Source: Alphaproteobacteria bacterium
GTDB taxonomy: Bacteria > Pseudomonadota > Alphaproteobacteria > UBA828
Length of the DNA stretch: 64,000 nt
Direction: 5' to 3'
NCBI GenBank assembly: GCA_965221125.1
Contig: CBDCRW010000003.1
Coordinates: 384,001-448,000 of the forward strand
The notes under the pieces: generated by a model
What the model was told of the DNA's origin: nothing
Database searches by the model: none
Seen by the model: only the letters and a program-made list of their open reading frames with translations
Position numbers and translations under genes: made by a program
Part shown: one piece after another, positions 1-64,000 of the stretch
Layout: each line of letters begins with the position of its first letter
Numbering within the stretch: position 1 is the first letter of the stretch

Positions 1-668
1 GCGAGACGGAAGCCTACTCCATCACCCATGAGCGGACGGCCACCAAGCCGATCATCGCGAGTCTCGTCACCGCGCTGCTCGGCACGGCGATCGCGGTCAT
101 TGCCGGCACCATGGGCGCCTATGCGGTCTCCCGCTTCATGGTCGGGCGCAACCTGCCCTTGGGCGTGCTCCAGCTCCGGCTCTTCCCGCCGTTAGCCGTG
201 ATGATCCCGGTGATGATCATGTGGGCCTTCATCGGCGCCATGGATTCCTGGTGGGGGCTCTCGCTCATCTACGGCATCGTCACGCTGCCCTTCGCCTTCT
301 GGCTGATGAAGACCTTCTTCGATGAAGTGCCCAGGGAAATCGAGGAGGCCGCGCTCGTCGAGGGCTGCAGCTGGTTCCGCGTGTTCTGGAAGATCACGCT
401 GCCCATGGTGAAGGCGGCGCTCGCCAGCACCACGCTCTTCGTCTTCATCCTCAACTGGAGCGACTACGTCATCGCCCTGCTGCTGACGCGCAAGGAGTGG
501 GTGACGATCCCGGTCTACATGAACTCGCTGTCGTCGGCGATGACCGGGCAGATGTACGGCGCCAAGGCGGCGCTCGGGCTGATTGCCGTGGTGCCGCCGG
601 TGGTCTTCGGCATCGCGATCCAGAAATACCTGGTGCGCGGCCTCACCTTCGGGGCGCTGAAGCAATGA
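1..668 (+). CDS. Carbohydrate ABC transporter permease (5' truncated by window edge)
   Basis: Frame is open from position 3. Hydrophobic TM segments and EAA loop (EIEEAALVEGCS); C-terminal QKYLVRGLTFGALKQ is typical of MalG-like permeases. Confidence 0.9.
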   Translation, partial: ETEAYSITHERTATKPIIASLVTALLGTAIAVIAGTMGAYAVSRFMVGRNLPLGVLQLRLFPPLAVMIPVMIMWAFIGAMDSWWGLSLIYGIVTLPFAFWLMKTFFDEVPREIEEAALVEGCSWFRVFWKITLPMVKAALASTTLFVFILNWSDYVIALLLTRKEWVTIPVYMNSLSSAMTGQMYGAKAALGLIAVVPPVVFGIAIQKYLVRGLTFGALKQ

Positions 669-1618
669 GCGCGGCAAGCGCGAAATCCAGGCGGCCCGTG
701 CTCACGCCGCTGGAGCGCCAGGGCAAGGTGCTCGGGCTCTACCTGACGCTGCCGGCCCAGCTCCTGCTGCTCTTCATCGTCGCCTTCCCGCTGGTGATGC
801 AGCTCTACGTGAGCTTCACCTGGTGGGGGCCGCTCGACGGCACGCCCTGGTACATGGCCTACGAGAGCGCCAACCTCTTCGGCAACTACGGCGACCTCTT
901 CGACGATTCCAAGCTCTGGGGCTCGATCGGGCGGACCTTCCTGATCGTCGCCGTCTGCGTGCCCATCGAGTTCCTGCTGGGCCTCGGGCTCGCGATCCTC
1001 TTCGCCGAGAAGTTCGTGGGCAAGCGGCTGTTCTACTCGATCATGCTGATGCCGATGATGATCGTGCCCGCGGTCGCCGGCTACATGTTCTTCATGCTGT
1101 TCCAGAGCTCTGGCCCGATCAACGACCTGCTCAGCCGGATCAGCGGCACGGAGGTCGAGATCCTGTGGCTGGCCGACGGCACGCTCGCGATGATCTCGGT
1201 GATGATCGCCGACATCTGGCAATGGACGCCGCTGATGTTCCTGATCCTGCTGGCCGGGATGGTGGGCGTGCCCGAGGACCAGATGAAGGCGGCGACGCTG
1301 CTGGGCGCCAACGCCTGGCAGCGCTTCTGGCGCATCGTGCTGCCGCGCATGAAGATGGTGATGATCATCGCGCTGGTCATCCGCACCATCGAGTGCATCA
1401 AGATCTTCGACATCCTCTACGTGATGACCGGCGGCGGGCCGGGGACGGCGACCAAGTCGATCTCGGTCTACATCCTCGACCTTACCTTCAAGGACCTGGA
1501 ATGGGCCTACGTGGCGGCGCTCGGCCTGTTCATCCTGATCTGCCTCAGCGTGTTCGCGGTGATCGGGCTGATCCTGATGCAGCGCGCCCAGCGCCGGAAC
1601 GAGACCATGCCCGCGTGA
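665..1618 (+). CDS. Carbohydrate ABC transporter permease (MalF-like)
   Basis: ATG at 665 overlaps the upstream TGA (ATGA). Motifs DIWQWTPLMFLILLAG and FDILYVMTGGGPG. Confidence 0.9.
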   Translation: MSAASAKSRRPVLTPLERQGKVLGLYLTLPAQLLLLFIVAFPLVMQLYVSFTWWGPLDGTPWYMAYESANLFGNYGDLFDDSKLWGSIGRTFLIVAVCVPIEFLLGLGLAILFAEKFVGKRLFYSIMLMPMMIVPAVAGYMFFMLFQSSGPINDLLSRISGTEVEILWLADGTLAMISVMIADIWQWTPLMFLILLAGMVGVPEDQMKAATLLGANAWQRFWRIVLPRMKMVMIIALVIRTIECIKIFDILYVMTGGGPGTATKSISVYILDLTFKDLEWAYVAALGLFILICLSVFAVIGLILMQRAQRRNETMPA

Positions 1619-1640
1619 GCGGGCTTAACCCCCTGCCCTC

Positions 1641-2411
1641 GTGAGACTCGCCGGCAGACACGCGGTCGTCACCGGCGCCGCATCCGGTATCGGCCGCGAG
1701 ACGGCCCTCCGCTTCGCCGAGGAAGGCGCGGCGGTGGTCTGCGCCGACCGCGACGCAGAAGGCGCGGACGCGATCTCCGCCTCGATCGCAGCCAGCGGCG
1801 GCAGCGCGCGGGCGGTGGGCTGCGACATCACCAGCGAGGGCGACGTGGAGCGCCTGGCCGAAGACGCCCTGGCGGCGCTGGGGCGCATCGACGTGCTGGT
1901 GAACAACGCCGGCGTCACCATCCTGGGCGGCGTGGCCGAGCTTTCGGAGGCCGACTGGCAGCGGGAAATCGACATCAACCTGAGCGGCGCATATCGAGTC
2001 TCGAAGGCGTTCTGGCCGCATCTCGTGGAGGCCGGCGGCGGCGCGATCCTGAGTACGGCCTCCATCGCCGGCGTCATCGCGGCGCCACAGGACGCAGCCT
2101 ACGTCGCTTCCAAGGCCGGGCTCATCATGCTGACGCGCTGCATGGCGCTCGACGGCGCCGCCTCGGGCATCCGCGCCAACTGCATCTGCCCCGGCTTCGT
2201 GGACACGCCCATGTTCGACGGCTTCCTCGCCGACCAGCCGGACCCGGAGTCGGCGCTGGCCCGCTGCGCGGGCCGCACGCCGCTGGGCCGCATCGGCACG
2301 CCGCGCGACATCGCTGACGGCTTCGTCTATCTCGCCTCCGACGACGCCAGGTGGATCACCGGCACGGCGCTCGTCATCGACGGCGGACTCACCGCCGGCC
2401 TCACGGAGTGA
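1641..2411 (+). CDS. Classical SDR oxidoreductase
   Basis: TGAASGIG, NNAG, YVASK, VIDGG motifs; GTG start. Confidence 0.92.
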   Translation: MRLAGRHAVVTGAASGIGRETALRFAEEGAAVVCADRDAEGADAISASIAASGGSARAVGCDITSEGDVERLAEDALAALGRIDVLVNNAGVTILGGVAELSEADWQREIDINLSGAYRVSKAFWPHLVEAGGGAILSTASIAGVIAAPQDAAYVASKAGLIMLTRCMALDGAASGIRANCICPGFVDTPMFDGFLADQPDPESALARCAGRTPLGRIGTPRDIADGFVYLASDDARWITGTALVIDGGLTAGLTE

Positions 2412-2423
2412 CGGGCGGCCTCC

Positions 2424-3350
2424 GTGAGCCGCGTCGAGCAGAGCGGCTCCCGGCTGGTGCCGCTCGCCATGCTGCTGTTCGGCGCCTGCAGCTACGCCAT
2501 GACCTTCTCGCTCAACCGGATGGCGATTACCGAGGGCATTCCGGTGTTTCCCTTCGTCTTCTGGCAGGGGGCGGGCGCAGGCGCGGTCGCGCTGGTGGCG
2601 GGGCTCGCCCTCGGGCAGCGGCCGAAGCTCGCGCCCGCCTACCTCCGCTTCTATTTCATCTTCGGCTTCATCGGCATCGCGCTGCCCTACACCATGCTGG
2701 CGCTGGCGGCGCCCCGGGTGCCGGCCGGCGCGGTCGCGCTGACGCTCACGCTCTCGCCCATCCTCACCTATGCCTTCGCGACCCTGTTCCGGCTGGACCG
2801 CGTGCGGCTGCTGCGGGTCGCGGGCATCCTGCTCGGCCTCGCAGGCATCCTGGTGGTGCTGGCACCGGGGACCAGCCTGCCCGACGCCGACATGGCGCCC
2901 TGGCTTCTCTTGGCCTTCGGCTCGCCGGTCTGCTACGCCTTCGGCAGCGTCGCGGTGGTGTTCCTGCGCCCGGCCGGCAGCCAGCCGATCCCGCTCACCT
3001 GCGGCATCGCGTTCGCGAGCGCGATCCTGGTGCTGCCGGTGATGGCCATCGCAGACAGCTGGTGGGTCTTCGACGGCACCATGACCGCCGGCGACTGGTC
3101 GCTGATCGGCGGCGGCGCGCTCACGGCCTGCTTCTTCGTCATCGGCCTCGAGGTCATCCGCATGGTCGGGCCGGTCTTCTTCTCGACCAACGGCTACATC
3201 GGCCCGCTGGCCGGCATGGGCTGGGCCGCGCTCTATTTCGGCGAGGTGCCGAGCCCCTGGATCGGTCTCGCCGTCGCGCTGCTCTTCGCCGGCCTCTTCC
3301 TGGTCAACCGCACCTCTCGGCCCGTGATCCGTGCAGGGCCAGGACCGTAG
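2424..3350 (+). CDS. DMT/EamA family transporter
   Basis: 308 aa with about 10 hydrophobic segments in a two-repeat EamA layout; YFGEVP motif near the C-terminus. Confidence 0.85.
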   Translation: MSRVEQSGSRLVPLAMLLFGACSYAMTFSLNRMAITEGIPVFPFVFWQGAGAGAVALVAGLALGQRPKLAPAYLRFYFIFGFIGIALPYTMLALAAPRVPAGAVALTLTLSPILTYAFATLFRLDRVRLLRVAGILLGLAGILVVLAPGTSLPDADMAPWLLLAFGSPVCYAFGSVAVVFLRPAGSQPIPLTCGIAFASAILVLPVMAIADSWWVFDGTMTAGDWSLIGGGALTACFFVIGLEVIRMVGPVFFSTNGYIGPLAGMGWAALYFGEVPSPWIGLAVALLFAGLFLVNRTSRPVIRAGPGP

Positions 3351-3357
3351 CGTACCG

Positions 3358-4215
3358 GTGCTGCGCGTCCTGACCTTCAATACCGGGCTCACCGAGATCC
3401 GCCTGTTCGGCGCGGCACTCTACGAGGACGTGCCGCATGTCGTGCCGCGCGCCGCCGGCCTCGCCCCTGCGCTGCGGGCGGTCGGCGCGGATATCGTGCT
3501 GCTGCAGGAGCTGGTGCCGCAGCGCGTCAAGAAAGCGCTGGCGGCGGCGCTTCGCGATCTCTACCCCTACCGCGCCGGCATCGCGGAGGACAGCCGCTTC
3601 TACGGCACCGGGCTGCTCACCCTCTCGCGCCACCCGCTGGAGGACGCCGCGTGCACCCCGTTCGCAGCGCAGACGCTGGAGGAAGGCCTCTTCGGCCCGC
3701 GCGGGATGCTGAGCTGCACGGTGCGGACGCCCGCCCTCGGCCGCTGCCGCGTCGTCAACCTTCACGCGACGGCGGGCGGCGCCTACCGGCAACGCCGGCG
3801 CCAGGGGGCGGCCAGCCGGCGGGACGCGCAGATCGCCGAGGCCATTGCTGCTGCCGCCGCGCCGTTCGCGGGGCCGGTCGTGCTCGCGGGCGATTTCAAC
3901 AGCGACCCCGCCACGGATGCGGCGGCCGATGCGCGCCTCAGCGCCGCCGGCTTCGCCGACGCCGCCGCCCTCGCGCCGGACCCGGCCCGCCGCCGAAGCA
4001 CGTGGGACCCGGCCAATCCGCTCAACCGCAGCCGGGCCGGCGCCGCCCCGCGCCGGGTCGACCATATCTTCGTTCGCGCCGGCAGCGGCCAGCCTGTCGA
4101 AGCGCGCGATGTGCGTATCGTCCTCGACGAGGCGGCGGTGCCGGTGCCGGACGGCGGCCCGGTGCCGCTCTCCGACCACTACGGCCTGCTTGCCACGCTC
4201 GCACCCGGCGCGTGA
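3358..4215 (+). CDS. Endonuclease/exonuclease/phosphatase (EEP) family protein
   Basis: LRVLTFN, DIVLLQE, LAGDFNS, RVDHIF, SDHYG motifs. Start uncertain (3331 or 3358). Confidence 0.88.
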   Translation: MLRVLTFNTGLTEIRLFGAALYEDVPHVVPRAAGLAPALRAVGADIVLLQELVPQRVKKALAAALRDLYPYRAGIAEDSRFYGTGLLTLSRHPLEDAACTPFAAQTLEEGLFGPRGMLSCTVRTPALGRCRVVNLHATAGGAYRQRRRQGAASRRDAQIAEAIAAAAAPFAGPVVLAGDFNSDPATDAAADARLSAAGFADAAALAPDPARRRSTWDPANPLNRSRAGAAPRRVDHIFVRAGSGQPVEARDVRIVLDEAAVPVPDGGPVPLSDHYGLLATLAPGA

Positions 4216-4357
4216 GGGATTTGAAGACGGCGCGAGCCTGCTAGAGCGCGTCCGGCCTTGACGGACGCGCGACAGGCCGCGACCGCGGCCCGCCGCGAAT
4301 GCGGCGCGCCCGCGCAGGCGCCGGCCAACGGCCGGCTGCCGTGAGCGACAAAGAGTC

Positions 4358-4388
4358 AGAGCGTTTCCGTGCAAAACGGAAACGCTCT
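4358..4388. repeat. Perfect 13-bp inverted repeat hairpin (AGAGCGTTTCCGT-gcaaa-ACGGAAACGCTCT), REP-like
   Basis: Arms at 4358-4370 and 4376-4388 are exact reverse complements; intergenic. Confidence 0.7.
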
Positions 4389-4447
4389 AGTATGCACGCG
4401 GTCGTGAGAGCGCTTCCGCCGACGGCCCCAAGCGACGGAGATGGCCC

Positions 4448-5908
4448 GTGATGGACGATGCAAGCAGCACCACCGCGAGCGCCGGCGACGACAGCGCCGC
4501 GCCCGTCAGTAACCCGAACTCCCTCGGCGCGCGCAACGTGGCCCACGTCGCCCACGGCTACGGCAACCTCGACGCGCTGGAGCGGACGCCGCCGCTGGTC
4601 GTCACCCGCGGCAAGGGCGTCTCCATCATCGACGAGGAGGGCCGCGACTACATCGAAGGCGTGGCCGGCATGTGGTGCGCCAACTTCGGCTTCAGCGAGA
4701 GCGCGCTGGTGGACGCGGCCATCGAGCAGTTCCGCGCGCTGCCCTACTACCACTCGCTGATCGACAAGACGACCGAGCCGATGGGGCGGCTCGCCGAGCG
4801 GCTGAAGGCGTCCACGCACGTGCCGATGGCGCGGGTGTTCTTCGCGAACTCGGGCTCCGAGGCCAACGACACGCTGGTCAAGCTCGCCTGGTACTACCAC
4901 AACGCCATCGGCAAGCCGGAGAAGAAGAAGATCATCTCCCGCTTCATGGGCTTCCACGGCGTGACCTGCGGCGCGGCCAGCGTCACCGGCATCCCGCAGA
5001 TGCACACGGACTTCGACCTGCCGGTGAACGATCTCTTCCTCAAGACCGACTGCCCGCACTACTACCGCTACGGCGAGCCGGGCGAGAGCGAGGAGGACTA
5101 CGCATCGAGGCTCGCGGGCAACCTCGAAGAGCTGATCGTGCGCGAGGGGCCGGAGACCGTCGCGGCCTTCTTCGCCGAGCCCGTGATGGGCGGCGGCGGC
5201 TGCATCGTGCCCCCAAAAACCTACTTCGAGAAGATGCAGGCGGTGCTCGACAAGTACGAGGTGCTGTTCTTCGCCGACGAGGTCATCACCGGATCGGGCC
5301 GGACCGGAAGCTGGCTCGGCTCCGAGACCTTCAACATCCGGCCGGACGGGCTCTCGCTCGCCAAGGGGCTCGCCAGCGCCTACCAGCCGATCTCGGCGGT
5401 GATGATCAACCAGAAGCTCTACGACGCCATGCTGGCCGAGAGCCGCAAGCTGGGTTTCTTCGCCCACGCGTTCACCACCACCGGCCACCCTGTGGCGGTC
5501 GCCGTGGCGCTCCGCTGCCAGGAGCTGATGGAGGAGCGCGACGTGCTCGGCAACGTGCGCCGCGTGGGGGCGCTGCTGCAGGAGCGCATCCGCAGCTTCA
5601 CCGACCACCCGCTGGTGGGCACGACGCGGGGCGTCGGCATGATGGCCGCCATCGAGCTGGTGGCGGACAAGGAGACGCGGCGCTCGTTCGACCCGGCGTG
5701 CGGCGTGAAGACGTATGCGGTGGACCGCGCGCGCGAGCACGGGCTCATCATCAGGAGCGCGCTCGCCGGCGACAGCCTCGCCTTCGCGCCGCCGCTGGTG
5801 ATGACCGAGGCGGAGGTGGACGAGATGATGCGCCGCTTCGCCCTGGCCCTCGACGACACCACCCGCTGGGTGGCCGAGAACGGCCTGCAGACGAAGCAGG
5901 CGGCTTAA
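4448..5908 (+). CDS. Class III (omega-amino acid/polyamine) PLP aminotransferase
   Basis: NSGSEANDT, FFAEPVMGGGG, DEVITGSGRTG, catalytic Lys in LAKGL. Confidence 0.93.
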   Translation: MMDDASSTTASAGDDSAAPVSNPNSLGARNVAHVAHGYGNLDALERTPPLVVTRGKGVSIIDEEGRDYIEGVAGMWCANFGFSESALVDAAIEQFRALPYYHSLIDKTTEPMGRLAERLKASTHVPMARVFFANSGSEANDTLVKLAWYYHNAIGKPEKKKIISRFMGFHGVTCGAASVTGIPQMHTDFDLPVNDLFLKTDCPHYYRYGEPGESEEDYASRLAGNLEELIVREGPETVAAFFAEPVMGGGGCIVPPKTYFEKMQAVLDKYEVLFFADEVITGSGRTGSWLGSETFNIRPDGLSLAKGLASAYQPISAVMINQKLYDAMLAESRKLGFFAHAFTTTGHPVAVAVALRCQELMEERDVLGNVRRVGALLQERIRSFTDHPLVGTTRGVGMMAAIELVADKETRRSFDPACGVKTYAVDRAREHGLIIRSALAGDSLAFAPPLVMTEAEVDEMMRRFALALDDTTRWVAENGLQTKQAA

Positions 5909-5955
5909 GAACCATCGCCCTTGCCTCGACTCGTAACTGCAGGATCGACCGGCGC

Positions 5956-6333
5956 TCAGAAGGCGATACGGCGGACGCCGGCGACCACGTCAAAATGCCG
6001 GTCGTTGCTCAATACAGGGAGACCGTGCTGACGGGCGAGCGCCGCGATCCAGACATCGTTCGACGGTATGGGAGCCCCCATCCGCTTCAATTCCAGGCGT
6101 ATTTCGGCATAGGCGTGGGCCGTCGCCGATGTGACGGCCGCGATTTCGGTAAGCGACAGATAGCGGGAAAGCCACGCCTCATAGCGGTCTCGAAGACGCG
6201 ACTGACGGATGCCGAAGTAGTACTCGCCGAGTACAACACTCGGCACCACCAGGCGGTCGGCCGCGCGCAGCGGGGCTTCGACCGCGACGTGGCCATCCGC
6301 CCACGCAGACACGGCGTTGGTGTCGAGGATCAT
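5956..6333 (-). CDS. vapC: PIN-domain toxin VapC
   Basis: ILDTN, conserved E, NDVWIAA, SNDRHF acidic PIN residues; overlaps the upstream antitoxin by 4 bp. Confidence 0.92.
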   Translation of the reverse strand: MILDTNAVSAWADGHVAVEAPLRAADRLVVPSVVLGEYYFGIRQSRLRDRYEAWLSRYLSLTEIAAVTSATAHAYAEIRLELKRMGAPIPSNDVWIAALARQHGLPVLSNDRHFDVVAGVRRIAF

Positions 6334-6596
6334 GTTACGTCTTCGGGCGAGAGCCGTTCGAACTCGTCCTCAATTAATTCCAGTACCCTGCGGTTCTCCT
6401 CCCGAATATCGGACAGCGCTCCGAAACCGGCCATCCACGGCGGTTCCTCGTCGGCGGCGCTCCCACCCTCTGCGGAGCGCCGAAGTTTCTCCTCAAGCGC
6501 TTCGGTAAAGAACCGTCTCAACGTCATGCCGCGGGCGGCGGCCAGAGCCTTGCTCTGCCGAAACACGGTGTCGGGAAGTTCCACAGTCGTCTTCAT
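6330..6596 (-). CDS. vapB: Antitoxin VapB (RHH-type)
   Basis: MKTTVELPD...KALAAARG RHH-like N-terminus, acidic tail, directly upstream of the PIN toxin. Start set to the ATG at 6596. Confidence 0.85.
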   Translation of the reverse strand: MKTTVELPDTVFRQSKALAAARGMTLRRFFTEALEEKLRRSAEGGSAADEEPPWMAGFGALSDIREENRRVLELIEDEFERLSPEDVT

Positions 6597-6810
6597 GTGG
6601 CCATATTCCCATAAATACGGTAGCGCGTCAAGTCGCGATATCATGCCGCCAATATGACGGCCGCCCCGTTCGTCCACCGTTGGCACGGAATTCTATGCGA
6701 AGCCCTGTCATCCCGACTCCCCGGACCATGGTGCGGTGTTGGGTAGCGTACGACTAGGGTACGCTGGAGCACGATAATTCTTTATATCTCAGCAAATTGC
6801 CGTATTCCAG

Positions 6811-7080
6811 TTGGAGGCGCTTCGGGGTGAGAGGACGCTTCGAGAGATTGGCTCGCAGCATCAGGTTCATCCGAACCAGGTGGGCGCTTGGAAGAGCCAG
6901 GGGGTCGCGGGCTTGGTGGAGTTGCTCTCGAAGGGCGCGGAGTGTCGTGCGCGTGGCCATGAGCGCGAGATTCGGGATCTTCACGCCAAGATCGGGGACT
7001 TGTTTGATCGTAGAGCGGGATTTTCTCTCGCGGGTCCCGTCGCTGAGCGGGGCCAAAAGGCGAGTCCCGGGCAAGCAACG
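6811..7080 (+). pseudogene. IS3-family transposase OrfA remnant
   Basis: LEALRGERTLREIGSQHQVHPNQVGAWK...IRDLHAKIG, then VERDFL in another frame. No N-terminus and no OrfB. Confidence 0.8.
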
Positions 7081-7281
7081 AAATTCGATGACGAGGACAT
7101 GGAAAGCCAGTCGTGGTCTGGGGTTTGATTCGATCCGGTTACGGTACGATGACAGATGGCTCTCTTGATCCTGCGAATGGAGCGAAGAAGCAAGGAATTT
7201 CGTAGGGTTGCGCGTGCCGCCGCCGCATCGGGTCGCGATTCTGACGAAATAAGGGCATGTCGTGACTTCCGGGACGAGCAT

Positions 7282-7400
7282 CTAGCTGAGACGGGTGAAC
7301 TCGGCGTCGGTTAGGAACCGATTCCGCTTGCGCCTGAGGTTCGACGGGATGGACTGGCAGGTGTCATCGCAGCCATCGGGCACCACCATGTCGCAGCCCC
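7282..7400 (-). pseudogene. Tyrosine integrase internal fragment
   Basis: RRKRNRFLTDAEFTRL resembles the RFLxxxE start of the integrase catalytic domain; very short and degraded. Confidence 0.5.
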
Positions 7401-7510
7401 TAGCGAGCTTGTCCATGTTGCTCCGGGTCAGCAGCCGCCAAGCCCGTTCCATAGGCCTCCGCTGCGCCTGATTGTGCATTTGACCATGCTTACCCGATGC
7501 TTATCCGAAG

Positions 7511-7542
7511 AAAAAGGCTTAGGCGAAATGCCCTAAGCCCTT
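7511..7542 (-). terminator. Rho-independent terminator downstream of the tRNA 3' fragment
   Basis: Minus strand reads aagggcttagggcatttcgcctaagccttttt: GGCTTAGG/CCTAAGCC stem followed by a T run. Confidence 0.65.
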
Positions 7543-7550
7543 GAAAACAA

Positions 7551-7595
7551 TGGTATGCCCGCCCGGACTCGAACCAGGCACCCTCTAATTAGAGG
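7551..7595 (-). pseudogene. tRNA 3'-half fragment (att-site scar)
   Basis: Minus strand cctctaattagagggtg-CCTGG-TTCGAGT-CCGGG-cgggcat-ACCA has an intact T arm and CCA. No D arm or 5' acceptor strand upstream. Isotype not callable. Confidence 0.75.
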
Positions 7596-7870
7596 ACTCG
7601 ATATTTTCGTTTTGAATCAAGGTATTTTCCACATTCGAGCCACTTTCCCCCCCTGAGTATCACTGACTTATCGTCGAAATGTAAAACAGTTTTCGTGGCT
7701 GATAGAGGGGCAAGAGGGGTCAGAACGACATCCGGCAGACAAGCTCATCGGTGGCGCGTTCGCGATTGTGGTTCGGCGCGCAAGTTGGGCGTCGATCGGC
7801 GTGGTAAGGCTTTGAACTCCGTTAATTCCGAGGGGTCAAACGAAGACGCCGAACATCTATGGACGCCCCC

Positions 7871-8126
7871 GTTGATGCAAGCAGTTCTTTGAACGCCTTG
7901 GAGCATGCGGTCAGGTGCTTACATCTATCCGGCCTGTTGATGCGGCGCGTAACTCTGGCGCCGCTGGCCCGCATGGAGATACGCGGATCGGGTCCATATC
8001 AACAGTGCGAGCTCGAAGGCTCTTTGTTCGGAAGCTGGTTTGCCCGATCCCGTCTCGTTGACCGTTTTGCCCTTGCCCGTCCTCCGTCCTGCCCGCATCC
8101 CCGACGACGTTCCGCGCTTCGCCTTC
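7871..8126 (-). ncRNA. Putative bridge RNA / seekRNA in the 3' non-coding region of the IS1111 element
   Basis: Two stem-closed loops (stems 7985-7992/8043-8050 and 7904-7910/7969-7975) carry segments matching the target flank and the donor junction. Exact transcript ends unknown. Confidence 0.8.
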
Positions 8127-9149
8127 TCAGGCGGCGACGGGAAGCCGGTAGGTCTCCTTCCTCGTCTCCAGCGCCCACACGATACGCGCCATGCGGTTGG
8201 CCAGGGCCACCGCGACCAGCATCCTCGGCTTGCGCGCCAGCATCCTGGCCAGCCAGGGGTCAGCCGTCTCGCCGCGTCGAATCGCGTGCCTGACAACCGT
8301 CATGGCGCCCGTGATCAGGAGGCGCCTGAGGTCGCGCTGGCCCATCCTCGATATCTTGCCCAGCCTCGGCTTGCCGCCCGTCGTGTGCTGGCGCGGCACG
8401 AGGCCGAGCCAGGCGGAGAAATCGCGCCCGCGCCGGAAGCTCTCCATCGGCGGTGCAAAGGCCTGGAGCGCCATCGCACAGATCGGACCGATCCCGGGGA
8501 TCGTCATGAGCCGCATCGCCTCTTCGTCCTGGCGCGCGCTCGCCTGAAGCGCCTTCCCAAGGCTGTCGATCTTCGCACTGAGCACGGCGATCTGCTCGAG
8601 GAGAAGGCCGGCCAACTCCCGAACCTGCTCCGGCAAGTCGCAACCCGGGGCTTCCAGCGCCACAGCCAGCCGACCGACATGAGCCGGTCCCTTGGGCGCG
8701 ATCACGCCGAACTCCGCCAGGTGGCCCCTCAGCGCGTTGATCGTCTGCGTCCGCTGACGCACCAGAAGATCGCGCGTGCGGAACAACATCGCCCGGGCCT
8801 GCTGATCCTGCGTCTTCACCGCCACCAAGCGCATGCTCGGCCGCTGCGCGGCTTCGCAGATCGCCTCCGCGTCCGCCGCGTCGTTCTTCTGCCGCTTCAC
8901 ATACGGCTTGACGTAGATCGGCGGGATCAACCTCACGTCGTGGCCAAGCTCATGGAACGCCCGGCCCCAGTGGTGTGCACTCGCGCAAGCCTCCATCGCC
9001 ACTTCACAACGCGGCCGAGAGGCCAGAAAGCTCTCAAGCTTCTCCCGGCTCAGCTTCTTGCGGAATGCAACCGACCCGTCTGCCCGAACACCGTGAAGCT
9101 GAAAGCTGCGCTTCGCCAGATCGATCCCGATGATGCTAACCTCTTCCAT
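8127..9149 (-). CDS. IS110-family DEDD recombinase/transposase
   Basis: GIDLAK, MEAC, KNDAADAEAI (DEDD), IPGIGP, WLGLVP, TGGK; strong AGGAGG RBS before the ATG at 9149. Confidence 0.95.
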   Translation of the reverse strand: MEEVSIIGIDLAKRSFQLHGVRADGSVAFRKKLSREKLESFLASRPRCEVAMEACASAHHWGRAFHELGHDVRLIPPIYVKPYVKRQKNDAADAEAICEAAQRPSMRLVAVKTQDQQARAMLFRTRDLLVRQRTQTINALRGHLAEFGVIAPKGPAHVGRLAVALEAPGCDLPEQVRELAGLLLEQIAVLSAKIDSLGKALQASARQDEEAMRLMTIPGIGPICAMALQAFAPPMESFRRGRDFSAWLGLVPRQHTTGGKPRLGKISRMGQRDLRRLLITGAMTVVRHAIRRGETADPWLARMLARKPRMLVAVALANRMARIVWALETRKETYRLPVAA

Positions 9150-9268
9150 GGATGCCTCCTCCTTCAGGGGGTTGAAACACAACACCACCTTGGCACATTG
9201 CGATGCCGTCAGGAGGGGGCGTCCATTCCATCAACAATTAGGGGGTCGGGAAACGCCGTGGCGGCCGC

Positions 9269-10303
9269 TCAGCGCCGGCCGGCGCCGAGCAGCTTCTCCG
9301 CCTCCACCTGGAAGTCGTCGAAGTAGTCGAGCGCCTCGTGCCCGCGCAGCGCTTCGCGATGCTTGAAGCAGTTTACGGTGTGCCCCTCGGCCACCGTGTC
9401 TTCCTTGGGCATCTCGCTCCGGCACTTGTCGTCGGCGAAGGGGCAGCGGCCGGCAAGGTAGCAGCCGGTCGGCAGGTCGATCGGGCTCGGGATCTCGCCG
9501 GCGAGGTCGACCGCGCTGTCGCGCTTGAGGTTCGGGTTGGGCAGGAGGACGGAGGAGAGCAGACCCACGCTGTAGGGATGGCGCGGGTGGCTGAAGAGTT
9601 CCTTCGCCGTCCCCAGCTCCACGATCATGCCGAGGTACATCACCGCGACCCGGTGGCTGAGGTAGCGCACGGTGCTGAGGTCGTGGCTGATGAAGAGGTA
9701 GGCGGTCTCCAACTCCTGCTGCAGGCGGATCAGGAGGTCGATGATCTCCGCCCGCGCCGTGGGATCGAGCGCCGACGTGGGCTCGTCGAGGACGATCAGC
9801 TCGGGGTCGGTGACGATGGCGCGCGCGATGCCGACGCGCTGCTGCTGGCCGGCGCTCAGCTCAGCCGGGAACTGCTCCAGCGTCGAATCGCGCAGGCCCA
9901 CGCGGCGCGCGACCTCGCGCACGCGCTTGCGCTGGTCGGGGCGGGAGATGCCCATGGAGCGCAGCGGCTCGGCGATGGTGTTGCCGATCCGCACCTGCGG
10001 GTCGAGGGACTCGGCGGGCTCCTGAAAGACGAGCTGCAGCTTGCCGCGCAGCTCGCGCGAGCGGATGTTGCGCCGCTTGTCGATGGGTCTGCCGTGGAAG
10101 CCGATGGAGCCGTCGGTCGACTTGATGAGGCCGAGCACGCAGCGGCCGACGGTGGTCTTGCCCGAGCCCGATTCCCCCACCAGCGAGAGCGTCTCTCCCC
10201 TGGCGACCGAGAAGCTCACCCCGTTCACCGCCTGCACCACCGAGCGCGAGCCCGCGATGGGGAAGTGCTTGACCAGCCCGTCGACGGTCAGCACGGCGCT
10301 CAT
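9269..10303 (-). CDS. Oligopeptide/dipeptide-type ABC ATP-binding protein (OppF/DppF-like)
   Basis: GESGSGKT, LSAGQQQRV, LDEPTSALD, HPYS, C-terminal Cys motif. Confidence 0.92.
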   Translation of the reverse strand: MSAVLTVDGLVKHFPIAGSRSVVQAVNGVSFSVARGETLSLVGESGSGKTTVGRCVLGLIKSTDGSIGFHGRPIDKRRNIRSRELRGKLQLVFQEPAESLDPQVRIGNTIAEPLRSMGISRPDQRKRVREVARRVGLRDSTLEQFPAELSAGQQQRVGIARAIVTDPELIVLDEPTSALDPTARAEIIDLLIRLQQELETAYLFISHDLSTVRYLSHRVAVMYLGMIVELGTAKELFSHPRHPYSVGLLSSVLLPNPNLKRDSAVDLAGEIPSPIDLPTGCYLAGRCPFADDKCRSEMPKEDTVAEGHTVNCFKHREALRGHEALDYFDDFQVEAEKLLGAGRR

Positions 10304-11319
10304 GCCACCCGCTCCACCGGAAAGTGGCAGCGCACGTGGTGGCGGGCGCCGAGCTCGCGCAGGTCGGGATGGCGCTCGTCGCATTCGTCCTCGCGGTGGA
10401 CGCAGCGGGGCGCGTACTGGCAGGCCCGCCCGGCCACCGCTTCGGTCGACGCAAGCGGCTTGTGCCACTTGTTCCTGAGCGCCGGGTTGTGGGCGAAGGC
10501 GGCGAGCAGCATGACGCTGTACGGATGCTGCGGGTTGTCGAAGAAGCTCGCGGTCTCCGCGAACTCGACGATCTCGCCCCGGTAGATCACGGCGACCCGG
10601 TCGCAGAAGTGCGCCGTGATGCCGATGTCGCGGGTGATGAAGAGCATCGAGGTGTCGTGCTCGCGGACGAGCGTGCGCAGCAGGTCGAGCACCTGCGCCT
10701 GCACCGTCACGTCGAGGCCGCTGGTGGCGTCGTCCGAAATCACGAACTTGGGCGAGCAGACCAGCGAGATCGCCATCACCACCCGCTGCGCCATGCCGCC
10801 GCTCAGCTCGTGCGGGAAGGCGCGGAAGCGCCGCGTGGGGTCGGGGATGTGCACCGCCTTCAGCATGTCGAGCGCCATCTCGTCGGCCTCGGCGCGGCCG
10901 ATGTCGAGGTGGGCGCGGGCCACGGCGGCGATCTGCTTGCCGACCGGGATCAGCGGGTCGAGCTCGCTGCGGGGGTTCGGGATCACCATGGCGATGTCCC
11001 GGCCGCGTATCGCCCTGAGCTGGTTCTCAGACAGCGTCCGCATGTCCTTGCCGTCGAACCGGATCGAGCCGCCGTCGATGCGGCCGGGCTGGGTGAGCAG
11101 CCCCATCACCGCGCGGGCGAGCGTCGTCTTGCCGGAGCCGGATTCGCCCACCAGCCCCACGATCTCGCCTGAGCGCACGCTGAGGTCGAGGTCGCGCACC
11201 GCGCGCACCGGCTCCTCCTCGTAGACCGGGTAGGTGACGTTGAGCCCGGCGATGTCGAGCATCCCGGCCCCCGGCGCGCCCGCCTGCCTTGCCACGGTCG
11301 TCTCGCCGGCGGCGGCCAT
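10300..11319 (-). CDS. Oligopeptide/dipeptide-type ABC ATP-binding protein (OppD/DppD-like)
   Basis: GESGSGKT, FPHELSGGMAQRV; Walker B and H-loop are atypical (SDDAT, ITRD). Confidence 0.88.
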   Translation of the reverse strand: MAAAGETTVARQAGAPGAGMLDIAGLNVTYPVYEEEPVRAVRDLDLSVRSGEIVGLVGESGSGKTTLARAVMGLLTQPGRIDGGSIRFDGKDMRTLSENQLRAIRGRDIAMVIPNPRSELDPLIPVGKQIAAVARAHLDIGRAEADEMALDMLKAVHIPDPTRRFRAFPHELSGGMAQRVVMAISLVCSPKFVISDDATSGLDVTVQAQVLDLLRTLVREHDTSMLFITRDIGITAHFCDRVAVIYRGEIVEFAETASFFDNPQHPYSVMLLAAFAHNPALRNKWHKPLASTEAVAGRACQYAPRCVHREDECDERHPDLRELGARHHVRCHFPVERVA

Positions 11320-11321
11320 TC

Positions 11322-12332
11322 TCAGCCCCTGATCCGCGGGTCGATGGCGAAGTAGATCAGGTCCACCACCAGGTAGATGATGAGCGAGAGGATCGCCGAG
11401 AAGAGCACGAAGCCCAGCACCGGGTTGATGTCGGCGTTGAGCACGCCCTGCACCGCGTACTGGCCCGCGCCGCCCCAGCTGAAGACGATCTCCACCAGCA
11501 CCGCGCCGCCGATGAGGAAGCCGTAGAGCACGCTCACGATGGTGACCACGGAAGGCAGCGAGTTGCGGAAAGCCTTGCGGATCACGATGCGCTTCGGCAG
11601 CCCGCACATCTCCGCGTAGCGGATCAGGTCGGATTCCAGCATCCGCTCCATGGTCGCCTGGGTCATCTTGAGGATCGGCCCCGCGTTGATGACGGCGAGC
11701 GTGACCACCGGCAGCACCAGGTGGCCGAGCGTCGACCAGAGCGCCTGCCAGTTGCCGGCAATCAGGCTGTCGATGATGAGGAAGTTGGTGACCGGCGCCG
11801 GCGGCAGCACCGCGAAGTCGATGCGGCCTAACGGCGCCGGCGCCACCTGCATGATCGTGTAGAAGAGGTAGATCAGGATCAGCCCGAGCCAGAAGTCCGG
11901 CAAGGAGCCGGCGAGCAGGCCGTAGTAGTCGGAGAACTTCTTGACGATCGAGCGCTTGAAGTAGGCGGCGGCGACGCCGAGCGGAATGCCGATCAGCAAA
12001 GCCAGCAGGAGCGAGAGCGTGATCAGCTCCAGCGTCGCGGGGAAGCGGATGGCGAGATCGTCGAAGACGGGCTTCGTGGTCTGCCACGAGGTGCCGAGGT
12101 CGCCCTGCACCAGGTTTTGCAGGTAGATCCAGAACTGGTCGATGATCGTGCCTTCGAGCCCCATCTCCGCGTTGAGCATGGCGATCTGCTGCTCGGTCGC
12201 GAACGGGCCCAGCATCATCACCGCCGGATCGCCGGGGATCAGCTTCACCAGCAGGAAGCTCACCAGGATGATCCCGAAGAGCTGCGGGCCGATGAAGAGG
12301 AAGCGGCGGCCGATGTAGCGGAGGATGCGCAT
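11322..12332 (-). CDS. ABC permease (OppB/DppB-like)
   Basis: LIPGDPA, GDLGTS, RFPATLEL, VLVEIVFSW, DLIYFAIDPRI. Confidence 0.92.
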   Translation of the reverse strand: MRILRYIGRRFLFIGPQLFGIILVSFLLVKLIPGDPAVMMLGPFATEQQIAMLNAEMGLEGTIIDQFWIYLQNLVQGDLGTSWQTTKPVFDDLAIRFPATLELITLSLLLALLIGIPLGVAAAYFKRSIVKKFSDYYGLLAGSLPDFWLGLILIYLFYTIMQVAPAPLGRIDFAVLPPAPVTNFLIIDSLIAGNWQALWSTLGHLVLPVVTLAVINAGPILKMTQATMERMLESDLIRYAEMCGLPKRIVIRKAFRNSLPSVVTIVSVLYGFLIGGAVLVEIVFSWGGAGQYAVQGVLNADINPVLGFVLFSAILSLIIYLVVDLIYFAIDPRIRG

Positions 12333-12341
12333 CGCCCAGAC

Positions 12342-13292
12342 CTACGCGGGCTTCTTCTTTTCGCGGAGCGTGCCGGCGAGCGCGCGCCTGCGTGCTGGGT
12401 CCGCCAGCACCTCGACGCTCGCGCCGACCAGCGCGAAGCCGAACACGGTGACCGCGAGCGCGATGCCGGGGAAGACGGAGGGCCACCACTGGCCGGTGAT
12501 GATGTTCTGGAAGCCCATGGCGATCATGCTGCCCCATTCGGGCGTCGGCGCGACCACGCCGGCGCCGACGAAGCTCAAGGCCGCCGTCAGCAGGATCGAC
12601 CAGCCGATGTTGACCGAGAGCTGGGCCAGGATCGGCGCCATCGAATTCGGGATGATGTGGCGCAGCATGATCATCAGGTCGGAGGCGCCGGAGACGTAGG
12701 ACGCCTCGACGTAGCGCATGTTGCGGATCGCCAGCACCTGGCTCCGCATGAGGCGGAGGTAGATCGGCGCGTTCACGAAGGCGATGGCGGCGATGATGCT
12801 CTCCAGGCTCTGACCGAAGATCGCCACCAGCGCGATCGCGAAGACGAAGACGGGGAAGGCCTGCAGCACGTCCGCCGCGCGCATGACGAAGCCCGCGCCG
12901 AAGGAGCCGAAGCCGCCGCCTTCCTGGTAGTAGCCCACCACCGCGCCGATGAAGGAGCCCACGACGGCCGAGATCATCGTGCCCGCGAGCGCGATGGTGA
13001 GGTCGATGCGCGGCGCGTAGACGATGCGGCTGAAGATATCCATGCCGGTCGCATCGGTGCCGAAGAGATGCCGCCAGCTCGGCCCCTGCAGGAAGTCGAC
13101 CGGGTTCGCGACCTCGGGCTCGTAGGGCGCGATCAGCGGCGCGAAGATGGCGAGAACGAAGACCAGAAGAACGATGACGTAGCCGAGCGCGAACAGCGGC
13201 CGCGCCCGCAGCACGGCCAGCAGGAAGCGGAGCGCGTAGACGAAGGCTTCCCAGCGGCTGCGCTCGGAATGTCCGGCGGTGATGTCCGTCAT
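12342..13292 (-). CDS. ABC permease (OppC/DppC-like)
   Basis: HLFGTD, RHIIPN, LSFVGAGV, PEWGSMI. Confidence 0.92.
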   Translation of the reverse strand: MTDITAGHSERSRWEAFVYALRFLLAVLRARPLFALGYVIVLLVFVLAIFAPLIAPYEPEVANPVDFLQGPSWRHLFGTDATGMDIFSRIVYAPRIDLTIALAGTMISAVVGSFIGAVVGYYQEGGGFGSFGAGFVMRAADVLQAFPVFVFAIALVAIFGQSLESIIAAIAFVNAPIYLRLMRSQVLAIRNMRYVEASYVSGASDLMIMLRHIIPNSMAPILAQLSVNIGWSILLTAALSFVGAGVVAPTPEWGSMIAMGFQNIITGQWWPSVFPGIALAVTVFGFALVGASVEVLADPARRRALAGTLREKKKPA

Positions 13293-13397
13293 CGCTGGTG
13301 CGACACGCTCATGGCGTGGGCAAGGTTTCGCTCAGAAATTTCGGGATGCGGGCGGGCCGCGCCGCCGCGGGTGGCGACGCGGCCCGGATAACACCCC

Positions 13398-15065
13398 TTA
13401 CGCCTCCCGACTGAAGTCCTGGAAGCGGATGTTGTTGGAGGTGTAGTAGGTCCACCCCTTGATGTCGGAGCGGCGCGCCATCGAGTAGTTGGTGAAGGCG
13501 ACGAACACCCAAGGCGCCTCGCGCATCACGATCTGCTGCACCTCGTCCATCATGTCGAGGCGTGCATCCATGTCGCTGGTCTGCGCCGCGGCGTCGATCA
13601 GCTCGTCCACCCGGGCGTTCTCGTAGTTCGAGTAGTTGATGAACGACTTGGAGTGGAAGTAGAGGTTCATCGAGTAGCCCGGATCCGGGCACCACGGCGA
13701 GTCGTAGTAGAAGATCATCGGCTGCTTGCGCTCGGAGACGTTGTTGTAGAACGTCGATGCCGGAATCTTCTTGAGTTGAAGGTTGACCCCGATCTCCTTG
13801 AGCGCGCTCTGGAAGAGGATCGCGGTGGTCTCCTGCGTCGTCACCGCGGCGTTGTAGCCGAGCGTGGTGTCGAAGCCGTCGCCGTATCCGGCCCCCTTGA
13901 GCAGCTCCCGCGCGTGGTCGAGATTCTGGGTCTCGTATTCCGAGTAGTCCCCGTTGAAGCCCGGATAGATGTCGGGCATGCAGCCGGTGAGCGGGCTCGC
14001 CAGGTTCTGGAAAACGGTCGAGATGACCTGCTCCTGCGGGAATGCGAAGTTCATCGCACGGCGCACGTCGATGTTGTCGAAGGGCTCGATCTTGGCGTTG
14101 AGCTCGATGAGCAGCTTGAAGGTCGCGCGGACCGTGTCGACACTCACACCCGGTGCGTTCGCGAGCTGCACCAGCTCGAGCGGCTGCAGGTATTGCGCGA
14201 TGTCCACCGCGCCGCCTTGCAGAAGCTGCGCCCGGTTGGCCGAAGTCGGCACCTCGCGCAGGATCACCGTGTCCATCGCGGGCTTGCCGCCGTAGTAGTC
14301 GTCGCGCGCCTTGTAGACCGCCTGCGCCCCGCGCGTGAGCTGCTCGATGCGGTAGGGGCCGAAGCCGGCGGTGTCGTTCTTCAAGAACTCCTTGGCCCAC
14401 GGGTCGTCCGCGCCGCCGGCCTCCTGGCACTTCGTCGAATCGTAGATCGGGTTGTAGAGGTTGGGCTGCAGCTTCAGCAGCAGCGGGTTCGGATGGTCGA
14501 GGTTGAAGGAGACGACGTACTTGTCCTCGGCCTTGATCTGCTCCTTCCGCTTGAGGCTGATGGTGTTGGCGAAGAAGCCGCCGATGGCGCCCAGCTCCAG
14601 CTTGCGGTGCCAGGTCCAGACCACGTCCTCGGCGGTGAGCTCGTTGCCCCAGTTGCTCTTGACGCCCTCCCTCAGCTTGAAACGGATCCACTGGCTGTTG
14701 GGGTCGATCTCCCAGCTTTCCGCGAGCTTGCCCCTCATGTTCACGCGGCCCGGGCGGTCGGGATAGTCCTTGATGTCCTCGCGCAGCGCGTCCGGGTCGT
14801 CGGGGTCGGGGATTTTCTCGAATTCGACGAGCGAATCGTAGCAGGCGGCCACCGATTCGAAGGTGCCGAGGCTTACGTCGTATTCGCTGTCGAGGCTCTG
14901 CGGCGTCGCCGGCGAGGCGAGCACCAGCGTCGACGCCCGGTCCTGCGCCATGGCGTCGCGGCCTGCGATCGCGCCCGGCACCGCCGCCGCTGCGGCCGCC
15001 GCCGTCGTGCCCTTGAGGAAGGTGCGCCGGTCCAGCGACCAGCGGTTGTCCGTCGAAGTCGTCAT
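13398..15065 (-). CDS. Family 5 ABC substrate-binding protein with Tat signal
   Basis: DRRTFLKG twin-arginine motif; LAESWE, FKLREGVK, GFGPY, VRRAMNFA. Confidence 0.9.
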   Translation of the reverse strand: MTTSTDNRWSLDRRTFLKGTTAAAAAAAVPGAIAGRDAMAQDRASTLVLASPATPQSLDSEYDVSLGTFESVAACYDSLVEFEKIPDPDDPDALREDIKDYPDRPGRVNMRGKLAESWEIDPNSQWIRFKLREGVKSNWGNELTAEDVVWTWHRKLELGAIGGFFANTISLKRKEQIKAEDKYVVSFNLDHPNPLLLKLQPNLYNPIYDSTKCQEAGGADDPWAKEFLKNDTAGFGPYRIEQLTRGAQAVYKARDDYYGGKPAMDTVILREVPTSANRAQLLQGGAVDIAQYLQPLELVQLANAPGVSVDTVRATFKLLIELNAKIEPFDNIDVRRAMNFAFPQEQVISTVFQNLASPLTGCMPDIYPGFNGDYSEYETQNLDHARELLKGAGYGDGFDTTLGYNAAVTTQETTAILFQSALKEIGVNLQLKKIPASTFYNNVSERKQPMIFYYDSPWCPDPGYSMNLYFHSKSFINYSNYENARVDELIDAAAQTSDMDARLDMMDEVQQIVMREAPWVFVAFTNYSMARRSDIKGWTYYTSNNIRFQDFSREA

Positions 15066-15149
15066 GTTGATCTCCCCTGATGAATCGTGCAGTGCCGGTG
15101 GCCCCGCAGCCCGTGCCAATATAGGCGAACGTGCAGCCCGGCGCGACGG

Positions 15150-16172
15150 TCAACAGGCAAAGGCGCCTATCATCGCCTCGTGGTTGGCGCGCGTTTCCTT
15201 CGGGCCGGCCGCCAGTATCGGACAGGCGAGGATCACGGTGCCGATGAGGCCCTCGAAGGGCCGGAGCTGCGCGCGCACCTCCTCCGGCGTTCCCGCCAGG
15301 ACCAGCGCATCGATCATGTCCTCCGTCACCGCGTCCAGCATGGCAGGGAGGTCGTCTCGCGCATGGGCCGCGCGAATGCGCTCCTTCTGCTCGGCAAAAC
15401 CCGCCGGATCGAGGACGATATCGAAGTAGTCCAGCGTCGCGTAGAAGGCGATGGCATGCCTGGCGAGCGCGCGGGCCCGCGCGCGGTCCTCGTGCACCGC
15501 GCAGGCCTTGAGCGCGGCGATTTCGAAGGGAGCGCCCGAGCGCCCCGCCTTCGCCATGCCGGCGGCGATTTGCGGCCGCACGATGTCGCGGAAGTAGGCC
15601 GGGGTGTTGAGCGTGTTGGCGAGCAGGCCATCGCCAACCTCGCCGGCCAATTCCAGCATCCGTTCCCGTACGGCTGCGAGGTAGATCGGCACCGCCGGGC
15701 AGGGCGCCGGGATGAAGCGCCGGTAGCCGCGAACGCTGACGAACCGGCCGTCATAGTCGACGGCCTCCGTCGGACTCGCGGTCCACATTCTGCGGATGCA
15801 TTGGACATACTCGCGCATGCGAGTCACGGGCTTGTAGTCGGTGAGCCCGTGCCAGTCCCTGTTCCACTCCCGAGGTGCGGTGCCGAGTCCCAAGACGAAA
15901 TTGTGGCCGGTCAGCTCGGCCATGGTCATGGCGGCGGTCTCGGTGTGCATCGGCGGGCGCGCGAACGTGGCGACGGCCGTCCCCAATCGTACAGACTTGA
16001 CGACACCGCCCATGGCAGCGAGCGGCGTGAAGGCATCGCGTCCCAGATCGCTCGACCAGAGGCTGTCCGCGCCGGCTTCCTCGGCCATGCGGGCGTAGCG
16101 GAGAATCTCGTCCAGCGACAGGTTGTCGCCGTTGAAGAGCACGCCCCACTTGATCCGGCGCTCAGCGGCCAC
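15150..16172 (-). CDS. LLM-class (luciferase-like) flavin-dependent oxidoreductase
   Basis: AEEAGADSLW, VRLGTAV, FVLGLG, PIYLAA, LAGEVGDG. GTG start after GAGGAGG. Confidence 0.88.
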   Translation of the reverse strand: MAAERRIKWGVLFNGDNLSLDEILRYARMAEEAGADSLWSSDLGRDAFTPLAAMGGVVKSVRLGTAVATFARPPMHTETAAMTMAELTGHNFVLGLGTAPREWNRDWHGLTDYKPVTRMREYVQCIRRMWTASPTEAVDYDGRFVSVRGYRRFIPAPCPAVPIYLAAVRERMLELAGEVGDGLLANTLNTPAYFRDIVRPQIAAGMAKAGRSGAPFEIAALKACAVHEDRARARALARHAIAFYATLDYFDIVLDPAGFAEQKERIRAAHARDDLPAMLDAVTEDMIDALVLAGTPEEVRAQLRPFEGLIGTVILACPILAAGPKETRANHEAMIGAFAC

Positions 16173-16339
16173 GTCCTCACCTCCTCTCATCGGCTTTTGA
16201 CGAAGCGGCAGGTCGTCGCCGCGCCCACGCCCGTGCCTCCGGCAATCAAGACATTAACCCGCATTTCTCGCCACCGACACGGTCAGGCGTGCCCTCGAAG
16301 ATAACCGCGTCACATCACTCGGGCGGTGCTTGTCGCGAA

Positions 16340-16500
16340 CAATTTGTAGTGGAGCGATGAAGCAGCGCGGGTCGTAATGGGCGTGGAACAGCGACAGCTG
16401 ATGGCGGCCGTGCGCTGGATCTTCAGGTGTCGTCGATGTCCAGCGTGTCGGCGGTGGCAAGGGCGGGTGACGGAGGAGTTCTTGCCCAAGAGCGCTGGAT
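16340..16500 (-). pseudogene. IS1380-family transposase relic
   Basis: TLDIDDT / frameshift / EDPAHGRHQLSLFHAHYDPRCF aligns by eye to TLDIDDTCDAVHGHQQLSLFNAHYDTRCF of the intact copy at 31191-32531. Confidence 0.8.
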
Positions 16501-16528
16501 TTTGACCGACGCTCTCGACTGGCGGGCA

Positions 16529-17452
16529 TCAGCGCCAGCGGTCGATCCAGGGGCCGTCGACGCTGATATCGAACGAGTTCTCGTCGAGGTTGCGAAACCC
16601 TTCGAACGCCTTGGCGCGCTGCGCGAAGAAGCCGTCCCAGTCCGGCCGGAAGGCAGGGTCGCCGCCGCGGCGCATCTCCATGAGGTCGAGATAACCTTCC
16701 CAGCCGGCCGGCTCGCCGGGACGCTGCCAGCGCAGGTCGACGCTCCAGCGCACCTTGTCCGAGTGGTTCTCCAGAGAGCGGTGCGGGGTCAACTGGTTGA
16801 TGAAGAGAGCGCTGCCCAGCGCCATCTCGCAGGTCACCGTCTCGTAGCCGGCAAGGTCTCCTTCGGGGATGTAGAGGTACCAGGACTTCGGGTTGGCGAC
16901 GTCGCGCTCGATCTCGTGGGTGAACACGCCTGCCCTGTGGCCGCCCCGCTTCACCTGCATGCAGCCCGTCTCCACCGTCACGTCGAGGAAGGGGATCCAC
17001 GCGGCCGGCTGGTGCGTGCCCTCTGCCCCAGGCAACAGGTAAGCGGTGTCCTGATGCCAGGGCACGGTCATGAGCTCCGTCCGCGGCGTCTTCGAGCGCA
17101 CGTTGCAGACCGGATGGCCCGCGATATCCGGGCCGATCAGCTGCTCGACGATGGCGAGCAGCTTGGGCGAGCCCCAGAGCGAAGCGATGCCGCGCCCCAG
17201 CAGACCGCTGACGTGGAACAGCACCGCGGCCGTGCTGTGTGCGCGCTCGATGGCGGCGAGCCGCTCGAAGAAGCCGAGCCCGGCGTAAGTTTCGGGGATG
17301 CGGCCCGCGTCGAATAGCGCATCGGCCAGCGCGCCGACGTGCGCCTCGATCTCGTCGATCGCGGGCTGCAGATCGTCCGGCGTCAGCAATCCTTCCACGA
17401 TGACGAACCCGTGGTCCCGGTAATGCCGAAGCTGCTCGACCATCAGCGACAT
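16529..17452 (-). CDS. Phytanoyl-CoA dioxygenase (PhyH) family Fe(II)/2OG oxygenase
   Basis: YRDHGF, PWHQD (HxD), TPHRS distal His, NHSDKVRWS. Confidence 0.9.
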   Translation of the reverse strand: MSLMVEQLRHYRDHGFVIVEGLLTPDDLQPAIDEIEAHVGALADALFDAGRIPETYAGLGFFERLAAIERAHSTAAVLFHVSGLLGRGIASLWGSPKLLAIVEQLIGPDIAGHPVCNVRSKTPRTELMTVPWHQDTAYLLPGAEGTHQPAAWIPFLDVTVETGCMQVKRGGHRAGVFTHEIERDVANPKSWYLYIPEGDLAGYETVTCEMALGSALFINQLTPHRSLENHSDKVRWSVDLRWQRPGEPAGWEGYLDLMEMRRGGDPAFRPDWDGFFAQRAKAFEGFRNLDENSFDISVDGPWIDRWR

Positions 17453-17633
17453 GGCCGCCCTCCAAAAAATCCCACACCCCTTGCATACCGCCGCGCGCTG
17501 CCGGGGTCGAGCGTGTACGACCCCACCGCTTGCAGCCGGCTGCCATGCGTCCATCGCCGTCAGTGCTTGTGCGACGCCGGATAGCGGACGACGATGCAAG
17601 CATGTCCGCCCTCCCCCGTTCCCAGTACCGATC

Positions 17634-18749
<1,116 letters not shown>

Positions 18750-18765
18750 GACGAGGGAGACACCC

Positions 18766-20007
18766 ATGAGCTTGAGGTCGAAATTCCTGGCGCTGGCGGC
18801 GGGCCTTTGCCTGACTGTCGGCGGAGCTGCGGGCGCGGCGGCGGCCGATGTGCAACTGTTCCACGACAAGGGCTTCTGGTCGGAAGCGTTTCAGAAGATG
18901 GGCGATGCGTCCGAGAGGGATACGGGAAACCGCATCGTCGAGGTCGCCTACGCCAACCCCGAGCAGTACAAGGCGTTCATCCAGTCGGCGATCGCGAGCG
19001 GCGAGACACCCGACATGTTCACGTGGTGGACAGGCGGCGTCTACAAGGACCTCGTGGAATCGGGCGCGCTCGCGGAGCTCGACGGCATCTGGGAAGAAAT
19101 TCTCGCGACCGGCGACTTCGTCGAGAGCACGCGCGACTTCTACAAGGTGGGCGACCACATCTACGGCGTGCCGCTCCACCTCTCGCGCTGGGTCGCGTTC
19201 TACAACAAGGCCCAGTTCGCCGAGGTCGGGATCGAAGAGCCCGGGACCTGGGACGAGCTGATGGCGGCGGCCGATGCGCTGCTGGCTGCGGGACACGCAC
19301 CGTTCCACGCGACCGTGCAGGACGGCTGGCGCGGCTTCATCTGGTTCCAGGAGATCATGATCCGCACCGACCCCGCCGCGTATAACGGCCTGCACGACGG
19401 CTCGGTGCCCTATGACAGCGACGCCGTGCGCAACGCTTTCCAGATCTGGTCGGACTGGTACGCGAAGGGGTATTTCTCCGACCCGCGCTCGACCGAGGAG
19501 GCCGCCGACTTCGCCCGCGGCAAGGGCTCCATCTACCTGATCGGCGACTGGGCCGTCGGCCTGATCGAGGCGGCGGGCATGAAGGCCGGCGACGACTTCG
19601 GCGTATTCATCATGCCCAACATGGACGGGGCGCTGCCGCCCTCCGTCATCGTCGAGGGCGGCCCGATCGTGATGTCCAAGGAGGCGCTCGACAAGCCGGA
19701 CGTGGTCGGCGCGCTCAAGTACTTCGTGTCGGTGGCGGGCGCCAATGCCTGGGCCGAGGCGTCGGGGAACTACATGGGCAACAACAACGCCGAGCCGCCC
19801 AACGTCCTCGTGGCCAAGATCAACGACACCGTGGCGGCGGAAGGCACGCTCGCCCTCGAGCGCTGGTGGGAGGCCGTGCCGGCGGACGTGCAAGGCGAGG
19901 CGGTCGCCGAGTTCAACCGCTTCATGCTCAATCCCACCATGGAGACGGCCGAAGAGGTCATGGCCAATATCCAGGAGGTGAACGCGGAGTACTGGGATAG
20001 CCAGTGA
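18766..20007 (+). CDS. Carbohydrate ABC substrate-binding protein (family 1)
   Basis: Sec signal peptide, PDMF, YGVP, FYNK, TWDEL. Confidence 0.9.
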   Translation: MSLRSKFLALAAGLCLTVGGAAGAAAADVQLFHDKGFWSEAFQKMGDASERDTGNRIVEVAYANPEQYKAFIQSAIASGETPDMFTWWTGGVYKDLVESGALAELDGIWEEILATGDFVESTRDFYKVGDHIYGVPLHLSRWVAFYNKAQFAEVGIEEPGTWDELMAAADALLAAGHAPFHATVQDGWRGFIWFQEIMIRTDPAAYNGLHDGSVPYDSDAVRNAFQIWSDWYAKGYFSDPRSTEEAADFARGKGSIYLIGDWAVGLIEAAGMKAGDDFGVFIMPNMDGALPPSVIVEGGPIVMSKEALDKPDVVGALKYFVSVAGANAWAEASGNYMGNNNAEPPNVLVAKINDTVAAEGTLALERWWEAVPADVQGEAVAEFNRFMLNPTMETAEEVMANIQEVNAEYWDSQ

Positions 20008-21038
20008 CGCGGAAACGCGTACGCACAGGAGGAGCGGCCGGCCCTGCCGGCCGCACTCCGGGCTCTCTCGATGCGTTCGCGGCCGAAGAGAGCCAGCGCG
20101 AGCGCGATGCGGAACTGCTGGAGCGCATCGGCTGGGAGAGCATCGAGGCGAACGAGAAGCGGCGCCTGCGGCGCAACTTCTGGCTCGCTTTCGGCTTCAT
20201 GGCGCCCGCGGTGGCGCTGGTCTCGGGCCTGCTGCTCGCGCCGGTCGTCTACAACATCTACCTGAGCTTCACGAAGTGGAAGAAGTTCAAGGGGCTGGAT
20301 CAGTTCGCCGGCGCCGCGAACTACGAGAGGCTCGCGACCCACCGGCTCTTCGGCGACGCGCTCTACAACACCTCGCTCTGGGTCGTCGCCTCGATCATCT
20401 TCCCGCTCGCGATCGGCTTCGGCCTCGCCGTCTTCCTGCGCGGGGTGGCGCTGGAGAACACCTTCAAGAGTGTGATCTTCCTGCCGCGCATCCTGGCTCC
20501 GACCGCGGTCGGGGTGATCTGGTTCTACGTCTACGCGCCGGACGGCGTCGTCAACCGCTTCCTCTCCTTCGCCGCCGGCGACACGGTCGATATCGGCTGG
20601 CTCTACGAGGAGAACACGGTGACGCCCGCCATCATCGCCACCTTCGTGTGGCAGACGGTGGGGCTCGTCATGGTGCTGATCCTGCTCGGCCTCGCCGCCA
20701 TTCCGAAGGACCCGCTCGAAGCCGCCCGCATCGACGGCGCCACGCGCTGGCAGATCTTCCGCCGCGTCGTCATGCCGCTGCTTCTGCCGACCATCCTGGT
20801 GGTCACCATTCTCAGCGTGCTGGCGGGCTTCACCGTATTCGACCTGCTCTGGATCATGGGCGCGGCCAATCCTGAACTGCGGACGCTCTCGCTCGCCGTC
20901 TTCATGTATTTCGAAGCGTTTCAGAAGGGGTCCTGGGCCTACGGCTCCGCCATCGCCGTGGTCATCGGCGTGGTCGTGCTCAGCGTCACCTGGATTCAGG
21001 CGCTGCTGCAGCACCGGGTCGAGAAGATGACGAAATAG
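20004..21038 (+). CDS. Carbohydrate ABC permease
   Basis: EAARIDGA loop and TM segments. Confidence 0.9.
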   Translation: MTRKRVRTGGAAGPAGRTPGSLDAFAAEESQRERDAELLERIGWESIEANEKRRLRRNFWLAFGFMAPAVALVSGLLLAPVVYNIYLSFTKWKKFKGLDQFAGAANYERLATHRLFGDALYNTSLWVVASIIFPLAIGFGLAVFLRGVALENTFKSVIFLPRILAPTAVGVIWFYVYAPDGVVNRFLSFAAGDTVDIGWLYEENTVTPAIIATFVWQTVGLVMVLILLGLAAIPKDPLEAARIDGATRWQIFRRVVMPLLLPTILVVTILSVLAGFTVFDLLWIMGAANPELRTLSLAVFMYFEAFQKGSWAYGSAIAVVIGVVVLSVTWIQALLQHRVEKMTK

Positions 21039-21049
21039 GGCGGGCGGCG

Positions 21050-21931
21050 ATGGCGGTCAATCTGGATGAGCTCGATCTCGAGCGGCTCGCCGCCAGGGAG
21101 CGGCGCGCCGGCGCGGGCTCGTCCATAAAATTCGTCTTCGCGGTCTTTATCGGCGCCATCTGGATCGTTCCCTTCTATTACCTCATCGTCTCGATCTTCA
21201 AGACGACCGAGCAGTACTCGCTCAATCATCCGCTCTCGCTGCCGACCGGCGTCGCGCCCTTTCTCGCCAACGCCATCGACGCATGGGTGACGGCGAAGAT
21301 GGGCGCCGGCCTGCTGAACTCGACGCTCTACGGCCTCGTGGGCGCGGGACTTGCCGTCTTCTTCGCGGCGATGGCCGCCTACGGCCTCTCGCGCATCGAT
21401 TTCAAGCGGAAGAATTTCTGGTTCATGCTGATCTTCGCAGGCACGGTGTTCCCGTTCCAGATGTACCTGATCCCGCTCTTCTTCGGCTACCAGAAGGCCG
21501 GCATCATCAACACCCACTTCGGCATGCTGCTCGTCTACACGGCGATCTGCATTCCCTTTCCGACCCTCGTGCTGAAGAACTACATGAACGGCCTGTCGCG
21601 GGAGATGGACGAGGCGGCGCGCATGGACGGCGCCAGGGAATTCACCGTCTTCTGGCGCATCGTGCTGCCGAACTGCAAGGGGCCGATAACCGCGACCTTC
21701 CTCCTGCAATTCACCTGGATCTGGAACGACCTCCTGTTCTCCACGGTGCTCGCGAACCGGACCGAGACCCGCTCGATCATGAACGCTCTCCAGGTCTTCC
21801 AGGGGAGCTACTCGTCGACCGGGCCTAACGTGGTGCTGACGGCCACGATCATCGCGACCGTTCCCTCGGTTCTGCTGTTCTTCCTGCTGCGACGTCACTT
21901 CATGGAGGGCATGCGAATCTCGTCGCTCTGA
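21050..21931 (+). CDS. Carbohydrate ABC permease
   Basis: EMDEAARMDGA, WNDLL, TM segments. Confidence 0.9.
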   Translation: MAVNLDELDLERLAARERRAGAGSSIKFVFAVFIGAIWIVPFYYLIVSIFKTTEQYSLNHPLSLPTGVAPFLANAIDAWVTAKMGAGLLNSTLYGLVGAGLAVFFAAMAAYGLSRIDFKRKNFWFMLIFAGTVFPFQMYLIPLFFGYQKAGIINTHFGMLLVYTAICIPFPTLVLKNYMNGLSREMDEAARMDGAREFTVFWRIVLPNCKGPITATFLLQFTWIWNDLLFSTVLANRTETRSIMNALQVFQGSYSSTGPNVVLTATIIATVPSVLLFFLLRRHFMEGMRISSL

Positions 21932-22191
21932 ACTGAGCAGTTCTGGCGGACGCACTGTCGCATGAGGAGCTTCAAAGGGGACGAGAAAAGCAAACACGCG
22001 ATGGCAGAATTGCCGGCGCTTTCCCCGGTCGCGCGGCCGGAACACCCTAGCCCGGATTTCCAGCCAATGTCATGGGCGGCGCGGCCCGATTGTTCGAAAT
22101 ATCCAGACAATCGGTTCGGGAAACGGCAGTATGCGTCCGCAGGCAGAGCACCTATCGTCGGCTGCGGACAATCTCGGCAAGAGGAACACGC

Positions 22192-23421
22192 ATGAGCGGG
22201 CCGTTCGAGGGCGTGAAGATCGTCGACCTGACCACCATGCTGTCCGGCCCCTGGGCGACCTCGATCCTGGGCGACCAGGGCGCCGACGTGATCAAGGTCG
22301 AGGTGCCGGGCAAGGGCGATCACGTGCGCGCGCTCGGCAACCAGCAGGGCGGCATGTCGTCGATGTTCCTGAACATCAACCGCAACAAGCGCTCGATCAC
22401 GCTCGACCTCAAGAAGCCGGAAGGCCGCGACCTCCTGCTCAGGATCGCCGGGACGGCCGACGTCTTTGTCCAGAACTTCCGCCCCGGCGTCGTCGAGCGT
22501 CTGGGCGTCGCTTACGAGGACGTGGCGAAGGTCAATCCGCGCATCGTCTACATGTCGCTCTCCGGCTTCGGCGAGAAGGGGCCGTGGGTCCACAAGCCGG
22601 TCTACGACCCCGTGATCCAGGCGCTCTCCGGGCTCACCACGATCCAGGCAGGGTCGGACGAGGAGCGTCCGCGGCTGGTCCGCACCGTGCTGCCCGACAA
22701 GTTCTCCGCCATGACTGCCTCGCAGGCCATCGGCGCCGCGCTCTTCCGGCGGGAGCGGACGGGCGCGGGCCAGCACGTTCGGCTCTCCATGCTGGATGCG
22801 ATCCTGCAGTTCCTCTGGGTCTCGGACTATGGCGCCCAGACCTTTCCCGACGCCGAGGTCTCCAACCAGGCGGCGGCGAGCTTCATCGACCTGATCTACG
22901 AGACGAAGGACGGCCACATGACCGTCGCCGTCATGTCCGACCGCGAATGGAACGGCCTCTGCAAGGCGCTGGAGCGGGAGGAGTGGCTCGAGGACGAGCG
23001 TTTCGCTACGCCGTCCGCCCGCGACGCGCACGTCGACGAGCGGCTCGAGATGACCCAGCAGGTGCTGCTGGAGCGGACGACCGACGAATGGATGGGTATT
23101 CTCGAAGCCTGCGGCGTGCCCTGCGCGCCGGCGCTCACGCGGAACGGCGTGATCGAGCATCCGCAGGTGGCGGCAAGCGAGGTCCTGGTCGAGATCGAGC
23201 ATCCCGCCGCCGGGCGGCTGCGCCAGACCCGCAATGCGGCCCGCTTCCAGGGCTCGCCGGCGGCCCATCGGCTGGGCGCCCCGCAGCTCGGCGAGCATTG
23301 CACGGAAATCCTGTCCGCCCTCGGCCTGAGCGAGGCGGACATCGTCGCGCTGCACAAGAGCGGCGTCATCGGCGGCGAGAACGATCCGGCCCTGCGCGCC
23401 TATTCGGCGGCGGCCGAGTAG
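22192..23421 (+). CDS. Family III (CaiB/BaiF) CoA transferase, possibly IsoG-like by context
   Basis: GADVIKVE, NRNKRSITLDLK, NFRPG, DPVIQALSG. Confidence 0.9.
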   Translation: MSGPFEGVKIVDLTTMLSGPWATSILGDQGADVIKVEVPGKGDHVRALGNQQGGMSSMFLNINRNKRSITLDLKKPEGRDLLLRIAGTADVFVQNFRPGVVERLGVAYEDVAKVNPRIVYMSLSGFGEKGPWVHKPVYDPVIQALSGLTTIQAGSDEERPRLVRTVLPDKFSAMTASQAIGAALFRRERTGAGQHVRLSMLDAILQFLWVSDYGAQTFPDAEVSNQAAASFIDLIYETKDGHMTVAVMSDREWNGLCKALEREEWLEDERFATPSARDAHVDERLEMTQQVLLERTTDEWMGILEACGVPCAPALTRNGVIEHPQVAASEVLVEIEHPAAGRLRQTRNAARFQGSPAAHRLGAPQLGEHCTEILSALGLSEADIVALHKSGVIGGENDPALRAYSAAAE

Positions 23422-23448
23422 GACCCCGTGACGCCCGGGATATCCGCC

Positions 23449-24357
23449 TCAACCCAGGTTGAAGGCGGACTTCGCGTCCTCCTTGAGGAAATCGAGGAAG
23501 GCGCGGAGCCTCGGCGGCATGCGGCGGCGATGCACGTAGGTCGCGGAGATGGCGCCCGGCCGGTGCCGCCAGCCCGGCAGCAGGCGGACGATGCGGCCGC
23601 TCTCGATCTCGCCCCGGACGGCGTAGTCCGGCAGCAGCGCGGCGCCCGCCCCGTCGAGCACGAACTGCTTGGCGGTCATGCCCGAGTTCGTGCGGATCGA
23701 GGGGTCGACCTTGACGCTGGCATCGTCGTGGTCGGCGTCGGTCAGCGTGAGCCGGTCGAAGTCCGGCATGACGGTGAGCGTGATCCACGGCTTGTGGGTG
23801 AGATCCAGCGGCGAGCGGATCGGCCCGAAGGTCTTGAGATAGCCGGGCGACGCGCAGGGGATCATCTCGAAGTCGCAGATCTTGACGGCGTGGAGCTCGG
23901 TGGATTTCAGCCAGCCGATGCGGAAGGCGATGTCGTAGCCGCCTTCGATGATGTTGGTGATGCTGTCCTGCACGTCGAGCTCGATGTCGACCTTGGGGTG
24001 CCGCTCGCGGAAGCGCTTGACCGCGCCGGTGAGGTAGACCACGGCGAGGTTCTGGGAGGCCGTCATGCGGATGATGCCGGACGGCAGTTCCTGCTGCGTC
24101 TCCAGCCTTTCCACGGCGGTGCCGACGATGTCGATCATCCGCTCGGCGGCGTCTGCGAGCGTATGGCCCTCGTGGGTGATCGCCACCGAGCGGGTCGAGC
24201 GGTTGAGCAGGCGCACGTTGAGCTCGCGTTCGAGGTCGCTCACGTGCTGGCTGACCACGGACTTGCTGAGGTTGAGCGCCTGCGCGGCGCGGGTGAAGTT
24301 GCCGGTCTCGACGACCTTCTGAAACACGCTGATCCGGTAGAGATGCTTCAGATCCAT
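23449..24357 (-). CDS. LysR-family transcriptional regulator
   Basis: FTRAAQALNLSKSVVSQHVSDLERELNVRLLNRSTR HTH; divergent from the monooxygenase operon. Confidence 0.95.
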   Translation of the reverse strand: MDLKHLYRISVFQKVVETGNFTRAAQALNLSKSVVSQHVSDLERELNVRLLNRSTRSVAITHEGHTLADAAERMIDIVGTAVERLETQQELPSGIIRMTASQNLAVVYLTGAVKRFRERHPKVDIELDVQDSITNIIEGGYDIAFRIGWLKSTELHAVKICDFEMIPCASPGYLKTFGPIRSPLDLTHKPWITLTVMPDFDRLTLTDADHDDASVKVDPSIRTNSGMTAKQFVLDGAGAALLPDYAVRGEIESGRIVRLLPGWRHRPGAISATYVHRRRMPPRLRAFLDFLKEDAKSAFNLG

Positions 24358-24378
24358 TGTTCGGCTCAACGGAACAAT
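24356..24378. promoter_or_regulatory. Putative LysR recognition site (T-N11-A dyad)
   Basis: ATTGTTC-N9-GAACAAT perfect dyad, with T24361/A24373, in the divergent region and overlapping the lysR start codon. Confidence 0.65.
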
Positions 24379-24469
24379 CAATTTGGGAAGTTGCTATAGC
24401 GGCGATACCGGGCGGTGCCTAGGGTAAAGCGAGTTTCGGTATCGGCCGACATGGGGGGTGAACGGCTGA

Positions 24470-25150
24470 ATGGCGAGCTATCTGGTCATCGGCGCGGATC
24501 GCGGAATCGGCCTCTCTCTCTGCCGGCAGCTCGCCGCGCGGGGCGAGACGGTGGTCTCGGTCTGCCTGGGCATGGGCGAGGCCTACAACGGCGCGGGCGT
24601 TTCCGTGATCCCCAACGTGGACGTGACCTCGGCGGGCGCCGTGGCCGCCATGGCCGGGGCGCTGGAAGCCCGCGGCGAGAAGATCGATTGCCTCATTCAT
24701 GTCGCCGGCGTGCTCGGCCTCGATGAGCTGGGCAGGATCGACTACGACGACGTCCGCCGGCAGATCGAGATCAACACCATCGGCCCGTTGCGCGCGATCG
24801 AGGCGGCGCTCCCCCATCTGGCTGCGGACGCCAAGGTGGGCGTGATCACCAGCCGCGTCGGCTCGCTCTCGGACAACGGCTCCGGTCAGATGTACGCCTA
24901 CCGCGCGTCCAAGGCGGGCGCCAACATGGTGACCCTCAACCTCCACCATGACCTCTCGGGCCGCGGCATCGCCGTGGCGGCGCTGCACCCCGGCATGGTG
25001 GCGACCGATCTCACCAAGGATATTCCGGGAGACTTCGACTACATCACGCCCGACGAGGCGGCCGCAGGGCTGATCCGGCGGATGGACGCCCTCAGCCTCG
25101 AGACATCGGGCCGGTTCTGGCATGCCAACGGCGAAGAGCTGGCGTGGTGA
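24470..25150 (+). CDS. isoH: SDR dehydrogenase, IsoH-like
   Basis: GADRGIG, YRASK, HPG motifs; 226 aa; directly upstream of an IsoI-like GST and the monooxygenase. Symbol rests on context and recalled similarity. Confidence 0.72.
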   Translation: MASYLVIGADRGIGLSLCRQLAARGETVVSVCLGMGEAYNGAGVSVIPNVDVTSAGAVAAMAGALEARGEKIDCLIHVAGVLGLDELGRIDYDDVRRQIEINTIGPLRAIEAALPHLAADAKVGVITSRVGSLSDNGSGQMYAYRASKAGANMVTLNLHHDLSGRGIAVAALHPGMVATDLTKDIPGDFDYITPDEAAAGLIRRMDALSLETSGRFWHANGEELAW

Positions 25151-25178
25151 CGGCCATGGCGACGGCCATGGCGACGGC
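25149..25178 (+). repeat. 12-bp tandem repeat GACGGCCATGGC x2.5
   Basis: Copies at 25149 and 25161, partial copy at 25173. Confidence 0.8.
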
Positions 25179-25226
25179 ATCGCTTGGAATGCCTGACGAA
25201 CGAACGCGCAGAGCGGAGGGAAAACC

Positions 25227-25940
25227 ATGATCAAGGTCTACGGGTATCTGCCAGGCTGGACGGTGCCGTGCATCAGCCCCTACGTCACCAAGGCCATGTA
25301 CTACATGAAGATGGCGGGGATCGAGCACGAGTTCGTCAACCAGGACCTGACGAGCCTCGACCGGGATACGCCCCACGGCAAGCTGCCGATGATCGAGGAC
25401 GGCGACGAGAAGGTCGCGGATTCCACGGCCATCATCAACTACCTCAAGGGCAAGTACGGCGACCCGCTGGATGGCGGCGCGTCCGCCGCCGAGCAGGCGG
25501 ACATGCACGCCTGGAACCGCCTGATCGACGAGCACCTCTACTGGACCGCCGTGATCCAGCCGCGCTGGCGCGAGACGCCGAACTTCGAGATCTACCTGCG
25601 GGTCATCGCCGGCACCGACGAGATTCCGCCGCCGCTCCGCGCCTTCGCCGACGACTTCCGCCACCGCATCGTGATGGAGTTCATGGAGGGCGGCTGGGGC
25701 CGCATGTCGGGCGACGTGATCTACGGCCGCGCCCGCGAGGACATCGACGCGATCGACGCCCGCATCGGCGGCGACGGCTTCCTCATGGGCGCCGAGCCCC
25801 GCTCGATCGACGCGGCGGTCGCCTCGATCCTGCGTCACATCATCGACACGCCCTTCGACTTCGACACCAAGGACTACGCGGCCGGCAAGCCGAACCTGAC
25901 CGGCTACCTGGGCCGCATGAAGGCGCGTTTCGACGTCTAG
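25227..25940 (+). CDS. isoI: Glutathione S-transferase, IsoI-like (epoxide-conjugating)
   Basis: MIKVYGYLPGW..ISPYVTK, PHGKLP, ADSTAII; matches the recalled N-terminus of Rhodococcus IsoI. Confidence 0.8.
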   Translation: MIKVYGYLPGWTVPCISPYVTKAMYYMKMAGIEHEFVNQDLTSLDRDTPHGKLPMIEDGDEKVADSTAIINYLKGKYGDPLDGGASAAEQADMHAWNRLIDEHLYWTAVIQPRWRETPNFEIYLRVIAGTDEIPPPLRAFADDFRHRIVMEFMEGGWGRMSGDVIYGRAREDIDAIDARIGGDGFLMGAEPRSIDAAVASILRHIIDTPFDFDTKDYAAGKPNLTGYLGRMKARFDV

Positions 25941-26028
25941 CCGCTTTGCCTCGCGCGGGCCGGGGCGATCCTGCCCGCGCACCGCACCCGACGGCCGCAC
26001 GGCCGATGACAAGGGGGAGAACTGAACG

Positions 26029-27522
26029 ATGGCGTTACTGAACCGTGACGACTGGTACGACATCGCCCGCGACGTCGACTGGGAGCTGAGCTACGTCGAC
26101 CGCGAGGAGGCCTTCCCCGAGGAATGGGTCGGCGCCAAGGGCATCCCGCTCGATGCCTGGGAGGACTGGGACGAGCCCTACCGCGTCTCCTACCGCGAAT
26201 ACGTGATGGTGCAGCGCGAGAAGGAGGCCGGCGTCAGCGCCGTCCGCGAGGCCATGCAGCGGGCCAAGCTCTACAGCAAGCTCGACCCGGGGCACCAAGC
26301 CTCGTCGCACCTGCACATGGGCACGACCTGCATGCTCGAGCAGATGGCGGTGACAATGCAGAGCCACTTCAGCCGCTTCGCGCCAAGCCCTCGCTGGCGC
26401 AGCATGGGTGCCTTCGGAATGCTCGACGAGATCCGGCACGCCCAGCTCGATATGCGCTTCAGCCACGACCTGCTGAACGAGGATCCCCGCTTCGACTGGT
26501 GCCAGAAGGGATATCACACCAACGAGTGGGGCGTGCTGGCCGTCCGCAACTTCTTCGACGACGTGATGATCAATGCCGATTGCGTGGAGGCGGCGCTCGC
26601 GACATCGCTGACGGTCGAGCACGGCTTCACCAACATCCAGTTCATTGCCATGGCGTCGGACGCCATGGAGGCGGGCGACGTCAACTTCTCGAACCTGCTG
26701 TCCAGCATTCAGACCGATGAGTCACGCCATGCCCAGCTCGGGTTCCCGACACTGGACGTCGTCATGAAGCACGATCCGAAGCGGGCCCAGCAGATTCTGG
26801 ATGTGTCGTTCTGGCGCACCTTCCGCCTGTTCCAGACGCTGACCGGCACGTCGATGGACTACTACACGCCGCTCGCCAAGCGGAAGATGTCGTTCAAGGA
26901 GTTCATGCTCGAGTGGATCGTCAAGCACCATGAGCGGATCCTGCGCGACTACGGGCTGGAGAAGCCCTGGTACTGGCCCCAGTTCGAGGTCGCCCTGGAG
27001 CACGGGCACCATTCCATGCACATCGGCACCTGGTTTTGGCGGCCGACCCTCTTCTGGAAGCCCAATGCCGGCGTCTCGAAGGCCGAGCGCAAGTGGCTCA
27101 ACGAGAAGTATCCGAGCTGGGAGGACAGCTGGGGCTATCTCTGGGACGAGATCATCAAGAACGTCAACGACGGCAACATGGAGAAGACCTTCCCCGAGAC
27201 GCTGCCGTCGCTCTGCAACATCACCCAGCTGCCTCTCGGCTCCGGCATCGACCGCCATCACCTCGAATGCCACCAAGTCGTCTACAAGGGCCGCGTCTAC
27301 CAATTCGACAGCGAGATGTCGAAGTGGATCTTCGAGCTGGAGCCGGAGCGCTATGCCGGCCACATGAACGTCGTCGACCGCTTCATCGCCGGCATGATCC
27401 AGCCGATGAACCTCGCGGGCGGGCTGGAGTACATGAGCATCACGCCCGAGGTGATGGGCGACGACGTGTACGGCTACACCTGGGCCGAGGACTATAAGGA
27501 GATGCCGGCGGCGGCCGAGTAG
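26029..27522 (+). CDS. isoA: Soluble diiron alkene/isoprene monooxygenase alpha subunit (XamoA/IsoA-like)
   Basis: Diiron ligands DEIRH and DESRH; MALLNRDDWYDIARDVDW N-terminus; C-terminal YHS-like region. Confidence 0.9.
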   Translation: MALLNRDDWYDIARDVDWELSYVDREEAFPEEWVGAKGIPLDAWEDWDEPYRVSYREYVMVQREKEAGVSAVREAMQRAKLYSKLDPGHQASSHLHMGTTCMLEQMAVTMQSHFSRFAPSPRWRSMGAFGMLDEIRHAQLDMRFSHDLLNEDPRFDWCQKGYHTNEWGVLAVRNFFDDVMINADCVEAALATSLTVEHGFTNIQFIAMASDAMEAGDVNFSNLLSSIQTDESRHAQLGFPTLDVVMKHDPKRAQQILDVSFWRTFRLFQTLTGTSMDYYTPLAKRKMSFKEFMLEWIVKHHERILRDYGLEKPWYWPQFEVALEHGHHSMHIGTWFWRPTLFWKPNAGVSKAERKWLNEKYPSWEDSWGYLWDEIIKNVNDGNMEKTFPETLPSLCNITQLPLGSGIDRHHLECHQVVYKGRVYQFDSEMSKWIFELEPERYAGHMNVVDRFIAGMIQPMNLAGGLEYMSITPEVMGDDVYGYTWAEDYKEMPAAAE

Positions 27523-27550
27523 CCCGGCACCCCAGCGCGGAGGATAGAAG

Positions 27551-27817
27551 ATGGCTCTCTTCCCGATCACCGGCCGCGTTGTCGGCGACCACATTCCGCA
27601 CCTCGTGGCGGTCGATACCGAGGACACCTTCGACCAGATCGCGGAGAAGGCGGCGGTGCACAGCGTGGGCCGGCGCCTGCCGGACAATCCCGATGCCACC
27701 GGCTTCGAGGTCCTGTTCAACGGCGAGGTTCTGCCGGGCGACCAGAAGCTCGAGGAGCTGATGGCAACCACGGAGATCCTGCCGCTTCAATGGTTCGACA
27801 TCCGATGGAAGGAGTAG
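27551..27817 (+). CDS. isoB: Monooxygenase gamma subunit (XamoB/IsoB/TmoB-like)
   Basis: 88 aa, MALFPI..GD..HLVAVDTEDT..AVHSVGRR. Confidence 0.88.
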   Translation: MALFPITGRVVGDHIPHLVAVDTEDTFDQIAEKAAVHSVGRRLPDNPDATGFEVLFNGEVLPGDQKLEELMATTEILPLQWFDIRWKE

Positions 27818-28167
27818 CGGCGGTCGCTTCGGCAGCGGCCGACGGCATCGATTACGTCGATCTCTGTGCCGAGGACGAGCTCTGGGATGGCGACATGGAT
27901 GCCTTCGACGTGGGCGAGCACGAAGTGCTGCTGGTCCGCTACGGCGGCCGGTACTTCGCCTACGACGCCATCTGCCCGCACCAGAGCACGTCGCTGGCGG
28001 ACGGCGAGTTGACGGAGGACGGCGTCATCATCTGTCAGGCCCATCTCTGGGAATTTCGGGCCGACGGCGGCCAGGGGATCAACCCGGCCAACGAGTGCCT
28101 GAAGAGGTTTCCCGTGAAGGTGGAGGACGGCCGCGTCTTCGTGGGCTCCGAGCCCGACGCCGGATAG
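27805..28167 (+). CDS. isoC: Rieske ferredoxin (XamoC/IsoC/TmoC-like)
   Basis: CPHQ...CQAH Rieske ligands; GINP. Start uncertain. Confidence 0.88.
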   Translation: MEGVAAVASAAADGIDYVDLCAEDELWDGDMDAFDVGEHEVLLVRYGGRYFAYDAICPHQSTSLADGELTEDGVIICQAHLWEFRADGGQGINPANECLKRFPVKVEDGRVFVGSEPDAG

Positions 28168-28188
28168 CGCGAGAAAGGAACGAGGATC

Positions 28189-28494
28189 ATGAGTTCCGAT
28201 GAATTCACGACGATGGACGACAATCTGGTCGGCCCGGTCGTCCGCTCGGGCGATCTCGCCGACGCGGTGATCGATGCGGCGATCGAGGACAATCCGGATC
28301 GCGAGGTGTTGGTCTTCGAACGCGAGGACTACGTCCGCATTCATGCGGAGCGCAATTGCGTGGTGACCAGGGCGTCCATCGAGAAGCACCTGGGCCGCGC
28401 CTTCAACATGGCCATGCTCGAGATCGAGATGCCGTCCTTCAAGGGCCGCATGCAATCGAGCACGGAGCAGATGCGCTGGTACTACGTCAACTGA
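28189..28494 (+). CDS. isoD: Monooxygenase coupling/effector protein (MmoB/DmpM family; XamoD/IsoD)
   Basis: VGPV, IEDNPD, DYVRI, LGR, PSFKGR. Confidence 0.88.
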   Translation: MSSDEFTTMDDNLVGPVVRSGDLADAVIDAAIEDNPDREVLVFEREDYVRIHAERNCVVTRASIEKHLGRAFNMAMLEIEMPSFKGRMQSSTEQMRWYYVN

Positions 28495-28529
28495 CGGTCC
28501 AGGCAGCAAGAGAGACACCGGGGGGAATC

Positions 28530-29552
28530 ATGGCCGAAGGAACAGCACGGCGGCGCGCGAGGAAGAAGACCTGGAGCGCGCTGGGCGACGTGACCGGCAA
28601 GCCCAGCGACTACGAAATCGTCACCCACGGCTTGAACCACACGATGGGAGAAACGCCGCTGGAAATGGGGCCGGAGGTCCACGGCAACGTGTGGCTCAAG
28701 AAGTACCGGGACGACATCTCGATCAAGGTCGGGAACTGGGATTCCTTCCGCGATCCGGACCAGGTCACCTACCAGAGCTACGTCAAGGCGCAGGACGTGC
28801 AGGAAGCCTACATCGACGAGCTTCTCGCCTCCTTCACCGCAGAAGATACAAGCGACGGGCGGCTCTCCAACGAGTGCCTGCAGCTCCTGCTTACGGCGAT
28901 GACGCCGTGCCGCTACCTGGGGCACGTGCAGCAGATGCTCTCGGCCTACATCCAGCAGGTCGCACCGTCCTCCTATGTCGCCAACTGCGGGTCGTTCCAG
29001 GTCGCCGACCAGCTTCGCCGCGTGCAGCGCGTCGCCTACCGCACCCGCCAGCTCGGCACCGAACACCCTTCGCACGGCTTCGGCAGCAGCGAACGGGTGG
29101 CCTGGCAGGATGCGCCCGGATGGCAGCCCGTCCGCGAGACCATGGAGACGCTGCTCGTCGTCTACGAGTGGGACGAAGCGCTGGTCGGGTTCAACCTGGT
29201 CGTCCGTCCGGTCTGCGACAACCTGTTCGTCAACCAGCTCTCTCGCGCGGCGCGGCTCGCCGGCGACGAGCTGGACGCCCTGCTGCTGGAGAACCTCTAT
29301 CAGGATTGCGAGCGGCACAACCGCTGGACCGTCGCGGCCATGAACTACATCGTCGACCAGGATGCCGCGAACCGGGATGCCCTGCGCGACTTGGCCGCCA
29401 AGTGGAACGGCCGCGCGGAGGCGATCATCGCGTCGGGCTCGGAGATGATCGCGGCGAACGTCGACGGCCTCTCGGCCCAGGACATCGCCGACGACGTGCT
29501 CGCGCGCTGGGCCGAGCTGAAGTGGCAGGCCGGGCTCAGCGGCGATGCCTGA
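28530..29552 (+). CDS. isoE: Monooxygenase beta subunit (XamoE/IsoE/TmoE-like)
   Basis: KTWS, PSDYEIVT, FRDPD, QVADQLRRVQ, WQPVRE. Confidence 0.88.
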   Translation: MAEGTARRRARKKTWSALGDVTGKPSDYEIVTHGLNHTMGETPLEMGPEVHGNVWLKKYRDDISIKVGNWDSFRDPDQVTYQSYVKAQDVQEAYIDELLASFTAEDTSDGRLSNECLQLLLTAMTPCRYLGHVQQMLSAYIQQVAPSSYVANCGSFQVADQLRRVQRVAYRTRQLGTEHPSHGFGSSERVAWQDAPGWQPVRETMETLLVVYEWDEALVGFNLVVRPVCDNLFVNQLSRAARLAGDELDALLLENLYQDCERHNRWTVAAMNYIVDQDAANRDALRDLAAKWNGRAEAIIASGSEMIAANVDGLSAQDIADDVLARWAELKWQAGLSGDA

Positions 29553-29590
29553 GGGCGCTCCCGGCGGCCGCGCCTCGCGCGCGGCCGCCC

Positions 29591-30769
29591 ATGGCTGAGA
29601 GCGGCACCGCCGATCTCCCCTGGGACGAGCAATCCGAGCGCAACTTCATCGGCGGCGAATGGAGGTTCACGCGCGAAGGCTATTCCTTCGACATCTACGA
29701 TCCCGCCGACAGCACCGTCATCGCCGCCGTCCCGCTCTCCACCCACCGCGATGTCGCCCAGGCAATGGCGGCGGCCCGCGACGCCGTCGGCCCGTGGGCG
29801 GCGTTGCCCGGCGCCCGGCGTGCGGCGGTCGTGGACGGCGCGCTGGCGAGCCTGGCCGAGCGGATCGACAGTGTCGCCGCACTCGCCTGCCGCGATACGG
29901 GGCTGCCGGCGCATGCCGCGCGGGAGGACATCCTGGCGGCGATCCGCGCGGCGCGGGCGCACCTGGCGGGCGGCGCCGGGCAGCCGGAACACGACGCCGC
30001 GCCTGGCGTGATCGGGCAGATCCTGTCGTGGAGCGGCCCGCTCACACTCTGCATCCGGACCCTGGCCCCGGACCTCGCGGCGGGCAACACGGCGGTGGTC
30101 CATCCCTCGATCCAGGCGCCGCTCTCTCTGGTGTTCCTGGCGGACGCGCTGAGCCGTGCCGGCGCGCCGCCCGGCGTCTTCAATCTGGTTCAGGGCACCG
30201 GGGCCGACGCCGGCATGGCGCTGGCCCGCCAGCCCGACCTGAAGCGGCTCGATTTCCAGGGCAGCCGCGAGACGGCGGCCATGGCCGCGCTCTCGCCTGA
30301 GCGGAACGGCATTTCCGTGCATCGCCATCTGCGAACCATCGTCCATCGCCGCATCGACGCCGGCGATGCGCTCGAGCCGGCGGTCCGCGACATCGCCGAC
30401 GCCGCGTTCTGCCACGCGGCGCGTGCGGGCTACGGCGGCCTCCTGGTCGATGTCGCCGCCTCCCGTCTCGGTGAGTTCTCGGACGCGATCGCGGCGGCGT
30501 TCGAGGCCGGCCGATACGTCGAAGGACTGCGCGGCTCGCACACGATCGCGCCCTTCGTTGCCGAGAAATACCGCACCGCCTGCGAGCATCTGAAGAAGGG
30601 CCATCTCGCGGCCGGCGCGGAGCGGCTCTGCACCGCGCCGCAGCCGAGCCCTAGAACCTACCGCATGGGATGGTTCGAGCGGCCCTGCGTGCTCCACGAC
30701 CCCACGCACCGCATCTCCCTCGATCCCGACCTGGCCAACGGACCGCTTGTCCTCGTGCGTAGCGGCTAA
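29591..30769 (+). CDS. Degenerate aldehyde dehydrogenase-fold protein
   Basis: NFIGGEW, LAAGNT, PPGVFNLVQG are present. WNFP, ELGGK and the GQxC catalytic motif are not recognisable, and the protein is short (392 aa). Confidence 0.7.
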   Translation: MAESGTADLPWDEQSERNFIGGEWRFTREGYSFDIYDPADSTVIAAVPLSTHRDVAQAMAAARDAVGPWAALPGARRAAVVDGALASLAERIDSVAALACRDTGLPAHAAREDILAAIRAARAHLAGGAGQPEHDAAPGVIGQILSWSGPLTLCIRTLAPDLAAGNTAVVHPSIQAPLSLVFLADALSRAGAPPGVFNLVQGTGADAGMALARQPDLKRLDFQGSRETAAMAALSPERNGISVHRHLRTIVHRRIDAGDALEPAVRDIADAAFCHAARAGYGGLLVDVAASRLGEFSDAIAAAFEAGRYVEGLRGSHTIAPFVAEKYRTACEHLKKGHLAAGAERLCTAPQPSPRTYRMGWFERPCVLHDPTHRISLDPDLANGPLVLVRSG

Positions 30770-31040
30770 CGCTTCGTCACTGCGGACACGACATCCGCCG
30801 ACGCAGTACTTGGCTGAACGCAGCGATGGCTCGCGAAGGGGCGCAGCACCTCGATCATGCCGAGGCGTACCGGACGGCCCGCCTGGAGATATGATGGACA
30901 AGCCGCTGAGCGCCTTGCCCAAGTCCCCACGGGCGCAACAGCAGCAGCTGGAAGATCGATTCAAAAGGAGCCTGGCGGCCTGAACATCAACCGGAATTCG
31001 CCTTAGCCCGGCCGTCAGAGGGTCAATTTTCCACGCTTAA

Positions 31041-32653
31041 CCCGACCTATTCATGGACTGCCTTGCACTTGATGCTCGGTTGATTGGGCGCGTCGGGGCC
31101 TGACGCGGTTTGGCGTCGGGAACTGAGGATGGTCGTTATCGGGTTGATGGTTTATGGAGCCTGGGTGATTGGGGCACGCCGCCCCGTCGCTCATGGGCCT
31201 GCTGCGGCGAGGCGGCCTGCGAGCAGGCGGAAGAGGGCGGCGTCGGGGCAGGCCGAGGCGAAGTGGATGCGGATGCGGGTGGCCTTCTCGATGACGCGGG
31301 CACCGATCTTGAGGAGGCGCAGCCTGAGGGTTGCAAACTCTGCACGGGCGAGCGGCGCGGCGCGGGGAATGGCGTCGCGCAGCGCGAGCATGAGCCAGTA
31401 GGCTGCGGTGTGGAGGACCAGCCTGAGCTGATTGGCGAGCGGGCTCTGGCAGGAGGTGCGGTCCGAGGCGAGCTGGCCCTTGTGCATCTTGATCAGGTTC
31501 TCGGCCTGGCCGCGGGCGCAGTAGATGTCTTCGTAGAGATGGCGGGGCTCGCCCTTGAGTGAGGTGACGACATAGCGGGCATCGAAGCCGCGGGTGCTCG
31601 CCTCGAGCCGGGCGACGACCCGGCGTTCGCAGCTCCAGGAGCGGGCGGCGTAGTCGAAGGCGGTGAAGCTGCGCATCCTGTCTGCGCCGGCCTTGGCGCG
31701 GCGCACCTTGAGATCGTCGGCCATCTCGTATGCGAGCGCGTGCAGCGCGCGGTTGCCCGCGAGGCCGAAGATGTAGTCGACCCCGTTCTCCTCGCACCAG
31801 GCCATGGCTTCCGGGCGGCCGTAGTGGCTGTCTCCGCGGAAGACGATCCGGGTGTGCGGCCAGTGGCGGCGGATGCGGCGGACCAGATGCTTGATGAGGG
31901 TGCGGACCTCAGGGCCCGACGGCGTCTTGCCCGGGCGCAGGAGGACCGCCACCGGCTTGCCGCTTTCCACATGGTAGACGTGGACGGGCAGGAAGCAGCG
32001 CGTGTCGTAATGAGCGTTGAAGAGCGAGAGCTGCTGGTGGCCGTGCACCGCATCGCAGGTGTCGTCGATGTCAAGGGTTATGGCGGCGGGAGGGGCTTGG
32101 AAGCTGCGGCAGAAGAGATCGACCAGCGCCGCCGTCATGCGCGCCACCTCGATACGAGACGGCGCGTTCTCCAGGCGGCTCATGGTCGGCTGGGAGCAGA
32201 GTGCGCGGCCGCTCTCCGGCGCCTTGCCTGAGGCCAGCTTGAACAGAGGGTCCGCGCGCAGCGCGTCGCAGTCGTCGGCATCTTCGTAGCCACACGCAAT
32301 GGCGAACATGCGGAAGCGCAGCATGGCCGAGAGCGAGTGGATCACCTGCGCCTGCTTGCGCCGGTCGCGGATGCAGCCGGCCAGGGTCTCGGCCAGGCGC
32401 AAGCTGCGTTCCGCCTCACGAAGCAGGACGAGGCCGCCGTCAGACGAGATCAGGCCGCCGTCGAAGGCGGCGCTCACCTTCTTGCGTTGGACGCTTGGCA
32501 GATCGAAGGGAAGAAGACTATCGTCGGTCATGGCGGGCGTGGCATTTTCGTTGTTCGGAGAGGAAGACGCCTCGGCAACGAATTCCTACCCGATGGCAAC
32601 GACTTACGCTACGTCCGCCACCCCAAAACCAGACCTGCCATGAATAATTCGGG
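31041..32653 (-). mobile_element. IS1380-family insertion sequence, intact
   Basis: 16-bp terminal IRs CCCGACCTATTCATGG and CCATGAATAATTCGGG (2 mismatches), flanked by TTAA at 31037-31040 and 32654-32657. Confidence 0.92.
31191..32531 (-). CDS. IS1380-family DDE transposase
   Basis: FDGGLISSDGG, GYEDADD, LDIDDT, RGDS, YCARGQAENLIK. Confidence 0.95.
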   Translation of the reverse strand: MTDDSLLPFDLPSVQRKKVSAAFDGGLISSDGGLVLLREAERSLRLAETLAGCIRDRRKQAQVIHSLSAMLRFRMFAIACGYEDADDCDALRADPLFKLASGKAPESGRALCSQPTMSRLENAPSRIEVARMTAALVDLFCRSFQAPPAAITLDIDDTCDAVHGHQQLSLFNAHYDTRCFLPVHVYHVESGKPVAVLLRPGKTPSGPEVRTLIKHLVRRIRRHWPHTRIVFRGDSHYGRPEAMAWCEENGVDYIFGLAGNRALHALAYEMADDLKVRRAKAGADRMRSFTAFDYAARSWSCERRVVARLEASTRGFDARYVVTSLKGEPRHLYEDIYCARGQAENLIKMHKGQLASDRTSCQSPLANQLRLVLHTAAYWLMLALRDAIPRAAPLARAEFATLRLRLLKIGARVIEKATRIRIHFASACPDAALFRLLAGRLAAAGP

Positions 32654-33094
32654 TTAACAACATCCACGGCACGACCGATCGACCACACCGTTCAAGCGAC
32701 AAGAGCACGCTTCGGAGAGAAATGAAGTGGTACCTAATTTGGTATCTGAAGATTTGGACCGAAGCCGCGCGAGGCGAAAGCTGGAACCATAAGATGCTGT
32801 TATGTAGCAATTAATTTGTTCTTCTTATGGTGCAGGGGATGATGAGAGGCATTGCGCCAAGTACCATGGTGCGGTGCACGACGCACGCCGCCGGGGTCAG
32901 GATGACGCCATGAACCGACCCCATCCCTGCGCGCCCGCCCCCGCATCGCGCACCTGCGCGCAGGAAAAAACGCATCCGTATCCGCGCGCGCGGCCCGCTG
33001 GGCGCGCAAGAGGTTCTCCGCGCCCGCAACTCATTGGGCGAGAACGATATTTAGCGCGGACGCGGCCCGCCGCCTCGGTCCGCTTCGGTTCGAT

Positions 33095-33207
33095 TTATCT
33101 CACCTTGTCTCGGCTTGTCTCACTTTCATCTCGGCTTGTCTCACTTTTGTCTCGGCTTGTCTCACCTGTCTGTCTCGGCTTGTCTCGGCTTATCTCGGCT
33201 TATCTCA
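33095..33207. repeat. Degenerate 10-11-bp periodic repeat tract (TTRTCTC+GGC/ACY), about 11 units
   Basis: RTCTC cores at about 33095, 33105, 33115, 33126, 33136, 33147, 33157, 33170, 33180, 33190, 33200. Confidence 0.85.
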
Positions 33208-33261
33208 GGAAATCGCGCGGCGAGTCACTTGGATAGGAACGTCAGGAACGCCTCACCGGGT

Positions 33262-34167
33262 TCAGCCCAGCCGGTAGAAGCGCACGGCGTTGTCGTGGAA
33301 GAGCGCGCGCTGCTCGGCCGGGGAGAGGTCCGCGACGATGGTCTTGAACGAGGTGTAGACCGCATCGGCGCCGCCGTGCAGCCCGGCCACCGGGAAGTCG
33401 CTCGCGAACATGCAGCGCTCCACCCCGAAGGCGTCGATGGTGTGGCGGATGAAGGGGCGCGTGCTCTCGGTCGTCCAGTCGTGGTCGTAGGCGCCGAGGT
33501 CGGAGATCTTGACCGCGACGTTGGCGGCGCCCGCCAGCGCGCTCATGCCCGCACGCCAGGCCGCGATGGCGTCGTCGTCGCGGTCGGCGGGGCTGCCGGT
33601 GTGATTCAGGATGATCTGCGTGTCGGGGAAGGCCTGCGCGAGGTCCAAGGCATCGCCGAGCTGGCCCGAGTAGATCATCATGTCGAAGGAGAGACCGAAG
33701 CGCCGCAGCAGGCCGAAGCCACGCCGCCAGGCCGCATCCTGCATCAGGTCCGCGCGCTCGGTGAAGCTCCAGGCGGGGTTTTCGTGCCAGCTCAGGATCT
33801 GGCGGATGCCCCGCATGTTGGCGTGGCCGCAATGGGCCTCCAGCACCGCCTCCGCGTCCGCCGCCTCCAGCAGCGCGTTGCCGACGATGCCGTGGGGGAA
33901 GCCGCGCGCGTCGGCGAGGCTCTGCAGCCAGCGGGTCTCGGCGACCGGGTCGTCGAAAAAACTCGCCTGGATGTGGACCGACTTCACCAGGTCGATGCTC
34001 GCCATGTCGGCCAGAAAATCGTCGAGCAGGTAGTCGCGGATGAGCGGCGCGGTGCTGCCGAACACGACCTCGCGCGGGCCGTCGGTGAGCCACGAATAGC
34101 GGCCGGAACTCAGGTCCCAGAGGTGGTGGTGGGCGTCGACGATGGGCCCGTCGTAGAGGCTGCTCAT
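33262..34167 (-). CDS. Amidohydrolase family (Amidohydro_2, lactonase-like)
   Basis: IVDAHHHLWD, RGIRQ, LNHTG, VKISD, FGVERCMFASDFP. Confidence 0.9.
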   Translation of the reverse strand: MSSLYDGPIVDAHHHLWDLSSGRYSWLTDGPREVVFGSTAPLIRDYLLDDFLADMASIDLVKSVHIQASFFDDPVAETRWLQSLADARGFPHGIVGNALLEAADAEAVLEAHCGHANMRGIRQILSWHENPAWSFTERADLMQDAAWRRGFGLLRRFGLSFDMMIYSGQLGDALDLAQAFPDTQIILNHTGSPADRDDDAIAAWRAGMSALAGAANVAVKISDLGAYDHDWTTESTRPFIRHTIDAFGVERCMFASDFPVAGLHGGADAVYTSFKTIVADLSPAEQRALFHDNAVRFYRLG

Positions 34168-34225
34168 GGCCTGCTCCGCTCGCTGTTTGCCGCCTGCGCG
34201 ATGGCCGCACAGCGGCGCGCCCAAG

Positions 34226-34696
34226 TCAAGGCGCCGGCGGCCTGCGCATGAGGATGTGGACGATCTCGTAGCTCAGCACCGGCTCGTCCCGCTGGTTGCG
34301 CACGTCGTAGGCCATGCGCACGTAGCCGCGGTCCGGCTTGGAGCGCGAGGGGCGGGCCTCGGCGACGGTGGCGATCGCGTGGATGGTATCGCCCGGCCGC
34401 GCCGGCCGGTGGAAGCGCACCGCGTCGATGCCCGGCCCGCCGATGCAGGCCTCGTTGATGACGCCGAGCTCGTAGAAAAGGCGGAAGCCGAGCGCCATGG
34501 TCTGAAAGCCGCTCGCGATCAGGCCGCCGTAGGGGCCGGCTGCCGCGCCCTCGGCGTCGACATGGATCGGCTGGGGGTCGAACTGCTCGGCGAAGGCGAC
34601 GATCTCCGCCTCGCCGAGCGGCCATGCGCCGGTGACGAAGCGCTCGCCCTCCTGCAGCTCGCCGAAGTAGCGCGCCGCCTTGCGAGCCTGCGTCAC
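34226..34696 (-). CDS. MaoC-family (hot-dog) dehydratase
   Basis: FDPQPIHVD, GLIASG, PARPGDT; GTG start overlaps the upstream TGA. Confidence 0.88.
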   Translation of the reverse strand: MTQARKAARYFGELQEGERFVTGAWPLGEAEIVAFAEQFDPQPIHVDAEGAAAGPYGGLIASGFQTMALGFRLFYELGVINEACIGGPGIDAVRFHRPARPGDTIHAIATVAEARPSRSKPDRGYVRMAYDVRNQRDEPVLSYEIVHILMRRPPAP

Positions 34697-35850
34697 AGCG
34701 TCGGGTTGTCGATGTCGAGCCCGTAGAGCATTCGCCCGTAGGTCGTGTAGTTCACGTCCTTGTTCTGGGTGAAGTGCTGGTTGGCGACCATCATGTCGGT
34801 GTAGAGGTTGCCGAGCGAGCTTCGGGTGTAGACGCTGGCGGCGCCGGAGAGATCCCAGATGGCGCGCGCGGCGTCCATGGCGACGTTGCCGGTATAGGTC
34901 GCGAGCGCGCGGCAGCGGGCGCGTTCCTCCAGGTTGGGCACGCGGCCCTCCTCGACGACGATCGCGCTGATCTCGTCGGCGGCGAACGTGAGCAGCTGCA
35001 GGGCGCCGTCGACCGCGCACTTCGCCTCGGAGAAGCGGATGTGCTGCGAGGCGAAGGTCGCGACGCCCTTCTCCGCCATGATCGAGCCCTTCTTGCGCGC
35101 GATCTCGTTGTATTCCGCGACCATCTCGAGGGCGATGCCGACCGCGCCGCTGGTGATGCCGCAGCCGAAGATGGGGTAGCTGGGGAGCAGGTAGAGCGGC
35201 GTCTCGCGCCAGTGGCCGCCGGGCGATTCGCCGCCGCGCAGCGCCTCCATGCAGAGCGCGCGGTGCGCGGGCACGAAGAACGCCTCGAGCTGCACGTCGT
35301 TGGTGCCGCTGCCGCGCAGGCCGAGCGCGTGCCAGGTGTCCAGGATCTCGATCTCGTCGCGCCGGATGAGGAAGTGCAGGTGGCTCTCGTGCTCCCCTGC
35401 CCGGCCCTCCTCGTAGCCGGAGACGAGCAACCAGTCGCAGGTGTCCACGCCTGTGACGAAGGGCCAGCGCCCGCTCACCCGGTAGCCGCCGGGGACGCGC
35501 TGGTAGCGGCCGAGGCTCTGGATCAGGATGCCGGCGAGGAGCGCCTTCGGGTCCTCGCCCCAGACCTCGTCCTGCGCCTCCTTCGGCCACTGGGCGACCA
35601 TGAAGGGATGCACGACGTACTGAAGGACCGCCCAGCCGGTGGAGCCGCAGGCGGCGCCGATTTCGGATATCGCGTGGACGATGTTGCGCAGAGGCCCGCC
35701 CTCGCCGCCGTAGGCCGGCGGCTGCAGGATGCGCGCGGCGCCCGACTCACGGACCATCTCCCGGATCTCGGGCAGGACGGCGCGGTTCTCGCGGGTCTCG
35801 TTCCGCCGCGCGCGCAGGGCGGGCAGGAGGGCGTCAAGATCGGCGCGCAT
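34693..35850 (-). CDS. Acyl-CoA-dehydrogenase-fold flavin monooxygenase (HsaA/HpaH-like oxygenase component)
   Basis: QPPAYGG, CGSTGW, SGRWPFVTG, DTWHALGLRGSGT. Start may lie a few codons upstream. Confidence 0.85.
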   Translation of the reverse strand: MRADLDALLPALRARRNETRENRAVLPEIREMVRESGAARILQPPAYGGEGGPLRNIVHAISEIGAACGSTGWAVLQYVVHPFMVAQWPKEAQDEVWGEDPKALLAGILIQSLGRYQRVPGGYRVSGRWPFVTGVDTCDWLLVSGYEEGRAGEHESHLHFLIRRDEIEILDTWHALGLRGSGTNDVQLEAFFVPAHRALCMEALRGGESPGGHWRETPLYLLPSYPIFGCGITSGAVGIALEMVAEYNEIARKKGSIMAEKGVATFASQHIRFSEAKCAVDGALQLLTFAADEISAIVVEEGRVPNLEERARCRALATYTGNVAMDAARAIWDLSGAASVYTRSSLGNLYTDMMVANQHFTQNKDVNYTTYGRMLYGLDIDNPTL

Positions 35851-36052
35851 GGCTCCCTTTCCGTGCTCCGGGACGATGTCGAGGACGGCTCCCCGCTCGC
35901 CGGCGGCTCCGGCGCGCGCCATCATGGCGACGCGAAGCGGAGCGGACAAGGCCGGGTGCCGCGCGTGTGAAGGGGTTCCGCCGCGACGGCGTAAGGCTGT
36001 ACTCTCCCGGCGCGCGGCGGGGGGCCGCGGCCGAGACGAGAGGGAGTGCGGC

Positions 36053-36778
36053 ATGAGCAAGACGGCGATCGTGATCGGCGTGGGCGCGGGCGAGGGACTG
36101 GGCGCGGCGGTCTGCCGCATGGCGGCGCGCGAAGGGCTGCACGTCTTCGTCGGCGGGCGCACGCAGGCCAAGGTGGATGCGGTCGCGGCCGCGATCGGGG
36201 CGGCGGGCGGCAACGCCACGGCGCTGGTCGCGGACACCACGGACGAAGCCTCGGTCGCCGCCTTCGTCGATGCGGCGGAGGCGCAAGGGCCAATCGACCT
36301 CGCCGTCTTCAACGCCGGCAACAACATGCCGGGCAACCCGCTGGAGATGGAGGCCGAATACTTCGAGACCTGCTGGCGCATCGGCTGCTTCGGCGGCTTC
36401 CTGTTCAGCCGCGAGGCGCTGCGCCGCATGGTGCCGCGCGGCGAGGGCACGCTGCTGCTCACAGGTGCCAGCGCATCGATGCGGGGCAAGCCCAACTTCG
36501 CCGCGTTCACCGCCGCCAAGGCGGGGCTCCGCGCGCTCGGCCAGAGCCTCGCGCGGGAGTTCGGCCCGCAGGGGATCCACGTGGCGCACGTGGTGGTGGA
36601 CGGCGGCATCGGCGGCGAGCGGCTGAAGACCCGCGCGCCCGAGTTCGCCGCGCGGATGGGCGAGGACGGGCTGATCGGCCTCGACGGGCTCGCGGAGTCC
36701 TACCGCTTCCTCTACCGCCAGCCGCGCAACGCCTGGACGCAGGAGCTCGACCTGCGCACCCACAAGGAAGTGTACTGA
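36053..36778 (+). CDS. SDR oxidoreductase
   Basis: GVGAGEGLG, FNAG, TGASAS, REFGPQGIHVAHVVVDG, WTQELDLR. Confidence 0.9.
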   Translation: MSKTAIVIGVGAGEGLGAAVCRMAAREGLHVFVGGRTQAKVDAVAAAIGAAGGNATALVADTTDEASVAAFVDAAEAQGPIDLAVFNAGNNMPGNPLEMEAEYFETCWRIGCFGGFLFSREALRRMVPRGEGTLLLTGASASMRGKPNFAAFTAAKAGLRALGQSLAREFGPQGIHVAHVVVDGGIGGERLKTRAPEFAARMGEDGLIGLDGLAESYRFLYRQPRNAWTQELDLRTHKEVY

Positions 36779-36852
36779 GGGCGCGGCCGGCGCTCGCAGC
36801 TGCCGCAGCGCCGGCGATTGACATGCCGGCCCAAACGCCGCTTTCTGCCGCC

Positions 36853-38064
36853 ATGCCGGAGAAGCCCGCGAAGCTGCCGCTGCAGGGTGTGCGCGTCATC
36901 GACCTCGCGACCTTCATCGCAGGCCCGTTCACGGCCGCCGTGCTGAGCGAGTTCGGCGCCGAGGTCATCAAAGTCGAGCAGCCGGGGCTGGGCGATCCGC
37001 TCCGCAAGTTCGGCTCGCCGAGCCAGCGGGGCGACGGCTACGCCTGGCTCTCCGAGCAGCGCAACAAGAAGTCCGTCACCCTCGACCTGCGCCAGCCCGA
37101 GGGCGCGGCCCTCTTCAAGCGCCTCGTCGCCGAGGCGGACATCCTCTGCGAGAATTTCCGGCCCGGCACCATGGAGAAGTGGGGCCTCGGGCCGGAGGCG
37201 CTGAAGGCCGTGAACCCCGGCCTCGTCATGGTGCGGATCTCGGGCTACGGCCAGACCGGCCCCTACAGGGACCGCCCCGGCTTCGCCCGCATCGCGCATG
37301 CCTTCGGCGGGCTCACGCACCTCACCGGGGTTCCCGGCGGGCCGCCGCTCACGCCGGGCTCCACCTCGCTCGCCGACTATATTTCGGGCCTCTACGGCGC
37401 GGTGGGCGCGCTGCTCGCGCTCCGCAGCCGCGAGGAGGCGGGCGGACAGGTGATCGACATCGCGCTCTACGAATCGATCTTCCGCGTGCTCGACGAGATG
37501 GCGCCGCTCTACGCCGCCACCGGGTTCGTGCGCCCCCGGCTCGGGCTGATGACCAGCAACGTCTGCCCCCACGGGCACTTCGAGTGCGGCGACGGCGGCT
37601 GGGTCGCGATCGCGTGCACCAGCGACAAGATGTGGCGCCGCATGGCTACCGTGCTCGGCCGGGGCGAGTTGGGCGAGGACGAGCGCTACGCCACCAGCGC
37701 CCGGCGGGTGGAGAACCGCGACGACGTGGAGGCCATGGTCACGGCGTTCACCCTCTCGCTGCCGCGCGACAGGGTGGTGGAGACCTGCAATGCGGGCGGC
37801 GTGCCGACCTCGCCGGTCTATTCCGTCGCCGACATCTTCGAGGACCCGCAGTACCGGGCGCGGGGGACGCTGAAGGACGTGGTCGAGCCCGAGACCGGCG
37901 AGCACGTCCACGTGCCGAACGTGCTCCCCGCCCTCTCCGAGACGCCGGGGCGGATCGAGAGCCTCGGCCCCCGGCTCGGCGCGCACAACGACGAGGTGTA
38001 CGGCACCCTGCTCGGGCTCACGGACGCCGAGCGCGAGACCTTGCGCGAGAAAGGCGTGATCTGA
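36853..38064 (+). CDS. Family III (CaiB/BaiF) CoA transferase
   Basis: GAEVIKVE, RNKKSVTLDLR, ENFRPG, ISGYGQTGPY. Start 36823 or 36853. Confidence 0.9.
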   Translation: MPEKPAKLPLQGVRVIDLATFIAGPFTAAVLSEFGAEVIKVEQPGLGDPLRKFGSPSQRGDGYAWLSEQRNKKSVTLDLRQPEGAALFKRLVAEADILCENFRPGTMEKWGLGPEALKAVNPGLVMVRISGYGQTGPYRDRPGFARIAHAFGGLTHLTGVPGGPPLTPGSTSLADYISGLYGAVGALLALRSREEAGGQVIDIALYESIFRVLDEMAPLYAATGFVRPRLGLMTSNVCPHGHFECGDGGWVAIACTSDKMWRRMATVLGRGELGEDERYATSARRVENRDDVEAMVTAFTLSLPRDRVVETCNAGGVPTSPVYSVADIFEDPQYRARGTLKDVVEPETGEHVHVPNVLPALSETPGRIESLGPRLGAHNDEVYGTLLGLTDAERETLREKGVI

Positions 38065-38703
38065 ATGAAGGACCCCTGCCGGCTCTACCTGATCACGCCG
38101 CCGGAGATCGCGCTTGATGCGTTCGCACCCAAGCTCGAGGCCGCGCTCGACGCGGGCGACGTCGCCTGCCTGCAACTCAGGCTGAAGGGAGCGGACGACG
38201 ACGACGTGCGCCGCGCGGGCGAGCGGCTGCTGCCGATCTGCCAGGCGCGCGACGTGCCGCTGCTCGTCAACGACCGGCCCGATCTCGCGGCGGAGCTTGG
38301 CGCGGACGGCGTCCACGTCGGCGCCGACGACGCGGAGTACGGGCAAGCGCGCGAGACCGTGGGCGCGAACGGGACGGTGGGCGTGAGCTGCTACGATTCC
38401 CGCCACCGGGCCATGGAGGCCGCGGCGGCGGGCGCCGACTACGTCGCCTTCGGCGCCTTCTTCCCCACCGCGACCAAGACGCCGCGCGCCAGTGCGGACG
38501 TCGACCTGCTGACGTGGTGGCACACGCTGATGGTGGTGCCCTGCGTCGCCATCGGCGGCATCACGGCGGAGAACTGCGGGCCGCTGGTGGAGAACGGCGC
38601 GGATTTTCTGGCCGTGATCGGCGGCGTGTGGTCGCACCCGGAGGGGCCAGCTGCGGGCGTCGAGTCGATCAACCGCGCCATTGCCAGCGCCGGGGCGAGT
38701 TGA
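38065..38703 (+). CDS. thiE: Thiamine-phosphate synthase
   Basis: [35 protein letters not shown]; thiE-efp-suhB synteny. Confidence 0.88.
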
Positions 38704-38738
38704 TATAGCCTGCTGCCCCTCGCGAACGGCCGAATTCC

Positions 38739-39305
38739 ATGAAGATCAACGGCAACGCCATCCGCCCCGGCATGGTGATCGAGCATCAGGATCGCCTCTG
38801 GGTCGCGGTGAAGATCCAGCACACCCAGCCCGGCAAGGGCGGCGCCTACCTGCAGGTCGAGCTCAAGGACCTGCGCGACGGGACCAAGCTCAACGAGCGG
38901 TTTCGCGCGTCCGAGAACGTCGAGCGCGCGCGCCTCGACCAGAAGCAGTTCCAGTACCTCTACGAGGACGGCGACCTGCTCCACTTCATGGATCAGGAGA
39001 CCTACGAGCAGACCAGCATCGCGCGCGACATGATCGGCGAGCGCATGGTCTTCATGCACGAGGGGATGATGGTCACCATCGAGTCCCACGAGGGCGAGCC
39101 GCTCGGCGTGACGCTGCCCGACACGGTGGTGCAGACGGTCACCGAGACCGAGCCGGTGGTGAAGGGCCAGACGGCCGCGGCCTCGTACAAGCCCGCGCTG
39201 CTGGATAACGGCATCAGGATGATGGTGCCGCCGCACATCTCCGAGGGCGAGCGCATCGTCGTCAGCACCGCCGATTCGAGCTACGTCGAGCGCGCCCGCG
39301 ACTGA
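38739..39305 (+). CDS. efp: Elongation factor P
   Basis: PGKGGA, KGQTA..YKPA, 188 aa. Confidence 0.97.
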
Positions 39306-39364
39306 ATCATAAGTATTCGGGCGGGGCGACGCCGCTCCCCGCCCCCGACACAAGAAGACTGCCG

Positions 39365-40162
39365 ATGTCCCGCCGCTCGCCGCTCATCACGGTCATGGTG
39401 AACGCCGCCTACAAGGCGGCGCGCGACCTGGTGCGCGACTTCGGCGAGGTCGAGAACCTGCAGGTCTCGCAGAAGGGGCCGGCGGACTTCGTCTCGGCCG
39501 CGGACCACCGGGCGGAGGCGACCATCGTCGCCGAGCTGCGCCGGGCGCGGCCGCGCTTCGGCTTCCTGTTGGAGGAGAGCGGCGCGGTGGCGGGCGAGGA
39601 CAGCTCCAACCGCTGGGTCGTCGATCCGCTGGACGGCACCACCAACTTCCTGCACGGGCTGCCCCATTTCGCGATCTCCATCGGGCTGGAGCGCGACGGC
39701 AGGCCCCATGCCGGCGTGATCTACGACCCCATCCGCGACGAGGTTTTTTGGGCGGAGAACGGCGCCGGCGCCTTTCTCAACAACCAGCGGCTCAGGGTCT
39801 CGGCCCGGCGGACGCTCGCGAGCGCGCTGCTCGCGACCGGCATGCCCTTCGGCGCGCGTCCACGCTACCCGCAGCATCCCGGCATGGTGCGCCGGCTCGC
39901 CGGCCAGACCGCGGGCGTGCGCCGGACAGGCTCGACCGCGCTCGACCTCGCCTATGTGGCGGCCGGGCGGCTCGACGGGTACTGGGGCTTCGGCATGGAG
40001 CCCTGGGACCTCGCGGCCGGGATCATCATCGTGCGCGAGGCCGGCGGCATCGTCACCGAGGTCGGCGGCGGCGCGGACTCCATGACGAGCGGCGACGTGC
40101 TGGCCGCCAACGGCAACCTGCACGGCCTGCTGCGGGAGGCGCTGGCGCAATCGGACGAGTGA
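39365..40162 (+). CDS. suhB: Inositol monophosphatase SuhB
   Basis: DPLDGTTNF, WDLAAG. Confidence 0.93.
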   Translation: MSRRSPLITVMVNAAYKAARDLVRDFGEVENLQVSQKGPADFVSAADHRAEATIVAELRRARPRFGFLLEESGAVAGEDSSNRWVVDPLDGTTNFLHGLPHFAISIGLERDGRPHAGVIYDPIRDEVFWAENGAGAFLNNQRLRVSARRTLASALLATGMPFGARPRYPQHPGMVRRLAGQTAGVRRTGSTALDLAYVAAGRLDGYWGFGMEPWDLAAGIIIVREAGGIVTEVGGGADSMTSGDVLAANGNLHGLLREALAQSDE

Positions 40163-40204
40163 GGGCGGGCGGGCTGTTCAGGTTCATTTGCGGCCTGCCC
40201 GGCG

Positions 40205-40290
40205 AGGTCGGCATCGTGGCGGATGCACGCCCGCACGATTTGAGGCATAGTCGCGCTCCACGTGCCATCATGAAGGCGAGTGCCTGCACA
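40205..40290 (+). pseudogene. Tyrosine integrase C-terminal relic
   Basis: GIVADARPHDLRHS matches the HxLRH box II; no surrounding integrase ORF. Confidence 0.6.
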
Positions 40291-40535
40291 TGACAGGGGC
40301 CTGCTTGGACACCGTCTCCCACCCACCACCAACCGTTATATTCATCTCGATGATGCAACGCCGAGTCGGACCGCTGAACGTGTGGCCTTAGTGATTCAAT
40401 CGAAACTCTGCATCGGATGATGGGAGTCGTGAGAATCGGAGCAATACGCTCAAGAAAATGAATTGCATGATGACGGGGGGTGAACGGCAAGGGACTGTAG
40501 TATCGCAGACTTCTTGCCGAGGAGGGGTTGGGACT

Positions 40536-41450
40536 GTGACGAGTTTGAAAATTTACCTTGGCGACTGTCTGGACATCACATCAGACTTCGAATCTGGCTC
40601 GTTCGATCTGATATACATTGATCCACCGTTCAACACTGGGAAAGTGCAATCCCGAAAACGGCTGAAGACAGTGAGGGACGAACAGGGAGACCGCACCGGG
40701 TTCCAAGGAAAGCGATACAAGACTCAAGTACTTGGAGAGTCTTCTTTCGACGATAATTTTGATGATTTCATGACATTCATCGAACCACGGCTTAGGGAAG
40801 CACATCGTCTCTTATCGCCGCAGGGATCGTTCTTCTTCCATATAGACTACCGCGAATCCCATTACTGTAAGGTGATGCTGGACAACATTTTTGGCCGCGA
40901 GTCGTTCAAGAACGAGATCGTATGGGCATACGACTACGGCGCAAGGTCCAAGAAACGCTGGTCCGCCAAGCACGACAACATCTTTTGGTATGCCAAAGAC
41001 CCAGGCAACTATATCTATCGTTATGACGATATTGACCGCATTCCATACATGGCCCCCGGACTGGTGGGACCGGAGAAGGCCGCAAAGGGGAAGACACCGA
41101 CCGATGTATGGTGGCAGACAATCGTGAGTCCGAATGGCAAGGAGAAGACGGGATATCCGACACAGAAACCTATTGCTATTTTGAACCGCATAGTTCGGGT
41201 TCACTCAAATCCTGGCGACAGAGTGCTCGACTTCTTTGCCGGCAGCGGGACGACTGGTGAGGCAGCAGTCTGCTCAGGTCGGAATGCTGTTTTGGTGGAC
41301 AATAGCCCGGAAGCAATTCGAGTCATGAGTCGCCGGCTATCGTTCGCTTCCCCTGTAATCCACGGAGAAATACATGCCGTCGATCAAAGATCACGAAGTG
41401 AAGATACTGGCGACCTGTTCACTAACCTTGCAATCCGATTATCCAAGTGA
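40536..41450 (+). CDS. Beta-class N6A/N4C DNA methyltransferase
   Basis: DLIYIDPPF precedes YPTQKP and LDFFAGSGTT; visibly lower GC than the flanks. Start uncertain. Confidence 0.92.
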   Translation: MTSLKIYLGDCLDITSDFESGSFDLIYIDPPFNTGKVQSRKRLKTVRDEQGDRTGFQGKRYKTQVLGESSFDDNFDDFMTFIEPRLREAHRLLSPQGSFFFHIDYRESHYCKVMLDNIFGRESFKNEIVWAYDYGARSKKRWSAKHDNIFWYAKDPGNYIYRYDDIDRIPYMAPGLVGPEKAAKGKTPTDVWWQTIVSPNGKEKTGYPTQKPIAILNRIVRVHSNPGDRVLDFFAGSGTTGEAAVCSGRNAVLVDNSPEAIRVMSRRLSFASPVIHGEIHAVDQRSRSEDTGDLFTNLAIRLSK

Positions 41451-41949
41451 GGGGGACGACGCTTGGAAGGAGAGTCCATTCAACTGGATCAGGACAAGGA
41501 GATCGTCCAGGCAAAGGGGTACGATAGGAGAGAAGCTGGTATCCGGCTACTTGGCTCTGAAGGGCTTTGACGTTACGCGATCTCCCGATTCCGGCGCGGA
41601 CAGGATTGTTGGAGGAAAACGCGTTGAAATTAAGACGAGCACACTTTGGGACGTCGGCCTTTACAGGTTTCAACAAATACGTGACCAGGATTATCATTTT
41701 GCACTTTGCCTCGGTATCAGCCCCTTTGATGCTCATTGCTGGGTCGTACCCAAAGATGTTCTGCTAGAAAGTTGGGCAAGCGGAGCCGTAGGAATGACAT
41801 CACAGCATGGTGGAAGCTCCGGGACAGATACGGCATGGTTGAGTGTAAACCCTGATAATGTTCCGGAATGGTTGAGTAAGTGGGGTGGAACGCTATCAGA
41901 CGCAGTAGAGTTGATCGGTGAGATTACCGATCAGGACCGCTTGATATGA
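41374..41949 (+). CDS. Putative type II restriction endonuclease (PD-(D/E)xK)
   Basis: GEKLV...ADRIVGGKRVEIK...FQQIRDQDY; overlaps the MTase gene and shares its lower GC. Confidence 0.7.
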   Translation: MPSIKDHEVKILATCSLTLQSDYPSEGDDAWKESPFNWIRTRRSSRQRGTIGEKLVSGYLALKGFDVTRSPDSGADRIVGGKRVEIKTSTLWDVGLYRFQQIRDQDYHFALCLGISPFDAHCWVVPKDVLLESWASGAVGMTSQHGGSSGTDTAWLSVNPDNVPEWLSKWGGTLSDAVELIGEITDQDRLI

Positions 41950-42141
41950 AGACAGCAACCGAAGGGGTGGGGTAAAGAGACAAGGTCGAAATCCAGGTCG
42001 AGCGATCCGTCCAACTACTCTAACAAGATCGAATACCAAGTTGACGCTGGAACGGAAAACGAGTCGCATGTACCGGGGGACGGACATGCGGACGAACGCG
42101 GGATGACGCGGGCCACGGGTCCGCAGGGGGGATAGCCAAGT

Positions 42142-43410
42142 ATGGACATCATTCTGAAGAACGCGCTCGTCGCGCACGAGGACCAGCCCGTGCGCGCGGC
42201 CGACATCGCCATCGAGGGCGAGCGCATCGTGGCCGTCGAGCCGGGGATCACGGCCGAGGCCGGCGAGACCATCGACTGCGCGGGCCGGCTCGTCTCGGGC
42301 CCGCTGATCGACCCGCACGTCCATCTCGACGCGGTGCTGACCGCGAACCTGGAGCCCAACGTCTCAGGCACGCTGCACGAGGGCATCGCCGTCTGGGGCC
42401 GGCAGAAGAAGATCCGCGACCTCGAATCGGTCAAGGCGCGGGCGAAGCAGGCGATCGACTGGGAGATCGCGCAGGGCGCGGGCTTCATCCGCACCCACGC
42501 CGATACCTCGGACGAAGGCCAGCTCTCCATGCGGGCCCTGCTGGAGGTGAAGGACGAGGTGAGCGACCGGGTCGACCTGCAGATCGTGGCCTTCCCGCAG
42601 GACGGCATCCACTCCCACCCCGGTGGCCCGGCGCTGTTCATCCGCGCGCTCGACATGGGGCCGGACGTGATCGGCGGGATTCCGCACAACGAGGCGACGC
42701 GGGAGGCGGGCGTCGCCAGCCTCAAGCTGATCTTCGACGAGGCGGAGAAGCGCGGCCTGCTCATCGACGCGCACTGCGACGAGGTCGACGACCCCAACTC
42801 GCGCTTCACCGAGGTGATGGCGCACGAGACCTACTACCGCGGCATGCAGGGCCGGGTGACCGCGAGCCACTGCGCCGCCATGCACTCCTACGCCAACGCC
42901 TACGCCTTCCGCCTGTTCGGCTGGCTCGAGAAGGGCGGGCTCAACGTCATCGCCAACCCCTTCGACAACCTGATCCTGCTGGCGCGGGAGGATTCGTACC
43001 CGAAGCGCCGCGCGATGACGCGGGTGAAGGAGCTGTGGCAGGCCGGAATCACCGTCGGCATCGGCCACGATTCGATCATGGACCCGTGGTATCCGCTCGG
43101 GCGCGGCGACATGGTGCAGGCGGCCTCGCTCGCGCTCCACGTCTGCCAGATGTCCGGCACGGCGGAGATCGACGCCTGCTTCGACATGGTGACCTGGAAG
43201 AACGCGGAAATCCTGGCGCTGGAGGACTACGGCGTCGCGCCCGGCTGCCAAGCCGACCTCGCGGTGTTCGACGCCTCCAGCAAGGCGGACGTGCTGCGGA
43301 TCAACCCGGCGTGCACCCACGTCTTCAAGCGGGGCAGGCTGGTCGCCGCCACCACGCCGGCGAGCCGCACGGTGATGGGCGCGGCAGTCGACCTCACGCT
43401 CGGCAACTGA
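42142..43410 (+). CDS. codA: Cytosine/creatinine deaminase (CodA-like amidohydrolase)
   Basis: DPHVHLD, SGTLHEGI, QIVAFPQDG, GGIPH, HCDE, ASHC.AMHSY, GHDSIMDPWYPLG. Confidence 0.85.
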   Translation: MDIILKNALVAHEDQPVRAADIAIEGERIVAVEPGITAEAGETIDCAGRLVSGPLIDPHVHLDAVLTANLEPNVSGTLHEGIAVWGRQKKIRDLESVKARAKQAIDWEIAQGAGFIRTHADTSDEGQLSMRALLEVKDEVSDRVDLQIVAFPQDGIHSHPGGPALFIRALDMGPDVIGGIPHNEATREAGVASLKLIFDEAEKRGLLIDAHCDEVDDPNSRFTEVMAHETYYRGMQGRVTASHCAAMHSYANAYAFRLFGWLEKGGLNVIANPFDNLILLAREDSYPKRRAMTRVKELWQAGITVGIGHDSIMDPWYPLGRGDMVQAASLALHVCQMSGTAEIDACFDMVTWKNAEILALEDYGVAPGCQADLAVFDASSKADVLRINPACTHVFKRGRLVAATTPASRTVMGAAVDLTLGN

Positions 43411-43443
43411 GCGCGGCGTTTCGGTAACTCAGGAGAGACGATC

Positions 43444-45222
43444 ATGCAGACCTACAACGCGCCGCTTCGCGATATGCGCTTCGTGCTGAACGAGCTTCTG
43501 GACGTGGGCGAGATCGCCACGCTGCCCGGCTACGAGGACGCCACGCCCGACGTGATCGACGCGATGATCGAGGAGGGCGCCAAGCTCTGCGAGAACACGC
43601 TGCTGCCGCTCAACCGCGCGGCGGACGAGGAGGGCTGCCACTACGAGAACGGCGTCGTCCGCACCCCGCAGGGCTACAAGGAGGCGTACCGGACCTTCGT
43701 CGATGCCGGCTGGACCGGGGTCACCATGTCGCCGGACTACGGCGGCAAGGGGCTGCCGCAGCTCATCAGCATGGTCTTCGACGAGATGGTGTGCTCGACC
43801 AACCTCGCCTTCGGCGTCTACCCGCTGCTCTCCAACGGCGCCGCGGCGGTGATCGAGCTGCACGCGGCGGAGGCGCTCAAGCAGGCCTATCTGCCCCGCC
43901 TTGGCGACGGCACCTGGAGCGGCACCATGTGCCTGACCGAGCCCCATTGCGGCACTGACCTGGGGCTCATCCGCACGAGGGCCGTGCCAAAGGGCGACGG
44001 CCGCTACGCGCTCTCCGGCACCAAGATCTTCATCTCCGCCGGCGAGCACGACCTCACCGAGAACATCGTGCACCTGGTGCTGGCGAAGCTGCCCGACGCG
44101 CCGCCCGGCGTGCGCGGCATCAGCCTCTTCCTGGTGCCGAAGCGGACGCTCAAGGAGGACGGCACGGCGGGGCCGGCCAACGGCGTCTCCTGCGGCTCGA
44201 TCGAGGAGAAGATGGGCATCCACGGCTCGGCCACCTGCGTGATGCACTTCGAAGAGGCGGAGGGCTACCTCATCGGCCAGCCGCACAAGGGGCTGCGCTG
44301 CATGTTCACGATGATGAACGGCGCGCGTCTCGGCGTCGGCCTCCAGGGCCTGGGGCTCGGCGAGACCGCCTACCAGAGCGCGGCGGCCTACGCCAAGGAC
44401 CGCCGCCAGGGGCGCGGGCTCAAGGGCGCGGAAGAGCCGGAGGCCTCGGCGGACCCCATCATCGTCCACCCGGACGTGCGCCGCATGCTGCTCACCCAGC
44501 GCGCGCTCAACGAGGGCGCGCGGGCGCTCGCCTACTGGACCGCGCTGCAGCTCGACATCTCGCGCAGCCACGAGGACGCGTCCGTGCGCGAGGACGCGGA
44601 CGAGCTGGTGCAGCTCATGACGCCGATCATCAAGGCCTTCTTCACCGACTACGGCTTCGAGGCCACCAACCTCGCGGTGCAAGTGCACGGCGGCCACGGC
44701 TACATCCGCGAGCACGGCATGGAGCAGCTCGTGCGGGATGCGCGGATCAGCCAGATCTACGAGGGCGCGAACGGCATCCAGGCGCTCGACCTGGTGGGGC
44801 GCAAGCTGCCGCGTCGGGCCGGGCGCTACCTGCGCCACTTCTTCCACCCCGCCGTCGCCTTCATCGAGGAGAACAAGGACGACCCGGAGCTGGCGGATAT
44901 CGTGGGGCCCGTCGGCAAGGCGCTCGGCAAGCTGCAGACCGCGACGCTGGTCGTCGCCCAGCGGGGGCTGGGCGACCCCGAGGAGGCCGGTGCCGCGGCG
45001 TCCGACTACCTGCGGATGTTCGGGCTGGTGGCGGTCGGCTACATGTGGTGCCAGATGGCGAAGCTCGCCCGCGACAAGCGGAACGGCGACGCCTTCTACG
45101 ACACCAAGCTCAAGACCGCCCGCTTCTACGTGCAGAAGGTCCTGCCGGATTCCGCCGGGCTCTTCCTCAAGATCATGGCGGGCAAGGGCACCGTCATGGC
45201 CCACGGCGCCGAGGAGTTCTGA
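43444..45222 (+). CDS. Long (about 590 aa) acyl-CoA dehydrogenase
   Basis: YNAPLRDMRFVL, MCLTEPHCGTDL, KMGIHGSAT, GGHGYI, IYEGANGIQ. Confidence 0.93.
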   Translation: MQTYNAPLRDMRFVLNELLDVGEIATLPGYEDATPDVIDAMIEEGAKLCENTLLPLNRAADEEGCHYENGVVRTPQGYKEAYRTFVDAGWTGVTMSPDYGGKGLPQLISMVFDEMVCSTNLAFGVYPLLSNGAAAVIELHAAEALKQAYLPRLGDGTWSGTMCLTEPHCGTDLGLIRTRAVPKGDGRYALSGTKIFISAGEHDLTENIVHLVLAKLPDAPPGVRGISLFLVPKRTLKEDGTAGPANGVSCGSIEEKMGIHGSATCVMHFEEAEGYLIGQPHKGLRCMFTMMNGARLGVGLQGLGLGETAYQSAAAYAKDRRQGRGLKGAEEPEASADPIIVHPDVRRMLLTQRALNEGARALAYWTALQLDISRSHEDASVREDADELVQLMTPIIKAFFTDYGFEATNLAVQVHGGHGYIREHGMEQLVRDARISQIYEGANGIQALDLVGRKLPRRAGRYLRHFFHPAVAFIEENKDDPELADIVGPVGKALGKLQTATLVVAQRGLGDPEEAGAAASDYLRMFGLVAVGYMWCQMAKLARDKRNGDAFYDTKLKTARFYVQKVLPDSAGLFLKIMAGKGTVMAHGAEEF

Positions 45223-45244
45223 GGGGAGAGGCCGAGGCACGCGC

Positions 45245-46093
45245 GTGACCGAGACCCTCACCCTCGACCGGCTCGCGGGCCGGGTGGCCGACGGTGCTGT
45301 GCTGGCGCTGCCGCCGGACTATTCCTTCGTGCCGATGGCGGCGGTGCGCGCGCTGGTGCGGCGGGGCGTGCGCGCGCTCGACCTCGTCACCGTGCCGCAG
45401 GCGGGCATCGCCGCGGACCTGCTGATCGGCGCGGGCTGCGTCGCCGGCATCGAGACGGCGGCGGTGAGCCTCGGCGAGCTCGGCAACGCGCCCCGTTTCG
45501 CCGCAGCGGTGGAGGGCGGGCGGCTCGCGATCCGCGACTCCACCTGCCCCGCGATCCACGCCGCGCTGCAGGCGGCCGAGAAGGGCGTGCCCTTCATGCC
45601 GTTGCGCGGCCTCATCGGCTCGGACCTGCTGCGCGTGCGCCCGGACTGGCGGGTGATCGACAACCCGCTAGCAGACGGCGGGAGCGATCCCATCGTCCTG
45701 CTGCCGGCGCTCAGGCCCGACGTCGCGCTCTTCCACGCGCCTTGTGCGGACGAGCACGGCAACGTCTGGCTCGGCGCGCGGCGCGAGCTCGCGACCATGG
45801 CCCATGCGGCCCAAGAAACCCTCGTCACGGTCGAGGAGGTGCGGCCGGGCGACCTGCTGGCCGACGAGACGCTGGCGGCGGGCACGCTGCCCGCGCTCTA
45901 CGTCACCGCGCTGGCGGAAGCGCCGCAGGGCGCCTGGCCCCTCGGTCTCGCCGGGCGCTACGAGGCCGACCGGGAGCACCTGGCCGACTACGCCCGTCTC
46001 GCGGCGAGCGAGGATGGCTTTGCGGCCTACTGCGCCCGGCACGTGACGGGCAGGGGCACGGACGATACGACGGGGCTCATCGCCGCCGAATGA
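45245..46093 (+). CDS. Family I CoA transferase subunit A (GctA-like)
   Basis: ADLLIGAG, GVPFMP, ALRPDVALFHA, TLVTVEE. Confidence 0.85.
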   Translation: MTETLTLDRLAGRVADGAVLALPPDYSFVPMAAVRALVRRGVRALDLVTVPQAGIAADLLIGAGCVAGIETAAVSLGELGNAPRFAAAVEGGRLAIRDSTCPAIHAALQAAEKGVPFMPLRGLIGSDLLRVRPDWRVIDNPLADGGSDPIVLLPALRPDVALFHAPCADEHGNVWLGARRELATMAHAAQETLVTVEEVRPGDLLADETLAAGTLPALYVTALAEAPQGAWPLGLAGRYEADREHLADYARLAASEDGFAAYCARHVTGRGTDDTTGLIAAE

Positions 46094-46812
46094 GCCCGGA
46101 AAGATCCGCGCTCCTCATCGACGTCATCGCCGGGATGCTGGAAGGCCTTGGCCGCGTCGCGGTCGGCGCGTCCTCGCCGATCCCCGCCGCAGCCGCCATG
46201 CTCGCGCAGGCGCGGGGCGCAGGCCGGCCGGACATCAGCCTGCTCGGCGCGCAGGCCGGCAGCGATTTCACCGACGGCGGGCGGGAGCTTTTCGACCGCG
46301 CGGGCCAGGGGCGCATCGACGCCTTCTTCCTGGGCGGCGTGCAGATCGACGGCGGCGCCAACATCAACCTGATCGGCACCGGCCCGCATCCGGCGGCCAA
46401 GAAACGCTTCCCCGGCTCCTACGGCTCCGCCTACCTCTATTTCGTTGTGCCCCGCGTGATCCTGTTCCGCGTCGAGCACACGCCACGCACGCTGGTGGAC
46501 AAGGTGGACTTCGTGAGCGCGCCGGGCACGAGCCCGCCGGAGGTGTACCGGCCGGGCGGGCCCTATGCGCTGGTGACCGGGCGCTGCGTCTTCCGCTTCG
46601 ATGCGGCGCGCGGGCGCTTCCGCCTCGCCTCGCTGCATCCGTGCCACACGTTGGACGAGGTGCGCGCCACCACGGGCTTCGACTTCGACTGCGACGCAGA
46701 CCCGCCCGTGACGCCGGAGCCCGCCGCGGAGACGATGGCGCTGATCCGCGGGCCTATCGGCACCGCGCTCGCCGAAGTCTATCCCCGCTTTGTTAGATCC
46801 CTGCGGGCTTGA
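46090..46812 (+). CDS. Family I CoA transferase subunit B (GctB-like)
   Basis: FFLGGVQIDG..NINL, FPGSYGS, VDKVDF, TGFDF. Confidence 0.85.
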   Translation: MSPERSALLIDVIAGMLEGLGRVAVGASSPIPAAAAMLAQARGAGRPDISLLGAQAGSDFTDGGRELFDRAGQGRIDAFFLGGVQIDGGANINLIGTGPHPAAKKRFPGSYGSAYLYFVVPRVILFRVEHTPRTLVDKVDFVSAPGTSPPEVYRPGGPYALVTGRCVFRFDAARGRFRLASLHPCHTLDEVRATTGFDFDCDADPPVTPEPAAETMALIRGPIGTALAEVYPRFVRSLRA

Positions 46813-46863
46813 AGCCCGCCGCGCGTCTGCCATAGTCCGGCCGGCACAGAGACGGAGGCGGCG

Positions 46864-47511
46864 ATGAAGATCGTGGTTGCGGGCGCGAACGGGCTCACCG
46901 GGCGGATCGTGCTGAGGATGCTTGTGGAGGCCGGGCACGAGCCGGTCGCCATGATCCGGGATTTTTCCCAGCGCGATGCGCTTGAGGCCCTTGGCGCGGA
47001 ATGCCGGATCGGCGATCTGGAGAAGCCCGTGGGCTACGCCGTGCGCGGCTGCCGGGGCGCCATCTTCGCCGCCGGCTCCGGCTCCAAGACCGGGCCGGAG
47101 AAGACCATCGACGTGGACCAGCACGGCGCCATGGCCTTCACCGAGACCTGCGTGCGCATGAACGCGCGGCGCTTCGTCATGCTGAGCTCCATTGCCGCCG
47201 ACACGCCGGAGCGCGGGCCCGAAAGCCTGCACCACTATTTTGGGGCCAAGGCGATCGCCGATAAGCACCTGCAGGCGAGCGGCCTCGACTACACCATCGT
47301 GCGGCCGGGCTTCCTCACCAACGAGCCCGGCACCGGCGCCATCGCCACAGGCGACGACCTCGGCCCCATCGCCAAGGAGACGCACTCCGTGACCCGCGAG
47401 GACGTGGCGCGGGTGCTGGTGGACTGCCTCGCGCTCGACAACACCGTCGAGAAGACCTTCGAGATGATCGGCGGCGAGACCCCCATCGCCGACGCCCTCA
47501 AGGCGCTTTAG
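46864..47511 (+). CDS. Atypical SDR / NAD(P)-binding epimerase-like protein
   Basis: GANGLTG, FAAGSG, YFGAK, DYTIVRPG, REDVA. Confidence 0.88.
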   Translation: MKIVVAGANGLTGRIVLRMLVEAGHEPVAMIRDFSQRDALEALGAECRIGDLEKPVGYAVRGCRGAIFAAGSGSKTGPEKTIDVDQHGAMAFTETCVRMNARRFVMLSSIAADTPERGPESLHHYFGAKAIADKHLQASGLDYTIVRPGFLTNEPGTGAIATGDDLGPIAKETHSVTREDVARVLVDCLALDNTVEKTFEMIGGETPIADALKAL

Positions 47512-49610
47512 CGGGGCATGGCCGTCCCGCTGGTATCGAGGACGATGCAGGCAGCGTCGTTGAGCTGGGCCGAGACGCCGGGGGGGACGACGCAGGTGGC
47601 GTCGTACTCCTCGACGATGAGGGGGCCTTCGCGCGCTTGTGCCAGGTCGGCGCGGCCGATCACGGAAGCCTCGCACCAGCCGTGCTCCGGGCCGAAATAG
47701 GCGCGCCGGGTCACGGCCCCCGGCCCTGACCCGGCGGCCTGCTCGATCCGGGGCGGCGGCGCGGTGGGGCGGCGGCCCCGGCCGAGAACGCGGAGCGTGA
47801 CCAGCTCCACCGGCTCCTCCGGGCCGGCGCGATGGCCGTAGGTGCGCTCGTGCTCCGCGCCGAAGGCTTCCTCCAGCGCGGCGAGCGCGTCGTCGTCCAA
47901 CGGGCCGTCCGGCACGGCGACGGTGAGCTCGTAGGTCTGGCCCTGGTAGTGGAGGCTGGCGTGACGTTCGATGGCGGCGGCGGGGCCGCCGTAGCCGTCC
48001 GCCGCGAGCCGGCGCATGGCCTCCTCGGCGAGCGCGTCCCACGCCTCGTTGAGCGCCGCCTTGTCGAGCCCCCGCAGCAGCGCGCGGAAGGTGCGCGAGA
48101 GGTGGTGCTCGACGTCCGCCGTGAGCAGGCCGAAGGACGAGAAGAGACCGGGCGCCGGCGGCACGACCACGCGCCCGATGGCCAGCGCCTGCGCCATCGC
48201 TGCGCCGAACACCGGGCCGTTGCCGCCGAAGGCGACCAGCGTGTAGCCGCGCGGGTCGCGCCCGCGCTCGGTCGAGACCGCGCGGATCGCCCGGATCATG
48301 TTGGAGGCGACGATGCGATGCGCGCCATACGCGGCCTCCTCCACCGAGACGCCGAGGGGGTCCGCGATCTGCCGCCTCATCGCGTCGATGGCCTTTGCGG
48401 AATCGATGGGGAGCGCGCCGCCCACGAGGTAGTCGGGGTTGAGGTAGCCGAGCGCCACGTTGGCATCGGTGATGGTGGGCGCGGTGCCGCCCTGGTCGTA
48501 GCAGACCGGGCCGGGCTCGGCGCCCGCGCTCTCGGGCCCCACGGCCAAGGAGCCGCCGGCGTCGATGGCGATGAGCGAGCCGCCGCCCGCGCCGACCTCG
48601 GCGAGGTCGATGGCCGGCATGCGCACGAGGTAGCCGGCGCCGGTCATGAGCCGGGAGCCGGTGAGGATGCCGCCGCCCACCTGGAACTCGGCCGAGCGGC
48701 TGATGACGCCGCCCTCGATCAGCGCCGCCTTCGCCGTGGTGCCGCCCATGTCGAAGGTGACGAGGTCCTCCTGGCCGATGTCGCCGGCCATGGCGAGCGC
48801 GCCGACCACGCCGCCGGCCGGCCCCGATTCCACGATGTTCACCGGGCGGAGCGAGGCTTCCTCCGCCGAGGTCAGCCCGCCGTTCGACTGCATGATGAGC
48901 AGGTGGGCGCCGGGACAGCGCTCCTCGATCGCCTTCCCCAAGCGCTCCAGGTAGGTGCGCACGATGGGGCTGATGTAGGTGTTGATGACCGTGGTCGACG
49001 TGCGCTCGTACTCCTTGATCTCGGGCAGGACGTCGTAGCTGATGCAGACGGTGCAGCCCGGCGCCTTTTCGCGCACCAGCGCCTCCAGCGCGCGCTCGTG
49101 CTCAGGGTTGGCGAAGGCGTTGATGAGGCAGATGGCGATGGCGTCCACGCCTTCGGCGAGCAGGCGGTCCACCGCGGCGCGCGCGTCGGCCTCGTCGAGC
49201 GCCTTCTGCACGCCGCCCGCCGCGTCGATCCGCTCATCCACCACGGCGCGGAGGTAGCGCTCCACCAGCGGCGGCGGCTTCTCCCACGCGAGGTCGTAGA
49301 GCCGGGGCATCCGCAGGTTGCGGATCTCCAGCACGTCGCGGAAGCCCCGCGTGCCGATCAGCCCGGTGCGGGCGCCCTTGCGCTCCAGCAGCGCGTTGCT
49401 CGCGACGGTGGTGCCGTGGACGACCTCCGCGATGGCGGCGCCGTCGATGGCATGCTCGGCGACGAGGGAGGCGACGCCTTCCATGATGGCCCGCGCGTAG
49501 TCGTCGACGCTCGAAGAGACCTTGCGCGTCGCCACCGTGCCGTCTTCGGCGAGGAGAACGATATCGGTGAAGGTGCCGCCGATATCGACGCCGATGCGGT
49601 ATGCGCTCAC
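47508..49610 (-). CDS. Hydantoinase/oxoprolinase subunit A
   Basis: DIGGTFTD, HGTTVASN, EYERTST, SGPAGG, DMGGT, GPESAGAEPGP. Confidence 0.93.
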   Translation of the reverse strand: MSAYRIGVDIGGTFTDIVLLAEDGTVATRKVSSSVDDYARAIMEGVASLVAEHAIDGAAIAEVVHGTTVASNALLERKGARTGLIGTRGFRDVLEIRNLRMPRLYDLAWEKPPPLVERYLRAVVDERIDAAGGVQKALDEADARAAVDRLLAEGVDAIAICLINAFANPEHERALEALVREKAPGCTVCISYDVLPEIKEYERTSTTVINTYISPIVRTYLERLGKAIEERCPGAHLLIMQSNGGLTSAEEASLRPVNIVESGPAGGVVGALAMAGDIGQEDLVTFDMGGTTAKAALIEGGVISRSAEFQVGGGILTGSRLMTGAGYLVRMPAIDLAEVGAGGGSLIAIDAGGSLAVGPESAGAEPGPVCYDQGGTAPTITDANVALGYLNPDYLVGGALPIDSAKAIDAMRRQIADPLGVSVEEAAYGAHRIVASNMIRAIRAVSTERGRDPRGYTLVAFGGNGPVFGAAMAQALAIGRVVVPPAPGLFSSFGLLTADVEHHLSRTFRALLRGLDKAALNEAWDALAEEAMRRLAADGYGGPAAAIERHASLHYQGQTYELTVAVPDGPLDDDALAALEEAFGAEHERTYGHRAGPEEPVELVTLRVLGRGRRPTAPPPRIEQAAGSGPGAVTRRAYFGPEHGWCEASVIGRADLAQAREGPLIVEEYDATCVVPPGVSAQLNDAACIVLDTSGTAMPR

Positions 49611-51448
49611 GCCCCGCTCTCGGGCATCGCGCCGCGCGAGACGGCGGGAGGCGCGGCCCAGCCGCGGGCTGCCCGAAGCTCCGCCCGGCGCGCCTCGGTC
49701 GCGGCCTCGTCGACCTGCCATGACGCACGATCGACGATCACGCCGTAGTCGTCGCGGGCGGTGGCGTCCCCGATCAGCTCGTTGCGGAGGTCGCGCAGCA
49801 CGGCTTGCGGATCGCGCTCCAGCGGGTCGCCATAGCCGCCCGCGCCCGCAAGCTCGTGGCGGAAGACGTCGCCCCGCTGGATGGTCTCGGTGAGCTTGCT
49901 CGGCAGCGGGCGCTCGCCGTTGCCGGGGTTCATGGCGTTGCGCGAGGGCTGGCCGGGGCTGCCGCCATAGAGCCCGTAGGGCCGGAAGTCGCGGCGGTCG
50001 GAGCGCACCTGCAGCAGCCCCTCGGCCTCGAGGAAGCGGTAGTCGCGGCGGAACGGCGTGCCGCCCCGATAGCGGCCGGCGCCGGCGCGGTCCGCCACGA
50101 ACTCGTAGGAGAGGATCTGCAGCGGGTACTCGGCCTCCGTCACCTCCACCGACTGAGAGGCCATGTTGGCGAAGATGTTGGAGTTGCCGTCGAGGCCGTC
50201 GGCCCAGGGCCGCGCCCCCCAGGTGCCGCAGGTGAAATCCACGTAGACGAAGGGTTTGCGCTCGTCGTCGTAGCCGCCGATGGTGATGCCCGTGTTGCCG
50301 CCGTCCGAGGCCGCGAAGACCTTGTCCGGCAGCATCATGGCGAGCGCGCCGAAGGCGCAGTCCACCATGCGAAAGCCGGTGAGCCCGCGCGCGGCGCAGG
50401 CCGCAGGGAGGACGGCGTTGGTGATGGTGCCGGGGGGCGCGGAGACGGTAATCGCGCGGAAGACGCCCTCGTTGTTGGGGATGCCCGCCGGCAGCACCGA
50501 GCGGATCGCGGTATACGTCGCAGCCTTGGTCCAGGACAGCGTGCTGTTGATCGCGCCCTTTACCTGCGCGGACGAGCCCGTCCAGTCGGCGTGGAGGCTG
50601 TCGCCCTCCTTGCGGAGCGTGACGAAGAGGCGGATGGGCTTGCCGCGGTCCACGCCGTCGTCATCGATCCAGTCCTCGAAGCTGGTCTCGCCGTCCGGCA
50701 GCGCGCTGAGCGCAGCACGGGTGAGCCGCTCGGCGTAGTCGATGATCTCGCGCAGGTAGAAGCGCGTGGCGGGCGCGCCGTGCTGGCCGACGAGTTCCAG
50801 GAACTGGCGCTCGGCGATGTGGCATGCAGCAAGCTGGGCGCGGATGTCGCCGAAGAGCTTGACCGGGAGCCGCACGTTCTTCTCGAGCAGCGCGAAGAGG
50901 GTCTCGTTGCGCTGGCCGCGCTCGTAGAGGCGGAGCGGCGGGATGCGCACGCCCTCCTGGTAGATCTCGGTGGAATCGGAGGCGTTGGAGCCCGCGACGC
51001 GCCCGCCGACGTCGGCGTGGTGGCAGACGGTCGCGGCGAAGGCGAGGCGCTCGCCGCCGTCGAACACCGGCTTGAAGATGAAGATGTCCGGCAGGTGCAT
51101 GCCGCCGTCGAAGGGGTCGTTCATCACGAAGATGTCGCCGGGGTGGATGTCCTCGCCGTAGTGGCGGAGCACCGATTCGATGGCGGTCGGCACCGAGCCG
51201 AGATGGCCCGGCAGCGTGAGGCCCTGCGCGATCAGGCGGCCGTCGCCGTCGGTGAGCGCGGTGGAGAAATCCATGTTGTCGCGCAGCACGCCGGAATAGG
51301 TGGTGCGGCAGACGGTGAGCGCCATCTCGTCCGCGATGGCGAAGATGGCGTTGCGGAACAGCTCGAAGCCGAAGGGGTCGGCCCCGCTGGTGCGCGCGTC
51401 CTCGGCCGTGGCCGCCGCCCCGCCGTTCTGTTCTACGATCGCCTCCAT
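49607..51448 (-). CDS. Hydantoinase B/oxoprolinase subunit B
   Basis: NDPFDGGMHLPD, HHADVGG, YQEG, GAGRYRGG, GGYGDP. Confidence 0.93.
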   Translation of the reverse strand: MEAIVEQNGGAAATAEDARTSGADPFGFELFRNAIFAIADEMALTVCRTTYSGVLRDNMDFSTALTDGDGRLIAQGLTLPGHLGSVPTAIESVLRHYGEDIHPGDIFVMNDPFDGGMHLPDIFIFKPVFDGGERLAFAATVCHHADVGGRVAGSNASDSTEIYQEGVRIPPLRLYERGQRNETLFALLEKNVRLPVKLFGDIRAQLAACHIAERQFLELVGQHGAPATRFYLREIIDYAERLTRAALSALPDGETSFEDWIDDDGVDRGKPIRLFVTLRKEGDSLHADWTGSSAQVKGAINSTLSWTKAATYTAIRSVLPAGIPNNEGVFRAITVSAPPGTITNAVLPAACAARGLTGFRMVDCAFGALAMMLPDKVFAASDGGNTGITIGGYDDERKPFVYVDFTCGTWGARPWADGLDGNSNIFANMASQSVEVTEAEYPLQILSYEFVADRAGAGRYRGGTPFRRDYRFLEAEGLLQVRSDRRDFRPYGLYGGSPGQPSRNAMNPGNGERPLPSKLTETIQRGDVFRHELAGAGGYGDPLERDPQAVLRDLRNELIGDATARDDYGVIVDRASWQVDEAATEARRAELRAARGWAAPPAVSRGAMPESGA

Positions 51449-51609
51449 GCGCCCCTCCCCCGCTCGATGCGGATGATAGCGAGGAGGGTGAGCGGGAGTC
51501 GACTCTGGCCGGGCGGCAGTCGGATTGGCCGGCGGGAGAACAGGATGGAGGCCGGTCAAAGGAAGGGCGGCCAGACGGCCGCCCCGCAACGTGAGTGAAA
51601 GTTCGGCTT

Positions 51610-53130
51610 CTATTCCTGACGCTCCGCGCCGAAGGCGCCGATTACATCGCCGTTGTTGAAGTTGCCGTGGAAGATGCCAGCCACTCCGGAGGGGTGACTT
51701 TCGGGATCACTGGGCGCCAGAGTATTGACCTCTCCCAGGAGGTGTCCGCTCCAGTTGCCCGGGTCGGCCGTGCCGGGCATGCCATTCCCGGCAACATCCT
51801 GGGTAGTTCCCGCGAATGAGGTGTATCCGTTACCGTCCGCAGCAAAATCCGCGCGCCCCAACTGGAGGCGCCAGTTCGAATCGATCGCCCCGTTGCCGTC
51901 CATGAAGTTGCTGATCGTGCCGCTGATCATGAACCGATCGTTTGGCGCAATACCACCACCGCCGAAGTTGGCCGAAAGCGTCACGCCGGCGGTGAACTGG
52001 CCGGTGCGCCGGCGCAGCACGACATTGTTCGCGTCGGTCCACCGTCTCACATATAGACCCGTCGTCGCGCCTGCGTAGGTCGCGCTGCCCTCCAGCATCC
52101 CGACGTCAGCGTAAGTTGGGTACTCAACGCCACCATAGAGACCACTGATCTCAAAGACGGGATCTCCGCCATCCGTCGTTTCGTTTATCCAGTAGCCGAA
52201 ATACACGTAGTCGGGATCGGGCACGTCGACCTCGGCGGCGGCGTCGGGCGTGAAGTACAGGTCGGCGCCCGCATCGACGCTGAGATTGCCGTCGGCATCG
52301 GTTGAAACGTCGCAGCCGCCCGCGGTGTTGCACCAGTACGTACCGTCAGCACCATCGAACCTGCCGTCGTATCCCATCCCCGTCGAGACATTCTCGGGAA
52401 CAGTCGTCGTGGTATTGGCCATCGTCGGGAATTCCGACACGTCGCTAGCCTGGGACGCGTTGCCAGAGTCGAACACCAACGATTGAGGATTGCCGCCGCT
52501 GTCCTGGTTGGTGTTCAGCATGTGCACGTCCGTAAACGGCACCCGCATCTCGTAAGCGGTGTTGCTGTAGATGACGAGCGTGTCCGTCATGGCAGGAGTC
52601 ATGCCCATCGGCTCGGTTTCCAGTTCTTGCACACTGGAAGTCCAGCCGTCGATATCGGCAACGACCGCGTCGGACATCTCATACCCGTAGCTGTCTGGAG
52701 GCGCCCCGTCATCTCCCAGAGGCGGCGCAGTCAAATGACCAGCATTGATCGCCATTTCGAGTGCTCGGTCCCTCGTGGTATTGGGATGGCCGGCATCGGA
52801 TGCCGTCACCACGCCGCCGCTCGACATGGCGGTGATCGTGCCGTCATCGGCGACCATCACCATGACCACGCAGTCGTCACCGCCGGGGGCACAGGAAAAC
52901 TCGATATCGCCGTGCGGCTCCGAGTACCCCGCCTCGATCTCGAGCATCATGGTTGCCTCAGCCCAGAAGCCGACCGTCACACCGGAGAGGTCCACGTTTT
53001 CTTTGGATGGTCCGTTCACTATCGGCGTCATGCCGTCACCGCCACCTCCGCCGCCGCAGGCCGATACGGCCACGGCGACCAAGGCAGACGCAGCAAGAGT
53101 CGTCACGTGTTTTTTCGCTGTCTCGAACAT
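51610..53130 (-). CDS. Surface lipoprotein with TbpB-like C-terminal beta-barrel
   Basis: Lipobox VSA-C followed by poly-Gly; YFGYW, SATYAG..TGLY, GQFTA.VTLSANF, ISGTISNF, C-terminal VIGAFGA. Confidence 0.75.
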   Translation of the reverse strand: MFETAKKHVTTLAASALVAVAVSACGGGGGGDGMTPIVNGPSKENVDLSGVTVGFWAEATMMLEIEAGYSEPHGDIEFSCAPGGDDCVVMVMVADDGTITAMSSGGVVTASDAGHPNTTRDRALEMAINAGHLTAPPLGDDGAPPDSYGYEMSDAVVADIDGWTSSVQELETEPMGMTPAMTDTLVIYSNTAYEMRVPFTDVHMLNTNQDSGGNPQSLVFDSGNASQASDVSEFPTMANTTTTVPENVSTGMGYDGRFDGADGTYWCNTAGGCDVSTDADGNLSVDAGADLYFTPDAAAEVDVPDPDYVYFGYWINETTDGGDPVFEISGLYGGVEYPTYADVGMLEGSATYAGATTGLYVRRWTDANNVVLRRRTGQFTAGVTLSANFGGGGIAPNDRFMISGTISNFMDGNGAIDSNWRLQLGRADFAADGNGYTSFAGTTQDVAGNGMPGTADPGNWSGHLLGEVNTLAPSDPESHPSGVAGIFHGNFNNGDVIGAFGAERQE

Positions 53131-53274
53131 TGAAGCCTCCCCGTCTATGGCGAGGCCCCGCAGGAGGCCCCAGCCGACCAGATGCCCGCTCGGAACGGCC
53201 GATTGGAATCTGGGCCGCCCCGTGTCGCGTCGCTGGGCGCACTGCTCCGACTCTATGAAGCTCAACCGAGCGGC

Positions 53275-53392
53275 GCGCCTCCCAAACGGGAGGGGCATAA
53301 GAAAAGGTTTCGGAAAGAGTCGCTGCGCACAATCGACAGGGGGCGCCGGCTGCCCTCGACTTTGGGTGTTTCCCCTACCATTTGGGAGGCGC
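53275..53392. promoter_or_regulatory. Pair of inverted 21-bp boxes, putative operators
   Basis: GCGCCTCCCAAACGGGAGGGG (53275-53295) versus the reverse complement of 53372-53392, GCGCCTCCCAAATGGTAGGGG: 19/21 identical, each with an internal dyad. Confidence 0.6.
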
Positions 53393-53652
53393 ATGAAATC
53401 CGGACTTGCTTACCATCCAGCCAATGCGATGGCGTCATGCACTCTGTGAGGGGTGGTGCAGACCAAGATGGGGAAAACGCACCCTTATCGGACGCGCCGG
53501 CCGCCGGCCTTCATGGATTCAGGATGGTGGCGTGCATCGAGACGCCCTTTTCGTTCGCAAACGGGTGCGGGCGTGTCCGGCGGAGTCGGCCTGACGACGG
53601 TCGGCGACAAGAGGAATATTGCCAGGGATGAGGTCGCCGGAATGAACCCGAC

Positions 53653-54804
53653 ATGAGCGAGCAAGAGTTGTTTGAGCGGATCCTGGCGTCGCTGCACGAA
53701 GCCGCACTCGACGACGCTTACTGGCCCGCAACATCCGCTCTGATCGACGAGGCTTGCGGGTCCAAGGGCAACTCTCTCATCTTCGGCACCGGCGAGTCTC
53801 CGGGCCACATCGACGTTTTCTTCTTCTCGATCTGCCACCGTGGCCAGCTCCGGGAAGATCTGGAGCGTGAATATTTCGAGGACTACTACGCCGTAGACGA
53901 ACGCGTCCCCCGGGTCCGGCAATTGGCCGACAGCCAACTGGTGCAAACATCCTCCCTCTACACCGACGAGGAGTTGAAGACCTCACCGGCATACAATGAG
54001 GCGCTTCTCAAAACGGAGGGACAGAACAGCCTCAACGTGCGTCTCGACGGGCCTAACGGCTCGCGCATCGCACTGAACATCTTTGATCCTATCGATGGAA
54101 ACGGCTGGTCGAGCGCCCGGGTCGAAACGATCAAGCGTCTGCTGCCCCACATCCGTCAGTTCGTCCGGGTCAGGCAGGCGCTGGTCGATGCGCGGGCACT
54201 GGGATCGTCCCTCACCGCGCTGCTGGAACAGACCAATCTCGGCGTCATCTGGCTTGACCGGCGGGGACGCATCGCGGCGGCGAACGACCGTGCCCGCGAC
54301 GTCCTGCGCGGCGGCGACGGGCTGGCGGACCGGGATGGCCTTCTGCACGCCTCGTCATCGAAGGACGATGCTGCTCTCCAGAGCCTGCTGGCCCGGGTAC
54401 TGCCGCCCTTCGGAGGCCGGGGCGTCGGCGGCTCGATAACGGTGAGACGCGGGGTCGTCTCGCCGCGGCTCGTGGTGCATGCCGTTCCCGTGGAAGATCA
54501 GCGGATGGACGGGCGTCCCAGCGGCGTCGCCGCGCTCGTGCTGGTGGTCGATCCGGCGAGCCGGGGACGTGTCGATCCCGCCCTGGTGAGAGCCATGCTC
54601 GGACTCACGCCGGCGGAGAGCCAGGTGGCCGTGATGCTGGCTCAGGGATACACCATCCGAAACATCGCCGCCGCGACGGAGCGGGGCGAGGGCACCATCC
54701 GCTGGCACACCAAGCAGATCTTCGGGAAGCTGGGCATTTCCAGCCAGATGGAACTCGTGCAACTGGTGCTGTCGCTGTCCGACCTTCCGCAAGCGCAGCG
54801 CTAG
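53653..54804 (+). CDS. LuxR-type HTH transcriptional regulator with N-terminal GAF/PAS-like regions
   Basis: C-terminal GLTPAESQVA..LAQG..IA..TIRWHTKQIFGKLGISSQ; central WLDRRGRIAAAN PAS-like segment. Confidence 0.88.
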   Translation: MSEQELFERILASLHEAALDDAYWPATSALIDEACGSKGNSLIFGTGESPGHIDVFFFSICHRGQLREDLEREYFEDYYAVDERVPRVRQLADSQLVQTSSLYTDEELKTSPAYNEALLKTEGQNSLNVRLDGPNGSRIALNIFDPIDGNGWSSARVETIKRLLPHIRQFVRVRQALVDARALGSSLTALLEQTNLGVIWLDRRGRIAAANDRARDVLRGGDGLADRDGLLHASSSKDDAALQSLLARVLPPFGGRGVGGSITVRRGVVSPRLVVHAVPVEDQRMDGRPSGVAALVLVVDPASRGRVDPALVRAMLGLTPAESQVAVMLAQGYTIRNIAAATERGEGTIRWHTKQIFGKLGISSQMELVQLVLSLSDLPQAQR

Positions 54805-54876
54805 TCGGCTCTGGCGGGCGTCACGGCCCCTCCCTAGAATGACGGCTCACGACGATGGCTGGGCAACAGCTGCCAG

Positions 54877-55926
54877 ATGTCCCCACACCCTTCGACCACG
54901 CCCGTGCGCGCGCCGCACCGCTTCGACCAGGCGGCGCTGGAGCGCCATCTCGCCACGCACGTGCCAGACGCGGTGCCGATCCAGGGCGTGAGCCAGTTCG
55001 CGGCGGGGCAATCCAACCCGACCTACCTGATCGAGGGGCCCGAAAGGCGCTTCGTGCTGCGCAAGAAGCCGCCGGGGACGCTGCTGCCCTCCGCCCACCT
55101 GGTCGAGCGCGAGTACCGCATCCTCGCCGCCCTCGCCGGAACGGACGTGCCCGTGCCGCAGGTCCATCACCTGTGCGAGGACACCGCCATCATCGGCACG
55201 GCCTTCTACGTCATGGACCACGTCGACGGCGCGGTCGACCAGGATCCGGCGTGGCCCGCGCTCGGGCCGGCTGAGCGGGGCGCGGTCTACCGCTCGATGG
55301 CGGACGTGCTGGCGCGGCTGCACCGGGTCGACTGGCGCGGGCTCGGCCTCGCCGACTTCGGCCGCGAGGGCAACTACATCGCCCGCCAGATCCGCCGCTG
55401 GAGCGGCCAGTACGACGCCTCGCGCACCGACGAGATACCCGAGATGGACCGCCTGCTGGCGTGGCTGCCCGACCACATCCCGGACGACGACGAGACCACC
55501 ATCGTCCACGGCGACTACCGGCCGGGGAACCTGATCGTGCACGCGGACGAGCCGCGCGTCGCCGCGGTGCTCGACTGGGAGCTGAGCACTTTGGGTCATC
55601 CGCTGAGCGACCTCGCCCACAACTGCCTGGCCTTCTCGATCCCCCGTGGCGCGTCGGCGCTACCGGGGCTGGGCGGCGCGGATTTCGGGGCGCTCGGGCT
55701 GCCGGGGGAGGAGGCGCACCGGGACGCCTACTGCGCGCGCGCAGGGAGAGGCGAGATCGCCGAATGGCGCTTCTACATGGCCTTCGCCTTCTTCCGCATG
55801 GCGGCGATCTGCCAGGGGGTGTACGCGCGCGGCCTCCAGGGCAATGCCAGCGCGCCCAACGCGCACGAGTACGGCGACAGGGCGCGGGTCCTCGCCGAGC
55901 TGGGGTGGGAGAAGGCCTCTAGATAG
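54877..55926 (+). CDS. APH-family phosphotransferase (ACAD10/11 N-terminal-like)
   Basis: GQSNPTY, VLRKKPPG, HGDYRPGN, LDWELST. Confidence 0.9.
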   Translation: MSPHPSTTPVRAPHRFDQAALERHLATHVPDAVPIQGVSQFAAGQSNPTYLIEGPERRFVLRKKPPGTLLPSAHLVEREYRILAALAGTDVPVPQVHHLCEDTAIIGTAFYVMDHVDGAVDQDPAWPALGPAERGAVYRSMADVLARLHRVDWRGLGLADFGREGNYIARQIRRWSGQYDASRTDEIPEMDRLLAWLPDHIPDDDETTIVHGDYRPGNLIVHADEPRVAAVLDWELSTLGHPLSDLAHNCLAFSIPRGASALPGLGGADFGALGLPGEEAHRDAYCARAGRGEIAEWRFYMAFAFFRMAAICQGVYARGLQGNASAPNAHEYGDRARVLAELGWEKASR

Positions 55927-56069
55927 AGTTTGTCGCTCACGGCAGGCGACCTTCGGTCGCCGCCTCCGCGAGGGCGCCGCATTCGCGGCGGGCCGCTTCC
56001 GCGGCCTGTCGCGAGTCCGCCAAAGACGGACTCGCTCCCAGCAACTCACGCGAAGGGCAACGCGCGAGT

Positions 56070-57050
56070 TCAGACCCGGTAGTGCTCGCGGTACCAGGCG
56101 ACGAAGCGGGGGAGCCCGTCGGCGATGGTGGTGCTGGGCGCGAAGCCGTGATCGCGCTCGATCGCGCCGATGTCGGCCCAGGTCTCCGCGATATCGCCGG
56201 GCTGCATCGGCGCGAACTCGATCACCGCCTTGCGGCCGATGGCGCGCTCCAGGACGGCGACGTAGTCGGTGAGCGCCTCGGGCCGGTTGTTGCCCACGTT
56301 GTAGATGCGGTGGGGAACGGCGCCCTCGCCCGCTGGCGGCGCGTCGAGCACGCCGAGCACCGCCGGCACCACGTCGTCGATATAGGTGAAGTCGCGCTTC
56401 ATGCGGCCGTGGTTGAAGAGCGTGATCGGCCGGCCCGCCAGGATGGCCTGCGTGAAGATGAAGGCGGCCATGTCCGGGCGCCCCCAGGGGCCGTAGACCG
56501 TGAAGAAGCGAAGCCCGGTCGCCGGCACCGCGAAGAGATGCCCGTAGACGTGGCCGATCAGCTCGCCCGCCTTCTTGCTCGCCGCGTAGAGCGAGATGGG
56601 GCTGTCGACGCGGGCATCGGTCGAGAATGGGACCTCGGCGACGCCGCCGTAGACCGAGCTGGAGCTGGCGTAGACGACGTGCTCGAGCGCGGGCAACGAG
56701 CGGCACAGCTCCAGCATCACGACCTGACCCATCACGTTGGCCTGCACGTAGGCGTAGGGGTCCACCAGGGAATGGCGGACCCCGGCCTGGGCGGCGAGAT
56801 GGACGATGCGGGTGATGGACTTGCGCGCCGGCCGGGTCGCCGCGGCCATGGCCTCGCGGTCGGAAATGTCGGCGCGGGCGAAATCGAAGCCGCCGTGCGG
56901 CTCCAGCAGGGCGAGCCGCGCCTCCTTGAGGCGGACGTCGTAGTAGTCGTTCAGGTTGTCGATGCCGAGGACGCGCTCGCCCCGCGCCAGCAGCGCCCGG
57001 CAGACGTGAAAGCCGATGAAGCCGGCGGCCCCGGTCACGAGGATCGTCAT
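56070..57050 (-). CDS. NAD-dependent UDP-glucuronate 4-epimerase-like protein
   Basis: TGAAGFIG, HLAAQAGVR, YAASKK, LRFFTVYGPWGRPDMA. Confidence 0.92.
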   Translation of the reverse strand: MTILVTGAAGFIGFHVCRALLARGERVLGIDNLNDYYDVRLKEARLALLEPHGGFDFARADISDREAMAAATRPARKSITRIVHLAAQAGVRHSLVDPYAYVQANVMGQVVMLELCRSLPALEHVVYASSSSVYGGVAEVPFSTDARVDSPISLYAASKKAGELIGHVYGHLFAVPATGLRFFTVYGPWGRPDMAAFIFTQAILAGRPITLFNHGRMKRDFTYIDDVVPAVLGVLDAPPAGEGAVPHRIYNVGNNRPEALTDYVAVLERAIGRKAVIEFAPMQPGDIAETWADIGAIERDHGFAPSTTIADGLPRFVAWYREHYRV

Positions 57051-57218
57051 GCGGCAGGCACCTCCCGGTCATTGTGGCCAGAGCGCCGGGATACCGTTTG
57101 ACAAAGCGCCGGTCGCGCGCGCATAGCCTGCCGGCGGTCCCGCTTGCGCGCCATTGTCGGCGGATCGGCGGCGCGGGCAAGCGCGGGGGCCTTTCGTTCA
57201 CCGCTCGGGCGCTACTCC

Positions 57219-58478
57219 ATGCGCGTTGCTGTCATCGGTCTCGGCTACGTCGGCCTGCCTCTCGCGGTGGCGTTGAGCGAGCACGAGGAGACGCTGGGCT
57301 ACGACATCAGCGGCGCCCGGATCGAGGAGTTGAGCCAAGGCCACGACCGGACCGGCGAGCTGTCGCCCGCGCGCTTGGCCGCCACAAGCCTCCGCCTCTC
57401 CGCGGACGCCGACGACATCGCGGGCTCGGACATCTTCATCGTCGCCGTGCCGACGCCGATCGACGCGGAGAAGCGGCCCGATCTCGGCGCCGTCGAGGCC
57501 GCGTCGCGCACCGTGGGCGCCCGCCTCGCCAGGGGCGCCGTCGTGGTCTACGAGAGCACCGTCTGGCCGGGGGTCACGGAAGACATCTGCGTGCCGCTGC
57601 TGGAGCGCGAATCCGGGCTCGCCGCCGGCACGGACTTTCACGTCGGCTACGCGCCGGAGCGCATGAACCCCGGCGATCCCGAACACGGCCTCGAGCGCAT
57701 CGCCAAGGTCGTCGCCGGCCAGACGCCGGAGATCGCCGCCCGGCTCGCCGCCCTCTACGGCAGGATCAACGACGGCAACGTCTTCGTCGCCCGCGACATC
57801 CGCACCGCCGAGGCCGCCAAGGTGATCGAGAACGCCCAGCGCGACATCAACATCGCCTTCATCAACGAGGTCTCGCAGATTTTTTGCTCGCTGGGGCTCT
57901 CGACCCACGACGTGCTCGACGCCGCGCGGACCAAGTGGAACTTTCTGGACTTCCAGCCGGGGCTGGTGGGCGGGCACTGCATCGGCGTCGATCCCTACTA
58001 CCTGGCCCACCGCGCGGCGGAGATCGGCCACGACCCGCAGATCATCCTCGCCGGGCGGCGCACCAACGACGCGATGGGGACCTTCATCGTCGAAGAGATC
58101 GCCCGCCGCCTGGAGCCCCCGCACGGGCCGGTGCTGGTGCTCGGAATCACGTTCAAGGAAAACATAGCGGACGTTCGCAACTCGCAGGTGCCGGGCATGG
58201 TCGCGGCGCTCGAAGCGCGCGGCATCGAGACGGACGTGCACGACCCCTTGGCCGACGTGGGGGAGGTCGAGCGCCGCTTTGGCATCCGGCTGCTGCCGCA
58301 GCTCGAGAGCGCGGGGCCTTACGCCTGCGTGCTGGGGGCCGTGGCCCACGCGCCCTACCGCGCGCTCGGCGCGGCGACCCTCGCCGGCCTGCTCGCGCCG
58401 CACGGACTCGTGGCCGACATCAAGAACATGTGGCGGGACGTCGCGCTGCCGGAGGGGCTCCGCCGCTGGACGCTGTGA
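57219..58478 (+). CDS. UDP-N-acetylhexosamine (nucleotide-sugar) dehydrogenase, TviB/WbpO-like
   Basis: IGLGYVG, YEST, PERMNPG, KVIENAQRD, GGHCIGVDP. Confidence 0.92.
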   Translation: MRVAVIGLGYVGLPLAVALSEHEETLGYDISGARIEELSQGHDRTGELSPARLAATSLRLSADADDIAGSDIFIVAVPTPIDAEKRPDLGAVEAASRTVGARLARGAVVVYESTVWPGVTEDICVPLLERESGLAAGTDFHVGYAPERMNPGDPEHGLERIAKVVAGQTPEIAARLAALYGRINDGNVFVARDIRTAEAAKVIENAQRDINIAFINEVSQIFCSLGLSTHDVLDAARTKWNFLDFQPGLVGGHCIGVDPYYLAHRAAEIGHDPQIILAGRRTNDAMGTFIVEEIARRLEPPHGPVLVLGITFKENIADVRNSQVPGMVAALEARGIETDVHDPLADVGEVERRFGIRLLPQLESAGPYACVLGAVAHAPYRALGAATLAGLLAPHGLVADIKNMWRDVALPEGLRRWTL

Positions 58479-58482
58479 GCGG

Positions 58483-59163
58483 CTAGCGCGGGAAGAGCCG
58501 CTCGATCGAGGCCGGCAGCTCGGCGAAATCGTCGATCACCGCGTCGGCGCCCAGATCGTGCGGCGGGGTCGGGCTGTAGCCGTAGGCGGTCACGATGGCG
58601 GCGACGCCCGCGCCCTGCGCGGAGTCCACGTCCGCCGCGCTGTCGCCGACCATGACGGCGCGCGCCGGCTCGGCGCCGAGGGCGGCCAGCGCCTCGCGAA
58701 CGTGGCCGGGATCGGGCTTCATCCTTTCGACCGTGTCGCCGGCGAGCACGGCCTCGATGTGGCGGTCGATCGCGAAGTGGGCGAGCAGGCGGCGGGTGGA
58801 TTTCTCTCCCCTGTTGGTGCAGACGGCGAGCGAGACGCCGGCCTCGCGCAGGCGCTCGATGGTGGCGACCACCGCGGGGAAGGGCCGGATGCGCTCGGTC
58901 TCGATCTCGAAGTAATAGGCGATGAGCTGCTGGATCAGGCGCCGCAGCGCCGCGTCGTCGGGCCGCTCCGCCCCCTGCGCGTCCAGCGCCGCGAGCAGGA
59001 GGCGCTTCGCGCCCGCACCGGCGCGCTGGCGGAAGTCGCCGAAGGGGACCGGCGCGTGGCCGAGCTCCGCCAGAGTCCGGTTGAGCGCCGCGATGAGATC
59101 GGGCGCGGTGTCGAAGAGCGTCCCGTCGAAGTCGAGGAGGACCGCGTCCACATGCTCACGCAT
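58483..59163 (-). CDS. gph: HAD hydrolase, phosphoglycolate phosphatase-like
   Basis: DFDGTL, KPDP, MVGDS..D; divergent from glmU. Confidence 0.8.
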   Translation of the reverse strand: MREHVDAVLLDFDGTLFDTAPDLIAALNRTLAELGHAPVPFGDFRQRAGAGAKRLLLAALDAQGAERPDDAALRRLIQQLIAYYFEIETERIRPFPAVVATIERLREAGVSLAVCTNRGEKSTRRLLAHFAIDRHIEAVLAGDTVERMKPDPGHVREALAALGAEPARAVMVGDSAADVDSAQGAGVAAIVTAYGYSPTPPHDLGADAVIDDFAELPASIERLFPR

Positions 59164-59229
59164 CGCACCGATGGTGCGGGAAGGCCCGCGCATTGACAAG
59201 GCGGCGCGGGGCCGCGCGTAGGCCGGGCG

Positions 59230-59238
59230 TGCTATGAT
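59230..59238 (+). promoter_or_regulatory. Possible extended -10 promoter for glmU-glmS
   Basis: TGCTATGAT (TGnTATGAT) about 130 bp upstream of glmU. Confidence 0.35.
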
Positions 59239-59368
59239 GTGAGTCGTCGCGCGGTATTCCACCGATCTGCGTTGGGCATCCCTGAACGAATGAGACATCG
59301 GGCGTGAGGCAAGCGGTCTCCCATCGCACGCGTCGCCGGCGGGCGCGCACCCTGCCGCGGAGGCGCGG

Positions 59369-60721
59369 GTGAGCGGGCTTGCCTGCGTCGTGCTCGCTGC
59401 GGGCAAGGGGACGCGCATGCGCTCGGCCCTGCCCAAGGTCCTGCATCCGCTCGCCGGGCGGCCGATGGTGGAGCATGTGCTGGCGAATGTCCGCACGCTT
59501 GCGCCCGAGCGCACGGTGCTGGTGATCGGGCCCGAGCTGGAGGCCGCAGCGAGCGGCCTGGAAGGGGGCGACGGCGGGGTTGCCTGCGTGATGCAGGAGG
59601 AGCCGCTGGGTACCGCCCACGCCGTGGCGCAGGCACGCCCGGTGCTCGAGGACTTCGGCGGCGACGTGATCGTGGTCTATGCGGATACGCCGCTGGTCCG
59701 CGCCGAGACCCTGGAACGGCTCGTCCGGGCCCGGCGGGAGGGCGAGGCCGCCGCTGCCGTGCTGGGCTTCCGGCCGGAGGACCCGGCCGAGTACGGCCGC
59801 CTGATCCTGGGACCGGACGGGACGCTCGCGCGCATCGTCGAATACGCCGAGGCCAGCGCGGAGGAGCGCGCGGTCACGCTCTGCAACGCCGGCATGATGG
59901 CGATCGACGGGCAAAAACTCTTCCCGCTGCTGGATGCCATCGGCAACGACAACGCCAAGGGCGAGTACTACCTGACCGATCTGCCGGCCGTCGTCGCGGC
60001 GGAGGGCGGCGCCTGCGCGGTCGCCGAGGCGCCGGCCGAGGAGGTCATGGGCATCAACGACCGCGCCCAGCTTGCCGCCGCCGAGCGCGTCGTTCAGGAC
60101 CGCCTCCGCCAGGCCGGCATGGAAGGGGGTGCCACGCTGATCGACCCCGCCACCGTCTGGCTCAGCGCCGACACGCGCCTCGGCTCAGACGTGACCATCG
60201 GGCCCAACGTCGCCATCGGCCCCGCCGTCGTCATCGAGGACGGCGCCGAGATCAGGCCCTTCAGCCACCTGGAGGGCGTCCGCGTGCGCCGGAATGCCGT
60301 TATCGGCCCGTTCGCGCGGCTCCGGCCCGGCAGCGATATCGGCGAAGGCGCCCGGGTCGGCAACTTCGTCGAGTTGAAGAACAGCACGGTGGAGCGCGGC
60401 GCCAAGATCAACCACCTGAGCTACGTCGGCGATGCCGGCGTCGGCGCGGGCGCCAACATCGGCGCCGGCACCATCACCTGCAACTACGACGGCTACCGCA
60501 AGTCGCGGACCGAGATCGGCGACGGCGCCTTCATCGGCTCCAACACGGCGCTGGTGGCGCCGGTCACTATCGGCCCCGGCGCGGTCGTGGGCGCGGGCAG
60601 CGTGATCACCGAGGACGTCGACGCCGACGCCATCGCCGTCGCCAGGGGCGAGCAGCGCCAGCGCGAGGGCGCGGCGGCCAGGCGTCGTGAGCGGCGCCGA
60701 CCCGGCGAGACGCAGGACTAG
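59369..60721 (+). CDS. glmU: Bifunctional UDP-GlcNAc pyrophosphorylase/glucosamine-1-P acetyltransferase
   Basis: LAAGKGTRM..PKVLH, EYYLTD, hexapeptide repeats, CNYDG. Confidence 0.96.
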   Translation: MSGLACVVLAAGKGTRMRSALPKVLHPLAGRPMVEHVLANVRTLAPERTVLVIGPELEAAASGLEGGDGGVACVMQEEPLGTAHAVAQARPVLEDFGGDVIVVYADTPLVRAETLERLVRARREGEAAAAVLGFRPEDPAEYGRLILGPDGTLARIVEYAEASAEERAVTLCNAGMMAIDGQKLFPLLDAIGNDNAKGEYYLTDLPAVVAAEGGACAVAEAPAEEVMGINDRAQLAAAERVVQDRLRQAGMEGGATLIDPATVWLSADTRLGSDVTIGPNVAIGPAVVIEDGAEIRPFSHLEGVRVRRNAVIGPFARLRPGSDIGEGARVGNFVELKNSTVERGAKINHLSYVGDAGVGAGANIGAGTITCNYDGYRKSRTEIGDGAFIGSNTALVAPVTIGPGAVVGAGSVITEDVDADAIAVARGEQRQREGAAARRRERRRPGETQD

Positions 60722-60748
60722 GCGAAGCTTGAAGGGAGTGCGGGAAGC

Positions 60749-62572
60749 GTGTGCGGAATCATCGGCGTCACCGGCAGCGACCAGGCGGCGCCGCATATCC
60801 TCGACGGGCTGAGGCGGCTCGCGTACCGGGGCTACGATTCGGCCGGGCTGGCGACGCTCGCCAACGGCGCGATCGAGCTGCGCCGGGCCGAGGGCAAGCT
60901 CGCCGAGTTGGAGCGCCTCGTCGCCCGCAGCCCGGTGAGCGGCACGACCGGCATCGGGCACACGCGCTGGGCCACCCACGGCGCGCCCAGCGAGACCAAC
61001 GCCCATCCGCATGCCGCAGGCCGCGTCGCGGTGGTCCACAACGGCATCATCGAGAATTACCGGGAACTCCGCGCCAGGCTGGAGGCGGACGGGCGCGAGC
61101 TTGCCTCCGATACCGATACCGAGGTGGTCCCCCACCTGATCGATTCCCACATGGTGCGCGGCCTCGACCCGGAAGCCGCTACGGCCGCGACGCTGGCCGA
61201 GCTGGAAGGCGCCTTCGCGCTCGCCATCATCTTCGCCGGGCACGCGGGGCTGCTCATCGGCGCCCGGCGCGGCTCGCCGCTCGCCATCGGGCACGCGGAC
61301 GACGCCACCTACCTCGCCTCGGACGCGCTGGCGCTCGCTCCCTTCGCGCGGCGGATCAGCTACCTCGACGAGGGCGACTGGGCGGTGCTGAGCGCCGACG
61401 CGGTCTCCATCCGCGACGCGGAGGGGCGCGCCGTCGAGCGGGCGCAGAGCGTCACCGCGCACGACGGCGCGATGATCGGCAAGGGCAACTACCGCCACTA
61501 CATGCTGAAGGAGATCTACGAGCAGCCGAGCGCGATCGGCGATACGGTCGGCGCCTACTACAATCCGGGGGCGGAACGGGTGGCGCTCCCCGCGCTGCCC
61601 TTCGCGCTCGACGGCGTGGAGCGGGCGACCGTCGTCGCCTGTGGCACCTCGTACTACGCCGGGCTCGCCGCGCGCTACTGGATCGAGCAGACCGCGCGGG
61701 TGCCGGTGGAGATCGACATCGCGTCGGAGTTCCGCTACCGCGCGCCGCCGCTCACGAAGGACGGCGTGACGCTCTTCATCTCGCAGTCGGGCGAGACGGC
61801 GGACACGCTGGCGGCGCTCCGCTACGCCAGGGAGGCGGGCGTGCCGACCGCCACCGTGGTCAACGTGCGCGAGAGCACCATGGCGCGTGAGGCGGATGCG
61901 GTGCTGCCCACCTACGCGGGCGTCGAGATCGGCGTGGCATCGACCAAGGCGTTCACCACCCAGCTCGTGACTCTCGCCTGCTTCGCCATCGCGCTGGCCC
62001 GCGCACGGGGCGCCATCGACGCGGCGGAGGAAGCCCGGCTCGCGCACGCGCTGACCCACGTGCCCGCGCACGCGGCCGACGTGCTGGGCCACGACGAGCG
62101 CATCCTGGCGCTCGCCGAGTCGCTGCGGCAGGCGGAAACGGTGCTCTACATCGGGCGCGGCACCGGCTATCCCATCGCCATGGAAGGCGCGCTCAAGCTG
62201 AAGGAGCTTTCCTACATCCACGCCGAGGGCTTTGCCGCCGGGGAGCTGAAGCACGGCCCCATCGCGCTGATCGACCGGGGCGTGCCGGTGATCGTCGTGG
62301 CACCCCCCGGCCCGCTCTTCGACAAGACGGCGTCCAACCTGCGCGAAGCGGCGGCGCGCGGCGCCCACATCGTCGTCATCAGCGACGAGGCGGGCTGCGA
62401 GGCGCTGGCGCCGCTGGCGGATGACGCCATCGCGCTGCCCTCGCTCGACCCCTTCGTGGCGCCCATCCTCTACGCGATTCCGGTGCAGCTCATCGCCTAC
62501 CATGTGGCGGTGCTGAAGGGGACTGATGTGGACCAGCCCCGCAACCTCGCCAAATCGGTCACCGTGGAATGA
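60749..62572 (+). CDS. glmS: Glutamine-fructose-6-phosphate transaminase
   Basis: MCGIIG, GHTRWATHG, SQSGETAD, PRNLAKSVTVE. Confidence 0.98.
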   Translation: MCGIIGVTGSDQAAPHILDGLRRLAYRGYDSAGLATLANGAIELRRAEGKLAELERLVARSPVSGTTGIGHTRWATHGAPSETNAHPHAAGRVAVVHNGIIENYRELRARLEADGRELASDTDTEVVPHLIDSHMVRGLDPEAATAATLAELEGAFALAIIFAGHAGLLIGARRGSPLAIGHADDATYLASDALALAPFARRISYLDEGDWAVLSADAVSIRDAEGRAVERAQSVTAHDGAMIGKGNYRHYMLKEIYEQPSAIGDTVGAYYNPGAERVALPALPFALDGVERATVVACGTSYYAGLAARYWIEQTARVPVEIDIASEFRYRAPPLTKDGVTLFISQSGETADTLAALRYAREAGVPTATVVNVRESTMAREADAVLPTYAGVEIGVASTKAFTTQLVTLACFAIALARARGAIDAAEEARLAHALTHVPAHAADVLGHDERILALAESLRQAETVLYIGRGTGYPIAMEGALKLKELSYIHAEGFAAGELKHGPIALIDRGVPVIVVAPPGPLFDKTASNLREAAARGAHIVVISDEAGCEALAPLADDAIALPSLDPFVAPILYAIPVQLIAYHVAVLKGTDVDQPRNLAKSVTVE

Positions 62573-63750
62573 GCGAACGCCCCGCCCTGATCGACCTCGA
62601 CGAGGACCACAGAGAGCTGCGGGAGCCGGTCCGCGCGCTCTGCGCGCGCTACCCCGGCGAATACTGGCGCGAGAAGGACCGGGCGCGCGCCTACCCGGAG
62701 GAGTTCGTCCAGGCGCTCACCGACGCGGGCTTCCTGGCGGCGCTGATCCCCGAGCGCTATGGCGGCAGCGGCTTGGGTATCGGCGCGGCGGCGGCGATCC
62801 TCGAGGAGATCCACGCGACGGGCTGCAACGGCGGCGCCTGCCACGCGCAGATGTACACCATGGGCACGGTGCTGCGGCACGGCTCGGACGCGCAGAAGGA
62901 GGCGTATCTGCCCGAGATCGCGAGCGGCGCGCGCAGGCTGCAGGCCTTCGGCGTCACCGAGCCCACCACGGGCTCGGACACGACACAGCTCCGTACCACC
63001 GCCGAGCGCCGCGCGGACGGCGATTACACCGTGAACGGCCAGAAGGTCTGGATCTCGCGGGCCGAGCACTCGGACCTGCTGCTGCTGCTCGCGCGGACCA
63101 CGCCCAGGGAGGAGACGACGAAGCGGACGGAGGGCCTCTCCGTCTTCCTCGTCGAGCTGGAGCAGGCGGTGGGCAACGGCCTTGAGATCCGGCCGATCCG
63201 CACCATGATCAACCATGCGACCACGGAGCTTTTCTTCGACGACCTGGTGATCCCGGCTGCGAGCCTGATCGGCGAGGAGGGGAAGGGCTTTCGCTACATC
63301 CTCGACGGCATGAACGCCGAGCGCATCCTGATTGCCGCCGAGTGCATCGGCGACTGCCGCTGGTTCATCGACAAGGCGAGCGCGTATGCCTCTGAGCGCA
63401 AGGTGTTCGGCCGGCCCATCGGCGCCAACCAGGGCGTGCAGTTCCCCATCGCCGAGGCCTACGCGCAGATGGAGGCCGCACGGCTCATGGTGAGCAAGGC
63501 CGCAGCGCTCTTCGACGCAGGGCGCGCCTGCGGGCCCGAGGCCAACATGGCGAAGCTGCTGGCCTCCGAAGCCTCGTGGAAGGCGGGCGATACCTGCCTG
63601 CAGACCCACGGCGGCTTCGGCTTCGCCGAGGAATACGACGTGGAGCGCAAGTTCCGCGAGACCCGGCTCTACCGCGTGGCGCCGATCTCGACCAACCTCA
63701 TCCTCGCCTACCTCGGCCAGCATGTGCTCGGCATGCCGCGGTCTTATTGA
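62569..63750 (+). CDS. Acyl-CoA dehydrogenase
   Basis: FGVTEPTTGSD, NGQKVWIS, NQGVQF, HGGFGF; overlaps the glmS stop. Confidence 0.93.
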   Translation: MSERPALIDLDEDHRELREPVRALCARYPGEYWREKDRARAYPEEFVQALTDAGFLAALIPERYGGSGLGIGAAAAILEEIHATGCNGGACHAQMYTMGTVLRHGSDAQKEAYLPEIASGARRLQAFGVTEPTTGSDTTQLRTTAERRADGDYTVNGQKVWISRAEHSDLLLLLARTTPREETTKRTEGLSVFLVELEQAVGNGLEIRPIRTMINHATTELFFDDLVIPAASLIGEEGKGFRYILDGMNAERILIAAECIGDCRWFIDKASAYASERKVFGRPIGANQGVQFPIAEAYAQMEAARLMVSKAAALFDAGRACGPEANMAKLLASEASWKAGDTCLQTHGGFGFAEEYDVERKFRETRLYRVAPISTNLILAYLGQHVLGMPRSY

Positions 63751-63771
63751 GGGCGCGCGGGCGACCCCACC

Positions 63772-64000
63772 ATGAGCGAGGGCAGCGAAGGGCCGCTTTC
63801 CGGCCTGCTGGTGGTCTCGGTGGAGCAGGCGGTGGCCGCGCCCTTCGCCACCAGCCGGCTGGCCGACGCGGGCGCGCGCGTCATCAAGGTGGAGCGGCCG
63901 GAGGGCGACTTCGCGCGGCTCTACGACCGTCACGTGAAGGGCGAGTGCGCCTGGTTCGTCTGGCTCAACCGGGGCAAGGAATCGGTGGTCCTCGACATCA
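63772..64000 (+). CDS. Family III (CaiB/BaiF) CoA transferase, 3' truncated by window edge
   Basis: Manual translation: MSEGSEGPLSGLLVVSVEQAVAAPF...GARVIKVERPEGDF...LNRGKESVVLDI. Confidence 0.88.
   Translation, partial: MSEGSEGPLSGLLVVSVEQAVAAPFATSRLADAGARVIKVERPEGDFARLYDRHVKGECAWFVWLNRGKESVVLDI

Follow-up and report, generated by a model that had tools for sequence, protein, structure and literature searches.

An IS1111-group insertion sequence from an alphaproteobacterium and its predicted guide RNA for target and right end

Experiments have established seekRNA use in four members of the IS1111 group, ISEc11, ISPa11, ISKpn4 and ISPst6 (Siddiquee et al. 2024, PMC11187229), and bridge RNAs have been predicted in 93% of catalogued IS1111 elements; the mechanism class to which an earlier note assigned the present locus is, as that note held, already published. 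According to the available text of PMC11187229, such elements carry their non-coding region downstream of the transposase gene, have 11–13 bp subterminal inverted repeats flanked by a 7-bp left and a 3-bp right extension, encode a transposase of 330–350 aa with the motif GL-P----S/T-G, and insert with no duplication beyond the shared bases. The element described here lies in a 64,000-nt stretch of alphaproteobacterial DNA (the window, to which all positions refer) and resembles the four in each of these respects. Unlike them it uses a different target, the comparison being one of published descriptions with an element known from sequence alone, and it carries a segment matching its right end, a feature not discussed for IS1111 seekRNA elements in the available part of that paper. 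It is probably an unnamed member of the IS1111 group.

IS621 and ISCro4 (PMC11208160 and PMC11208158, available in part; PDB 8wt6, 9t56) are related by distant sequence similarity only (E 1.8e-9 to 1.8e-11). Common to them and the present element are a DEDD RuvC-like domain with a Tnp domain carrying a hydroxyl nucleophile, a 2-nt crossover dinucleotide, a bispecific RNA (here predicted) whose target module precedes the donor module, an order that the earlier note had also read, and guide segments that extend past the dinucleotide, as in the handshake guides of those systems. In contrast to IS621 and ISCro4, the RNA region here lies at the opposite end of the element, the top- and bottom-strand guides come in the reverse order, the subterminal repeats are long, Thr replaces Ser, the dinucleotide is TG or CG in this clade rather than CT, and both donor-type segments lie 3′ of a hairpin instead of being split between the two sides of an internal loop.

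ISPpu9 and ISPpu10 of Pseudomonas putida, as described in the available text of PMC12288879, also belong to the IS110 family; their insertion point is a dinucleotide inside repetitive extragenic palindromes, and they form circles, whose junction may create a promoter. Their bridge RNA lies ahead of the tnp mRNA on a long Ptnp transcript, whereas here the RNA region follows the gene. In ISPpu9 copies tnp also has a distinct sRNA gene, ssr9, downstream of it, and that genome has three more copies of ssr9 at other locations; a covariance model (R1) of the RNA region described here, by contrast, matches only the three element copies in the host genome and finds no orphan copies.

The element, its transposase and its ends

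Window 7856–9233 on the minus strand is an intact IS1111-group insertion sequence of the IS110 family, and it has been mobile recently. Its features, with the evidence in brackets, are as follows.

7856–9233, minus strand: insertion sequence, 1378 bp with one TG copy at the left end counted (copy 2, G015 empty site, X6 contig)
8127–9149, minus strand: transposase gene, 340 aa plus stop (Pfam, NCBIfam, alignment with IS621 and ISCro4 chains)
9234–9238, minus strand: left target half ATTGT in element orientation
9227–9233, minus strand: left 7-bp extension TGATGGA, outside the left repeat (sequence)
9215–9226, minus strand: left subterminal inverted repeat ATGGACGCCCCC, 12 bp (sequence; anchor kept in relatives)
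7859–7870, minus strand: right subterminal inverted repeat GGGGGCGUCCAU, 12 bp, complement of the left repeat (sequence; relatives' rows)
7856–7858, minus strand: right 3-bp extension AGA, outside the right repeat (sequence)
7854–7855, minus strand: crossover dinucleotide TG (CA on the plus strand) at the right junction, target-derived (G015 and X6 empty sites; relatives)
7848–7853, minus strand: right target half TTCGGC in element orientation, common to both copies and complementary to the guide at 8027–8031

The earlier claim that the element is intact holds. In alignment, D10, E53, D90 and D93 fall on the IS621 catalytic residues (DEDD, RuvC-like N-terminal domain), and T257, in the motif GLVPRQHTTG, aligns with the IS621 Ser nucleophile, so that this transposase has Thr-Gly at that position. 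PF01548 (DEDD_Tnp_IS110) matches with an E value of 6.2e-18 and PF02371 (Transposase_20) matches the C-terminal part with 2.3e-22, while NCBIfam NF033542 (IS110 family, equivalog) scores 315.8 bits over a cut-off of 140. The best match in the plasmid collection has 69% amino-acid identity, and 4926 of the best 5000 records lie below 60%. Non-coding DNA extends for 271 nt past the transposase stop codon, as against 84 nt ahead of the start codon.

The genome holds the element at a different site as well (G000:C4:166405-167793); this second copy is 100% identical across window 7848–9236. Both copies read ..TGT-TG at the left and TG-TTCGGC at the right, insertion being site- and orientation-specific with only 2 nt shared. 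Two natural empty sites define the ends of the first copy exactly. The site is uninterrupted (...GACGCCGAACAACAATCCG...) in a genome of the same genus (G015:C129), where the flanks, the left one ending at 7855 and the right one starting at 9232, overlap by CA only, and a metagenome contig (run X6) joins 7853 to 9232, skipping 1378 bases with 2 letters that fit either side. Bacteria carrying the element were seen in runs labelled sponge metagenome. The target of the first copy on the plus strand is CCGAA-CA-ACAAT. For the second copy an orthologous empty site was not found: in relatives its two flanks are separated by tens of kb or fall on separate contigs. The only unoccupied counterpart found is a paralogous site in the host genome (C7, about 189136-189206), which reads GGTGT-TG-TTCGGC... 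and is 81.5% identical to the copy-2 flank over 65 nt.

The earlier note had set the ends at a shared AACA (7849–9240), with CCGAACAAT as target, CCGAACAGT as the preferred site, CATCAACATCTAT as the circle junction and a donor loop closed by 7904–7910/7969–7975, a reading that we now consider very improbable. AACA does stand at both junctions of both copies, both donor segments match 8/8 when the ends are drawn there, and the 7-bp stem has no mismatch here. Against this, both uninterrupted sites hold CCGAACAACAAT, 3 nt more than that reading allows, and 1378 bases are skipped, the two sides overlapping by 2 nt; AACA ends yield extensions that violate the 7/3 rule, and the 7-bp/3-bp layout appears only with the ends set by the empty sites. 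Among relatives (80 loci fetched, ends anchored in 73 of 83 rows), 53 of 60 distinct junction pairs have the same dinucleotide left and right, in fixed register and with only 2 nt shared. The closing stem, too, is paired in only 67.3% of cells, a figure equalled by 115 of 500 shuffles. The ends given earlier were thus three bases off, and the empty target CCGAACAATT is 3 nt too short because the real flanks overlap only by CA, the plus-strand crossover dinucleotide that the note had itself named correctly. Since the shared stretch is CA and not AACA, CATCAACATCTAT is not expected; the predicted circle junction would instead run from the right end ..CCATAGA through TG to the left end ATGGAATGG.. 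(ATGGA..). The case illustrates a pitfall, in that a chance identity between flank and element end was enough to displace the inferred ends by 3 nt and to yield a circle junction that is false.

A structured RNA region and its target guides

The following features were assigned within the non-coding region downstream of the gene.

7877–8096, minus strand: structured non-coding RNA region, predicted bridge RNA/seekRNA (RNAalifold consensus, 32 sequences)
7971–8076, minus strand: stem GCAAGG (8076–8071)/CCAUGC (7976–7971), enclosing the target module (consensus fold, 32 sequences)
7985–8050, minus strand: target-binding module, closing stem GGAUCGGG/CCCGAUCC (8050–8043/7992–7985), distal hairpin 8022–8009
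8024–8031, minus strand: right-target guide CCGAACAA, complement of the target's top strand at T + TG + TTCGG; covaries with right flanks
7998–8006, minus strand: left-target guide ACUGU + UG + AU, equal to left flank, dinucleotide and the element's first 2 nt; covaries with left flanks
7931–7969, minus strand: second module, stem GGCC (7969–7966)/GGCC (7934–7931) around hairpin 7964–7942

The predicted RNA is bounded by an outer stem, GCGGGC (8096–8091)/GCUUGC (7882–7877). Its consensus structure comprises 24 pairs with 98.7% of cells paired and 6 pairs with double changes, which none of 500 shuffles equalled. The stem around the target module covaries: one of its pairs reads C-G in 3 sequences, among them this element, and U-A in the other 29. 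Within the module, CCA (8038–8036)/UGG (7996–7994) is invariant in relatives, and compensatory changes affect 3 closing-stem pairs and 2 pairs of the hairpin (GAGC-CUUCGA-GCUC). The motifs reported earlier for this 5′ loop are all present, namely CCGAACAA at 8031–8024, the hairpin, ACUGUU at 8006–8001 and the closing stem, as is the extra hairpin GCGGCGC/GCGCCGC of the second module, in which one pair is compensatory (G-C 22, A-U 5, G-U 4) around an invariant GGCC stem. The 3′ loop stem CAUGCGG/CCGCAUG (7975–7969/7910–7904) fared less well: it is a perfect 7-bp stem in this copy, but across the 32 relatives it is incompletely paired, as noted above, and shows no covariation, CCAUGC covarying with the upstream GCAAGG instead.

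The two target segments match opposite target strands and overlap at the crossover point, the top-strand-matching segment lying 5′ of the bottom-strand-matching one; the same order has been reported for IS1111 seekRNAs in the available text of PMC11187229. To this match of the 5′ module to both strands, already described in the earlier note, relatives add covariation with the flanks. Loops were parsed at 65 loci, giving 29 distinct loops, and flanks of other insertions and homologues, which the note had proposed as a check, track the loop segments. We scored the longest run shared between guide and flank, for the element's own flank and for those of other families. The 5′ segment shares a mean run of 6.30 nt with its own right flank (n=53) and 3.29 nt with those of other families (n=812); the 3′ segment shares 6.47 nt with its own left flank (n=53) and 3.45 nt with mismatched ones (n=806). 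In one family of relatives (L004 type), 5 of 11 distinct insertions lack a right-flank match. In a truncated paralogue (L003), CCGAACAA has become CGGGGUCA and the flank TGACCCC.

The guides predict CCGAA-CA-ACAGT as the optimum target (ACTGT-TG-TTCGG in element orientation), rather than CCGAACAGT. The host genome holds 0 exact copies of this sequence and only 2 one-mismatch copies, and each natural site departs from the left guide ACUGU at one position: ATTGT at this copy, as the earlier note had recognised, and TCTGT at copy 2, each a 4/5 match.

Could the non-coding region be a plain 3′ untranslated or terminator region, with the protein alone picking the site? Tests on the single copy lend this some room. 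When the 256-nt non-coding region was shuffled 2000 times with dinucleotides preserved, 187 of the shuffles reached an 8-mer complementary to the target, 460 a 7-mer identical to the donor and 12 all four matches together, and the minimum-free-energy fold has a z of −2.0, with 7 of 200 shuffles folding equally well. Because of these values the matches in this copy are only weakly beyond chance, and the case rests on the relatives. A scan of 7500–9600 with Rfam, whose release 15 may lack a model of IS1111 RNA, gave no match at gathering score within 7871–8126; two sub-threshold matches reach into that interval (8081–8137, 14.2 bits, E 8.7; 8119–8186, 14.9 bits, E 7.3), and the best in the scanned region (E 0.71) lies outside the element. 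Set against the guide–flank covariation over 29 loop variants, the compensatory stem changes and the published experiments on family members, coincidence is hardly credible. Assignment to the class of bridge RNA/seekRNA-guided recombinases is supported by the comparison of relatives, not by this copy alone.

Donor segments, proposed strand exchange and the dinucleotide

Two segments of the predicted RNA resemble the ends of the element itself.

7922–7928, minus strand: candidate left-donor guide AUAGAUG, same as the right end's final 5 nt followed by TG
7935–7942, minus strand: CAUCAACA, its CAUCA complementing the left-end TG + ATG and its ACA the flank TGT of this copy

Both donor segments of the earlier note are present (AUAGAUGU at 7928–7921), and their fates diverge in the relatives. 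The first 5 nt of AUAGAUG equal the 5 nt of the right end at 67 of 68 loci, in 6 haplotypes, and the segment co-varies at three positions with the right-end terminus (7854–7860), about 65 nt away. This joint change is hard to explain without a base-pairing role. In this element CAUCAACA matches the left junction as it stands after insertion (3 nt of flank, CA and 3 nt of element), the flank part matches 3/3 only here and in one family of relatives (L040), and the left-end part matches only TG+ATG, which hardly varies among relatives. No covariation of this segment with flanks was found among the relatives, and in those of CG type it fails to pair with the dinucleotide's first base; a link between its variable bases and the right-end haplotype was sought and could not be separated from shared descent. 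As a donor guide outside this copy CAUCAACA is thus unsupported by the comparison of sequences, and we rejected a general handshake role for it, given that the 3/3 flank match is confined to this element and L040.

Taken together, we put the probability at about 0.8 that this is an intact IS1111 element whose guide RNA specifies the target and the right end, with exchange at TG. The DEDD transposase, with Thr-Gly at the nucleophile position, would work with an RNA from the non-coding region 3′ of its gene. The first module would form an internal loop, its 5′ side CCGAACAA pairing with the target top strand (TG + TTCGG) and its 3′ side ACUGU-UG-AU with the bottom strand (ACTGT + TG), continuing into the first bases of the element; both sides together would define the 12-nt site ACTGT-TG-TTCGG. 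AUAGAUG of the second module would pair with the bottom strand at the right end and at TG, and exchange at TG would place the element between ATTGT and TG-TTCGGC with no other duplication. From published relatives we infer that there is such an RNA, that the transposase binds it and that it directs strand exchange by way of a circular intermediate.

An unlikely alternative is that the first module guides both insertion and excision by way of the target-derived flanks, that the protein reads the ends through the 12-bp repeats, and that the second module is scaffold or precursor. As reported in the available text of PMC11187229, movement of a mini-element was more efficient with an 82-nt ISEc11 seekRNA than with the long form, and ISEc11 donors needed flanking target sequence; since movement required no more than the short seekRNA, the second module may be dispensable. 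CAUCAACA, moreover, is without a covarying partner in relatives, and the second module is mostly invariant and hence uninformative on pairing. The alternative does not readily account for the joint change of AUAGAUG and the right end, and donor guides have been predicted by inspection for IS1111 members (Durrant et al., PMC11208160, available in part).

On the expression side, the one RNA run (X20; Logan contigs, share 0.12) yielded only short pieces 90–95% alike, from relatives, and a search for sigma-70-like promoters in 7700–9400 found no site. In 26 of 29 distinct predicted circle junctions a TTGC-type hexamer precedes a junction-spanning NAYGAT by 17 nt; the hexamers of this element, TTGCAT-N17-GATGAT, agree with the consensus at 7 of 12 positions, and TTGC is also part of the outer RNA stem, for which reasons we do not claim a junction promoter.

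A further possibility, which we raise tentatively, is that in this IS1111 clade the crossover dinucleotide may not need to be shared by donor and target. In guide variants L030, L041, L050 and L061 the right-target guide has CA or TG and the left-target and right-end guides have CG, and the right-hand dinucleotide is the one that the right-target guide specifies. All 7 of the 60 junction pairs with differing sides carry the donor-type CG on the left. If this were true, both retained strands would in effect be joined 5′ of the dinucleotide, or resolution would be strand-biased, and the 3′-side target guide may encode the product junction rather than the substrate, in contrast to the obligatory shared CT core of IS621.

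The locus contributes exactly defined ends, and its 29 natural guide variants with tracking flanks form a ready natural reprogramming series for this RNA scaffold. That the right-end guide covaries and the left-end one does not is relevant to the question whether IS1111 elements recognise their donor by RNA at all.

Transposase, element ends and empty sites

The element belongs to the IS1111 group of insertion sequences and contains a single gene.

8127-9149, minus strand: transposase gene (340 aa), the only gene in window 7856-9233

The non-coding flanks of this gene inside the element measure 84 nt (5') and 271 nt (3'). Its product carries the Pfam domains DEDD_Tnp_IS110 (E 6.2e-18) and Transposase_20 (E 2.3e-22), and scores 315.8 bits against NCBIfam NF033542, "IS110 family RNA-guided transposase" (cut-off 140). 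The only solved structures matched were the transposases of ISCro4 (E 1.8e-11) and IS621 (E 1.8e-9), with which all four catalytic acidic residues (D10, E53, D90, D93) align; T257, within GLVPRQHTTG, lies opposite the nucleophilic Ser of IS621. Among the matches listed, the nearest transposase shares 83% identity in genomes and 69% in the plasmid collection.

A second copy, on contig C4 of the same genome, is 100% identical across window 7848-9236, the identical stretch having GCCGAACA at one side and CAACA terminating the other. Because AACA is visible at both junctions, the earlier note excised the element there. The motifs listed in that note were all found in the sequence where it had placed them; its ends are contradicted by two empty sites with a 2-nt overlap. 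In a same-genus genome (G015:C129), both flanks are adjacent in an uninterrupted site (...GACGCCGAACAACAATCCG...), the left-flank match stopping at window 7855 and the right-flank match beginning at 9232. One Logan contig of public run X6 joins 7853 to 9232, skipping 1378 bases, with 2 letters ambiguous between the sides. The two sites give a target of ATTGT-TG-TTCGGC in element orientation, an element length of 1378 bp with one TG included, and a predicted circle junction of ..CCATAGA-TG-ATGGAATGG... The ends so set carry 12-bp subterminal inverted repeats (ATGGACGCCCCC) with extensions of 7 bp (TGATGGA, left) and 3 bp (AGA, right), a layout described as typical for IS1111 members (Siddiquee et al., PMC11187229) and broken by the AACA ends. 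Among relatives, a matching dinucleotide (CG or TG) occurs at both junctions, in fixed register, in 53/60 distinct junction pairs.

A contig of run X5, which is labelled sponge metagenome and comes from another study, covers window 7500-8032 and crosses the right junction with 0 differences; the identical insertion is thus present elsewhere. Runs X5-X8, X10 and X11 share parts of the stretch, most such runs bearing the sponge metagenome label. Two further features lie near the element.

7507-7615, minus strand: stretch resembling a tRNA 3' half (anticodon-type stem-loop, GGUUCGAGUCC T-arm, ACCA end), followed 3' by a hairpin, then a U run
6811-7128, plus strand: ORF whose translation contains …LREIGSQHQVHPNQVGAWKSQ…

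In Rfam the tRNA-like stretch was matched only weakly (E 0.71 and 8.6), and ARAGORN found no tRNA over 6500-10000; an integrated element may have left the stretch behind as an attachment-site repeat. The ORF presumably resembles the first ORF of IS3-family transposases, and remnants of mobile elements may cluster around it.

Target guides in the element and its relatives

Taken by itself, the window copy offers matches that hardly exceed chance. Among 2000 dinucleotide-preserving shuffles of the 256-nt non-coding region, 187/2000 held an 8-mer complementary to the target, 460/2000 a 7-mer shared with the donor junction, and 12/2000 all four match kinds jointly; the fold energy of the region has z = -2.0.

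Relatives were collected by a scan with one genome per species, in which 250 were returned and 80 loci kept (72-83% aa identity), most of them from metagenome-assembled Alphaproteobacteria and Longimicrobiales. Conserved end anchors were present in 73/83 rows, and the 10 anchorless rows were left out. The first module, the target-binding loop, was parsed in 65 loci (29 distinct sequences). On the right flank, the reverse complement of the loop's first 13 nt shares a mean run of 6.30 nt (53 distinct junctions), compared with 3.29 nt for flanks from other loop families (812 pairings); on the left, the loop's last 16 nt share 6.47 nt with their own flank versus 3.45 nt (806 pairings). Individual loci serve as examples.

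L069: guide complement GGACTGCTAG, flank CG-GACTGCTAG
L054: guide complement CCGTCAAGTG, flank CG-TCAAGTCC
L026: guide complement GTGTACCACGA, flank TG-TACCACGG
L003 (G000:C2:60016-61101): 5'-truncated paralogue in the same genome, CCGAACAA changed to CGGGGUCA, flank TGACCCC

L003, at 81% DNA identity, is without the left end and the initial part of the gene; its RNA region is complete, with guides that differ from those of the element (target TGACCCC). The L004 family fits poorly, with a right-flank run of ≤4 in 5/11 distinct insertions. This multi-copy relative (L004-L023, OZ253470.1) has left flanks that agree with the guide (GTAAC-CG), and its right-flank misfit is a half-site insertion pattern.

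In the element, CCGAACAA (8031-8024) is the complement of T-TG-TTCGG, and ACUGU-UG-AU (8006-7998) equals the left flank, TG and the element's first two bases. The top-strand-complementary segment comes first, as published for IS1111 seekRNAs, whereas IS110 types have the opposite order (PMC11187229). The optimum predicted from the guides is ACTGT-TG-TTCGG (plus strand CCGAA-CA-ACAGT), to which the left target halves of copy 1 (ATTGT) and copy 2 (TCTGT) have one mismatch apiece. This 12-mer occurs in the genome 0 times exactly, twice with one mismatch and 121 times with up to two.

Several near-sites lie in or resemble the element's flanks. At 7765-7776 (plus strand), ATTGT-GG-TTCGG has 2 mismatches, one within the dinucleotide; it lies ~80 bp off the insertion, on the opposite strand, within a palindromic GCCGATCG-type repeat. 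At 7830-7839, ~15 nt past the right junction, TTGACCCCTC (element orientation) fits the guides of the L003/L006 family as their target half, so that one short intergenic stretch holds sites for two related elements. Repeats akin to the copy-2 right flank occur at C7:189142-189206 (81.5% over 65 nt) and C6:119917-119965 (85.7% over 49 nt), both with the palindrome CGCGCCGATCGGCGCG inside, the former being an unoccupied site, GGTGT-TG-TTCGGC. By sequence, the element's target seems to be the edge of a REP-like repeat.

Predicted RNA structure and the donor side

Stems of the RNA, assessed by RNAalifold and explicit pair counts over 32 distinct sequences
First-module closing stem: 8 bp, compensatory change at 3 pairs
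CCA/UGG of the first module: invariant
Small hairpin of the first module: compensatory change at 2 pairs
GGCC/GGCC stem: invariant
GCGGC/GCCGC hairpin: compensatory change at 1 pair

Overall, 98.7% of cells in the supported stems are paired, and none of 500 shuffles attained either this value or the covariation score of the real alignment. The 3'-loop closing stem of the earlier note (7904-7910/7969-7975) pairs perfectly in copy 1, but only 67.3% of its cells are paired across the alignment and 115/500 shuffles were equal. In a wider alignment, CCAUGC (7976-7971) is instead paired with GCAAGG (8076-8071) and includes a covarying pair that is found as U-A (29 sequences) or C-G (3 sequences, the element among them); a G-U-rich outer stem joins 8096-8091 with 7882-7877. 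The covariance model built from the alignment found the 3 known copies and nothing else in the genome. No RNA from the element was seen, the sole RNA run giving pieces of relatives, and no promoter-like site was found in the integrated copy; the predicted circle junction holds a possible, weak candidate promoter.

Within the second module, the 3' donor-type part, AUAGAUG (7928-7922) equals the right end's last 5 nt plus TG. The segment has 6 haplotypes across the 68 loci in which this module was parsed; in 67/68 it opens with the same 5 nt that terminate the right end. Segment and right end (7922-7928, 7854-7860) lie ~65 nt apart as direct repeats, not inverted ones, so their identity is not a product of RNA folding. 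Base-pairing between the RNA and the right end's bottom strand would account for it, and the putative right-end guide is supported by covariation among the loci. That the second module is no donor guide is an unlikely alternative to this covarying guide, retained because a short seekRNA is reported to be enough by itself for ISEc11 (PMC11187229).

The left side differs. The CAUCA part of CAUCAACA, a candidate left-end guide, is the complement of left-end TG plus ATG, bases that show little variation, with a mismatch usual at the first dinucleotide base in CG-type relatives; the ACA part fits flank TGT 3/3 only in the element and L040. The 8/8 "donor left half" match reported earlier is therefore present, but as a match to the post-insertion junction. 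The flank match could be a handshake-type extension of the kind described for IS621 (PMC11208158), though relatives do not support it.

The published account for the class is the best-supported account for the element, by analogy: an RNA derived from the downstream non-coding region would be bound by the transposase, its first module would read both strands of the 12-nt site, and exchange would take place at the TG dinucleotide. Bridge RNAs were predicted at the right end of 93.0% of catalogued IS1111 elements (Durrant et al., PMC11208160), and seekRNA was proved for four IS1111 members (Siddiquee et al., PMC11187229).

Unequal junction dinucleotides

The two dinucleotides are unequal in 7/60 junction pairs, the left always being donor-type CG.

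L030, L041, L050, L057, L061, L067, L081: unequal dinucleotides, left = CG

In L030, L041, L050 and L061 the right-target guide encodes the deviant dinucleotide (CA or TG), and CG is encoded by the left-target and right-end guides; L057, L067 and L081 are ambiguous as to a guide-specified deviant dinucleotide. The window copy, with TG at both junctions, stands outside this set. The element is a new representative of an already published class, the RNA-guided IS1111 elements; the unequal junction dinucleotides may be a step past known behaviour.
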